A stretch of 64,000 nt of DNA, taken from Zygnema circumcarinatum SAG 698-1b. Lineage: Eukaryota; Plantae; Zygnematophyceae. This document shows, in pieces, positions 1-64,000 of the stretch. The notes beneath the pieces were generated by a model, which was given only the letters and a program-made list of their open reading frames with translations, was not told the DNA's origin and did not search any database. Both the position numbers and the translations under genes were made by a program. The stretch is from the NCBI GenBank assembly GCA_037447605.1, contig CM074810.1:124001-188000 (forward strand). Reading direction: 5' to 3'. How positions within the stretch are numbered: position 1 is the stretch's first letter; every line of letters starts with the position of its first letter.

Positions 1-216
1 TCTCATTTTGTCCATTTCCCCATCACTCTAATCTGTCTTTCCCTTTTCCCTTTACGCCATTTCGTCTCCTTCTCACTCCCTTTCTCTCTCCCTGTGCGTT
101 CTTCTCCAACGCATTATCCTTCTGCGTCCTCTCCTTCCCTCCTCCCTCCTCTCACCTCCCTCCCCCTCCAGCCAAGATGTGTTCAAGTGGAGTCTAACGT
201 ACATCCATGCTAGCAG

Positions 217-3065
<2,849 letters not shown>

Positions 3066-4121
3066 GAATGGGAATGGTCAGGTTTTATTTATTGGCTGCC
3101 TTATTATAGGGTCGGCAAAAGTAAATCGAGCTAGTCATCTAGTGAGATGTTGTATTTTTTTTATCGTTGATAATGCTCAGACAGGTGACTTTCGAGGATT
3201 TGTGGATCGGTGCGAAATATGCTTATTTGTTTCCCGATACGATTGGATTGGGTTACTTTTTAGTGGTGAAAGTTTTTTTTACAGCGGGTAAGGAGAGAAG
3301 CAGATGACTTGGGATGTACTATGCGCATGGGAACTAATAAAGAAGGCACTGTTTGAAGGAAAGATTTAGATTTCCTATGTGAGATATACTTCTCATTTGT
3401 CCTGTTGATGGATTTGAATAAAGTTGAGTGGGCTGCCTCGTTTTTTTTCATGTTGGTGTTTGAGAAGATAATATTGTAAATCTAGTTCCGACGCCTTCTA
3501 CTCACATTTGCTAGTCTGTTCCCTTTTCGTTCGAGAAATTTGAAAATTTATCCGCCTGTGTACTGTCATGACAGATGAAACTCTCGCTCACTTTTCCCGC
3601 TTCTGAATCCATCTCGAAAATGAAGTATCTTAAGAAACCGACGATTGGCCCGAAGAATATAATCAACAGTGCCATAACCATGCGTGTGCGCTTGTAGTTT
3701 ATTGGTTTTTCTCATGCAAAGGCAGCAGCGACGGCTAGAAATAGTTCTAAAATCGAAGCATCAAAACATTACAGACCAATACGAGGGAATAAAGCAAGGG
3801 ATGATAACATGTTCATTAGTAACCCGAGGGCTACTTTAAAAACTTGTCAACAACAAACTGCTATTTTTTAGTTCAAAACTCAAAGACCACACAAAAACTT
3901 ACGTCTTCAGATAAGCGGACATACTCTACAGACGTAGAAAATCTCGGAACGAAAGGAAAAAGAAAAGAAAGGAAACGTCTGCACAAAACAAAGTCTACAT
4001 GGGCCGTTTGCACGCTGAAGCCACAGCCATGGTCTAATCTGTACACTCGTTGGTACATACAAAAGCACTTCTATAGCCCATGGGTCGGCTCTTGGTCAGT
4101 TCATGCTCGTCTGGTCTCAGC

Positions 4122-4942
4122 TCAGTTGTTGTTAACTGAATCCTGCACCTTCCTTCCAACGTCCTTTGCTCCTTCTGCCACATTCTCTGCCGCATCTTTC
4201 GCGCTTTGGGTGGCGGTATTGACGGCGCCCTGCACATTCTTCGACGCGTCACTCGCCACATCCTTCACTGTGCCAGAGGCATCGTTCGCAGCATTCTGAA
4301 CCTGGTTCCCACTGCCATTTGTTGCCTTCTTTGCTTGGCTGCCGATGTCGTTGGCCGTATCTTGCAGCTTTCCGCTGGCATCGGAAGCTCCTTCCCTGAC
4401 CTGCGTTGCAGTGTTGGAAGCTGTGTCCTTTACGTTCTGGGAGCCCTTGTCGACCGAATCCTTGAATTGCTGGGTGCCGCGCTCGACGTCATCATTCTGC
4501 ATGCCATTGTGGTTGAAAAATCATGAGTACCTTTTCAATTCGATGTTACAACGTGCCGAGAACAGAGCACCGTACGACGGATAGCAGTGATGCTAGTTTA
4601 TTCATTAACTTTGGTAGCCAGTATATGCGGAAACAGATGCGTCTGTCAACACGATTTTCCGAATCATTTACCCTCTAGATGTTTGACAACTGCACTTGGA
4701 AAACACTTGCTTGCTATAAAAAAACGGCACAAATTTAAAAGATCTCACCAAGAACCCCTTTGTTCACACATCATTCATCATTCCCAGTCCAGTACCTGAG
4801 CTGCCCGCACTGCCAGCGACCGTAGCTGCAATCCTTGACGCGAGCGAAGGTTGCTTGAAGACACCGACACCCTCGTGTACGCACTCAAACTTGCCGTCGC
4901 CGCCACCTTCGATGTCAGCGATGCCACGCTCATGGATGCCAT
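4122..4942 (-). CDS. Plastid-targeted group 3 (LEA_4-like) late embryogenesis abundant protein, 173 aa
   Basis: Exon 4942-4796 encodes a Ser/Ala-rich transit peptide ending LAVRAAQ; exon 4496-4122 is hydrophilic with 11-mer periodicity (VKDTASNTATQ/VREGASDASGK/VKDVASDASKN/AKDAAENVAEG). Confidence 0.8.
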
Positions 4943-5072
4943 CTCGACGAAGGGAGAAGAAAAAGAAAGATTCTTGGAGAGAGCAAGAAAGCAAAAGCAC
5001 AAGCGAAGGGCTGCTGCAGATTGCAAGAGGAGGGAATGCAAGGACGATTTTCCTTCCAGGAGCGGTCTCCGC

Positions 5073-5471
5073 TTTATACCTCGCTTCAATCAGTGCGAGC
5101 GCAGCCGTGCAGGTCCAGAATCCGTACTTTTCAAAACTTCCTCACGTTCAGAACCAGGATAGCAATAAAAGAAAAGCATACATTGCAAGAAATTATTTTA
5201 ATAGCACAGTCGTTTTACACAGTACAGTTTTTTAGGTATACAAAATTCGCTACGCTGCAAGAACAGTACCAGCTCTTTGCTGACAGAGACTGGGCCGGTT
5301 CCTCCAGCAACAACGCCTGCTACGTGGCGACTCAATGACACGCCACGCTTCAGGCGCTGCGACAGCCAATGGCAGCACGCCACGTTGCTGTGGAAACGGC
5401 AGTGCGGAACACGTGTCGAGCCAAGACCGCCCGACAGACACGTCATCATTCCAGCTGTCTCGCCGCGTGGC
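5073..5471 (-). promoter_or_regulatory. LEA promoter: TATA box plus ABRE/G-box/CE3-like cluster
   Basis: TATAAA on minus at 5073-5078; TACGTGGC 5321, GCCACGTT 5379, CACGTGTC 5410, GACACGTC 5437, CGCGTGGC 5464. Confidence 0.6.
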
Positions 5472-6351
5472 ACAGTGTCGAGCTGGCGTTGGCGTTTCCC
5501 CTCGAAGTCCACCGACAGAACGGTCGATTCCATTCGCGCGTTTCTTGGTCTCCGTGCCAGTTCCAATTTCCGTTCCAGTTTCAAAGCGTTGGTAGAGTTA
5601 ACGGGGCACATAGAAACCTGCGTTCGCCTCATGCCCTAGAGCAGACCATGCTCTCGCAACAACAGGTTGATGTTGTTGTGGTTGTGTGCACGAGAGTGCA
5701 TGAACAACATGTACCAAGCGCGCATTCACACTTCGATCATTGCAATTGTCCCCAATCCTTCCTTTTGGATGGGGTTGCAGCAAACGCAAGCAGGACTATG
5801 ATAAGCTTTTTGGGCATTTCCGTACAACGACCAAAGCACATGCGAGCAGGGCGGTCAGGCCCTGTGGGGTTTTCAGCTCTGCCTTTCTAAAGGAGGCCCT
5901 GTGCTTCTCTACCCTCTCTCTCTCTCTCTTTGTTCCAAGGACCCCCCCTCTCCACTCTCTTCTCTCCCTCCACGCGGACCGCGAGAACCGATCCTTTGCA
6001 CTGTTTCCCGACTGCCCTTTCTATTTTCTCGCTACACCTTTTTTTTTGCGAAAATTTTGCGAAACTCAACATAAAATCTGCCGTCTACCTCCTTTAAGAC
6101 AATAAAAATGGAACTTAATAAGGGTACATTTTGCTTGCCTCTTTTCACATTGACAGGATCGGGTCGACGAGGCCATACCGTGACCGGTCCTCTCCCTCCC
6201 TCCCACTTCCCCCCGCTCCCTCTACACCCCTCCCCTCTCTTCGCCTCTCCCTCTCTTCGCTCATCTCCCCCAGTACATAACCATGGGTTTATAAAAATTA
6301 AAAAGAAGAAAATAACAATGAAAAACAAAGAAACCAAAAGGAAGGCCCCCA

Positions 6352-11369
<5,018 letters not shown>

Positions 11370-13017
11370 GGATACCTTCCTCACGCACTCCTCGTCCCTC
11401 TCGTCCCCTCCCTCCCTATCCCTCCCTCCCTGTCTCCCAATACCTCGTTCTCCCTATCTCCCGCACTCCTTGCCTTCGGTTCGCCCTTCCCCAGCTGCCA
11501 CCGTTATTCCTCCTGCCCCTCCTCTCTCCTCCCTCCTCCTCTCCCCTCCAGTTACTTCCTAAGCCTCCTGCCAACCCTCCACTCCTCTTCCTTCCCTCTC
11601 TCCAACGTTGCCCCACTCCCTCTCCCTGTTCCCACACCTCGTTCGCCTCGTCCTCCCCCACCACTCCCTTCCCACCACTTCTCCCTCTCCTCTCCGTCTT
11701 CTTCTCCCCCTCCTCTCCCTCCCTCTGTCCCCCTCTCCTCCCTTCCCTCACACTTCTCCCTCTCCACTCTCTCTCCCTCTCCCCATCTTCTCCCTTCCCT
11801 CACACTTCTCCCTCTCCCTCACCCCTTCCCCTTTCCTCCCCTTCCCCCCGTCTCCCCCCACCACCACCACCTCTTCCTCTTCCTCTCCCTCGCCCCCCTC
11901 TCCCTCAGCCATCCCCCTCCCCCAGCCGCCCCCCTACCTCTCCCTCTCGTTCCCCCCCGTATCCCTCAGCCGCCATGGCCCGTACAGGGCCACTTGCGCG
12001 CATTGCAAGGACCTGCCGCCTCAGCGAGTCCTGCGGGCCTCCAGTTCCATGCTTTGTCGGTCATCAAAGTTTCACAGCCCGTGTAACACCATAGATCGAA
12101 CATCCGTTCCATTATTATGTGGCAGAGAATCATAGAAACGAATTTTTTGACTTTCCAGTTCTTGTTCGCATAGATCGTCTTGGCGACAATTGGCCCAGAA
12201 CTCGCCCAAGCGTCAGTAATGATTGCTTCCAGAAATCACGGCAGCCGGGGGATATGATTGGGCCATGATTTTGTCGGTGTGCTTCGGGCACCACCCAACC
12301 GGCCGGTTACCGGCCGACATGCCGCCTGGCGTAAAACTTGCCGGCCAAGCGCCCGCTGTAAGGAAATTTGACCAATGAGGCGCTAGAAGGGAGAATCGGA
12401 CGATGAATCTCTCGCCACGTGACAAGATGTGCTGGCATGACGATTCCTTACTGGAGACAGCCTTGGAATTTGAGCCAAACGTCAAGTTTGTCCGGTAGCA
12501 ACTGACCGACAGCACGGGCGACTTACAGCCGGTGGGAATCTTCAACGGCTGAGATTTCAGGGTCGGTTGTAACTAGCATTTCCATGTCATTAAGGAGTTT
12601 GAAAATCGCAGCTGCCAATCAGAAGTCAGATAACTGCTATTCAGAAAATGCCTAAATGACGGTCTCTGGAAACGTAATGATGAGTAGGCAGGTTTTATTT
12701 TGGCGTATCTGTGCACATTGCAATCTCGGGCGTACGGCAATACCGGAATAAGTACGAACGCACATGGCACCCACAAAATGACAATTGTAAGATCTTGAAC
12801 GGATACGATATTGTCTGTAGGGTGTGGTTCAACAAAAGCGATACGGTACGGTACGGTACGAACGGTACGGTTGGGCCAACGTGCAGGGTACGGCGCTGGT
12901 CCGCAATCGGCGGAGAATTGTCGGTGCGATTGCGAGGTCGGATGACAACGAGCGACCACAGCTGTTTCGGAGCAGGGGCGAACTTGCATGAACAAAAACG
13001 CTAGAGAGAGAAATGTG

Positions 13018-13230
13018 CATGTGGCATTGGTCTCAATATGGCTGGGGATGCCATGAAATGTGCATGGACAACAACAACATGGGGAACCACGAGGAACCAA
13101 CCGGTCACAAAGGACCTATGGACCGAAGGAAACAGAGCTACAAAATGAGCGAACCTCTAATAACCACTATTGAGTTAAGGATTGTGCATGTACATTTGAT
13201 GGCATCACCATCGTGAGGTCAATGCCACAT
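13018..13230. repeat. Dispersed ~100-bp repeat: full minus copy 13018-13119 and partial plus copy 13187-13230
   Basis: Shares TAGGTCCTTTG, CCTCGTGGTTCCCCATG and CATGTACATTTGATGG motifs with 17718-17810 and 42431-42510. Confidence 0.75.
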
Positions 13231-13578
13231 CTTTCTCTTCAAATATGTGAACGTACCGGTATTGTGTGCTATGTTACGCAACAGCAAAATGATTGAGGAA
13301 TTGAACAAGTTATTTGCGTAATTTCTCATTGTTCAAAGTAATTTAATAGGTTTGAACATGAAACACTAGAAATCGGAATTGTTTTGCGTTTTAGACATTG
13401 AACAATATGAAAAAAAAAGTTCAAATTCTCAATATATAATGTAGGAATTCATTTCTCACTCTCAAAATTAATTGAAATTCAGTTTGGAAGTGAAAATCTG
13501 GTTATGAGAAATCCTTTTGAACAGCCAGAATCTAAAAAAAACGGACTCTTAAACCATTTGGTCTTAGAAAACTTGACA

Positions 13579-13622
13579 TACAGTCATGCCATGTGCCGTA
13601 CAGTCATGCCATGTGCCGTACA
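13579..13622. repeat. Perfect 20-bp tandem duplication (TACAGTCATGCCATGTGCCG x2)
   Basis: Seen directly. Confidence 0.9.
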
Positions 13623-13749
13623 CATCCAACTCCTGCACGTAGCAGAGCTCTCGAACAGCCCAACGTGGCAAGTTAGGTAATAATCAAGTAGAGGAGATGG
13701 TGGGAGAGGGGTTTTCACGTTTTTTACTCTGATTTGATTGCAATGAATA

Positions 13750-14110
13750 GGTGAGGGGAGGGGAGGAGGGAGTGAGAGGCAGGGGCGGTGGGAGGGGAGT
13801 GGGAGGAGCAGGGGCAGTGGGAGAGAGGGAGAAGCAGGGGTGGAGGGAGGAGGGCAGGGAGAGGCAGGGGCAGTGGGAGAAGCAGGGGCAGTGGGAGAGA
13901 GGGAGAGGCAGGGGCGGAGGGCAGGGAGTGGCAGGGAGAGTTGGATAAGGAGAGGCAGTGGGAGAGAGGGAGAGGCAGGCGGAGGGAGGAGGGCAGGGAG
14001 AGGCAGGGACAGTGGGATAAGGAGAGGCAGTGGGAGAGAGGGAGAGGCAGGGGCGGAGGGAGGGAGAGAGAGGCTACGGCACAGGGAGCAGGGTGAGAGG
14101 GAGGGAGAGG
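13750..14110. repeat. Purine-rich minisatellite (GAGAGGGAGAGGCAGGGGCAGTGG-like)
   Basis: Degenerate tandem copies seen directly. Confidence 0.8.
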
Positions 14111-14720
14111 TGGGGGCAGCGCAGAGGACACGGAGAGTCGGCGCATCAGTCGCGACTCGCAACGGGCCATGCACATGCATGCACATGCATTAGCATACGT
14201 GGCGGGTCTCCATTGGACGGGTTCCAATGGCGGCGGGTGGCCAGATATTTGTGTCCTTTCCCAGTGCGCAGCTGCGTGGTGCCCCCAGCGCGCAAGCGTT
14301 CCTAGCGGCACTACTTGAAAGGACGAACGGGCCAATCCGAGCCTTACGCTATCCTCAGTGCCACGTAGGACTCTACGTGGCAGCATCTTATTGGCTATTA
14401 CGCCATTTCTCCGACCGTTCACTTTTGGCAAAACCACGTTAGCTCGCCCAAACTCAGTTTTGCTTTCGGCAAGAGGCGCTCTCCCCGCCCTCCCCCCGCC
14501 ATGGCTGCCTGCAGCTCCCTGCAGTTGTCTCCTCCTTCTTGACTCTCTCCCTCAAGTTTCGAAGAGTTTCGGCGCATTTGATTCTTTGTAATAATCGAAA
14601 TATTGGCGGTGTTTGAAATATTTCAGCTTCACAGGGGCTTCAGGCCTTGGAGGGTTTGAGCCGTTTGCTTTGGAGATTTCCAGGACGTCCAGGGGCTAGG
14701 GTTTCTGGGCAGCCGCAGCC

Positions 14721-16808
14721 ATGGCGACTGCTTCTGTGTCTTCACTGTCCATGGCGTCCGCTCACGTTTTAGATTCATCGAACAACAGGCGTGCGTTTGT
14801 CCAAGGACCGGGCATGGTTGAAACCCTAAGTTTCGTCGGAGGTATTTCTTCTTCTTGTCCTTGTTTTCTGAAGCAATCTCTGGCGCAATGTTGCTTCGGT
14901 AGTAAGTTATGCTCGGGGATGCAGAAGCTAGAAGCATGCAGTAGGAAGGCTCGCCCTTAAGAACATCAAACCTGGAAACCGGAAAACCACGAGGATCTGC
15001 GAAACTGCAGAGCACTATGGAACCCTGAAAATGTTTATTTTTAAATATACAATATATACATATTATCTGACAAGGCCGTTGCTTTGTTTTGGACAGGGGG
15101 AAGGATGCCTGCCAGAATTTCTTCTCACCCTTATAGGTCCGATGTTAGAAGTTGCAAACCTCGTTTTTCAGTAACGTCATCTATTTCCAACGAGAATGAA
15201 GCACAACGAGCGGAAGAATTCTCTCCAGAAGTGAAAAGTTTCACCTTCGAGAAAAAGGAAGGATCACATTCGGGAGATTTGATGATGAAGAAAGAAAAGG
15301 CTCTTGACGAGAACAGAAAACACATGAATGCAAATTCAAGCAGGCAACGAAGTGACTTAGATAGCACAGTTTTGCGTTGCAGAAATCGGAGATTTCTCCT
15401 TGGAAGCATGTCTTTCACGGCAATATCTGCAATCGGAGGGGTGGGATTTTACGGTATAGAAAGCTCGGAAAGAATTTCAGGTGCAAGTATGGCAAAACAA
15501 GTAGGGCAACACTTAGGGTTTGGAGCTGCGATAGCTCTGCCAACGAGGGAGAGGGATGCTTATGACGAGGGCAAATTACTAGAACAGAATCGCAGAATAC
15601 AGAAGCTAAATCAAGCGCCTGAAAACTTTCCTGGCTTCGTTAGAGAAGGTGAGTCGAGCGTAAAACTTCTAATGGAGAATCTTTATGTCGTCCTTTGCTC
15701 CCTTTCCTCTCATGCTCGCTCTTCCTCTCTCTTTTTCTCTTGATCGCCCTCCCCCTCCCCCTCTTCCTCACCCCCCTCTCCTCTGCTCTCCCTCTTGGTC
15801 TCCCCCTAACATATTTCCTTTTTTGTCCTTTAACCGTTTTTCACCTACGATATGCATCTTCGCTTCGCAGGATTTGATGTAAAGGTCATCATCGGGCCCG
15901 AATACGAGAAGAGTTCTTCGGGCCTAATTATCCTTGACATTGTACCAGGCACTGGAGAAAATCCCAAGGATGGCCAGCAGGTGCATGCTATTGCCACTTC
16001 AGCTAAATCCAGAACCGAATCATTTCAGAATCCTTAGATTTTGCGTGTGACGCTAGCTGTCTATACTGTTTTCGAAGTAAATGGATGAGAGAACCGCCAG
16101 ATTGGTTAACGTGGTTTAGCTGCTAGTGCTCGTTCTTTTCTACTCTACCGCTATTATTGCTGTTTACAGTTTCGCTGCAAAATCATCGTAAGGTCATTGT
16201 TTTTGGTAATTCGTCAATAACATCCAAACGCTTTGAATCCCTTTGTATGTGTCCCTGAGAGAGAGGCAGAGTGAGATGGAGAGCGGGTGGGGGGTTACAC
16301 GAGTGGAAGGGAGGAAGGTTGGAAGAATGAGAGGCCAGAGTCAGAGGAAGGAAAATGAGACGGTGGAGCCGAGTGAGAAAGAAGTATGGGGGGAGTGGAA
16401 AGGGACAAGGGAGGAGTGGAAAGGTGAGGGGGGCTGACTGGAGGGGGAGACGAGGGAGCGATTCAACGGTAGAAGGAGCGAGACAGAAAGTGAGAGGAGG
16501 ACATGCTGAATGTAACGGATGTTGAGCAGTAGAATGTGAAGCTTTGGCAACTAATGTACATCTCATGCTATGCAGGTGATATTTAATTATATTGGATATA
16601 ATGAATCTGCTCGACGAGTTGATAGTACGTATTTAAAAGGAGAACCTGCTCGAACTCGACTCGGCATTGGTGGAATGATTCCTGGTGAGGACAAACACCC
16701 CGCGGTTTCCATACATGAAGTTCTGTCCTCTCTTCCACATCCATTTCTAAATATCTCCAATAAGGTCCCATTACGAACAGCTGAACCCTCTTGAAGTGAA
16801 GCGGGATG

Positions 16809-16844
<36 letters not shown>

Positions 16845-17470
16845 GCTCACACAGAAACGCGCTCAAAAATACAGATGCAGACACCTACACGAAGTTAGCA
16901 GATCATGGGGTTTCAATATTTTGAGGAGCGATTAAAGTGTTGCAGGCTTTGAAGAGGGGCTAAGGAGCATGCGAGTGGGAGGAAAACGACGAATAGTTAT
17001 CCCTCCCGAGCTCGGGCCGCCGGTAAAAACCTATTTGCTCCATACTTCTTGTTTGCATTCCTGCTATCCCATTATATCCTGCCCTTCCCTGCCATTCCAA
17101 GAGCATGGCGATGGTGGGTGCCTGAATTTGGAAAGCTGAACTCATTCGGGGACTCCAAAAGTTTTTGGAGTTTGTTGGTGTCAGATTTTTGGGAGTTTTG
17201 GACATTTTGAGAGCTTGGAGATTTCTGTCATCCCAGCTGCCTGGAGTTGTCTGTTTCTTTTGCGTTCTGAGGATTTTACTGTCGTTAAAAGGCCTCCATC
17301 TTCCGGTGAATTATAGGGTTTGAAAAGTACTCTCTGGGTGATGGGCGCAGACTGGACCTTCAACATTCTTCAGCGCGAAGCAGTATGAGGTTTTCGATGT
17401 GGAGCTATTGTCAGCTAAAGACTGCGTGCGGCGCCAAATTGTGTTTTACTCCGATGTAAAGTGCGAGTAG
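14721..17470 (+). CDS. FKBP17-1: Thylakoid-lumen FKBP-type peptidyl-prolyl isomerase, FKBP17-1-like, 362 aa
   Basis: Exons 14721-14841, 15097-15648, 15871-15980, 16576-16684, 16946-17022, 17351-17470 join in frame. Twin-Arg RRFLLG plus hydrophobic stretch; LLEQNRRIQ, PKDGQQV, IGYNESARRVDSTY, IPPELGPP, GPSTFFSAKQYEVFDVEL, FYSDVKC*. First exon less certain. Confidence 0.9.
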
Positions 17471-17717
17471 CCAGGCAGGCAGCGCTCCGCGCTTGTCTCT
17501 TCTTATACGCTTTGTAAAGCTCCTCAGTTCAAAGAGAGCCCCAACTCGCGAGCTAGGCTGCCTCGCTTGAGGTGGTGATGCTTGGATACTTCACAGTGCA
17601 GTCTGAATAAAAAAACCCCGCGATGTGCCGCACATCGGTGACCTTCGTGACCCTTCTAGGGGCTGCGTTGTTGCGCCTAGGCGTAGTTTTCCGCTCCTAG
17701 CTTCTTTTTTTTGTTCT

Positions 17718-17810
17718 TAGGTCCTTTGCGACCAGTTCCTCGTGGTTCCCCATGCTGCTTTTGTTCATGTACATTTGATGGCTTCGCCATCATGAGTTCA
17801 ATGCCATTTT
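17718..17810 (+). repeat. Copy of dispersed ~100-bp repeat
   Basis: TAGGTCCTTTGCGACCAGTTCCTCGTGGTTCCCCATGCTG...CATGTACATTTGATGGCTTCGCCATC; matches 13018-13119 (reverse) and 42431-42510. Confidence 0.75.
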
Positions 17811-17910
17811 CACCCATTTCTACTAAAGCAAGGAAAAGAATTAAGGCAGCAGCAACAGCATACAACGCTGGCCATCGGACACGTCAGTTGCAAACTGAAA
17901 CAATTTTGTG

Positions 17911-17941
<31 letters not shown>

Positions 17942-18683
17942 GAAAAGTCGAGGACGATGTCAATTCAAAGAGGGCTGTATAGCAGACAGTGGGTTCGTAC
18001 GGACAGCATGGAACTGTTGGCTAGAACAATCACCTTTTCTGTTTTACGGTAACATATAGCGCCTAGCTGCTAGTACCCCGCCGCCATTTGCGGCGCCACG
18101 ACTCGAAGCCGTTCAAACGCCCTTGCGGGCAGAGGCAAATGTTTTTGAATCTCTCTCGCCCTGCCCGACCGACATTCGGAACAGATTTTCTCTGGAACTT
18201 TCATCCAAGCATTCGTCGCCACGTGGACACTCAAACCACGTGTTCTCAAAGCCTTGCCGGTTCTTGACTTTAAAAAAGTTAAGTACAGTACAGCTCACGA
18301 ATATTCTGAATATGATTCTGAGGTACCGAGTCTTGTTTGAAGCGCTGCCTCCTGATCCCTCCCCCGCCTGCAAGGTACTGCCTTTTGCGTCGGCGCGGAA
18401 TATCCGGGCAGACGCCGAAACGAAAAAAGCGGCGGAAAGGTTTTGGGTGCAATTTTGGGCGAGGGGGCGCCTGGCGGCCGAGGGCCCAGTAACAGGAGCG
18501 GGAGGGGGGAGGGAGTGGGAGAGAGAGGCGAGAGAGAGGGAGGGAGAGCGGAGAGAGAGGCGAGAGAGAGGGAGGGAGAGCGGAGAGAGAGGAGAGAGAG
18601 GGAGAGAAAGGGAGGACGAGCGAGGGAAAGAGAGAGGGTGAGAGGGAATAAGGAGAGGGGAGGGAGAGGGAGAGGGAGTCGCG

Positions 18684-21017
18684 ATGGCGACATCAGCTCC
18701 TGTGATGGCGCTGAAGCAGGCGAGCCGGCTGGCGGCGCAGACGACGAGCGACCTGGCGGGGCGCGAGTCGCACCTCGCGCCGGCGCTGCACGCGGCGCTG
18801 CTGCAGTGCGCCGAGCGCGTCTCGGAGGACGACGTGCTGGTCGAGGACGACGCGCTGCTGCTCGAGTACTTCCTCGAGGTCCTGCGCGACCTCAACGGGG
18901 ACGAAATGGCGGACACGGTGCGCTCCATGCTCTCCGTTCCGTCCTCGTTCCGTTCTCGTTTTTTTCTCCGTTCCGTTCCGTTTGCTGCCGCAGGAGCATA
19001 GAAAAGCTGCGCCTTGTAAAGTTCTCAGCTCTTTCTTTCTCTACCCTCGTCCTCCATTCTCTTTCTCCATCCCCTGCCTCCCTGCCCTCTTCCATTCTCA
19101 CCCTTCCCTCCTCTCGCCTTCCTTTGCCTCCTTTGTCTGCCGTCTCTCTCCTCCTGCAGGTGGAGAATCTGTACACGCTGTCGGCTGCTTACAACACGAG
19201 CAATGACAGCGAGGATTTGCGGAAGCTTGAAGAGGTCATTGACGGGCTTGGCCCCGCGGACTCAATCGTCATCGCCAGCGCTTTCTCGCACATGCTCACT
19301 CTCACCAATGTGGCAGGTAAGATTTCGCTTTCTTGGATGCCTTTTGCCAATGTTCATGATTCTGTATAACTCCAGGTTTATGCCTGTTTGCATGTCGGGA
19401 TATTCCACACATTTGAGGCTTACAAATTTGGGGGGTTTGGGGGTTTTCTCCCTTTTTTATTTTAGTATTTAGTCCTACTCATGTTATGGCGCTCTGAAGG
19501 CTTTTAGAGCTGTTTGGTAGTGGTAGGATATTGAGTGGTTTCAGGGGTCCGGACTTGAAGAATGTCACAGACTAACTGATCCTCATACCGTTCGTTAGAA
19601 ACTTCCTCTTTTAATTTGCAAAAGCTTTCAAGAGTGAAGCACGTCTGGTCCAGCCGAAAGTTTCTACAGAATCTAGTGCCTTTTAAACTTTTGTCAAACC
19701 CTCACCTTTAATGAGTGCGTGCTGCGAGTCTCCTTTCCTTAACCCCCCTGCCAGCCTCACTTACTTAAATACCTTTGTTTCTTTTGCCCTTTTTTTTAAT
19801 TCAGAGGAAATTCAGATGGCGGTGAGACGGCGCGCAACAGTGAAGACGGGCAGTTTGGTGGACGAGGGCAGCGCTCTCACGGAGTCGACCATCAAAGAAA
19901 CTTTTGTGAAGCTCGTGCAGATGGGAAAATCTAAAGAGGAAATTTTTGCGGCTTTGAAAGAGCAGACAGTTGACCTCGTCTTCACTGCGCATCCGACGCA
20001 GTCAATTCGCCGATCGCTGCTGCAGAAACACGCAAGGTGGGGGGGGGGGGGGCTAGTATTGTAATTAAAGTTTAAGGGTTGAGGGAGTTGGCTTGGATTA
20101 AGTCGCTAGATTTAACTGGGAGGGTGCATTTTGTACCTTTCCTGTGGATGGATTGGGTTAGCGTGCGAAGATACTGTGTCCTTGAATTATAGTCATTATT
20201 CATTTTTTTTGTGCCACAGAATTCGAAACCTTTTGTCGCAGAGACATACGGAGCAGCTCACAGTGGACAAGAAGGCGGAGCTTCTTGAAGCTCTGAGAAG
20301 AGAAGTAAGATTTTTACTCACCTTCGACTTATTGAAGTTAGTTAAAGAGATTAGACTTTTAAACCTTCATTTCAGCTTCTTACTTCACGCCTCAGCTGAA
20401 CTGCTGCTGACATAGTTAGGTTGCTCCATGCACACATGCTCTCCAATCTCCTTCGGAAAGTCAAAGAAAGTCACTGGTTTAGGGCCCGGAGCCGGCCTCC
20501 TTCAGACTCGGCAGAGATGGGAGTGAAGTGGGAGGAACTTCAGACTACCAAATACATGCAGGAGAGAATACTGAATACTGCAGTTAGGGCTATAGAAATG
20601 AAGCCAAACAGGCAGAGCGAGTCCTCGAGAGGCTGGAAAACAATGCACACACATTCCCACATACTTACACGCATGCATCCAGACTTAGAGAGGAGAGGGA
20701 GAGAGCGAGAGAGGGAAAGACAGTGCGTGAAATGCAAGATCTTAACCAAGCATCTAGAGGCTCTCTCTCTGTGGGGCTTAAAGATTCAAGCTGCGTGGAG
20801 AACGGACGAAATCCGGCGCACTCCCCCCACCCCCCAAGATGAAATGCGTGCGGGAATGAGCTATTTCCACGAAACCATTTGGAAGGGTCTCCCCCGCTTC
20901 CTCCGCCGCGTGGATACGGCCCTGCGCCATATCGGAGTGGAGGAGCGCTTGCCCTACAATGTACCCATAATCCAATTCTCGTCCTGGATGGGAGGGGACA
21001 GAGACGGTACGCTGCTA

Positions 21018-21102
<85 letters not shown>

Positions 21103-24100
21103 AGAGAGAGAGAGAGAGAGAGAATGTCTCTGTTGTGGGAGAGAATGCGCAGGAGGCTGGGTTTGGGAAGCAGAAGGGGGGAAGGAAATAAGGCTGGTTT
21201 GGTACGTGGGTGTGTAGGAAGGAATGAAGTTTGTAGAGTTGGAGCAGGGCTGGTTTGGGGTTTGGATGGATTCATCCGTTGCGTGTTTGATTAGGGATTG
21301 AAATCGTTGAGGTTTGGGTGGGTAGGGACCGTTTTAGTTTTAGTCTCTGGAATGTGTTAGGACTAACCCTGATCAGGCCGGATGTCTACAAGGTCTTTGG
21401 TATTGGTTGTTAATATGAGAGTTGTTAATATTGGGGGCATATGGCATCATGAATTGTAGGAGAATTAACTTTACGAATTGGAGAAACGGTTGTCTTTTAG
21501 AAATGCACCAGTGGTTTCAAACCTCTGAGAAGTTTCTTTATTCTCTTCTTCCTTGAAGGCAACCCGCGGGTGACAGCCGACGTGACACGTGACGTGTGCT
21601 TTTTGTCTCGTTTGATGGCTGCAAATCTGTACTTTTCGCAGATCGAAGATCTTATGTTTGAGGTAAGAAACTTCTGTTTTTTTTTGAACCAGCTGCTGCT
21701 TGCTATGTCCGTACAGTGTGAATGCTGGAGATAACAGAACTCAAGCATTATTCTTTTTTTTCGTTTTATTTGGATTTGGGGTTTCCAGTCTCTGAGTGAT
21801 TACTTGTCTGCTTGTTTCTGAAGTTATCAATGTGGCGAGCAAGTGACGAATTGAAGGCTCACGTCCAAAAGTTGTCCGAAACGAGCCAGAAAAAGGATGT
21901 GAAGCATTACATTGGTAAGCAAACTGCATGTCAGAGACCCTTTTTCATGGTTTCAATTCAAACAAAAGTCACAAGTAAAACCATTGTCCATGATGGAACA
22001 GACAATTCACAGGCAGTTTCCGTCCCTTGGGATGTTTTATGATTTTTCAGAATTCTGGAAGGTTGTTCCTCCAACCGAGCCTTATAGGCTGCTGCTGAGT
22101 GAAGTTCGAGACAAGCTTTGGAACACACGAGAGCAGGCCCAACAACTCCTTACTTTCGGACGCTCCAACATTGCAGAGTCTGAGGTCTATTCTTGCCAAG
22201 AGGAGGTAAACAATCTCGAACCCTGTTACTTGAAAATCTTGAATCTACCCAATTTCGATAAAACTATGTTCTGAACGGAAATATTTACAGCAATTAACAT
22301 TCGACACATAAACGCACGCTTTGCTCTGCAGTTAATGGAACCGTTGGAGCTCTGCTACCGGTCTCTATGTGAGACCGGAGACCAAGCAATTGCCGAGGGA
22401 ACGTTGCTCGACTTTCTTCGCCAAGTTTCATGTTTTGGCCTTTCCCTGGTGAAGGTGGATGTAAGACAAGAATCTGAGCGTCACTCTGACGTCATCGAAG
22501 CCATCACCCAGCATTTGGGGTTGGGATCGTACCGTTCATGGCCGGAGGAGAAGAGGGTGAACTGGCTCGTCTCGGAACTCCAAAGCAAGAGACCCCTTTT
22601 TGGTGCGGATTTACCTATGACGGATGAGATAAAGGACGTTCTAGACACGATTAAGGTGAGAAAAATGGGGAGATTGTGATCGTTGAATCATGTAAGGAGG
22701 GTTGAGATTGACAATTAAGGTGAGAAAATGGGGAGAGTGTGGTCGTTGTATCATGTAAGAGTTGAGATTGACAATTAAGGTGAGAAAATGGGGAGAGTGT
22801 GATCGTTGTATCATGTAAGGGTTGATATTGACAATTACGGTGAGAAAATGGAGAGAATGTGATCGTTGTATCATGTAAGGGTTGAGATTGACAATTAAGG
22901 TGAGAAAATGGGGAGAATGTGATCGTTGTATCATGTAAGAGTTGAGATTGACAATGCTGTTGTAATCCTAAACCCTATCATTGTAATCCTAAACCCTATC
23001 AGTTGCACAGCTACTGACATGTGAAGGCCCTTTCCCTTCAGGTGGTGGCTGAGCTCCCTGCCGACTCCTTCTCCGCTTACGTCATCTCCATGGCTACCTC
23101 CGCCTCCCATGTGCTCGAAGTGGAGCTCCTCCAACGCGCCTGCGGTGTGCCGACACCCCGCCGGGTGGTGCCCCTATTTGAAAAGCTCGACGACTTGAAC
23201 GGAGCCACCAAAACCATGGGACTTCTCTTCTCGATCGACTGGTACAAACAACGCATTGAGGGGAAGCAGGAGGTGATGATTGGCTATTCCGATTCCGGGA
23301 AAGATGCCGGAAGACTTTCGGCTGCTTGGGCCATGTATAAAGCACAGGAGGGGCTTGTGCAGGTGGCTAAAGAACACGATGTGAAGTTGACTATATTCCA
23401 TGGGAGAGGTGGGACTGTGGGGAGAGGGGGAGGACCTACCCATTTGGCTATTTTGTCTCAGCCGCCGGAGACAGTGAATGGGTCGCTGAGGGTAACCATT
23501 CAGGGGGAGGTGATTGAACAGTCCTTTGGGGAGGAGCTGCTCTGCTTCAGGACGCTGCAACGCTTCACGTCGGGTGAGAGAGGGAGAGAGAGAGAGAGAG
23601 AGAGAGAGGGGATGGTGGGAGGGGAGTGGAGATTGGAAAAGGAGAAGAGCAGGGGGAGAGAGCTGAGGAGGTTAGGACACGTGATGTATCTGATTGTCGA
23701 GGTAGGTGAGGGTTGGAGCGAATAGGGGGAGGGGAAGGACGAGGACGAGAGAGTAGCAAGTGCAGGAGGTGAAAGAATTCTGGAGGGAGAGATGGGAGAG
23801 AGTTACGAGAGGAATGGCGGAAACAGATGTGAGTTGCAGGAGAGAGGAGAGACGGGGAGGGAGAGCGAGACGGGGGAGAAACGACAAGCGACAGAAATGA
23901 GAGCGAGCGTTCCAAAGACTGTGAAGGGGAAGAAAAGTGGAGCGCTGAGAGAGAGACAAGGGCGAGTGAGAGGTGTCCAAAAGGGAAAGACAAATGTGCA
24001 GGTGCATGTACCTAGTCTGACTCTAAGGTGTGCATTTGGGCTACGGGAAACTGAACGGGTTGCAGCCACGCTTGAGCATGGAATGCACCCCCCCCGCTCT

Positions 24101-26335
24101 CCCAAGCCGGAGTGGCGCACTCTGATGGACATGATGTGCCAACGCGCAACGGAGGAATACAGGGATGTGGTCTTCAGAGACCCCCGCTTTGTCAACTATT
24201 TCCGAAGTGTGAGTCCACTGTGCCTCCCTATCCCCCCCCTCTTCCCCCTCTACTTCTCTCCTTCCCCTTCTCCCTCTCTCTCCCTCCCCTTCTCCCTCTC
24301 TCTCCCTCCCCTTCTCCCTCTCTCTCCCTCCCCTTCTCCCTCTCTCTCCCTCCCCTTCTCCCACTCTCTCCCTCCCCTTCTCCCTCTCTCTCCCTCCCCT
24401 TCTCCCTCTCCCTCCCTCCCCTTCTCCCCCTCTCTCCTTCCCCTTCTCCCTCCCCTTCTCTCCCTCTCTCCCTCCCCTTCTCCCTCTCTCTCCCTCCCCT
24501 TCTCCCTCTCTCTCCCTCCCTTTCTCCTTCACTCTCCCTCCCCTTCTCCCTCTCTCCCTCCCCTTCTCCCTCTCTCTCCCTCCCCTTCTCACTCCCTCTC
24601 CCTCCCCTACTCCCTCTCTCTCCCTCCCCTTCTCCCTCCCTCTCCCTCCCCTTCTCCCTCACTCTCCCTCCCCTTCTCCCTCTCTCTCTCTCTCTCCCGC
24701 CCTCCTCTTCAAGGTAAAGGGTGCTGAAGGCAGGGCAGGGTCTCCTTGGCTGTGCAGGCCACTCCGGAACAAGAGTACGGTCGCATGAATTTGGGCAGTC
24801 GCCCCTCCAAGCGTAAAGCAAGCGGCGGAATCGAGTCTCTCCGAGCTATTCCATGGATTTTCGCATGGACGCAGGTCCCCCTCACTCCCCCTCCCCCTCC
24901 CTCCCTCTCTCCCCCCCCCCCCCCCCCCTCATTTCCCCTTCCCAAACTTTCTCACCCAAGTTCGCTGCATTCCTGACAATTCCATTCTGCTTGAAATTGG
25001 AATGCAGACGAGATTCCATCTTCCGGTGTGGTTGGGCTTCGGAGCAGCCATCCGCTCTGCCTTGGAGGCGGACCCCAACAATTTGGCAGTCCTGAAGGCT
25101 ATGTATGCGGAGTGGCCGTTTTTCCGTGTTACCATCGATCTCATAGAGATGGTGTTCTCCAAGGGAGACCCCCGAGTGGCTGCGCTCTACGACCGCCTGC
25201 TCGTCCCCGGGGACCTCAGGGAATTCGGAACAGGCCTGCAGATTAAGTACGAGGAGACCAAGGCCCTCCTTCTACAGGTACAGTACCTCCTCCCCCCTCT
25301 CTGCACTTCATCGCCCTCTCCCTCTCCCTCTCCCTCTCCCTCTCCCTCTCCCTCTCCCTCTCCCTCTCCCTCTCCCTCTCCCTCTCCCTCTCCCTCTCCC
25401 TCTCCCTCTCCCTCTCCCTCTCCCTCTCCCTCTCCCTCTCCCTCTCCCTCTCCCTCTCCTCTCCCTCTCCCTCCCTCTCTCCTCCCTCTCCCTCTCCCTC
25501 CCTCCCCTTCTCCCTCACTCTCCCTCTCCCTCTCCTCTCCCTCTCCCTCTCCCTCTCCCTCTCCCTCTCCCTCTCCCTCTCCCTCTCCCTCTCCCTCTCC
25601 CTCTCCCTCTCCCTCTCCCTCTCCCTCTCCCTCTCCCTCTCCCTCTCCCTCTCCCTCTCCCTCTCCCTCTCCCTCTCCCTCTCCCTCTCCCTCTCCCTCT
25701 CCCTCTCCCTCTCCCTCTCCCTCTCCCTCTCCCTCTCCTCTCCCTCTCCCTCTCCCTCTCCCTCTCCCTCTCCCTCTCCCTCTCCCTCCCTCTCCCTCTC
25801 CCTCTCCTCTCCCTCCTCCTCTCCCTCTCCCTCTCCCTCTCCTCTCCCTCTCCTCTCCTCTCCCTCTCCCTCTTCCCTCTCCCTCTCCCTCTCCCTCGCC
25901 ACTCTCTCCTCCCTCTCCTCTCCCTCTCCACTTCATGGTACTGCACAAAGCACTGCGGAACTGCAGCATAGCCCTGTTCCATGTGAAGAGCGGCTGGGTC
26001 TCTAACTGTAACTGTAACTGTGACTGCAACTGCGGCATGTGTTGGGGGTGCAGGTGGCGGGGCATGGCTCGTGTTTGGAAGCAAACCCCACTCTGCGGCA
26101 GCGGCTGTCTGTGCGCGAGCCGTACATCACCCCTCTGAACGTGCACCAGGCGTACACGCTCAAGAAGATGCGGCAGCCGGCGCAGCCCAAGGAGCTCCCT
26201 CCTGCGAAGGGGACCGTCACCAAGTCTGCGGATGTGGTGTCGTTGAATCTGACTACGGAATACGCGCCGGGATTGGAGGACACTCTAATTATTACCATGA
26301 AGGGAATTGCTGCAGGCATGCAGAATACGGGCTGA
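18684..26335 (+). CDS. PPC: Plant-type phosphoenolpyruvate carboxylase, 982 aa, 14 exons
   Basis: Exons 18684-18917, 19160-19316, 19805-20036, 20220-20304, 20784-21006, 21559-21662, 21824-21914, 22051-22205, 22332-22655, 23042-23573, 24066-24208, 24758-24874, 25008-25277, 26054-26335 (2949 nt, in frame). Motifs [55 protein letters not shown]-terminal QNTG. Confidence 0.97.
21019..21122. repeat. (GA)n microsatellite just after a PEPC donor
   Basis: Seen directly. Confidence 0.9.
22650..22955. repeat. 60-bp tandem repeat, ~5 copies, spanning the PEPC exon 9 donor
   Basis: ATTAAG|GTGAGAAAATGG recurs with GT at 22656, 22720, 22780, 22840, 22900. Confidence 0.92.
24230..24700. repeat. Pyrimidine-rich minisatellite, PEPC intron 11
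   Basis: Repeating CTCCCCTTCTCCCTCTCTCTCC blocks. Confidence 0.85.
25315..25930. repeat. (CCCTCT)n hexamer tract, last PEPC intron
   Basis: Seen directly; gives SP/GE/RG-repeat ORFs. Confidence 0.95.
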
Positions 26336-27473
26336 GAATTTTGCAGTGATAGGGATAGTATGGGAGGGGGAGTTAGTTGAGAAAAGCGGGACAGAAGGAT
26401 GTCGTTGAGAGTACGTAGGATTGCGAGGGGTAAGCAGAGAGATAGAGAGGGAGAGAGGGAGTGAGGGGGGGGAGGGTATGTAACATGAGGGAGAGGCCCG
26501 CAAGGGTGACCATGCATCGTGTAGTAGTTTAGGCCTTTGTTTGAATAGAGCAACGCAATGTGTTCCGCGGTAGAAGTGAAGATTTGAGATTTTGAATAAA
26601 GGGGGGAGGTAGGATCGAGATGATGATGTTAATTTTGTGCTCGTTGCGCTTGAGAGCAATGGAGAGCTTCGGAAGGCCTTGGTCGACCGGAGAGGCGAAA
26701 AACCCAAGTCTTTGCCAATTCCAATCCTACTAAAAACTAGAAAAAAGAAACACTATTTCACATCCTATTTTTGAACATTTCAATGCTCATCTTGCAATCT
26801 TCTAACCAATCGATTTGTACTACTTTGTACTATAGCAAAAAGGCGGCCCGTCACCAATCACAGGGCGCCACGTCGGACACAATGCTTACGTGTCACTCGG
26901 GGATTGGCACATGCCATTCAAAAAAGTTAGCGTGAACGACTTGGAACGATGACGCTCGGTAGGACGACCAAAGGACGAGCAGAATGCAAACCTTTTCTTC
27001 TTAACAAGATCGCCGCATATTGAAGGTCGCTGAAGGGGACGAGCGTCTTGGTCTGTTTCTTTCTGTAGAGAGTCATATCTGGCTGCATTAGTCAGTTCCG
27101 CGAGAAGGAAGTGACGAGCAGAGGAAGTGAAAGTCAAGGGTTGCAGGAGATCGTGGATTAGGTTTGGAGCGGAGGCGAGCGACAGACGAGGGGGAGTTTT
27201 GGAAGTTGATGGTTTGCAGAGCTGCGCGGTTGAGGAGAGAGAGCAAGGGAGAGAGGAGAGGGGAGGACGGCGAGACACGCGGGGGGATAGGAGAGGAGGG
27301 AAGAGAGAGTGGGTAAAGAGGGGAGTAGAGAGAAGAGTGGGGGGTCATGGCATGCAGGATAGAGTGAAGGATAAGTGAGTGTGCATAGCATAGTGAAGAC
27401 TGGTAGCGCAGTGTAAAGGGAGGGATAGAGAGTGTGAGAGAGTGGGAGGGAAGGAGGACGAGTCTCCCTCACC

Positions 27474-29949
<2,476 letters not shown>

Positions 29950-30438
29950 GCCCTAGGCTCGGCCTGGAAGGGGAGGGGGGGCGCCCCGGCTCCTCGTCCA
30001 CTCTCCTCTGCCGCAGTTTGCAAATAAGAGCTCGCTCAGCACATTGTTTTTTCAAAATGAAACTTTTTTTTGCGCTCGAAGCGCTGCGTGTTCTTCATGC
30101 CAAGGTTGAGATGCTCTAACATCGAGGGACTTCAAAAAAAAAAAAACGGAAACAACTGGAACCCTGTTAAATCTTTCAAATGCTGAGGGTTGGTAAAAGT
30201 AGGGTGCAAAGAAAAAGGCTCCTGCATGGAATCGGGCGACATGGAAGCATGTGTACTGACATAGAACCGTGTGATACGGCCATCCCACGGAACGGAGCAA
30301 TTTTGAGTGAGTGATTTCAAATGATTTCGACATGGATTGGCCGTTAAACTTATGCACAAATTTTTACGGTCCACACTATTTCCGATACGATATATCGTCT
30401 CGATACAGCACACGCGATTTTCCAATTTCGCACATGGA

Positions 30439-33291
30439 ATGGACGCGGCGTGGCAGGCTCTCGCAGTTCGCCACGTGGCCATCGCCATGGAGGCAGAGGC
30501 GTCGCCCTCCCGTAGCCACGTGGCGGCCTCTGACGCTGCCACCTGTGACGTGTTCCTCAGCGATGTCCACGTGGCATGCCACGACGACACTGCTTCCTGT
30601 TCTCGATTCACGTTCTACCTGCCACGTGGCAGCAGCTCTGCAGAGGAGGATGACGACACGTGGAAGGAGGGGAGGGAGGAGGGACACGTGGCAAGTGCTG
30701 CTGGGCAGAGGGTACGTCTTTCTGTTGTGCCTCTATGGGGAAATGTAGGGCGCTCCCATCTCCCCCTTCCGTCTCTCCCTCCTCACCGCGCCCCTCTCTC
30801 CCAAGTCTCCACGAGTTCATCATGTGGGCAATCGTTTTTAGGGTTTGTTTCATAAAGTAGAATAAATCAGTAACTCTAATTAAAGCTTTCCACACAATAA
30901 TAATTAATCGTTTTAATACAGTTATGATACCTCTTCAGGATGAGGGCCCGCCAGACCCACTTCTCCCTGCTCCGACGCGGCACATGGAAGAGCGTTCAGT
31001 TCTGGAACTGAAAACTGACGAGCATGGCGACCTGATTGTTCCACGAGGCAGAATGCGAACAAATGGAGAAGGTCAGCTCAGAACTCGCCCATAAGTTCCC
31101 CTCCTCTGGCCACTTATTTCACCTTCTGTAGGGAATTCTTTCTCAATCCTCCTTCCTTCCACGTTTACTTTATTTATAATTTTGTATTTGGATCCTTCCA
31201 GACCCCATTTCTAGGAAAAGGAAGTACGGCATTGTTGTGCAGCATTCCATGGCTACCCCTTTGCCGCTTGTGGGTCTCCAGGCAGGTCATCCCCTGCACA
31301 CCCCAATCCCTCTCCGTTCCTCTCTCTGCTGCTCGCTGTATCCCATTCTTTACATCCCTCTCTCGCTCTCCGTCTCTCTTCCCTTCCTCCCCCCCCCTCC
31401 CCCCCCCGCCCTCCCACCTCTCCTTTGCTTGCTTTACTCCCCCTCCCCCCCTCTCGCTGCCACCCAATCTCTCGTCCCCTTTTCCTCCCAATCCCCCCCT
31501 ACTCTCCCACTCTCTACCTTCCCCTCCTAAGTATTGCATTCTCAAAGTGAATCCTCAAGCAAGTCTGAACTTGGCAGTGACAGCTGCAATCACTTTCTGT
31601 TCCTCGTTTTTCCTTGATAGGTTTGGCGTGGAGCACTCCTATTGGCTGATTTCATTCTCCAGCACATGGAAAGGTGGCGCCATGTGACCGCCCTCGAGCT
31701 CGGCGCAGGTACAGGTGGGAGACAGGGCTGCTCTGCCACGTGCTGCGTTATGATTGGTTGTAGCTGCTTTCTCAATCAGAATAACTCGTTGTTCTACCAC
31801 AGATTTGCCCTTGCTAGTTTGCAGTTTCTTGTGTTGAACCGCCGTTTTCCAGTTGCAGAGTTCATGGCTTTAGGTAGTGGTGGCAAATTTCCTACCGAGG
31901 GCGTCTGAACTACTTCCCGGTTTTCAGTAGCCGTTGCAAATCTCCTAGCGATAATGCTAATTCGAAAGTAGCAGCAACATACTCATAGCAGAACGAACTT
32001 CGCCACCCCTTCATTTAGGGTCTTATAAATATTAAGGTGCGCGTCCGCAGGGCTGGCGGGAATTGTTATGGCTCGGGCAGCCCGGCGGGTGTTCATAACC
32101 GGTAAGGGTCGTGTCCGCCCTTCTCTCTCTCTCTCTCTCTCACTCTCTCTCTCTCTCGCCCCCCTCGCGTGCGCCATCACCTCGCTTCTTCTCTGTTATA
32201 TTCATTTGTCTTTTGTTCTCTCCTCTCCTCTCCCACTCACACTCGGGTCGTCGGCACTTCTGCAGACGTAGGTGAAGAAGTTCTCGATAACTGTGCTCAT
32301 AACGCAAACGCAAATACGCAAACTCTTCTAGCCAATGACATGTCTCCACATCATTCTCCCATAAAAATACGATCTCTCGACTGGACGGACCCCTGGCCTC
32401 CTACATCTTCGTCTTTCCACAAAAAAGACCATACGTTTAAGCTTCATTCAGAGAGAGGGGTGAAAGGAGATGCTCAAGAGGAGGGAGGCGATAAGGCGGA
32501 AGTTTGGGGTTCAAAATGTTGCTCGAAATCTCTGGAAACTATGAATGAAGAGGGGGTTAATGTTCGTCGGAAATATGGTTGGAGTGAAGAAGATGTGAGA
32601 GAGGCAAGCGAAGCTAGTGTTCTTCTCGCTGCCGATGTTGTTTATTCTGAGGATCTCACAGAAGCATTTTTTGGATTACTGCGTCAACTGATGCCTCGTG
32701 GGAGTGACAAGGTGAGGAAGGATTGAGCTCGCCTCTGTCTCTCTCTCTCTCTCCCTCTCCCTCTCCCTCTCTTTCTTCCGTTCCTTTACCCCCCTTCCCT
32801 CCTCCTCCCTCCCTCCCTCTCCCTCTCCCNNNNNNNNNNCCTCTCCCTCCCCCCTTCCCTCCCTCCCCCTTTCCCTCCCTCCCTCCCTCCCTCCCTCTCC
32901 CATCTCCTTTAAGATTGCCCTCACGTTCTGCCTCATTCAGGTCCTGTACATCGCTCTGGAGAAGCGCTACAACTTCACAATGCGTGACTGTGACGTCACG
33001 GCCACCGGATATGCCCATTTTCGGACCTTCTTTCGCGAGGCCGCCGACTGGCACAGCGAGGAGGAATGTGACTTTATCGGGAGGAGGGTCCCGTGCTCGG
33101 ATGTGCCTCAAGCCGTGGAGGAGTACGAGAGGGGCGAGGACTTGGAGCTGTGGGAGGTTAGGAGCACGCCCCTCGGTAGAGTCAGTTCCACATCCTCTGG
33201 CGAGTCCGGCTTGGAGCACAGCTTGCAAGAAGGAGGAGGGCTCAGGGGGGCTACGCGCCTTCCATGTTCAACACGCGCAGCTTGCACATAG
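30439..33291 (+). CDS. METTL22: METTL22-like class I protein methyltransferase (Methyltransf_16), ~475 aa
   Basis: Exons 30439-30711 (start could be 30487), 30939-31071, 31202-31281, 31621-31714, 32051-32101, 32266-32711, 32941-33291. VGLQ|VWRGALLLADF, LELGAGTG, LLAADVVYS, YIALEKRYNF, EYERGEDLELW. Confidence 0.88.
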
Positions 33292-35805
33292 GGTTCAGTA
33301 CGGTCAGGAATGGCGTTGCAAATGTTCCATCAATTAAAAAAGAATTATCAATCTCACTGTTTATTTTGAAACATCGCCATACTTGGCTTTTTGAATGTTC
33401 GCTTTCCAACGGCCCTGCATAGGGATTGATCCCCATAACATACACACAGGACTTCAATTAAAAAACAAAAAAAATCGGCAAATTTGAAACCTATGAGCAT
33501 CCAGAGACTGAGAGCCTTAAGAGGGGCGCCAATGTCCTTCATTGGCAGGAGGACGGCCGAGGGAAAAAAACGGGTACACGGACACAGAACTCCACAGTTT
33601 ACAGCTCCGTTCCTTGCACCTCTACAACGGAACTGACTGGCTCCGTCCCGGACATGGAGCCTTGTTCCGCGTTGTCAACCGTTAGTTCGTGACCGTTACC
33701 GTGGCCACACCTCAGCACCACGTTGACTCCACGTGGCAGTTTGTCACCACGTGGCACCTTATCACAGCCTCCAGAAAATCCCGATATCCAAAATCCCGCA
33801 GAATCGAATATCCCGGTCCGCGCGGGCGATTCTCCGCCAGAAGTGCCGCCACATGGCATAAAAGCACACACTGCAAGATAACGCAGACCTGGATTCGTGG
33901 CCGACTGCAGCGACAAGTGCAACGTGCCGCCTCTTCCGCAGTCCACGGAGGACCTAACGATTTGGGCCAACCAGCGAGAGCTACGTGACGGTCGCTCAAT
34001 GTGGGCTGCCGATGGATTCTGTACGAATCTTAGGTGCTGTACGTCTGATGCTATTGTACAGTTCTATACGAAAAGTCTGTCGTTACCGTATCCGCACTAC
34101 AGCGAGACAGCAAGAAAGTGACAAAAGGTTCGAGGTTTCAGCCACATAGAAAATGCCACGTCAACTAGACTGTACACGTGGGCCGCTATGATTCGTCAAT
34201 GTGCCGCTGACGGCCGCCAGTCCGCGAGAAAAGGTCTAGGCCTGAAATGTTCACGCTGGGAAATGTTTTTTTAATTTAAGGGAATAATTTTCAAAGTTGG
34301 TCCTATTTAAGCCGGTTCGCATTTTTTAAACCTGCCAGGCAGCTAGAGTCGGGGCCGGGAGAGGTGCCGGGAGGGCGCCACGTGGCGGGATTAGGGTTAG
34401 GGCGGGGCCCTCTGGGGCTGTAGGGCTGGGGGGGGCGTGAAGGTGCTTTGGAGCGGGAGAGGGAGAGCAGGGGAGGGGTGGTTTGGGAAGGGAGAGGGGA
34501 GGGAGGGAAGGGGGGGAGTGGAGGGAGGGAGGGGAGGGAGGGAGGGAAGGGAGGGAGGGAAGGAGGAGAGGGAGGGAGGGAAGGAGGAGAGGGAGGGAGG
34601 GAAGGAGGGGGGGGAGTGTGAGAGAGGCGGGGGGAGGGAGAGAGGGAAGGGAGATTATATCGTGGATGATTTATCGTGGCGATCTTTGGATGCCGTTACA
34701 GTTTGCGGTATTTTAGGGTTCACCTAATAAGAGGTAAGCCGGGCGTACAAGGAGAGGTTTCGCGTTTTCTGTCCTAAAAACTAAAGTGAACTGAACTGGT
34801 CCAATCGAATATACCGCCCTTCCAATCACAAAGTCATGTCAACATCCGGTGCAGCTATTATCCTTATATCGTTAAGTATTGGAGTATCTTATGTATTTTA
34901 CTCTTACATCACATATCTTATGCATTTGTTTAAGAAGCGAGTAGCAGATCAATGCACTCTCATCTACAAGGTGAGTGTTTTGACATGTGGATCGTTGTGT
35001 ACTCTAAGGGAGATTTCTTATGGTGAACAGAAACATTTAGAGAGAGAGTGGGTGACAGCGAGAGAGAGGGAGGGGGAGTGAGGGAGGGAGTGAGTGACAG
35101 AGAGTGGGGGAGGAGGGACGAGAGGAGAGAGAGGCTGATGGGATTGCCTCCCTCCCCTTGCTCTGCTCTCCCCTTATTATCCTCTTACTTTCCTTGCATC
35201 TATTGCCCCTTCCATCGTTTGCCCGCCCATCTCTCTCGCCCTTCTGTCCCTCCGCTTACTTTCTCCGCTCTCTCTCGCTCATTTCTTCTTCGCTGTTCCT
35301 CGTCTTTCCTTTCGCCCTCTCACCAGTCGTTTTTCCCAAACCGTCTCAAAATCCTCGTTTCTTCTCTTCCACCCTTACTTCTCTCTCACACACGCGCCTC
35401 TCTGCCAGACTTCTCGTCGACGCACGCCTTTGACTCCTTTTGCCAGTTCTCACTCGGCTCTCGTCTCATATCCCCCTCCCGTGTTGTGCACGTGCTCTCA
35501 TGCATTCTTCTTGCTCTCTCTCTCTCTCTGTTATCTCTCACTCGCTTTCTATCCGCTACTCGCCCTTCTGTTGCACTCTGCCCCTGCTCGTCCCACTCTC
35601 TTTCCCCCATTTCGAATAGGTGTGCTTGAGGTGGGTCTGCCAAGTCAGGTTTATTGCGGGACATATTCCTTGCTACTTTTATGCAAATAAGAAGGCATGT
35701 GTATGCATAAAGCTATCAATACTGTCGTCTTCCATTGTCTTCCACACCTTATCAACTTTATTCCTCACTTCCATATGCAGAAGCGGAGTCAATCACACCA
35801 TCAAG

Positions 35806-38800
35806 ATGGCTCATAGAGATCGCTGGAGGTAAATTTCTCTCTGCTTCTTCAAATGTTTTTCCGTCGCTCACGGTTTTCAAATAAAGACAGAGCCTGAGCA
35901 CCTGAATTTCCTTAGACTTCTTGATGGGTCCCCGGACATAGTTTATACACAAAAGGTTTTTTTTGCTTTTGTTCGATGTTTTATTGATTTGTTTTTGTCG
36001 TAATATTTACTCTCCCGGCAGGCCCTCCTTTCCGTCAGATGCAACGGAAGATGAACTAGACGTAGAGAGTGAAGCAGCAGGAGTGCCCTATGAGGGCCAC
36101 TCTCACTCGTGGGTTCCAACTTTCAGCAACAAAGCTCTCATCCCTAATAGTTTACCTCCTCACACATATCAGTCTCCTCAAACCTTAGGGACAAGGCGAC
36201 ATTCAATCGGAGCAGCAGACCTCTTTGCAGCCGTACGGAAGGGCTCCATACATGAGGTGGAATTGGCTCTTGCAGCAGTGAAAAACATCGATGCAAGAAC
36301 TGCGGTAGGAACAACCGCACTGCATCTCGCTGTGTGGAAAAATCACATTCCCATATTGAAAAGGCTGCTGGCCGCTGGAGCAGATCCCAACATCCGGGTG
36401 AGCAAATATCTATCTTCTCTCTCTCTCCCCCTCCCACACTCTCCCCTACTCTCCCTCACCCTCCCTCTCCCATTCCCGCCTCCTCCTCTCTCTCTTTTCG
36501 CTTCCGCCATCTCCATCACTGCCTTCTCTTCCCAGGGGCTGCAGTGAGCTGAGACCTCCTATTGGGAGAGAGGGAGGCTTCAGGATGGAGAGAGTGGCTG
36601 GAGTAGTCTCCACAGGGCCCTTCACTTTGGCCACGTGGCGGCAGCGGGAGTGCTGATAGAGGGGGGAGCCTCCCTCTCTGTGGAAGACATAAAGGGGCGA
36701 ACCCCTGTAGACCTCATCTCAGGGCCTCTCTCTGCTGCTGTTGGGGACACGTGTAAACACCTCAACCTACCTCCTGAGCACGTGGCTTCTCTTTGCTTCA
36801 GGACGTTTAAGGGTTTTAGGGAACTCTCCTCCTGTTTTTCTCGGTCAATTTGTTGATGTTTTAGATGTGCGTCTGAACCCGTCGTATCCTCCCATTATCC
36901 TCCTCCCTCCCTCCCTCCCATTCATTCAATCTCTTAACTGGGTCCCCTTTTTCCTTGCCCCTCCCTCTGTGCTCTCTGCAGTTTCAACAGAGGTTTTCAG
37001 TTGGGGCAATGGAGCAAATTACCAGCTTGGAACAGGAACTGTCGGCGTTCAGACAGTTCCCTGCAGAGTGAATGCTCTTCAGGGGACGGTAGTGAAGGCG
37101 GTCGCTGCTGCTCGCTTTCACAGTGCAGCCGTTACATCCAACGGCGATGTATATACATGGGGGTTTGGTAGAGGAGGGCGTTTGGGCCATGCAGATTTTG
37201 ACATACACAGGTGAGGAGCTGCGTTGGAAGAAGCCTATATCCCTCCCGTTTGCTGCCTCTTTCTTCCGTTTCCTCATCCCTGCTTCCCCTCCTCGCCTCC
37301 CCTCTCTCTCTTTACAATCTTGCCTATTCTGTCTTCCTCATCCCTCTGAATCTCTGATTTTTTTCCCATACTTTGATCTGTGTGTTTCTCCCTCCCTCTT
37401 TCTTTCCCTCTCCCTCCTCGTACCCTCTCAGTGGGCAGGTCGCTGTCATATCACCGCGGCTAGTAGCCGGTTTGGGAGGGAAGAAAGTTCGAGTTTTGGC
37501 AGCAGCAAAGCACCATACAGTGGTTGCAACTGAAGCTGGGGAAGTTTACTCGTGGGGTAGCAACCGCGGTAGGGTTCAACCCTCCCTTCCCCTCTACCTC
37601 CCTCCCTCTGCTCCCATTGTCCCTAAGCCAGAGACGACCACTTAGAAGCTCCTCTACTAGTTTCATGTAATGAACTCAGATAAACCTAACTGTCCTATTT
37701 CGCTATGCAGAGGGACGGTTGGGCTACTCCTCTGTTGACACTCAGCCAACACCTCGACGGGTTTCAGCTCTTAAAACGAAGGTGACTGCTGTCGCAGCCT
37801 CTAATAAGCACACTGCAGTCTTGACAGAGACGGGAGAGGTCTTCACATGGGGCAGTAATGAAAAGGGTCAGTTGGGCTATGGGACCTCCAACTCCGCCTC
37901 CAGTTATGTTCCAAAGCTAGTGGATTACCTCAAAGGAAAGGTTATGGTAGCTGTGACGGCTTCGAAATATCACACAATGGTGCTTTCTTCCGAGGGAGAG
38001 GTAAGCTTCTAAAGCGTCTCTCTCTCTCCACTCTCAGCTTAAACTCGTCTAACTTTAGAAGGCTCCTGTCATCTAAAGCCGCTAGAGAACATAGGTAGGG
38101 TGAGCATAACAGGGTTTTGAAAGCTTAAGTTCATAGACACTTTGATGGGTCTAAAACCCTAGAACTTTGAAAGCCTGACAAGCTTAACCTCCAAACTCTC
38201 TCCTCGTTCTCCTCCTCCACCTTCCTCCTCTCTCCCGCTCTTCTCCTTCTCCTCCCCCTCTCATTCTCAGTGGCCGGACCCTGTGAGCTGGTGACAGGTG
38301 TACACTTGGGGATATGGCTTAGTTACTCCCCGACGTGTTTCCCTTACCCGTGATACAAAGAAAGGGGGAACTGCTCATTTGAAGTTTCATCGCAAGGAAA
38401 AGCTGCAAGCAGTGGCTCTTGCAGCTGGGTTCATTCACAGCACCGTTATTTCAGATGACGGTTTAGTGTTTTATTGGGCTTCGGACGATTCCAACCTTAA
38501 ATGCAGACTAGTAAGTAATTTCAATATTGGACTTTTAACTCATTTTGTTCTTTTTTTTTTCCGGTCTCCTTTCTTGATTCTGGATTCTTAATCTTTGGTA
38601 TGATTTCGATTTTTTATTAAATGCTTACACGGCAGCTCTGGGATTTTTGCAGCTGTCATCTCTCTCAACACATCAAGCAGTTTCTGTGTCGGCGGGAAAA
38701 TACAGAACAGCGGTAGTAACTGCAACGGGTGATATTTTTGTATGGGATGGAGACAAACCTAAAACTGCAGCAGAATCCATGCCGGCTCCGCTCCGTATCC

Positions 38801-39314
38801 CAGGACTGAAAAACGCTGCTAGCATCTCTGTGGGAGAGAGCCATTCTGTAGCAGTAGTCAAACTCCACTTTCCCCCATATCCAGCAAAAGCTCTTCCATC
38901 TGCAGAAACTTCAGCTGCCCCCACAGCACCTGTGGGAGGGGGGAGGGAGGGAGAGGACGAGTGGGAGGAAGAAGGGGAGGGAGTGTTGATGGGAGGGGCA
39001 ACCATGGAGGAGGATGCGGCCAATGGGGGGGTGCCCACCTTGTGGGAGCTCTGCCAGGCAGCAGTGGCAAAGAAACTCCTTGAACCCAAAAACGCAGTGC
39101 AGCTCATGGAACTGGCAGAGTCCGTGGGAGCGGAGGAGTTGAAACAGTTCTGTGAGGTGAGCCGCACCATGGGGTGTGTGCATCCACACTCTAGGATTCC
39201 CTCGCCCTCTCCTCCTCTCTCCCTCTCCCTCTCCCTCCCTCTCTCTCCCGTGCATCTCTTGCTGACACACTCTCTCTCTCGTTTTCTCTCTCTCTCCCTC
39301 TCTCTCTCTGTCTC

Positions 39315-39349
<35 letters not shown>

Positions 39350-41626
39350 TGCAGGTGGTAGTGATGCGCAATCTGGGGTATATCCTCACCTTAGTTCCGC
39401 AACAAGTGGCGCAGTGCCGCTCTCATCTTCTCGCCAACTTTGAGGTTACTCTCGCAGCTGCAAGCGTGCAGCCATGGAGCTACCGCCGCCTCCCTACTGC
39501 TACCGCTCCATGGCCACCTGTGGTAGAGAGTGAGGAGGAGGGGGAGAGGGAGAGGGAGAAGGGGGAGGCAGGGGAGGAGGGGGGGAAGAGTGCGATATCA
39601 AGCAGGTCAAATTCAACTCAGAACCTCTTGGCCTATGGGGGAGTGACAGGTGGCTCTGGAGGAGAGATACCTTCTTCACCTTCATGGCAGGGTGCTGAAG
39701 GAGGAGGGAGGGGGATGTATCTGCAGATGAGCTTGGGGGCAGAGAGAGGAGAAGACTCTGCTCAAACGAAGCAGCTCAGAGCTGTTCGGAAAAAGTTACA
39801 GCAAATTGAATTGTTAGAAGAAAAGCAGCTTTTGGGCCATGCTTTGGACGCACAGCAGGCAGCAAAACTCTGCTCTAAGGGGCAGTTGGAAGCTGCATTG
39901 GCACTACTTGAGAGAGGGGTGCTTCCAGGAGGGAGCCCTGCAGGTGATTACCCCACGGAAGAGAGAAGGGAAAGGGAGGGGGCTTTTGGGAAGGAGTGGC
40001 GAACGAATGAGAAAATCGGAGCTGTGAAGTTGAGTAAAGGGGAGGAGAGAGAGCAGAAGCAGAAAAAGCAGGGAAAGAGGAGGAATGTGAAGGCCAACCC
40101 CTCAATTGGAGAAGGAGGGTTCAAAATTGAAGGCCATGCGGGTGAGGGAGGGGAAAATTGGAGAGTCCGAGACATGGTCTCTATGAACGAAGAGGCAGCT
40201 TCTATCACACATATCTCTCTCCCTGACTCTCACTCCCTCTTTCCCATGAATAGCATGACCCCTCAGACCCCCCCATCTCAATCCCTTCCATCCCAAATTC
40301 TCCCTATGCAGACCCTCACTCCCTCCACTTCCTCCGTCAAAGGAGGCAAGAAGAAGACCAAAAAGGGTGGCCTTTCTATGTTCCTCAGTGGAGCGTTGGA
40401 ACTACAGCTTGCCTCGAAACCCCCTGAAGAGTTGACTTTATATCCAGAACCGCCACGTGTCGCGAAAGCAGAGGGCCCTGCTTGGGGAGGTGCGGTTTCT
40501 AAGACCGTAGCTACCGCAAAGGCAACGTCTCTCCGAGATATTCAGTCGCAACAAAATGCGGAATCTGCAAATCGTTCATTGGTCCACGTACTGATGGCTC
40601 CGCCGCCCGCCAATCGCAACCCGCCACCTGTCACTCCTGCACCTGCGCTCGCTGAAGGGGGCTCCATAGTCATTGCCGGAAGAAACCCGAAACGAGTACA
40701 CGGCCACTCTTCTACAAGCGGGAACGGCCTTGTGGGGCCCACCGCAGGGGCCGCAACTGCCTTGACCAATCACACGGCGGCACCTGGCGGAAGTACGTGG
40801 CAGCAGCCGATTGGGCCTGGAATTGGACGGTCGAGATCGTCAGGGGGGCTTCTTGACGGAACGGTGGAAGATTCGGAACAGGGAGGCTCTATGCGAGTCT
40901 CTCTCATTGACTTTGTTCGCTCGTCTGCTCCTATTGCTGTTTCCGGGAAAGGGAGAGGGGGTGCCCCTTCTAAAGCTGGTAGCAGCCCACCCCCTTGGAC
41001 TAAGACAGCCGTAGGAGGAGGAGCAACACCTTCACTACGTGATATTCAGCACCAACAGGTAAGAGGAGCTACTGAATATTCATCTCCTCTCCCTCTCCTC
41101 TCTTCTCCCCCTTTTTCCTTCAAGTTAGGACCATCTACTCCCCTCTCCCCCCCGCTTCCTCCTCTCGTCTCCCTCCAAGTGAGGTCCAACCATTTCCCCT
41201 CCTCCCGCTCCCTCTCCCTCTTCTCTCTACTCTCTCCAAGTGAGGACCAGCCCCATTCCTCACCTCTCTCTCCCTCTCCTCTCCCCTCCTCCTCCTCTCG
41301 CCAGTACGGACCAACTAACTCCTGATGTTCTCTTGCTACAGGAGCTCCGTAATGCTCAACTCCGCCATCCAAGGGGAGTCCCCATCCCCCCTGTTGGCCC
41401 TGTAGGGAGCCCCCTCCCTCCCTCCCACCTCGCTGCCGCCATCTCTCCCTCTCCCGATCATTCTGGAAGCCCCTCCAGCCACCCTCCTCAGGGAAGCCGT
41501 TGGTATCGCCCTGACGACGCCATGGCTCCCTCCTCTTTGCGCTGCATTCAGAAAGAGGAGGCAGCCATGAACGACCTCAGAAAGCTCTATCAGAACGTGA
41601 GAGTGGTGGTGCCCTCTGACAGGTAG
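35806..41626 (+). CDS. Ankyrin + RCC1-repeat + helical/BACK-like protein (IBTK-like, At3g03790-type), ~1309 aa
   Basis: Exons 35806-35828 (uncertain), 36022-36397, 36584-36752, 36982-37210, 37432-37568, 37711-38000, 38298-38510, 38653-39156, 39355-41058, 41342-41626, in frame. GTTALHLAVW, GWSSLHRALHFG, VFSWGNGANYQLG, VYSWGSNREGRLG, KKGGLSMFLSGAL. Confidence 0.9.
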
Positions 41627-42430
41627 CAGGGGCTCTCCGGACGCGCTCTGAGTCCCTTCCCGTAAAGTGGAAATGGGGGGTAAGGGTGTGCGGACGGAGT
41701 CGTAGAATTACTGTTTTGGAAAAGGTGGGGGGGGTGGGATAATGGGGGGTAAGAGAATTGACAAACTTTGGTTTAATCTTCTTCTTTCTTTTTTTCCTTA
41801 TGTCTAGTTTGTCAGTCCTGTAGAGAGGCAGGGAAGGGAGGACAGGGCAAAACTTAGGTTCGTTGCAAGCCATTTTTGAGTGCAGATCGGCGCAAGGCAG
41901 TGTGTATATAGTCACGGTTAGCCGACCGAATAAGGGACCGCCAGTGGCAGGGTCCCCTCCGGCAACACTCGTGTGTGCGTAGTCGGAGGGGCGATCAGCT
42001 GTTTCTTCAACTTGTCATTTTTGAAGAATAGTTTTTTCTTTATTGCCTTTTCTCTCTTCTATCTCCGTGCCGACCTGTGACTAAAGTCTCTCTTTGGCTC
42101 CAGGTTTCTCAGATTGTGTTTTTAGGCATAATTGGTCCTTTGCGCACACTTGACGTTCTTCGCGTAGGTGTGTCATTTGACTCGGGCCATACGATACATG
42201 TCTGAATATCTTTCTCCTGGTTAGGATCAAATTTGACGTGAGATAACGAGTCAATTGTATTTTTGCTGAAAAATGACCTCTTATTGCAAAAGGAACGTTT
42301 CTTTGTCGTGCCGGTTCATTGGGAGTGGGAGAAGAAACGACGACGAAAGTTCCAAGGGGTTGGAAAAATGGCAAAGCAGGTAGGACTGGGCATCGACTGC
42401 ACATGCCATCCTAATACCGTGAAAATTCCC

Positions 42431-42510
42431 GTTCCTCGTGGTTCCCCATGCTGACTTCATCCATGTACATTTGATAGCCTCGCCATCGTCAGATCAATGC
42501 ACATCTCCTC
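42431..42510 (+). repeat. Third locus of the dispersed ~100-bp repeat
   Basis: GTTCCTCGTGGTTCCCCATGCTG...CATGTACATTTGATAGCCTCGCCATC...TCAATGCACAT. Confidence 0.7.
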
Positions 42511-43524
42511 TTTTTAACATTTCTAATTCTTGACGGCTTCAACGCTGACTTTAGAGGATGGGCATCATCCAACGGCCTTCGACTTTCGTAGCCATTCAAC
42601 GGCTCCGATGCGCCACTTTTTCACGAATGCAAGATCGATGGCTACGATTTCTGCTGCCCATAGTCTTCGATCCAGGCATGTGTGATGGTGCGGTCCGTAC
42701 ACGTTTACCGTACGGTACAGATTACATGTACGGATCGCTACAGCGCGGAGTGTCCCCTGGCGAGAAAGTCGAGAGAGAGACAAAGGTGGAGCGGTGGGAG
42801 GGAGAGAGGAGGGCGAGAGGGGAGAGGAGGGAGAGGGCCGACAAATGAGGGGTAGAAACAGCGGCGATCAAGAGAGTAGGGTGTAGGGTGATATCTTCAC
42901 ATTTTTCTGCGACGGGAGAGCAGGAATGTCCCTGCATTTCGCGGTGTTTCAAGGAAATCTGGCAGCTTAAAGTTGGGGCCATTTAGGGCTAAGATTAGGG
43001 TTAAACTCGCACGAGCATTCCCTGAGACTTTTAGTGTTTTGGCTTTCTGAAAAGCACCTCTTTCCAGAGCTTCTCCACCATTTTGTCTGCCCCCTCTCTC
43101 TTTTAGGGTTAGTGCTATCATTCATCCCCATTTGTCACTCCAAGGGGACCCCCCCTTTCCCCTTTTTAGGGTCGCGTTCAGCCCGCCGAAGCCTGCAAAG
43201 CACCCCCCTGCAACCTCCTGTTTAACCCTTCCCTCTGCACGCCATTTTGGCGTTTTAGGGTTCCCCAGATTCAGGGTTGGCTTTCTGGGGCTCAGGGTCG
43301 CGCCCTCCCTCAGGCTGGAGGGGCCCGCAGCAGCGGCTCCGCCCGGCCCTCTCCCTCTCCCTCTCCCCTCCCTCCTCCGCTCTCGCCCTGCCTTGGCGGG
43401 CCCTCCGCCCGCCGGCCGCCCCCCCCCGGTGGGCCTCGCCATTACGGACGGCAGCAAGGGCCGGCGCAAGGCCTTCCGGGCCGGCAAAGCGCTGCAGGAG
43501 GCGGTGGTGCGGCGCGTGCACGCG

Positions 43525-45205
43525 ATGTTCTATGGCGCCATGGTGTGGGACCCGTGGCTCATCGTGGCGCAGATCGCCTGCCTGCAGGCGCTCTCCTACC
43601 TCAGCCTCGGCGCGCTGCTCTCCCTCCTCGTGGGGACGCACGTGCCGCGCTTCACGCTCAAGTACTTCTTCCACTCCGCAGCGCTCACTGCGCGCACGCT
43701 CGACGGCTGGTGCACCATCCTCGCGTTTCTGCTCAACTCGCTGCTCGGGTGGGTGCGAGGGAGGGAGGGAGGGAGGCAGGGAGAGCGAAAGGGTGAAAGG
43801 GAGGGAACGAGGGAGGGAGGAAGGAAGGGAGGGAGGCAAGCAGGGAGAGCGCAAGGGTGGGAGGGAGGGAACGAGGGAGGGAGGAAGGAAGGGAGGGAGG
43901 CAGGCAGGGAGAGCGAAAGGGTGGGAGGGAGGGAACGAAGGAGGGAGGAAGGAAGGGAGGGAGGCAGCCAGGCAGCCAGGGAGAGCGAAAGAGTGGGAGG
44001 GAGGAAGGAGGGAGGGAGGGAGGGAGGGAAAAGCTAGGGTGGGAGGGGGAGGGAGGCAGAGAGCGAAATGGGGGGAAGGAGGGAGGCAGGGAGAGGGGAG
44101 GAATGGAGGGGGGAGGTGTGGGGGGATGGGGTGGGAGGTAGAGAGAGCGAAAGGGAGGGAGGGCAGAAGGAGGGGAGAGGGACGGGATGGGGGAGGGGTT
44201 TCACTGGAAACCGCAGTTGCTTTCTCCCATTTTTTTAATCCTTCTGCAGTTTTACGACGGTGATGTCTCAGCTTGTCACTATCGTCTCTTTGTGTTCTGT
44301 TTTGGGGTGCAACTTTGAATCGGGAAAGGCTGCTTCAGTGTTTAGGGTTTTTATTTTTGTCTGAGCTATTTAGTCAGATTGCTAATCAGGCTTCAAACTT
44401 TGAATAAATGCGAAGATAGGGTTTAAGTCAGTTTATGTAAAATATAACTCCTTCAATCCTGCATTTGTCAATGAAGGAAAAGTTTGGCATTAAACATTTT
44501 GAAAAAGGCATTAATTTTAGGGAATTGGGAGCAGCAGTTGGTGTTGGTATCCTTTGATGTGTTTCTTTCCTTCTCCCTCTATATCTCCCTCTCCGTCTCC
44601 CTCTTCCCCCCCCCTAATCTATATTCCTTGTCATTCTTGCCTATTGCCTGCCTTATTCTGTTTGTTTCCCTTCCGTCTCCACTCTTTCACTCTCTCGTCT
44701 TTTTGTCACCCCTCGTCCTTCCCTTCCCTTTCTCTCCTCCCTACCTTGCTCTCTCCATTTCATCCCCTCCTCCCTCTCTTGATTCACCCCTTACCCCCTG
44801 CATAGCACGTAACTCCCACCTTATCTTCTGCCCATCATTCCTCGACCTCTCCAAAACCGTAAACTCGGTTAACTTCTGAATCCTGAAATCAAAACTGAAC
44901 CCTAAACTTGGTTCCTTTTTTCCAACAGGGCTGGCTATCTCCTCCTCCTCATCGAGCGCACGAAAAAGTGCCTTGATTTCACTGCCACCATGTATATTAT
45001 TCACCTCTTCTTCTGCATTGTATATGGAGGACTTCCCACCTCTCTTATTTGGTGGGTCGTCAATGGAATCTGTCTCGTTATCATGACTGTGCTGGGCGAA
45101 TGGCTCTGCATGCGTAGAGAGCAGCGAGATATTCCTTTGGGAGCGAGAGAGGGAGGAAGTGGGAGAGCAATCAGAACGTCATCCGCAAGGAGTCTACCGC
45201 TATGA
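43525..45205 (+). CDS. SYS1: SYS1 Golgi integral membrane protein, 166 aa
   Basis: Exons 43525-43748 and 44929-45205. MFYGAMVWDPWLIVAQI, IERTKKCLDFTAT, GEWLCMRREQRDIPL. Confidence 0.94.
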
Positions 45206-46187
45206 TTGGTTGAAGGAGGAATTCAAGGGGTAAAGTGTGGAAGGGCATGAGGGAGAGGAGGAAAGGAGAATGAAAAAAATAAAGGAAATATGCTGGTGGA
45301 GGGGCGGAGTGTGGGATTTTTAGGACAAGACGAGAGACACTCGGAAGTGACTTTGAGAGAGTATGTGAGGGAGGGATTGAGCGCGGCCTTTTTCCGATTG
45401 GTGGTGAAAGGGTCAGAGGAGAATTTTGAACACGACTTTAGTGAAAAACGCAAGTTTTTGGAATTAGATATGGGTAGTGAACGGGGGAAGAGGGGGAAAG
45501 GGAGAGGGAGGGCCTATTCGAGACCTAGAGAATGGGAGATTGAGGGGCCAAGAAACTGCTAAAGAGCACTATTTGGGTTTCAATAGGAGGGCGTCGAGAC
45601 AGCAAAACAAGTACTTGCCTTTGGGCTCCTCGTAAAGTGGCAGAAACGAAAATTTGACATCAAGTTATGGACGTGTACTGCCTGCATGCTTCTATTTCTC
45701 TTTTTTTACTTTTTACTTGCTTTTCGTTTGTTCGGCTTCTTTTTATTGTCATTGTCATTTCATTGTACAAAATTAAAAATGAGTGAGGAAAGTGCTCGGA
45801 GGTGGGAGGGAAAGGTGACGTGGGTGAAGGAGTGAGGCTTTTTTTCTTCCTTTGTCAAAGGTCGAATAGTTATGGGGACGGGCGCTATGGATGGAAGGGA
45901 GCGAGAGAGGGGAGAAGAGGGAGAGCACGGGGAGGAGAAAGAATGGTGAGGGACTGAGGGAGAGAGAAGTAGGAAGCGATTGAGGGAGGGAGACACGGAG
46001 GGAGGGGTGAAGTGCAACGGGAAGAGGAAATGATATTTTTCGTCATTTTCTTCACAACTCACACATCGTGAATATTATCTTCGGTTAAAGCTCCCCAGAG
46101 CAAAATAAGGAAAGCAGAAATAAGCTGAAAACTGCTCCCTGTACTCGGGAATGGTCCCCAGCACTACCTCTGTTCTCCCCTCCCTCA

Positions 46188-47977
46188 TCACTCTCCCACC
46201 ACCTCAATAAGTGAGGGCTCGTATTCCTTCGGCGCCTCAAAGCCGACCAAATTGATGAAGGTGGCGGCCACATTGGCCAAACCCGCGTTTGGAAGATCCT
46301 TCCGGAAGCGAACGTTCTTTGGAAGACCCGGCCCGCCAATCGCAATTGGAACCTGTTATTTCGCCACACATAGAGAACACCGTTTTTTTCAGTGAAGGTG
46401 TTGCTCAGCCCTCTTAAAGGGTCTTCCTTCATTGCGAATCAATGCATTCAGCAGAGCATTTCCCAATGGCAATTTGCCAAGTCAAAAAAATTATGAACGT
46501 GGCAAATTGCCATTGGAAGATGGTCGACAATAGTTCGGAATATATAAAGGCACTAAGGCCCTCCCCCCCCCCTCTCAATCCATGCCAGAAGGGAAAACGG
46601 GTAAATAGGAGTAGTTGTTGTTGATGTTGTGTTGTGTTTTTTTTTTTTTTGGTAAATAAGAGTCAAACAGAATGAGCATACGTACCGGCGAGCACGTGTG
46701 CGAAGTGAGGACCTGCACCTCGCCATCCTTCATCACAGGTTCGCCCGTTTTAGGGTTCCGCTTAACCATGTCCTCCGCGTTTCCATGGTCCGCAGTTACA
46801 AGAAAAATGCCTCCCACCTCTTCCACCGCATCCAAAATAATCTGCTTGATAAAAGTCAAAACGAGTCAAACGAGTTGATCAGAAATCACAAACGTAAACA
46901 TAACTGCAACAAACCATTTAAAATTATGGTCATGTTCTCGCCGTACGGCACTTTTCGACTCCTCCTTTCAGAAAAGCTCTATCACCTTCCAATGCTCATT
47001 CAATGATTCTAATGAACAGTAAATTTCTTCAAACATAGCTATAACTCTGCAAGCAAGCACCAATTGGGCGATTCTGGGACCATTATTGCAATTATTGGGT
47101 TTTTAGGGTTTTTAGGGAGGGGAAAAACCCTAAAAACCCGAAAAACTCGACAACTGCGGACTGCGCGCCAAGTATTGGGCAGTCGCACGCGCGGCTGTGC
47201 GACGTCGCAAGAATCGGAAGGCGGTCGCGCAGCGACTCACAGCGCGTCAAACGCGTCGCACGGTCCGCGCGTTGTCCAGAACCCGTCGGGCGGACAACCC
47301 TAAAAATCTTCTCGCCGTCGTTTGCAGCGAACGAGCGAGCTAAAACAAAAGGGGAAAAGATCGCATAAAGTAAAAAGCTTAGGCCTAAAAAAAAAAAAAA
47401 AAAAAAAAATGAGCAAGGGTTCGCCTTAGAAAGTCGAACCTTCCAAATGCGAGCACATATTGAATGAGCGGCATTGCCCGCCATTCATTCATTCATTGCC
47501 TCGCTGGGCTAAGTAAGGACTTGACTAATTTGACTCGAGTTGGCTAGAGTTGACTAACTTTGACCGCCCTGTCAGCTGCTTCGCATGCAGCGATGGTCGC
47601 CTTGAGGTCCCCCGTGTGGCCCACCATGTCGCCGTTTGCCAAATTTACACGAACCTGCAAAACCATACAAATAAATGAAATAAAAGAAGAAACATGTATA
47701 AACACAATATCTACCACCATCTAACAAAGTATTCAACTGCTGAAGTTTTTCATTTCATTTTTTTTTTGTTAAAAGCACGCCCACCATGTCATATTTTCGG
47801 CTCAAGAGAGCCTCACTCGCCCGCTGAGCGATCAACTCTGCCTTCATTTCCGGCTTCTTGTTGAAAGTGATCCCCTGATCACTTTGAATCTCCGCATACT
47901 CCTCCAATGCTTCATCCAGTTTCCCGGAACGGTTTCCGTTCCAAAAGAAGGTCACGTGCCCAAACTTCACCGTCTCA
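46188..47977 (-). CDS. iPGAM: iPGAM copy 2, C-terminal part only (5' exons lost at N gap)
   Basis: Exons 47977-47785, 47654-47559, 46841-46686, 46352-46188. ETVKFGHVTFFWNGNRSG, NGDMVGHTG, ADHGNAEDMVKR, TSHTCSP|VPIAIGGPG, YEPSLIEVVGE*. Confidence 0.93.
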
Positions 47978-48132
47978 CTGCGCACCGCATGGAGAGAGAA
48001 AAAAATGTAAAAAACCAACAAAAAAACCCCCATAACCCTAAAATTCCCAAACCTCCTTAAAACCCCTAAAGACATGAAAAGATGAAACCATTCATCTCCC
48101 ACAACAGCACCTAGAGTGAGTGAGTCAGCCCC

Positions 48133-48232
48133 NNNNNNNNNNNNNNNNNNNNNNNNNNNNNNNNNNNNNNNNNNNNNNNNNNNNNNNNNNNNNNNNNNNN
48201 NNNNNNNNNNNNNNNNNNNNNNNNNNNNNNNN
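48133..48232. other. 100-N scaffold gap (10-N gaps also at 2305, 10041, 32830, 56113)
   Basis: Runs of N; the 10-N gaps all lie in GA/CT tracts. Confidence 0.99.
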
Positions 48233-48305
48233 CGACAGCCAAACGTCGACAAATTCAAAGTAATGTAAGAAGGAACGAAGGGGGTGGGGGGAGAAATGGG
48301 CCAAC

Positions 48306-50232
<1,927 letters not shown>

Positions 50233-52089
50233 CTGCAGGTGAAATGCATGAACACAAAAATAAATGATCACAAGAAATGCAGACGAACAAAATCATATAT
50301 TAAACAACTACTTGACCGGATTCCATGAATATTTTATAGATGGCACGTACACGTATATAATCATCTCTTGATCCGGCAATAGACGTTGATGCAAATGTTC
50401 AGTGAGACTTGGATCAACGGATAACCCAATCTTCAGAACAACGTCAAGAAGTTAAACCTTCTGATGGATGGATCCCCCCGAATGGATGTGCGGATCAACA
50501 GAATGCGCACCGTTTCCGATTGACTTCGGGGCCGAAGTTGAACCTTTTGAACCCTTCCCTTCACCTCCGAACATGGCGCACGTGTGGACGCCCCCCTGCA
50601 TTACATTTCCTTGAAAAACATGGTTACTTTAAAAAAGGCTTACAGGGAAAATCTGCGTTACACTCTAACTTTCATTTCATGGGTTCAATGAGACTTTGAG
50701 AAATACACACACCATATTTTTAGGTTGCCAATTTTAAATCTTAAATCTCCGAATTTTTTGCATACCCTTCAACCCTAAATCTCCTCACTCAATCCTAAAC
50801 CCTACCCCTGTAACACAAACCGAAACCTTAAACTCTGCAAACCCTAAAACTTGAACCATAAACCCTAACCCCTAAGCCCCTTACCTCCACGTGGCGCGTC
50901 CTCCAAGCGTCCGCCCATCCTCTCACCGCCTTTCTCCCGCCCGCCACGTGGCGTCCGCAAAGCCACTGCACCCCCCCGACCTTTGCGGAGAGCTCCCTTC
51001 CTCTCAGCTTCTGACACGTGGCAAGCCCCCTGACCGCCACGTGTCCACGAGGGGGCCATCGCGGAAGGGGCGCGGCGGGCCGAGGGAGGAGGAGGGAGGA
51101 GGCGCCATGCGGCATGGCGCGGAGGAGGATTAGGGTTCAGCCTCGGATTTAGGGTTCAGGGACCTTCCCAGTTGCCCTCGAAAGCAGGTCTAGGGTTTTA
51201 GGGTTTGCGTTTAGGGTTCGGTGTTTAGGGTTTCCAAGGGACGACCTCAGTTCAACTGAACTGGACAGCATGGAACCGTAACTGCATCCCAACAGAAAAT
51301 CAGGGGAGCATACATAGAAATTTCGTACTGTACTGTCGTGTGGTCCGTACATTTGTACCATCTGTCCGTCCATGACTAACGCACTTTGACTACGAATTCG
51401 TAGTCGACTAAAGTCTAGACGATTGTCATAGGTGACTAAACTGGTCATGCATGCATGCCGGATGATGGCATCCTATGTCACATAGAACAGTCCGAATTAC
51501 TGTCCGTACATTATCCACACGGTTTACGTGGATGCCGTTAGAGTGGTAAAATGTTGGAGCTGATGCATGCATGAATAGAACATGGACGTTGGCCAACACA
51601 GCCATGAATGGTCATGCCCAAGAGGCGAAAAAGTGGGAGAGCCCCACTTCACTCTAGCGACTCGCCCACAGCCCATCATCGCTCGTTCATATCTGAAGCT
51701 ATTAATGGCGATGTGCTTTGGACGAGGAATCGGTAATCGGAATAGCTCGAGTCGATTCGAGTGTTGTGCTATTGAGAGAGAGTGAGGGCCTTGTTCTCAA
51801 GTGTGGTTGAAGCCCAACTTAAACCGAACTTGTTCAACAAAAATGGCTTCCGTGACAAGTTCGGTCCTAGCATGTGATGGAATCCGTTGTCTGACTACTA
51901 CTACTCGCAGGGATGGCGATGGCAGAGGAATGAGAGATGGGAAACATATGAGAGATGGAAGAGGAGGAGGAGGAGGCGGAGTACCCAGCCTGCTTCCATT
52001 TGTACACGAAAACAAAGTTGCAAATAAGAAAAATGTGCAATTGGGGACTCTTCAGCCAAACCGTGCCACGGAAATGCCCCTTCTGAGCA

Positions 52090-55000
52090 CTACGCGGAAT
52101 CCTCAAAGCCCATTTCATCTCCTTCCGCTTCCGCGCGCAGCATTTCAAAGCGAACCATCTCTATCTGCACATGAATAGGAGAAGGGGGAGAGGGAGAGCG
52201 AGAGGGAGGGGGAGAGGGAGAGGGAGAGGGAGAGGGAGAGGGAGAGGAGAAGGGAGAGAGGGAGGGAGAGGGAGAGGGAGAGGGAAGGGAGAGGGAGAGG
52301 AGAGGGAGAGGGAGAGGGAGAGGGAGAGGGAGAGGGAGAGGGAGAGGGAGAGGGAGAGGGAGAGGGAGAGGGAGAGGAGAGAGAGAGGGAGAGGAGAGGG
52401 AGAGGGAGAGGGAGAGGGAGAGGGAGAGAGGGAGAGGGAGAGGGAGAGGGAAGGGAGAGGGAGAGGGAGAAGGAGAGGGAGAGGGAGAGGCAGAGGGAGA
52501 GGGAGAGGGAGAGGGAGAGGGAGAGGGAGAGGGAGAGGAAGAGGGAAAGGGAAGAGGGAGAGGGAGAGGGAGAGGGAGAGGGAGAGGGAGAGGGAGAGGG
52601 AGAGGGAGAGGGAGAGGAGAGGGAGAGGGAGAGGGAGAGGGAGAGGAAGAGGGAGAAGGAGAGGGAGAGGGAGAGGGAGAGGGAGAGGGAGAGGGAGAGG
52701 GAGGAGAGGGAGAAGGAGAGGGAGAGGGAGAGGGAGAGGGAGAGGGAGAAGGAGAGGGAGAGGGAGAGGGAGAGGGAGAGGGAGAGAGGGAGAGGGAGAG
52801 CGAGAGGGAGCGGGAGAGGGCAGAGGGAGAGGGAGAGCGAGAGGGAGAGGGAGAGAGAGAGCGAGAGGGAGCGGGGAGGGAAGGAAGGGAGAGGGAGAGT
52901 GAGGGAGAGGGAGAGAGAGTGAGAGGGAGCGGGAAGAGGGAAAGGCAAGGGAGAGGGAGAGCGAGAGGGAGAGAGAGCGAGAGGAGCGGGAGAGGGACAG
53001 GGAGAGGGAGAGGGAAAGCGAGAGGGAGAGGGAGAGAGAGAGCGAGAGGGAGCGGGAGAGGGAAAGGCAAAGGGAGAGGGAGAGCGAGAGGGAGAGGGAG
53101 AGAGAGAGCGAGAGGGAGCGGGAGAGGGAAAGGCAAAGGGAGAGGGAGAGCGAGAGGGAGAGGGAGAGAGAGAGCGAGAGGGAGCGGGAGAGGGAAAGGC
53201 AAAGGGAGAGAGAGGACGAGGAAGAGGAGCAGAAAGGGATGGGGGCAGTGGGAGAAAAAGCAGAGCGTGAGGAAGGATAGACGCAGAGGGGGAGGGAGAG
53301 AGCGAGGGAGGCAGCTATCTCCTCGAGCTAATCTCTGCCTTTACAAATTTCACACTTTCTCTTTCCCTCCCGAACGAAAGTAAGTACCTGCTCGTCCGAA
53401 AGCCTCCTTTGGACGGCACTGAACAGAAGCTTCCTATTGGTCTGCGGGCTGCCAGCTGTCCGTCCGTACAGAGCTGCCACGTCAGCATAGGCGTGCACCT
53501 GCACCGAGAGCCCCGCCCGCGCGAAGGTCTCCGCCAGAGCCGCCTCCTTCAAAGGCCCGCCCCAAAACCCTAATTTTGTCACTTTTTTTTTTCCGGCATT
53601 CATAATAAAAAAAGAAATAGCATCAAAATAAGATCGTTCCCCAGTCATGGCGGAGGGTTCGGAAGCTTCCGCGCACCTGCTCGCGGTCCTCCCCCTCCAC
53701 CTGCAGCGCGCCACGTGGCAGCTCTCCAGCGAATAGCGAGCCTTCCGCGGCCAGGCTGCTGACGTGGCCGAGGACCCCCTGCAGGCCCGCCGCCGTGACC
53801 CCCTCCAAGTCCTGCCCCGCCCTCGGCCCTCCAAACCCTAAAAATCCGAAACAGCCCTAAAGCTTGGGAACATTCAAACGACAGCAATGCTGAAGGCCCT
53901 GAACCCTCCAAAAACCCTCGCATGCTCAGAAACCCTAAAGTAGCCAAAACCCTAGGATCCGTACACATCCTGGCATCCCTCAAACCCTAAAAGCCCCAAA
54001 ATAACCTAAACTCCCTACACAGCAGAAACCCCCCCCCTTACATCCTACACTCCGGGATGTCTATAATAACCTTTAACAGTCCTCCAAACCCTAAACCCTA
54101 AACCCTGAAACCCTAAAACATAAAACCCTAAACCCTTGACCCTAAACCCTAAAACCCTAAACTCTAAATCCCTAGACCCTACACCCTACAACCCTAAACC
54201 CTAAAACCTAAAACCCTAAACCCTAAACCCCTAACCCTACACCCTAAAACCCTAAAACCTAAAACCCTATAAACCCTAAAAACCTAAAACCCTAGAACCC
54301 TAGAACCCTAAACCCTAAACCCTAAACCCTAAACCCTAAACCCTAAACCCCTGCAGAGCGGGCCCCACCTGCAGCAGCCAGAGGCTCGGGCGGTCCCCGC
54401 GGAGGCCCATCCTCCGAAGCTTCTCGCCCCACCCCTCGTCCCGCCAGTCCACTCCGAGCGCCACGTCAGCGCTGACGTGGCGCAGCAGGCAGCCTCGGGG
54501 CGTTTTAGCGCCGACACCTGTCCGCCACGCTCCGTTGGAATCGAAAACAGTACAGCGGTTAGGGTTTGGACAAGGGTAGCGAAGTACGGATATCTATTTA
54601 CTCGAAATAATTTCAACTTTGTGCTTTTTTTTTTCTTGTGTCCTTCCGTTGGGCAGTTTTAGGGTTTTGCAGTTCTCAGAACCTTTCAGGATGTCGGCCG
54701 CGAGGCCGTACACCTCCACGGGAGACACGTCAAAGAGCCGCATGGAGGCCGGCCATGGCAGACGGTACGGCCTCGTGTCCATGCCACCTGTCAGCAGCAC
54801 AGCCTGCCACGTGGCATTATATCAATGAGAGACACACACATACACAGTTCTCCTTGTCCTCCTCTCCCTCTCCTCTCCCTCGCCCTCTCCCTCCGCTGTT
54901 ACTCCCTCTCTCCTCTCCCGCTCCTCTCACTCTCCCTCTCCCTCTCACTCCCCCTCCGCTCTCACCCCCCCTCTCCTCTCCCTCCCCCTCTCCCTCCCCT

Positions 55001-57225
55001 CTTACCCCCTCTCTCCTCTCCCGCTCCTCTCACTCTCCTTCTCCCCCCCTCTCATTTCTCCTCTCCTTTCCCTCTCCCTCTCGTCTCACTCTCCCTCTCC
55101 TCTCACTCTCCTTCTCCCCCCCCTCTCATTTCTCCTCTCCTTTCCCTCTCCTCTCCCTCCCTCTCCCTCCCTCTCCCTCTCCTCTCCCTCCCCCTCTCCC
55201 TCCCCCTCTCCCTCCCCCTCTCCTCTCCCTCCCTCCTCTCTCCTCTCCCTCTCCTCTCCCTCCCCCTCTCCTCTCCCTCCCTCTCCCTCCCTCCCTCCCT
55301 CTCTCCCTCTCCTCTCCCTCCCTCTCTCCCTCTCCTCTCCTCTCCTCTCCTCTCCCTCTCCTCTCACTCTCCAACTCCCTCCCCCTCACTTCTCCTCTCC
55401 TTTCCCTCTCCCTCTCCTCTCACTCTCCCTCTCCCTCCCCCTCTCACTGCCCCTCTCCTCTCCTTCCCCTCTCACTCCCCCTCCCCTCCCCCTTGCCCCT
55501 CCCAGTACTGGGAGACAAAAGAACAAAAGCAGAATCTCTTCAACAAAAGGACCGAACAGCGAGGGCTGAGCGCCGCCTTCACCTGCCTCCCCTCCGCCTC
55601 TTGCCGCCCCGCAAACTCTAAAATTAGGTCATCCAAAAACCGCGTGGCTGCCACGTAGGACTGTGCTGACTCAGCATCGCCCGCCTCGGGATCCATCCCC
55701 TCCGCCATGGCTGCCGCAAAGGGGTCATGAAAGAGCGCATCTGCAGATTTTTTTTTTTTTTTTTTTTTTCAGCAAACAATAGTTCAGTGCTTAAACTATT
55801 TCTTTACGAAGTTTAATCAGAACTTAGATTTTTTTTTTTTTTTTTTAATGAGGGTGTAAGCCGGGGGTGTAAGGGGGGGCCTCCTGACCGGATCGGAGGC
55901 TCTCCTCCTCTCTGAGGCGCGCCGCCCTCCGCGCGTCGACGATTTGCCGCCGATCGCTGTCAGCCGGCGCGGCTGCAGTTCCGTTTTCCGCTGAAAATTC
56001 AGTTTCGCGTATTGAATGAGAAAACTAGCGATAGGTGAGTTAATGGGGCTGAACGGGAGAGGGGAACGAGAAGAGGGAGGGAGTGGGGGGTTGGGGTGGG
56101 AGAGGGAGAGGGNNNNNNNNNNGAGGGAGAGGGAGAGGGAGAGGGAGAGGGAGAGGGAGAGGGAGAGGAAGAGGGAAAGGGAAAGAGGGAGGGAAGGAAG
56201 CGCCAACAGACCCCAAGGTTAACCTTTAGGCGGTGGATCCCGACAAGGGGATCTGAGGATGAACTGAATGCCCACCGTTTCCCGTTGATCTCAGCGCCGG
56301 AGGGAAGCTGCTCGTTGAAGCGCTGCCTCCAATTCCGAACGCAGCGCACGAGCAGGCTCCTGCCTGGAGGAAGTAAAGAAAACTTCAAATGCTCCGGTAA
56401 AGAAAAAATATCCTTAACGATATCAAATTCTACAGCTCAAATAATTACTTAATTTCAATGTTTGAGCGGTTAAATTTAAAATCATATTTTGAAACCCTAA
56501 TAACTCATCGTCCACCCTAGATCCTAAAACCATCATTTCCAAAACCCCATATTGGAATGAACGTCTTAGACTCTAAACCCTAAACCTTAATCCCTAAACC
56601 TTACACTGTACAGCCTGAACCCGACCCAACGCCTAAACCCTAATCCCTAAAACTGAATCCTAACCCTAACCCTTGCCGTAGTTATAAATCCTAAACCTTA
56701 CAAACAAACCCTAACCCTAATCCCAAATCCTAACCCTAGAACCTAGACCCTAAGCCGAGGGCCTAGACCATCATTTCCTCGGCCTATGTTTGAATATAAG
56801 CCCAAATGTCAAACCCTGATATCCAACCGTACAGCATAAACCCTAACTCTTAAAAAGAATCAAGCATGCGTCCACCTCCGTCTTCTGCTCCCCCCATCCC
56901 CCTGAACCCTAAAACCTAAACCCTAAACCAAGAAATCCTAAAAATGTAAACTGAAATTGGATTTTTTTTTTTTTTTTTAAATGGTGTTCACCTTCGCTCG
57001 ACCTTGAAGCTCTCCATTTGTCCTCCTCCTCCCGACTGCCACGTGTCCGCGTGACCGCTCCCCGCTCCTTGCGTTCCGTATGCGTTGGTTCGTCAGTCTA
57101 GTACCACTGAACTGCGGACGGAACTGAAAGTCTGACAGCGCCATGGATCCGGCCCACAGGTCGCTCCCCGACGCCAAACTTTGAACAGAGAAAGCCGGAA
57201 CCGAGACGGTGACCCCTGCCATCAT
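52090..57225 (-). CDS. Plastid-targeted LCM-family SAM-dependent methyltransferase (At4g02405-like)
   Basis: Well-supported exons 55972-55889, 55740-55583 ([16 protein letters not shown]), 54803-54683 ([12 protein letters not shown]), 54517-54369 ([24 protein letters not shown]), 53811-~53676, ~53540-53388 (QRRLSDEQ), 52164-52090 ([11 protein letters not shown]). Transit-peptide exons near 57225-57000 and 56370-56260 have uncertain boundaries. Confidence 0.82.
52175..53215. repeat. (GAGAGG)n tract plus longer purine-rich units, last LCM intron
   Basis: Seen directly. Confidence 0.92.
53830..54350. repeat. Interstitial telomere-type repeat (CCCTAAA)n in LCM intron
   Basis: About 6 perfect units at 54305-54350, grading into degenerate units toward 53830. 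Confidence 0.92.
54850..55500. repeat. CT-rich low-complexity tract, LCM intron
   Basis: Seen directly. Confidence 0.85.
56470..56945. repeat. Degenerate CCCTAAA/CCCTAA telomere-like array in first LCM intron
   Basis: Many AACCCTAA(A), CCTAAACC and ACCCTAG variants. Confidence 0.7.
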
Positions 57226-57336
57226 TATTATTTTGTCATACACGCCCTCGCTCTCTGTCGTTTCGCGGAGACTTTCGTAGGAATTTAATACGATAAAGTA
57301 CATGTACGGCCATTCGACGATTCGACAATATATCTA

Positions 57337-58266
57337 GGGTAGTGATATTTCCACCCCTTTTTTGGATCCAAACACCCCTTCCCGGCCGGGCAGATTTCAA
57401 AAGGGATTAAAAACGGAAAATGCTTTTTTCACACCTTTTTGGAATCGATACCCACCTTCCATCGGCAGATTTTATTTTTGCGAAACAAGAAAAATGATAA
57501 CCCGTCACCCCATTTTGAATATCCCGCCTACTTGAATTTCTTTTCACGCGTGCGGTCAATCGCAGCCGTCGATTCCCTCGCAGATCGCAACATGGCAGAT
57601 CACTATTTGATCTGCACCGGGCTCGGTCACAGCGAATGGCAGGTGCCCACGTATCCCGCCAAAGTCGCCTCAAAAATTGTCCGTACAAATATCGTACGGT
57701 CGCAACTTTGAGGAACCCAAAATTTCGTACATTGAGAGCTTGGACCAATCAAAATTTTCCACGTCAAAACTGCAACACGTGGCAGCTGTTGATTGGCTGG
57801 GAGGTAACAATGACGAGATCTCGGGCCGAAAGACGCGCGCACTCGCACCTGCGATCCGGCTTTGACGGGACTCGTGGGCGCTTTCCATTCGCTAAGATCG
57901 AACGGTGACCTGCAGTGGTGCGATCTGCGTGGGAATCGACAGCTGCGATTGACACACACGTGTGAAGGACGGACTCCCGCGAACGATCTCGTGGCGGACG
58001 GATTTTCCACTTCGATCGGATTCGGGCTGGCAGATATTTTTTTCCCTCAAAAAAAAAATTCAGGGAGGCGGGATACAGTATTCAAAATGCAGTGATGGGT
58101 TATCATTTTCCTTGGTTAGCAAAAATAAAATCAGCCGACGGAAGAAGGTGGGTATCGATTCCAAAAAGGTGTGAAAAAAGCATTTTCCTTTTTTAATCCC
58201 TTTTGAAATCTGCCCGGCCGGGAAGGGGTGTTTGGATCCAAAAAAGGGGTGGAAATATCACTACCC
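57337..58266. mobile_element. Non-autonomous foldback/MITE element, ~930 bp, long TIRs, TA flanks
   Basis: Outer ~79 bp (57335-57413) is an exact reverse complement of the right end (~58190-58268); imperfect match continues ~200 bp, with an inner block 57552-57602 vs 57906-57965. TA|GGGTAGTG...CACTACCC|TA. No transposase ORF. Confidence 0.88.
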
Positions 58267-60873
58267 TATAACTAGATTCTGCACGTGCGGATTTGTACGC
58301 GTGTCACTGTACAGGTACATCCCGTGGGTGCCGTACGTTTCCGTCGCCTAGCAGAGCAGGCTGACGTGGATCCTGCCGACGCACGTGTGATAATATGTAC
58401 GGCACCAATCAGGTGACGCGCGCGTCTTTTGCAGGGCAAAAACGACGCCTTAAGCACTTTCTCAGATGTTTCGAGCGACGCCATGAGATGACGTCAGCAC
58501 GATGCATGTGATGCTGGCGATTGTTTGACAATGGAACATAAACCACTTGTTGGATTGGAGTCCATTTTTTTGTCCTGCCCGACCGTTAGCCTCGTGCGAT
58601 TTCATCCTCCGATTGGCCGCCTTCACGGATGGACCGCACCGAAAAAATCCTGCCGGGGGCCGGGGCCGGGGTCGGCGGATCCCGTGTGGTACGGACCGAC
58701 TGACGGCCAATAGGAGGCAGCCCCCACTGCCTCCCCTGCGCTCTGATTGGTGAAGGTCTCGTGGTTTCGGCCCTCCCGCTTGACCGTCAAGCCGCATACG
58801 TGCGGCTCGTATATTGCACGCGTGATCCGTACAGGAGGCACGTAATGTCCAAGCCGCGTTGGCATGGAGTGGCGTCATCTGCGTCACGCGCGTGACCAAC
58901 ATTTGCCGCCCAGGTCGCTAAAAGTCGGTGGGCGGCAACTGGAGCCTTCTGCCAGCTAGCAGGATACGTGGCAGACCGTACATTCACTGCCTGTAAAGCC
59001 GAAGAGGTTGAGAAAGTTGGGAAACGAGTTTAGTTGATTTCTGAATTCTCAATGTTATTAAATAGGGTTGAACTTTGAACTCTCGAAGTAAATTGTTTTT
59101 CGATTTGAGAAAGCGAAAAGCTTAAAATAAAAATTCACAGACTCAACATGTTCGTCGCACCTGTGGATTCCATTTTTGCAACGTTGGTTCTGTACAATTT
59201 GAGGGATCTGGTTAACCCGGGCCGATTTTGTTGTTCGTACGACTGTCCGCGCGAGCCGATCAACAATTTTCTTCACTAAAAAGCAGGTCCACGAGCTTTG
59301 CCATCCGCTAAAATCTCATTGTTGATCAGTGGGGACCCGACAAAAACTCAAACAGTAATTAATCGTTCAGCATTCAATTGGTTCTCCATATTGAGAAAAT
59401 AATTTAGAAATTCATTTCTCATTTCTCAAAATGAATCGTGTTCACAAATATATGGTTTCTTTATAAGAATCTGGTTTTGAAGGTATTTTTTTTTGAGAAG
59501 CTCAAATCTTAAATTTCTTTTTTCTCAACCTGTCTGGTTTTACGGGTACTTGTCGTTTTATTCAAGTGGACTCGAAAGGAAAAATTGTTCGTCATGTTCG
59601 TACATTGCTTTGTCTGTTTTCTACTACAATCCACCGCGTCGCCAAGTCAGCCACCACATACGACAAACAATATGTCCCGTCGGTATGCCGCAAATCATCT
59701 CCGAATCCCATCCCACGTGCGCAATATTGTCGTACCCACTGCGCGATTCCTGGGCGGCAAAAGTTGAAATCCACTTCAAGATCCTCACCCCTCAACATGT
59801 TATTACCTGCCCGGACTTCCCAACGGTCCCCCGTCCCGTCTGCTCCGCCAATGAAATTCACCGATCATTCCTCGGGCAGCACCAAAACATTCCGACCTCA
59901 AAACCAAGCGGACCGTACGGTTGGCACGACAAACACATTTGTCGCGAGCCCCCCCGTCCGTACGCCCTCCGGTCGGCCCATCCGCTCCCTCCCAGAGCCC
60001 AGTGCGACTGTACGGTCAGGCTCTGTACCTTCCTGTCATTTCGTACGTTGTCCGTACGGTGTACTACTGTACAGCGAATTCGTGCCGGGTGTACGGACGC
60101 GCTGCGGCGCGGCGCGGGGCGGCCCGGGGGAGAGGGAACGGGGCCGGCGGGGAGGGAGGGAGAGGGAAGGAGGGAGGGAGAGACGGGCGGGGCTCAGGGT
60201 TCAGGGAGGGGAGGGGGAGAGGGCGAGGTGGGGAGGGGGAGAGGGGAGGAGAGGCACGAAGGAGGGAAGGAAGGAGGGAGAGAGGATTCAGGGAGGAAGA
60301 GAGGGCGGGAGGGAGGGACTGGCGAGAAGGTGAGGGAGTGGTGGGGATGATGGGGGGGGGGAGGCTGTATGCGTCCGTGCATTCGGGCATGTATGGGGAG
60401 GCAGGTGCATGGGTTATGGGTAGGGGGAGGGAGGAGAGGTTTTGGGCGGTAGTGGCGAAGGTGGGGAGGTGGGGCGGAGAGGAATGGCGTGTTCTGATTT
60501 GGGGTGCGCTTTGTTTCTGGTTATGTCTGGGATTCGATTTGGGTTCGGCAAATGTGGTCAGGCATGGGGCTTTCCCTCTAATACAGAGATGATGATTGAC
60601 TTTCCTTCGTATAATTCGAGACATTCGCACACTTTCGACTCGAGTTGTGGCCTTCTAATGCCAATGTTCCATTCCTGCTTTACACACACCCCCCGTCTCC
60701 CCCTCCCCATTCATTTCCATATTCCTCCTCTCCCACTTATTGTGACCCTCTCTCGTCCCTCTCACCGTCCCTCACTTTCTCTCTCCCGACTCCTACCTTC
60801 TAATCCCTTTCATTGATCTTCCTTTCCCTCTCTCCCTTTCTATTCCTCCTCCTCTCCTCTCCTCTCTCCTCTA

Positions 60874-60911
<38 letters not shown>

Positions 60912-61401
60912 TTTTCTCTCTCTCACTCTCTCTCTCTCTCCGCTCTCTCTCGCTCTCTCTCTCTCTTTCTCTCCCTTTCTCCCTCATATTCCTCTCTCCT
61001 CCTCTCTCCCCTCGCTCACGACTCCCGTCCTTGCCGTGGTTGGATGCAGCATGACTTGACCACTCCGCCCCCCATGGCTCACAACCCCTCACGACCAGCC
61101 CTCTCTAAACTTCACTAACTCCACTCTGCTCATAGTACTCGGTGCCGAATTTGGCTCTCCCTCATCTCTCACCTTATCCTTCCATCTCTTTCAACAGTCC
61201 TCTCTTCCTCGTTCCCTCTCTCTCTCTCGCTCTCTCGACCCATTCAATCGTTTCGTAAGATCCAAAACCTTCTTGAAATTTAAAAACGACCCACTTTTCC
61301 AAAAAAGGCCCAAAGCTAGTTTTCGAGTTCCGAGTTTTGGATTCGTGGAACTTGGAGCTTCTATTCGACTTTTCCCCCTCCTCCTTCATCGAATCGAACC
61401 A

Positions 61402-62295
61402 ATGGGAGACGAGAAGGGCGATGAGACGACCAGTAGCGGCGGGACATGTGACGGAGTGACCAGTCCGCACGCGCCAGGTGGCGACACGAAGGGCAGTGCC
61501 GGATCCGGGGGGAAGGCAGCCAATCAGAGGTCGCCAACGTGGAAGGAGAGAGAGAACAACAAGAAGAGAGAGCGGAGACGCCGCGCAATTGCGGCCAAGA
61601 TCTTTTCGGGGCTGCGGGCGCATGGAAACTATAAGTTGCCGAAGGTGGGTCTGTATGAGGTGTGAGGGGAGAGTGAGCTGGGTAGGAGTGAAGTGATAAG
61701 GGTGGTGTAGATGAGGTAGGAATGGGGTGGAAGTGGGTAGTTGGGGTAGAAGTTGTGTATAGATTGGGGCTCGAAATAGGTTAGCCTTGTGGTCGGAATG
61801 GGATAGTGATGGTAGAAGTCGAAGGAGCAGTAGAAGGAGAAGTAGAAGGAGAAGTAGATGGAGTAGTAGAAGGAGAAGTAGAAGTAGAAGTAGAAGTAGA
61901 AGTAGAAGTAGAAGTAGAAGTAGAAGTAGAAGTAGAAGAAGAAGTAGAAGTGGAAGTAGAAGTAGAAGTAGGTTAAACATGGGGTGTTTATTGTGATACA
62001 TTGGAAAACAAGAAATACGGTGGCAGAGATGAAGATGGACGGTGGAGATGTGGTAGATTGAGGTAGAGTTGCATGCAAATGGGGTTCAGGTGAAACGTTG
62101 ATTGTGGGTGGTGCAATTAGAAGAGTGAAAGGGAGGGAAGTAATGATATGATTGCTGTCGGTCTCACACGTTTTCCCTTATGTTTCGGTGTTCCTTTTTC
62201 CCTCTTCGTGGCAGCACTGTGACAATAACGAGGTTTTGAAGGCACTCTGCGCGGAAGCAGGCTGGATGGTGGAAGAGGACGGGACCACCTACAAG
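61402..62295 (+). CDS. BES1/BZR1: BES1/BZR1-family transcription factor, DNA-binding-domain exons, copy A
   Basis: Exons 61402-61644 and 62215-62295: [37 protein letters not shown]|[27 protein letters not shown]. Confidence 0.93.
61830..61970. repeat. (GTAGAA)n hexamer in BZR intron; second copy ~63270-63405
   Basis: Seen directly; source of the poly-L, YF and RS ORFs. Confidence 0.9.
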
Positions 62296-62843
62296 GTAAG
62301 GCAGCCTCTCCCCCTCTCTCTCTCTCTCTCTCTCTCTCACGCGGGCCCCCTCCCTCTCTCTCTCACTCTCTCTCTCTCTCTCCGCTCTCTCTCGCTCTCT
62401 CTCTCTCTTTCTCTCCCTTTCTCCCTCATATTCCTCTCTCCTCCTCTCTCCCCTCGCTCACGACTCCCGTCCTTGCCGTGGTTGGATGCAGCATGACTTG
62501 ACCACTCCGCCCCCCATGGCTCACAACCCCTCACGACCAGCCCTCTCTAAACTTCACTAACTCCACTCTGCTCATAGTACTCGGTGCCGAATTTGGCTCT
62601 CCCTCATCTCTCACCTTATCCTTCCATCTCTTTCAACAGTCCTCTCTTCCTCGTTCCCTCTCTCTCTCTCGCTCTCTCGACCCATTCAATCGTTTCGTAA
62701 GATCCAAAACCTTCTTGAAATTTAAAAACGACCCACTTTTCCAAAAAAGGCCCAAAGCTAGTTTTCGAGTTCCGAGTTTTGGATTCGTGGAACTTGGAGC
62801 TTCTATTCGACTTTTCCCCCTCCTCCTTCATCGAATCGAACCA

Positions 62844-63731
62844 ATGGGAGACGAGAAGGGCGATGAGACGACCAGTAGCGGCGGGACATGTGACGGAGTG
62901 ACCAGTCCGCACGCGCCAGGTGGCGACACGAAGGGCAGTGCCGGATCCGGGGGGAAGGCAGCCAATCAGAGGTCGCCAACGTGGAAGGAGAGAGAGAACA
63001 ACAAGAAGAGAGAGCGGAGACGCCGCGCAATTGCGGCCAAGATCTTTTCGGGGCTGCGGGCGCATGGAAACTATAAGTTGCCGAAGGTGGGTCTGTATGA
63101 GGTGTGAGGGGAGAGTGAGCTGGGTAGGAGTGAAGTGATAAGGGTGGTGTAGATGAGGTAGGAATGGGGTGGAAGTGGGTAGTTGGGGTAGAAGTTGTGT
63201 ATAGATTGGGGCTCGAAATAGGTTAGCCTTGTGGTCGGAATGGGATAGTGATGGTAGAAGTCGAAGGAGCAGTAGAAGGAGAAGTAGAAGGAGAAGTAGA
63301 TGGAGTAGTAGAAGGAGAAGTAGAAGTAGAAGTAGAAGTAGAAGTAGAAGTAGAAGTAGAAGTAGAAGTAGAAGAAGAAGTAGAAGTGGAAGTAGAAGTA
63401 GAAGTAGGTTAAACATGGGGTGTTTATTGTGATACATTGGAAAACAAGAAATACGGTGGCAGAGATGAAGATGGACGGTGGAGATGTGGTAGATTGAGGT
63501 AGAGTTGCATGCAAATGGGGTTCAGGTGAAACGTTGATTGTGGGTGGTGCAATTAGAAGAGTGAAAGGGAGGGAAGTAATGATATGATTGCTGTCGGTCT
63601 CACACGTTTTCCCTTATGTTTCGGTGTTCCTTTTTCCCTCTTCGTGGCAGCACTGTGACAATAACGAGGTTTTGAAGGCACTCTGCGCGGAAGCAGGCTG
63701 GATGGTGGAAGAGGACGGGACCACCTACAAG
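62844..63731 (+). CDS. BES1/BZR1: BES1/BZR1-family transcription factor, copy B (downstream exons outside window)
   Basis: Exons 62844-63086 and 63651-63731, same protein sequence as copy A. Confidence 0.93.
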
Positions 63732-64000
63732 GTAAGGCAGCCTCTCCCCCTCTCTCTCTCTCTCTCTCTCTCTCACGCGGGCCCCCCCTCCCTCTCTCTC
63801 TCACTCTCGCACCCCTCTCTCTCTCCCTGTAGGTGTGTGTGTCTGTACGTTTCTTCTTTGATTCGTTCTTTTAAAGAGTAAGGCCCTTTACCTCCTCCTT
63901 CACACGTTCCTCACACTCCCTCCTCTCTCCCTCCTTCGCTCTTGCCCTCTCTCTCCAGTGCCCCTCTCCCCCCAAACGCGCGCTCTCAGACGCTCCCAAG

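Follow-up and report, generated by a model that had tools for sequence, protein, structure and literature searches.

Near its end, the 64,000-nucleotide stretch of Zygnema circumcarinatum DNA that we analyzed (hereafter the window) holds two head-to-tail copies of the 5' region of a BES1/BZR1 transcription factor gene, and the two copies do not differ by a single substitution. We lean toward the view that this is a false assembly duplication of the 5' region of a normal single-copy BES1 gene, for which we put the chances at somewhat better than even. The arrangement could be read as encoding a protein with two DNA-binding domains (DBDs), but we consider an assembly error, or else a duplication of very recent date, the more likely explanation.

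Structure and coding content of the two units

A preliminary description of this DNA had reported two units of about 1.44 kb that differ mainly in microsatellite length and are joined in a CT tract, and pairwise alignment bears this out. Unit A (60926-62360) and unit B (62368-63798), both on the forward strand, align with 0 mismatches among 1,429 aligned nt, and they differ by three changes in length. Three blocks make up the alignment, in which 60926-61873 matches 62368-63315, 61880-62345 matches 63316-63781, and 62346-62360 matches 63784-63798. The first of the two indels between these blocks is 6 nt long, a single GTAGAA unit present in copy A (61874-61879) and missing from copy B, and the second is an extra 2 nt in copy B, where a C7 run at the start of intron 2 takes the place of the C5 run of copy A. 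The third difference emerged from a comparison of the boundaries and lies at the unit start, which reads (CT)6 in A and (CT)7 in B. All three are slippage-type length changes, affecting one homopolymer and two microsatellites, and two of the three fall no more than about 30 nt from the edge of a unit. The repeat periods between the units are 1,442 and 1,436 nt. Unit A starts about 476 nt ahead of the ATG and extends through exon 1, intron 1, and exon 2 to the 65th nucleotide of intron 2; unit B is the same except for the length differences.

The units begin and end in simple-sequence DNA. CT-rich microsatellite tracts were identified by TRF at three places within 60852-63825, namely at 60852-61008, 62306-62450, and 63742-63825, the first and the last described here on the forward strand. 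The upstream tract contains the left boundary of unit A, which lies at the 16-nt motif TCTCTCTCTCACTCTC. This motif bounds the units throughout: it is found just before A, at the junction of A with B, and at the end of B, after which unique sequence starting with CGCACCCC begins. Upstream of 60926 and 62368, the copies are alike only by their CT microsatellite. The junction region (62296-62367, forward strand) runs from the start of intron 2, with the C5 run that is C7 in B, through the 16-nt motif to the start of unit B, with its (CT)7 as against (CT)6; the join itself lies inside the CT tract, where the sequence is contiguous and free of any N run. The downstream tract belongs to intron 2 and has the end of unit B inside it. 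Self-comparison of the 64-kb window revealed no other long repeats outside low-complexity DNA except for an inverted repeat of about 210 nt and a direct repeat of 129 nt. Transposon-mediated copying was also considered as a source of the second unit and was rejected: the boundaries consist of simple CT tracts that share microhomology over 16 nt, and they carry no terminal repeats or target-site duplication.

Each unit contains two exons that match the BES1/BZR1 family. Exon 1A (61402-61644, forward strand) comprises 81 codons from the ATG to a donor at AAG/GTGGGT and encodes the N-terminus, the basic region, and the first helix of BES1_N. It is followed by intron 1A (61645-62214, forward strand, GT..AG), in which TRF and the alignment place a (GTAGAA)n array (61812-61971) with one more unit than its counterpart in copy B. 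Exon 2A (62215-62295, forward strand) lies between an acceptor at GGCAG/ and a phase 0 donor at AAG/GTAAGG, and its 27 codons, ending in TTYK, complete the crystallized DBD. The corresponding exons of copy B, also recognized through Pfam, are exon 1B (62844-63086) and exon 2B (63651-63731), both on the forward strand. Exon 1 matches positions 2-42 of the Pfam profile PF05687 (BES1_N) with an E value of 4.6e-20 and 73 bits, and exon 2 matches positions 43-69 with an E value of 1.7e-15 and 58 bits. These values are identical for the two copies, both exons exceed the gathering cut-off of 25 bits, and the two matches are contiguous on the profile. In the 439-residue MBP-BZR1 construct (PDB 7VN2 and 5ZD4), chain positions 367-437 are matched without a gap by residues 38-81 of exon 1 followed by residues 1-27 of exon 2, the latter accounting for chain positions 411-437. 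The HCDNN and KALC cysteines, which are the equivalents of the conserved Cys63 and Cys73, are present in each unit, as is the basic RERRRRA stretch. By these alignments, each unit encodes the whole crystallized BZR1 DBD, including both conserved cysteines.

The window stops at 64000, about 270 nt past exon 2B, and the remainder of the BES1 gene lies beyond it. An acceptor scan points to a weak candidate start of exon 3 at CAG/TGC..., CPSPPKRALSDAPK (63959-64000, forward strand), and this putative exon has no match in the protein collections searched. Upstream of the BES1 gene are about 5.6 kb without recognizable coding sequence. An ORF fragment with an LCM-family methyltransferase domain is located at about 54.6 kb on the opposite strand.

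Assembly error or young duplication as the source of the second copy

If the duplication is false, the genome would hold a normal BES1/BZR1 gene whose 5' region and first two exons, with the intron between them, occupy a single 1.43-kb stretch. CT tracts that share the 16-nt motif flank this stretch at either end, and the assembly would have written it twice. A scaffolding, gap-closing, or loop-resolution step would probably have joined the downstream CT tract to the upstream CT tract. Two independently built consensus copies of one DNA stretch would thereby have been laid head to tail, and they would therefore differ only where consensus calling is weakest, that is, at a homopolymer and two microsatellites. 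There would be no double-domain protein, and the gene would consist of exon 1, exon 2, an intron that starts at the CT tract, and a remainder beyond the window.

Several properties of the duplication are as expected for such an error. In addition to the lack of substitutions in 1,429 nt, every difference between the copies is a length change of the type that arises by error, and the proximity of two of the three to a unit boundary likewise favors a faulty join. The C5 and C7 runs are among these differences, and a short homopolymer seldom mutates and is often miscalled; by ordinary mutation, a change there before any substitution in about 2,900 bases would be very unlikely. The window contains four 10-N gaps (at 2305, 10041, 32830, and 56113), and all four lie in GA/CT-rich low-complexity tracts, so the assembly breaks and rejoins at sequence like that of the CT-tract junction. 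The 64 kb contain five gaps, so contigs are on average only about 10 kb long. SPAdes was the assembler for two of the three Z. circumcarinatum assemblies, which were scaffolded first with Platanus-allee and afterwards with HiRise (PMC11096116). Comparison with related loci points in the same direction: among 56 related BES1 loci on metagenome contigs, none of them from Z. circumcarinatum, exon 1 and exon 2 never recur within 6 kb, and the two are contiguous in all 56.

Other observations weigh against a false duplication. The junction is contiguous and has no N run, and the true N gaps of the window are not flanked by duplicated sequence, which we looked for as a sign of unmerged contig overlaps. 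An assembler would normally merge a perfect overlap of 1.43 kb, and 16-nt microhomology at the boundaries is also expected from replication slippage or unequal exchange. Furthermore, the assembly runs unbroken through arrays of 0.7-1.3 kb at other places in the window, which makes it probable that long reads were used; reads of that kind could resolve a true duplicate. The identity of the copies, the type and position of their differences, the anatomy of the junction, and the placement of contig breaks can all be read directly from the DNA, and from them we infer that the join is most likely technical in origin.

The same features can be accommodated by a real, very young partial duplication with little or no new function, which we regard as a possible but less probable origin of the second copy. 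The promoter-proximal region would have been copied, together with exons 1 and 2, when the two CT tracts underwent unequal exchange or replication slippage at the shared 16-nt motif. Copy B, with its own upstream sequence of about 476 nt and the rest of the gene, would then make the normal protein, and copy A would be a 5' gene fragment. Transcripts of copy A would end, be degraded, or be spliced past copy B, the target being exon 2B or exon 3; with both exons in phase 0-0, either route would keep the frame. The contiguous, N-free junction and the microhomology at the boundaries are consistent with this scenario. So is the location of two of the length changes, as no sites here mutate faster than the (CT)n and (GTAGAA)n arrays, which would diverge first. 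Two suitable acceptors, the genuine one of exon 2B at 63651 and the candidate one of exon 3 at 63959, are available downstream of the donor. A young duplication is less readily reconciled with the C5 to C7 change, which is unlikely to have arisen as an ordinary mutation in the absence of any substitution in 2.9 kb and would have to be explained by a sequencing error or as a side effect of the duplication itself. It also leaves the boundaries coinciding with the typical break sites of the assembly.

Were the second copy an artifact, the matter would be a practical one: BES1 gene counts would come out too high, or a spurious two-domain or truncated model would be annotated, in a genome used for tracing the origin of plant hormone signaling. 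The locus would then need flagging. Were it real, it would represent an ordinary young partial gene duplication, of interest only if the in-frame fusion is expressed.

Reading frame and relatives of the proposed two-domain protein

The preliminary description had suggested that, if the duplication is real, transcripts of copy A could be spliced from 62295 to 62640 to yield a single-chain tandem BZR dimer, or else that copy A alone gives a short, DBD-only competitor; it also named a false assembly duplication, the reading that we favor, as a serious alternative. We give either product very little credence. The arithmetic behind the proposed splice is nonetheless sound. Exon 2A was said to end in phase 0 at 62295, which it does, and exons 1 and 2 both begin and end in phase 0. 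The 204-nt leader was said to be open to the ATG, and the 68 codons at 61198-61401 and their counterparts at 62640-62843 are indeed free of stops. An acceptor-like AG was also correctly placed before each leader: TTTCAACAG with a pyrimidine tract is found at both positions, the copy A candidate occupying 61190-61198 on the forward strand (exon start 61198) and its copy B twin having an exon start at 62640, as judged from the sequence and an acceptor scan. A 62295-62640 join would be in frame, as had been calculated, and its product would read DBD A, a 68-residue linker derived from the former 5' leader, the N-terminus, DBD B, and the rest of the protein.

Thus, two DBD units lie on one strand and could be joined in frame, each with the complete crystallized domain and both of its conserved cysteines, and the 62640 acceptor has a pyrimidine tract of 80% followed by CAG. 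The BZR1 DBD is known to bind DNA as a dimer (PDB 5ZD4; PMC12668046), which also speaks for the proposal. The leader is C/T-rich and stays open in 7.7% of composition-matched shuffles (p of about 0.08), so that its open frame is close to chance, and the 68-residue linker that it would encode has no match in the protein collections searched. The frame upstream of the exon 1A ATG is in fact open from 61060; a coding extension upstream of the ATG was rejected, since this longer frame has no in-frame ATG and no homolog.

Splice site competition is a further difficulty for the proposed fusion, for which 62640, the twin of 61198, is a candidate acceptor. Six AGs downstream of the 62295 donor (62578, 62640, 63651, 63833, 63877, and 63959) follow a 20-nt stretch in which pyrimidines make up at least 70%. 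The first of these, at 62578, precedes 62640 and is out of frame, with a stop after 40 codons. The genuine acceptor of exon 2B at 63651 is in frame with the 62295 donor and would compete with 62640. In addition, copy B could be transcribed on its own from the roughly 476 nt upstream of its ATG, and a fusion also requires the duplication to be real.

We also looked for proteins of this kind in large sequence collections. One was a set of 5.8 billion clustered proteins, searched by word index with the leader plus exon 1 and with alignments with the exons as separate rows; the other was a set of 1.84 billion cluster representatives, searched with HMMER. Each set stands for about 15 billion predicted proteins. 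Neither search returned a BES1 protein or transcript of Z. circumcarinatum, with one domain or two. Neither returned any protein more than 67% identical to exon 1; therefore, the Z. circumcarinatum BES1 is absent from those collections. The top match in every search was the 381-residue Mesotaenium endlicherianum protein ME000214S03267, which is 67% identical over residues 11-81. This is a zygnematophyte BES1 that shares part of the N-terminus outside the domain (the GGTC motif). It differs in having a single DBD and in a gene model that lacks the VLKALC...TTY part of the domain, an omission that is probably an annotation error.

The best 150 of the 1.84 billion representatives in the HMMER search each have a single matched stretch and thus are all single-domain. 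Three clusters scored approximately double in the word searches, each with two BES1_N matches; all are angiosperm gene models, and none is algal. The soybean (Glycine max) protein KAH1218302.1 and its relatives have two BES1_N matches in one predicted chain, as the proposed algal protein would, but these models of 653-678 residues are two neighboring full-length genes merged into one that other annotations keep apart. In Brassica cretica KAF2593375.1, the first 83 residues repeat at 173-257 with 95% identity, giving a layout that resembles the proposed algal tandem, and the partial model RDX68770.1 of Mucuna pruriens, also with two BES1_N matches, has a similar layout. The two DBDs are about 90-100 residues apart in both. 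Their existence as database models favors the double-domain proposal to some extent; each, however, is a single-sequence cluster from a draft assembly, and these nearest analogues may themselves be products of assembly or annotation. A phrase search of the literature turned up no paper on a BES1 protein with two domains.

Considering the frame, the acceptors, and the searches together, a spliced double-domain protein or a domain-only inhibitor appears unlikely. That the alga makes a BES1/BZR1 protein with two complete DBDs and about 110 disordered residues between them, a natural forced dimer caught soon after its birth, strikes us as highly improbable.

Comparison with known systems

The DBD of Arabidopsis BZR1/BES1 (PDB 5ZD4 and 7VN2-7VN8) is the closest structural reference for the algal units, which share with it a gap-free alignment over the domain, the RERRRRA stretch, and both cysteines. 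The algal gene differs from the Arabidopsis genes in having an additional intron directly after TTYK. Its C-terminal regulatory part, where one would look for GSK3/BIN2 sites, a 14-3-3 site, and an EAR motif, or for a BAM7/8-type beta-amylase domain, lies beyond the window.

A fusion, if it were expressed, would be a natural single-chain dimer of a transcription factor that otherwise binds DNA only as a dimer, and it would show domain duplication at a very early stage. The parallel is with engineered tethered bHLH dimers such as MyoD~E47, in which two dimerizing DNA-binding domains connected by a flexible linker can act as a forced dimer. Those proteins are laboratory constructs from a different fold family, and the parallel is relevant only if a BES1 fusion transcript exists.

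The filaments of zygnematophytes are haploid. The false assembly duplications analyzed by Ko et al. were, in contrast, mostly driven by haplotype differences in diploids, and they were diagnosed by read depth and linked reads. In their cases, as would be so at the BES1 locus if our favored reading is correct, adjacent near-identical copies add false exons or genes to an assembly. The joins that they describe lie at gaps, or where a gap had been filled wrongly (Ko et al. 2022, PMC9516828).

Sequence gaps and repeat arrays in the window

The window contains four gaps of 10 N each (2305-2314, 10041-10050, 32830-32839 and 56113-56122), all of which lie in GA/CT-rich low-complexity tracts, and a single gap of 100 N (48133-48232) that is surrounded by ordinary sequence. 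This pattern suggests that scaffolding was done in two stages and that contigs break at purine/pyrimidine microsatellites. Imperfect purine/pyrimidine-rich arrays of 0.5-1.3 kb are found at 706-1197, 6658-7940, 8492-9201, 25286-25934, 48498-49155 and 52183-53315. When the window was compared with itself, some of these arrays proved to be 92-98% alike over distances of tens of kb and in either orientation, examples being the likeness of the array at 8.5 kb to that at 48.5 kb and the inverted match of the array at 0.7 kb. The arrays may represent a dispersed satellite-like family.

The region upstream of BES1

The closest recognisable gene upstream of BES1 appears to be a divergently oriented ORF fragment on the minus strand (54597-54821) that matches leucine carboxyl methyltransferase (LCM, PF04072; E 1e-7). 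Also upstream of BES1, in intergenic sequence, is an inverted repeat of approximately 210 nt, the arms of which (57335-57544 and 58051-58268) are 91% identical and spaced approximately 500 nt apart. The same ORF-like text can be read on both strands, and the repeat resembles an element of the foldback or MITE type.

BES1 in other genomes

Two single-sequence database models, from Brassica cretica (KAF2593375.1) and Mucuna pruriens (RDX68770.1), each carry two BES1 DNA-binding domains separated by approximately 90-100 residues, with internal repeat identities of 95% and 85%, respectively. Both models could be products of assembly or annotation of the same kind, or else real partial duplications. 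The public model of the single-domain Mesotaenium endlicherianum BES1 (ME000214S03267) passes directly from HCDNNE to GTKPSG and lacks the VLKALC...EEDGTTY portion of the DNA-binding domain, probably reflecting an exon boundary mis-called where BES1 in the window has an extra intron, directly after TTYK. Among related BES1 loci from metagenome contigs, matches to exons 1 and 2 directly adjoin in 56 of 56, with no intron between LPK and HCD in any of them, whereas BES1 in the window is interrupted at this position by a 570-nt intron (61645-62214, plus strand).
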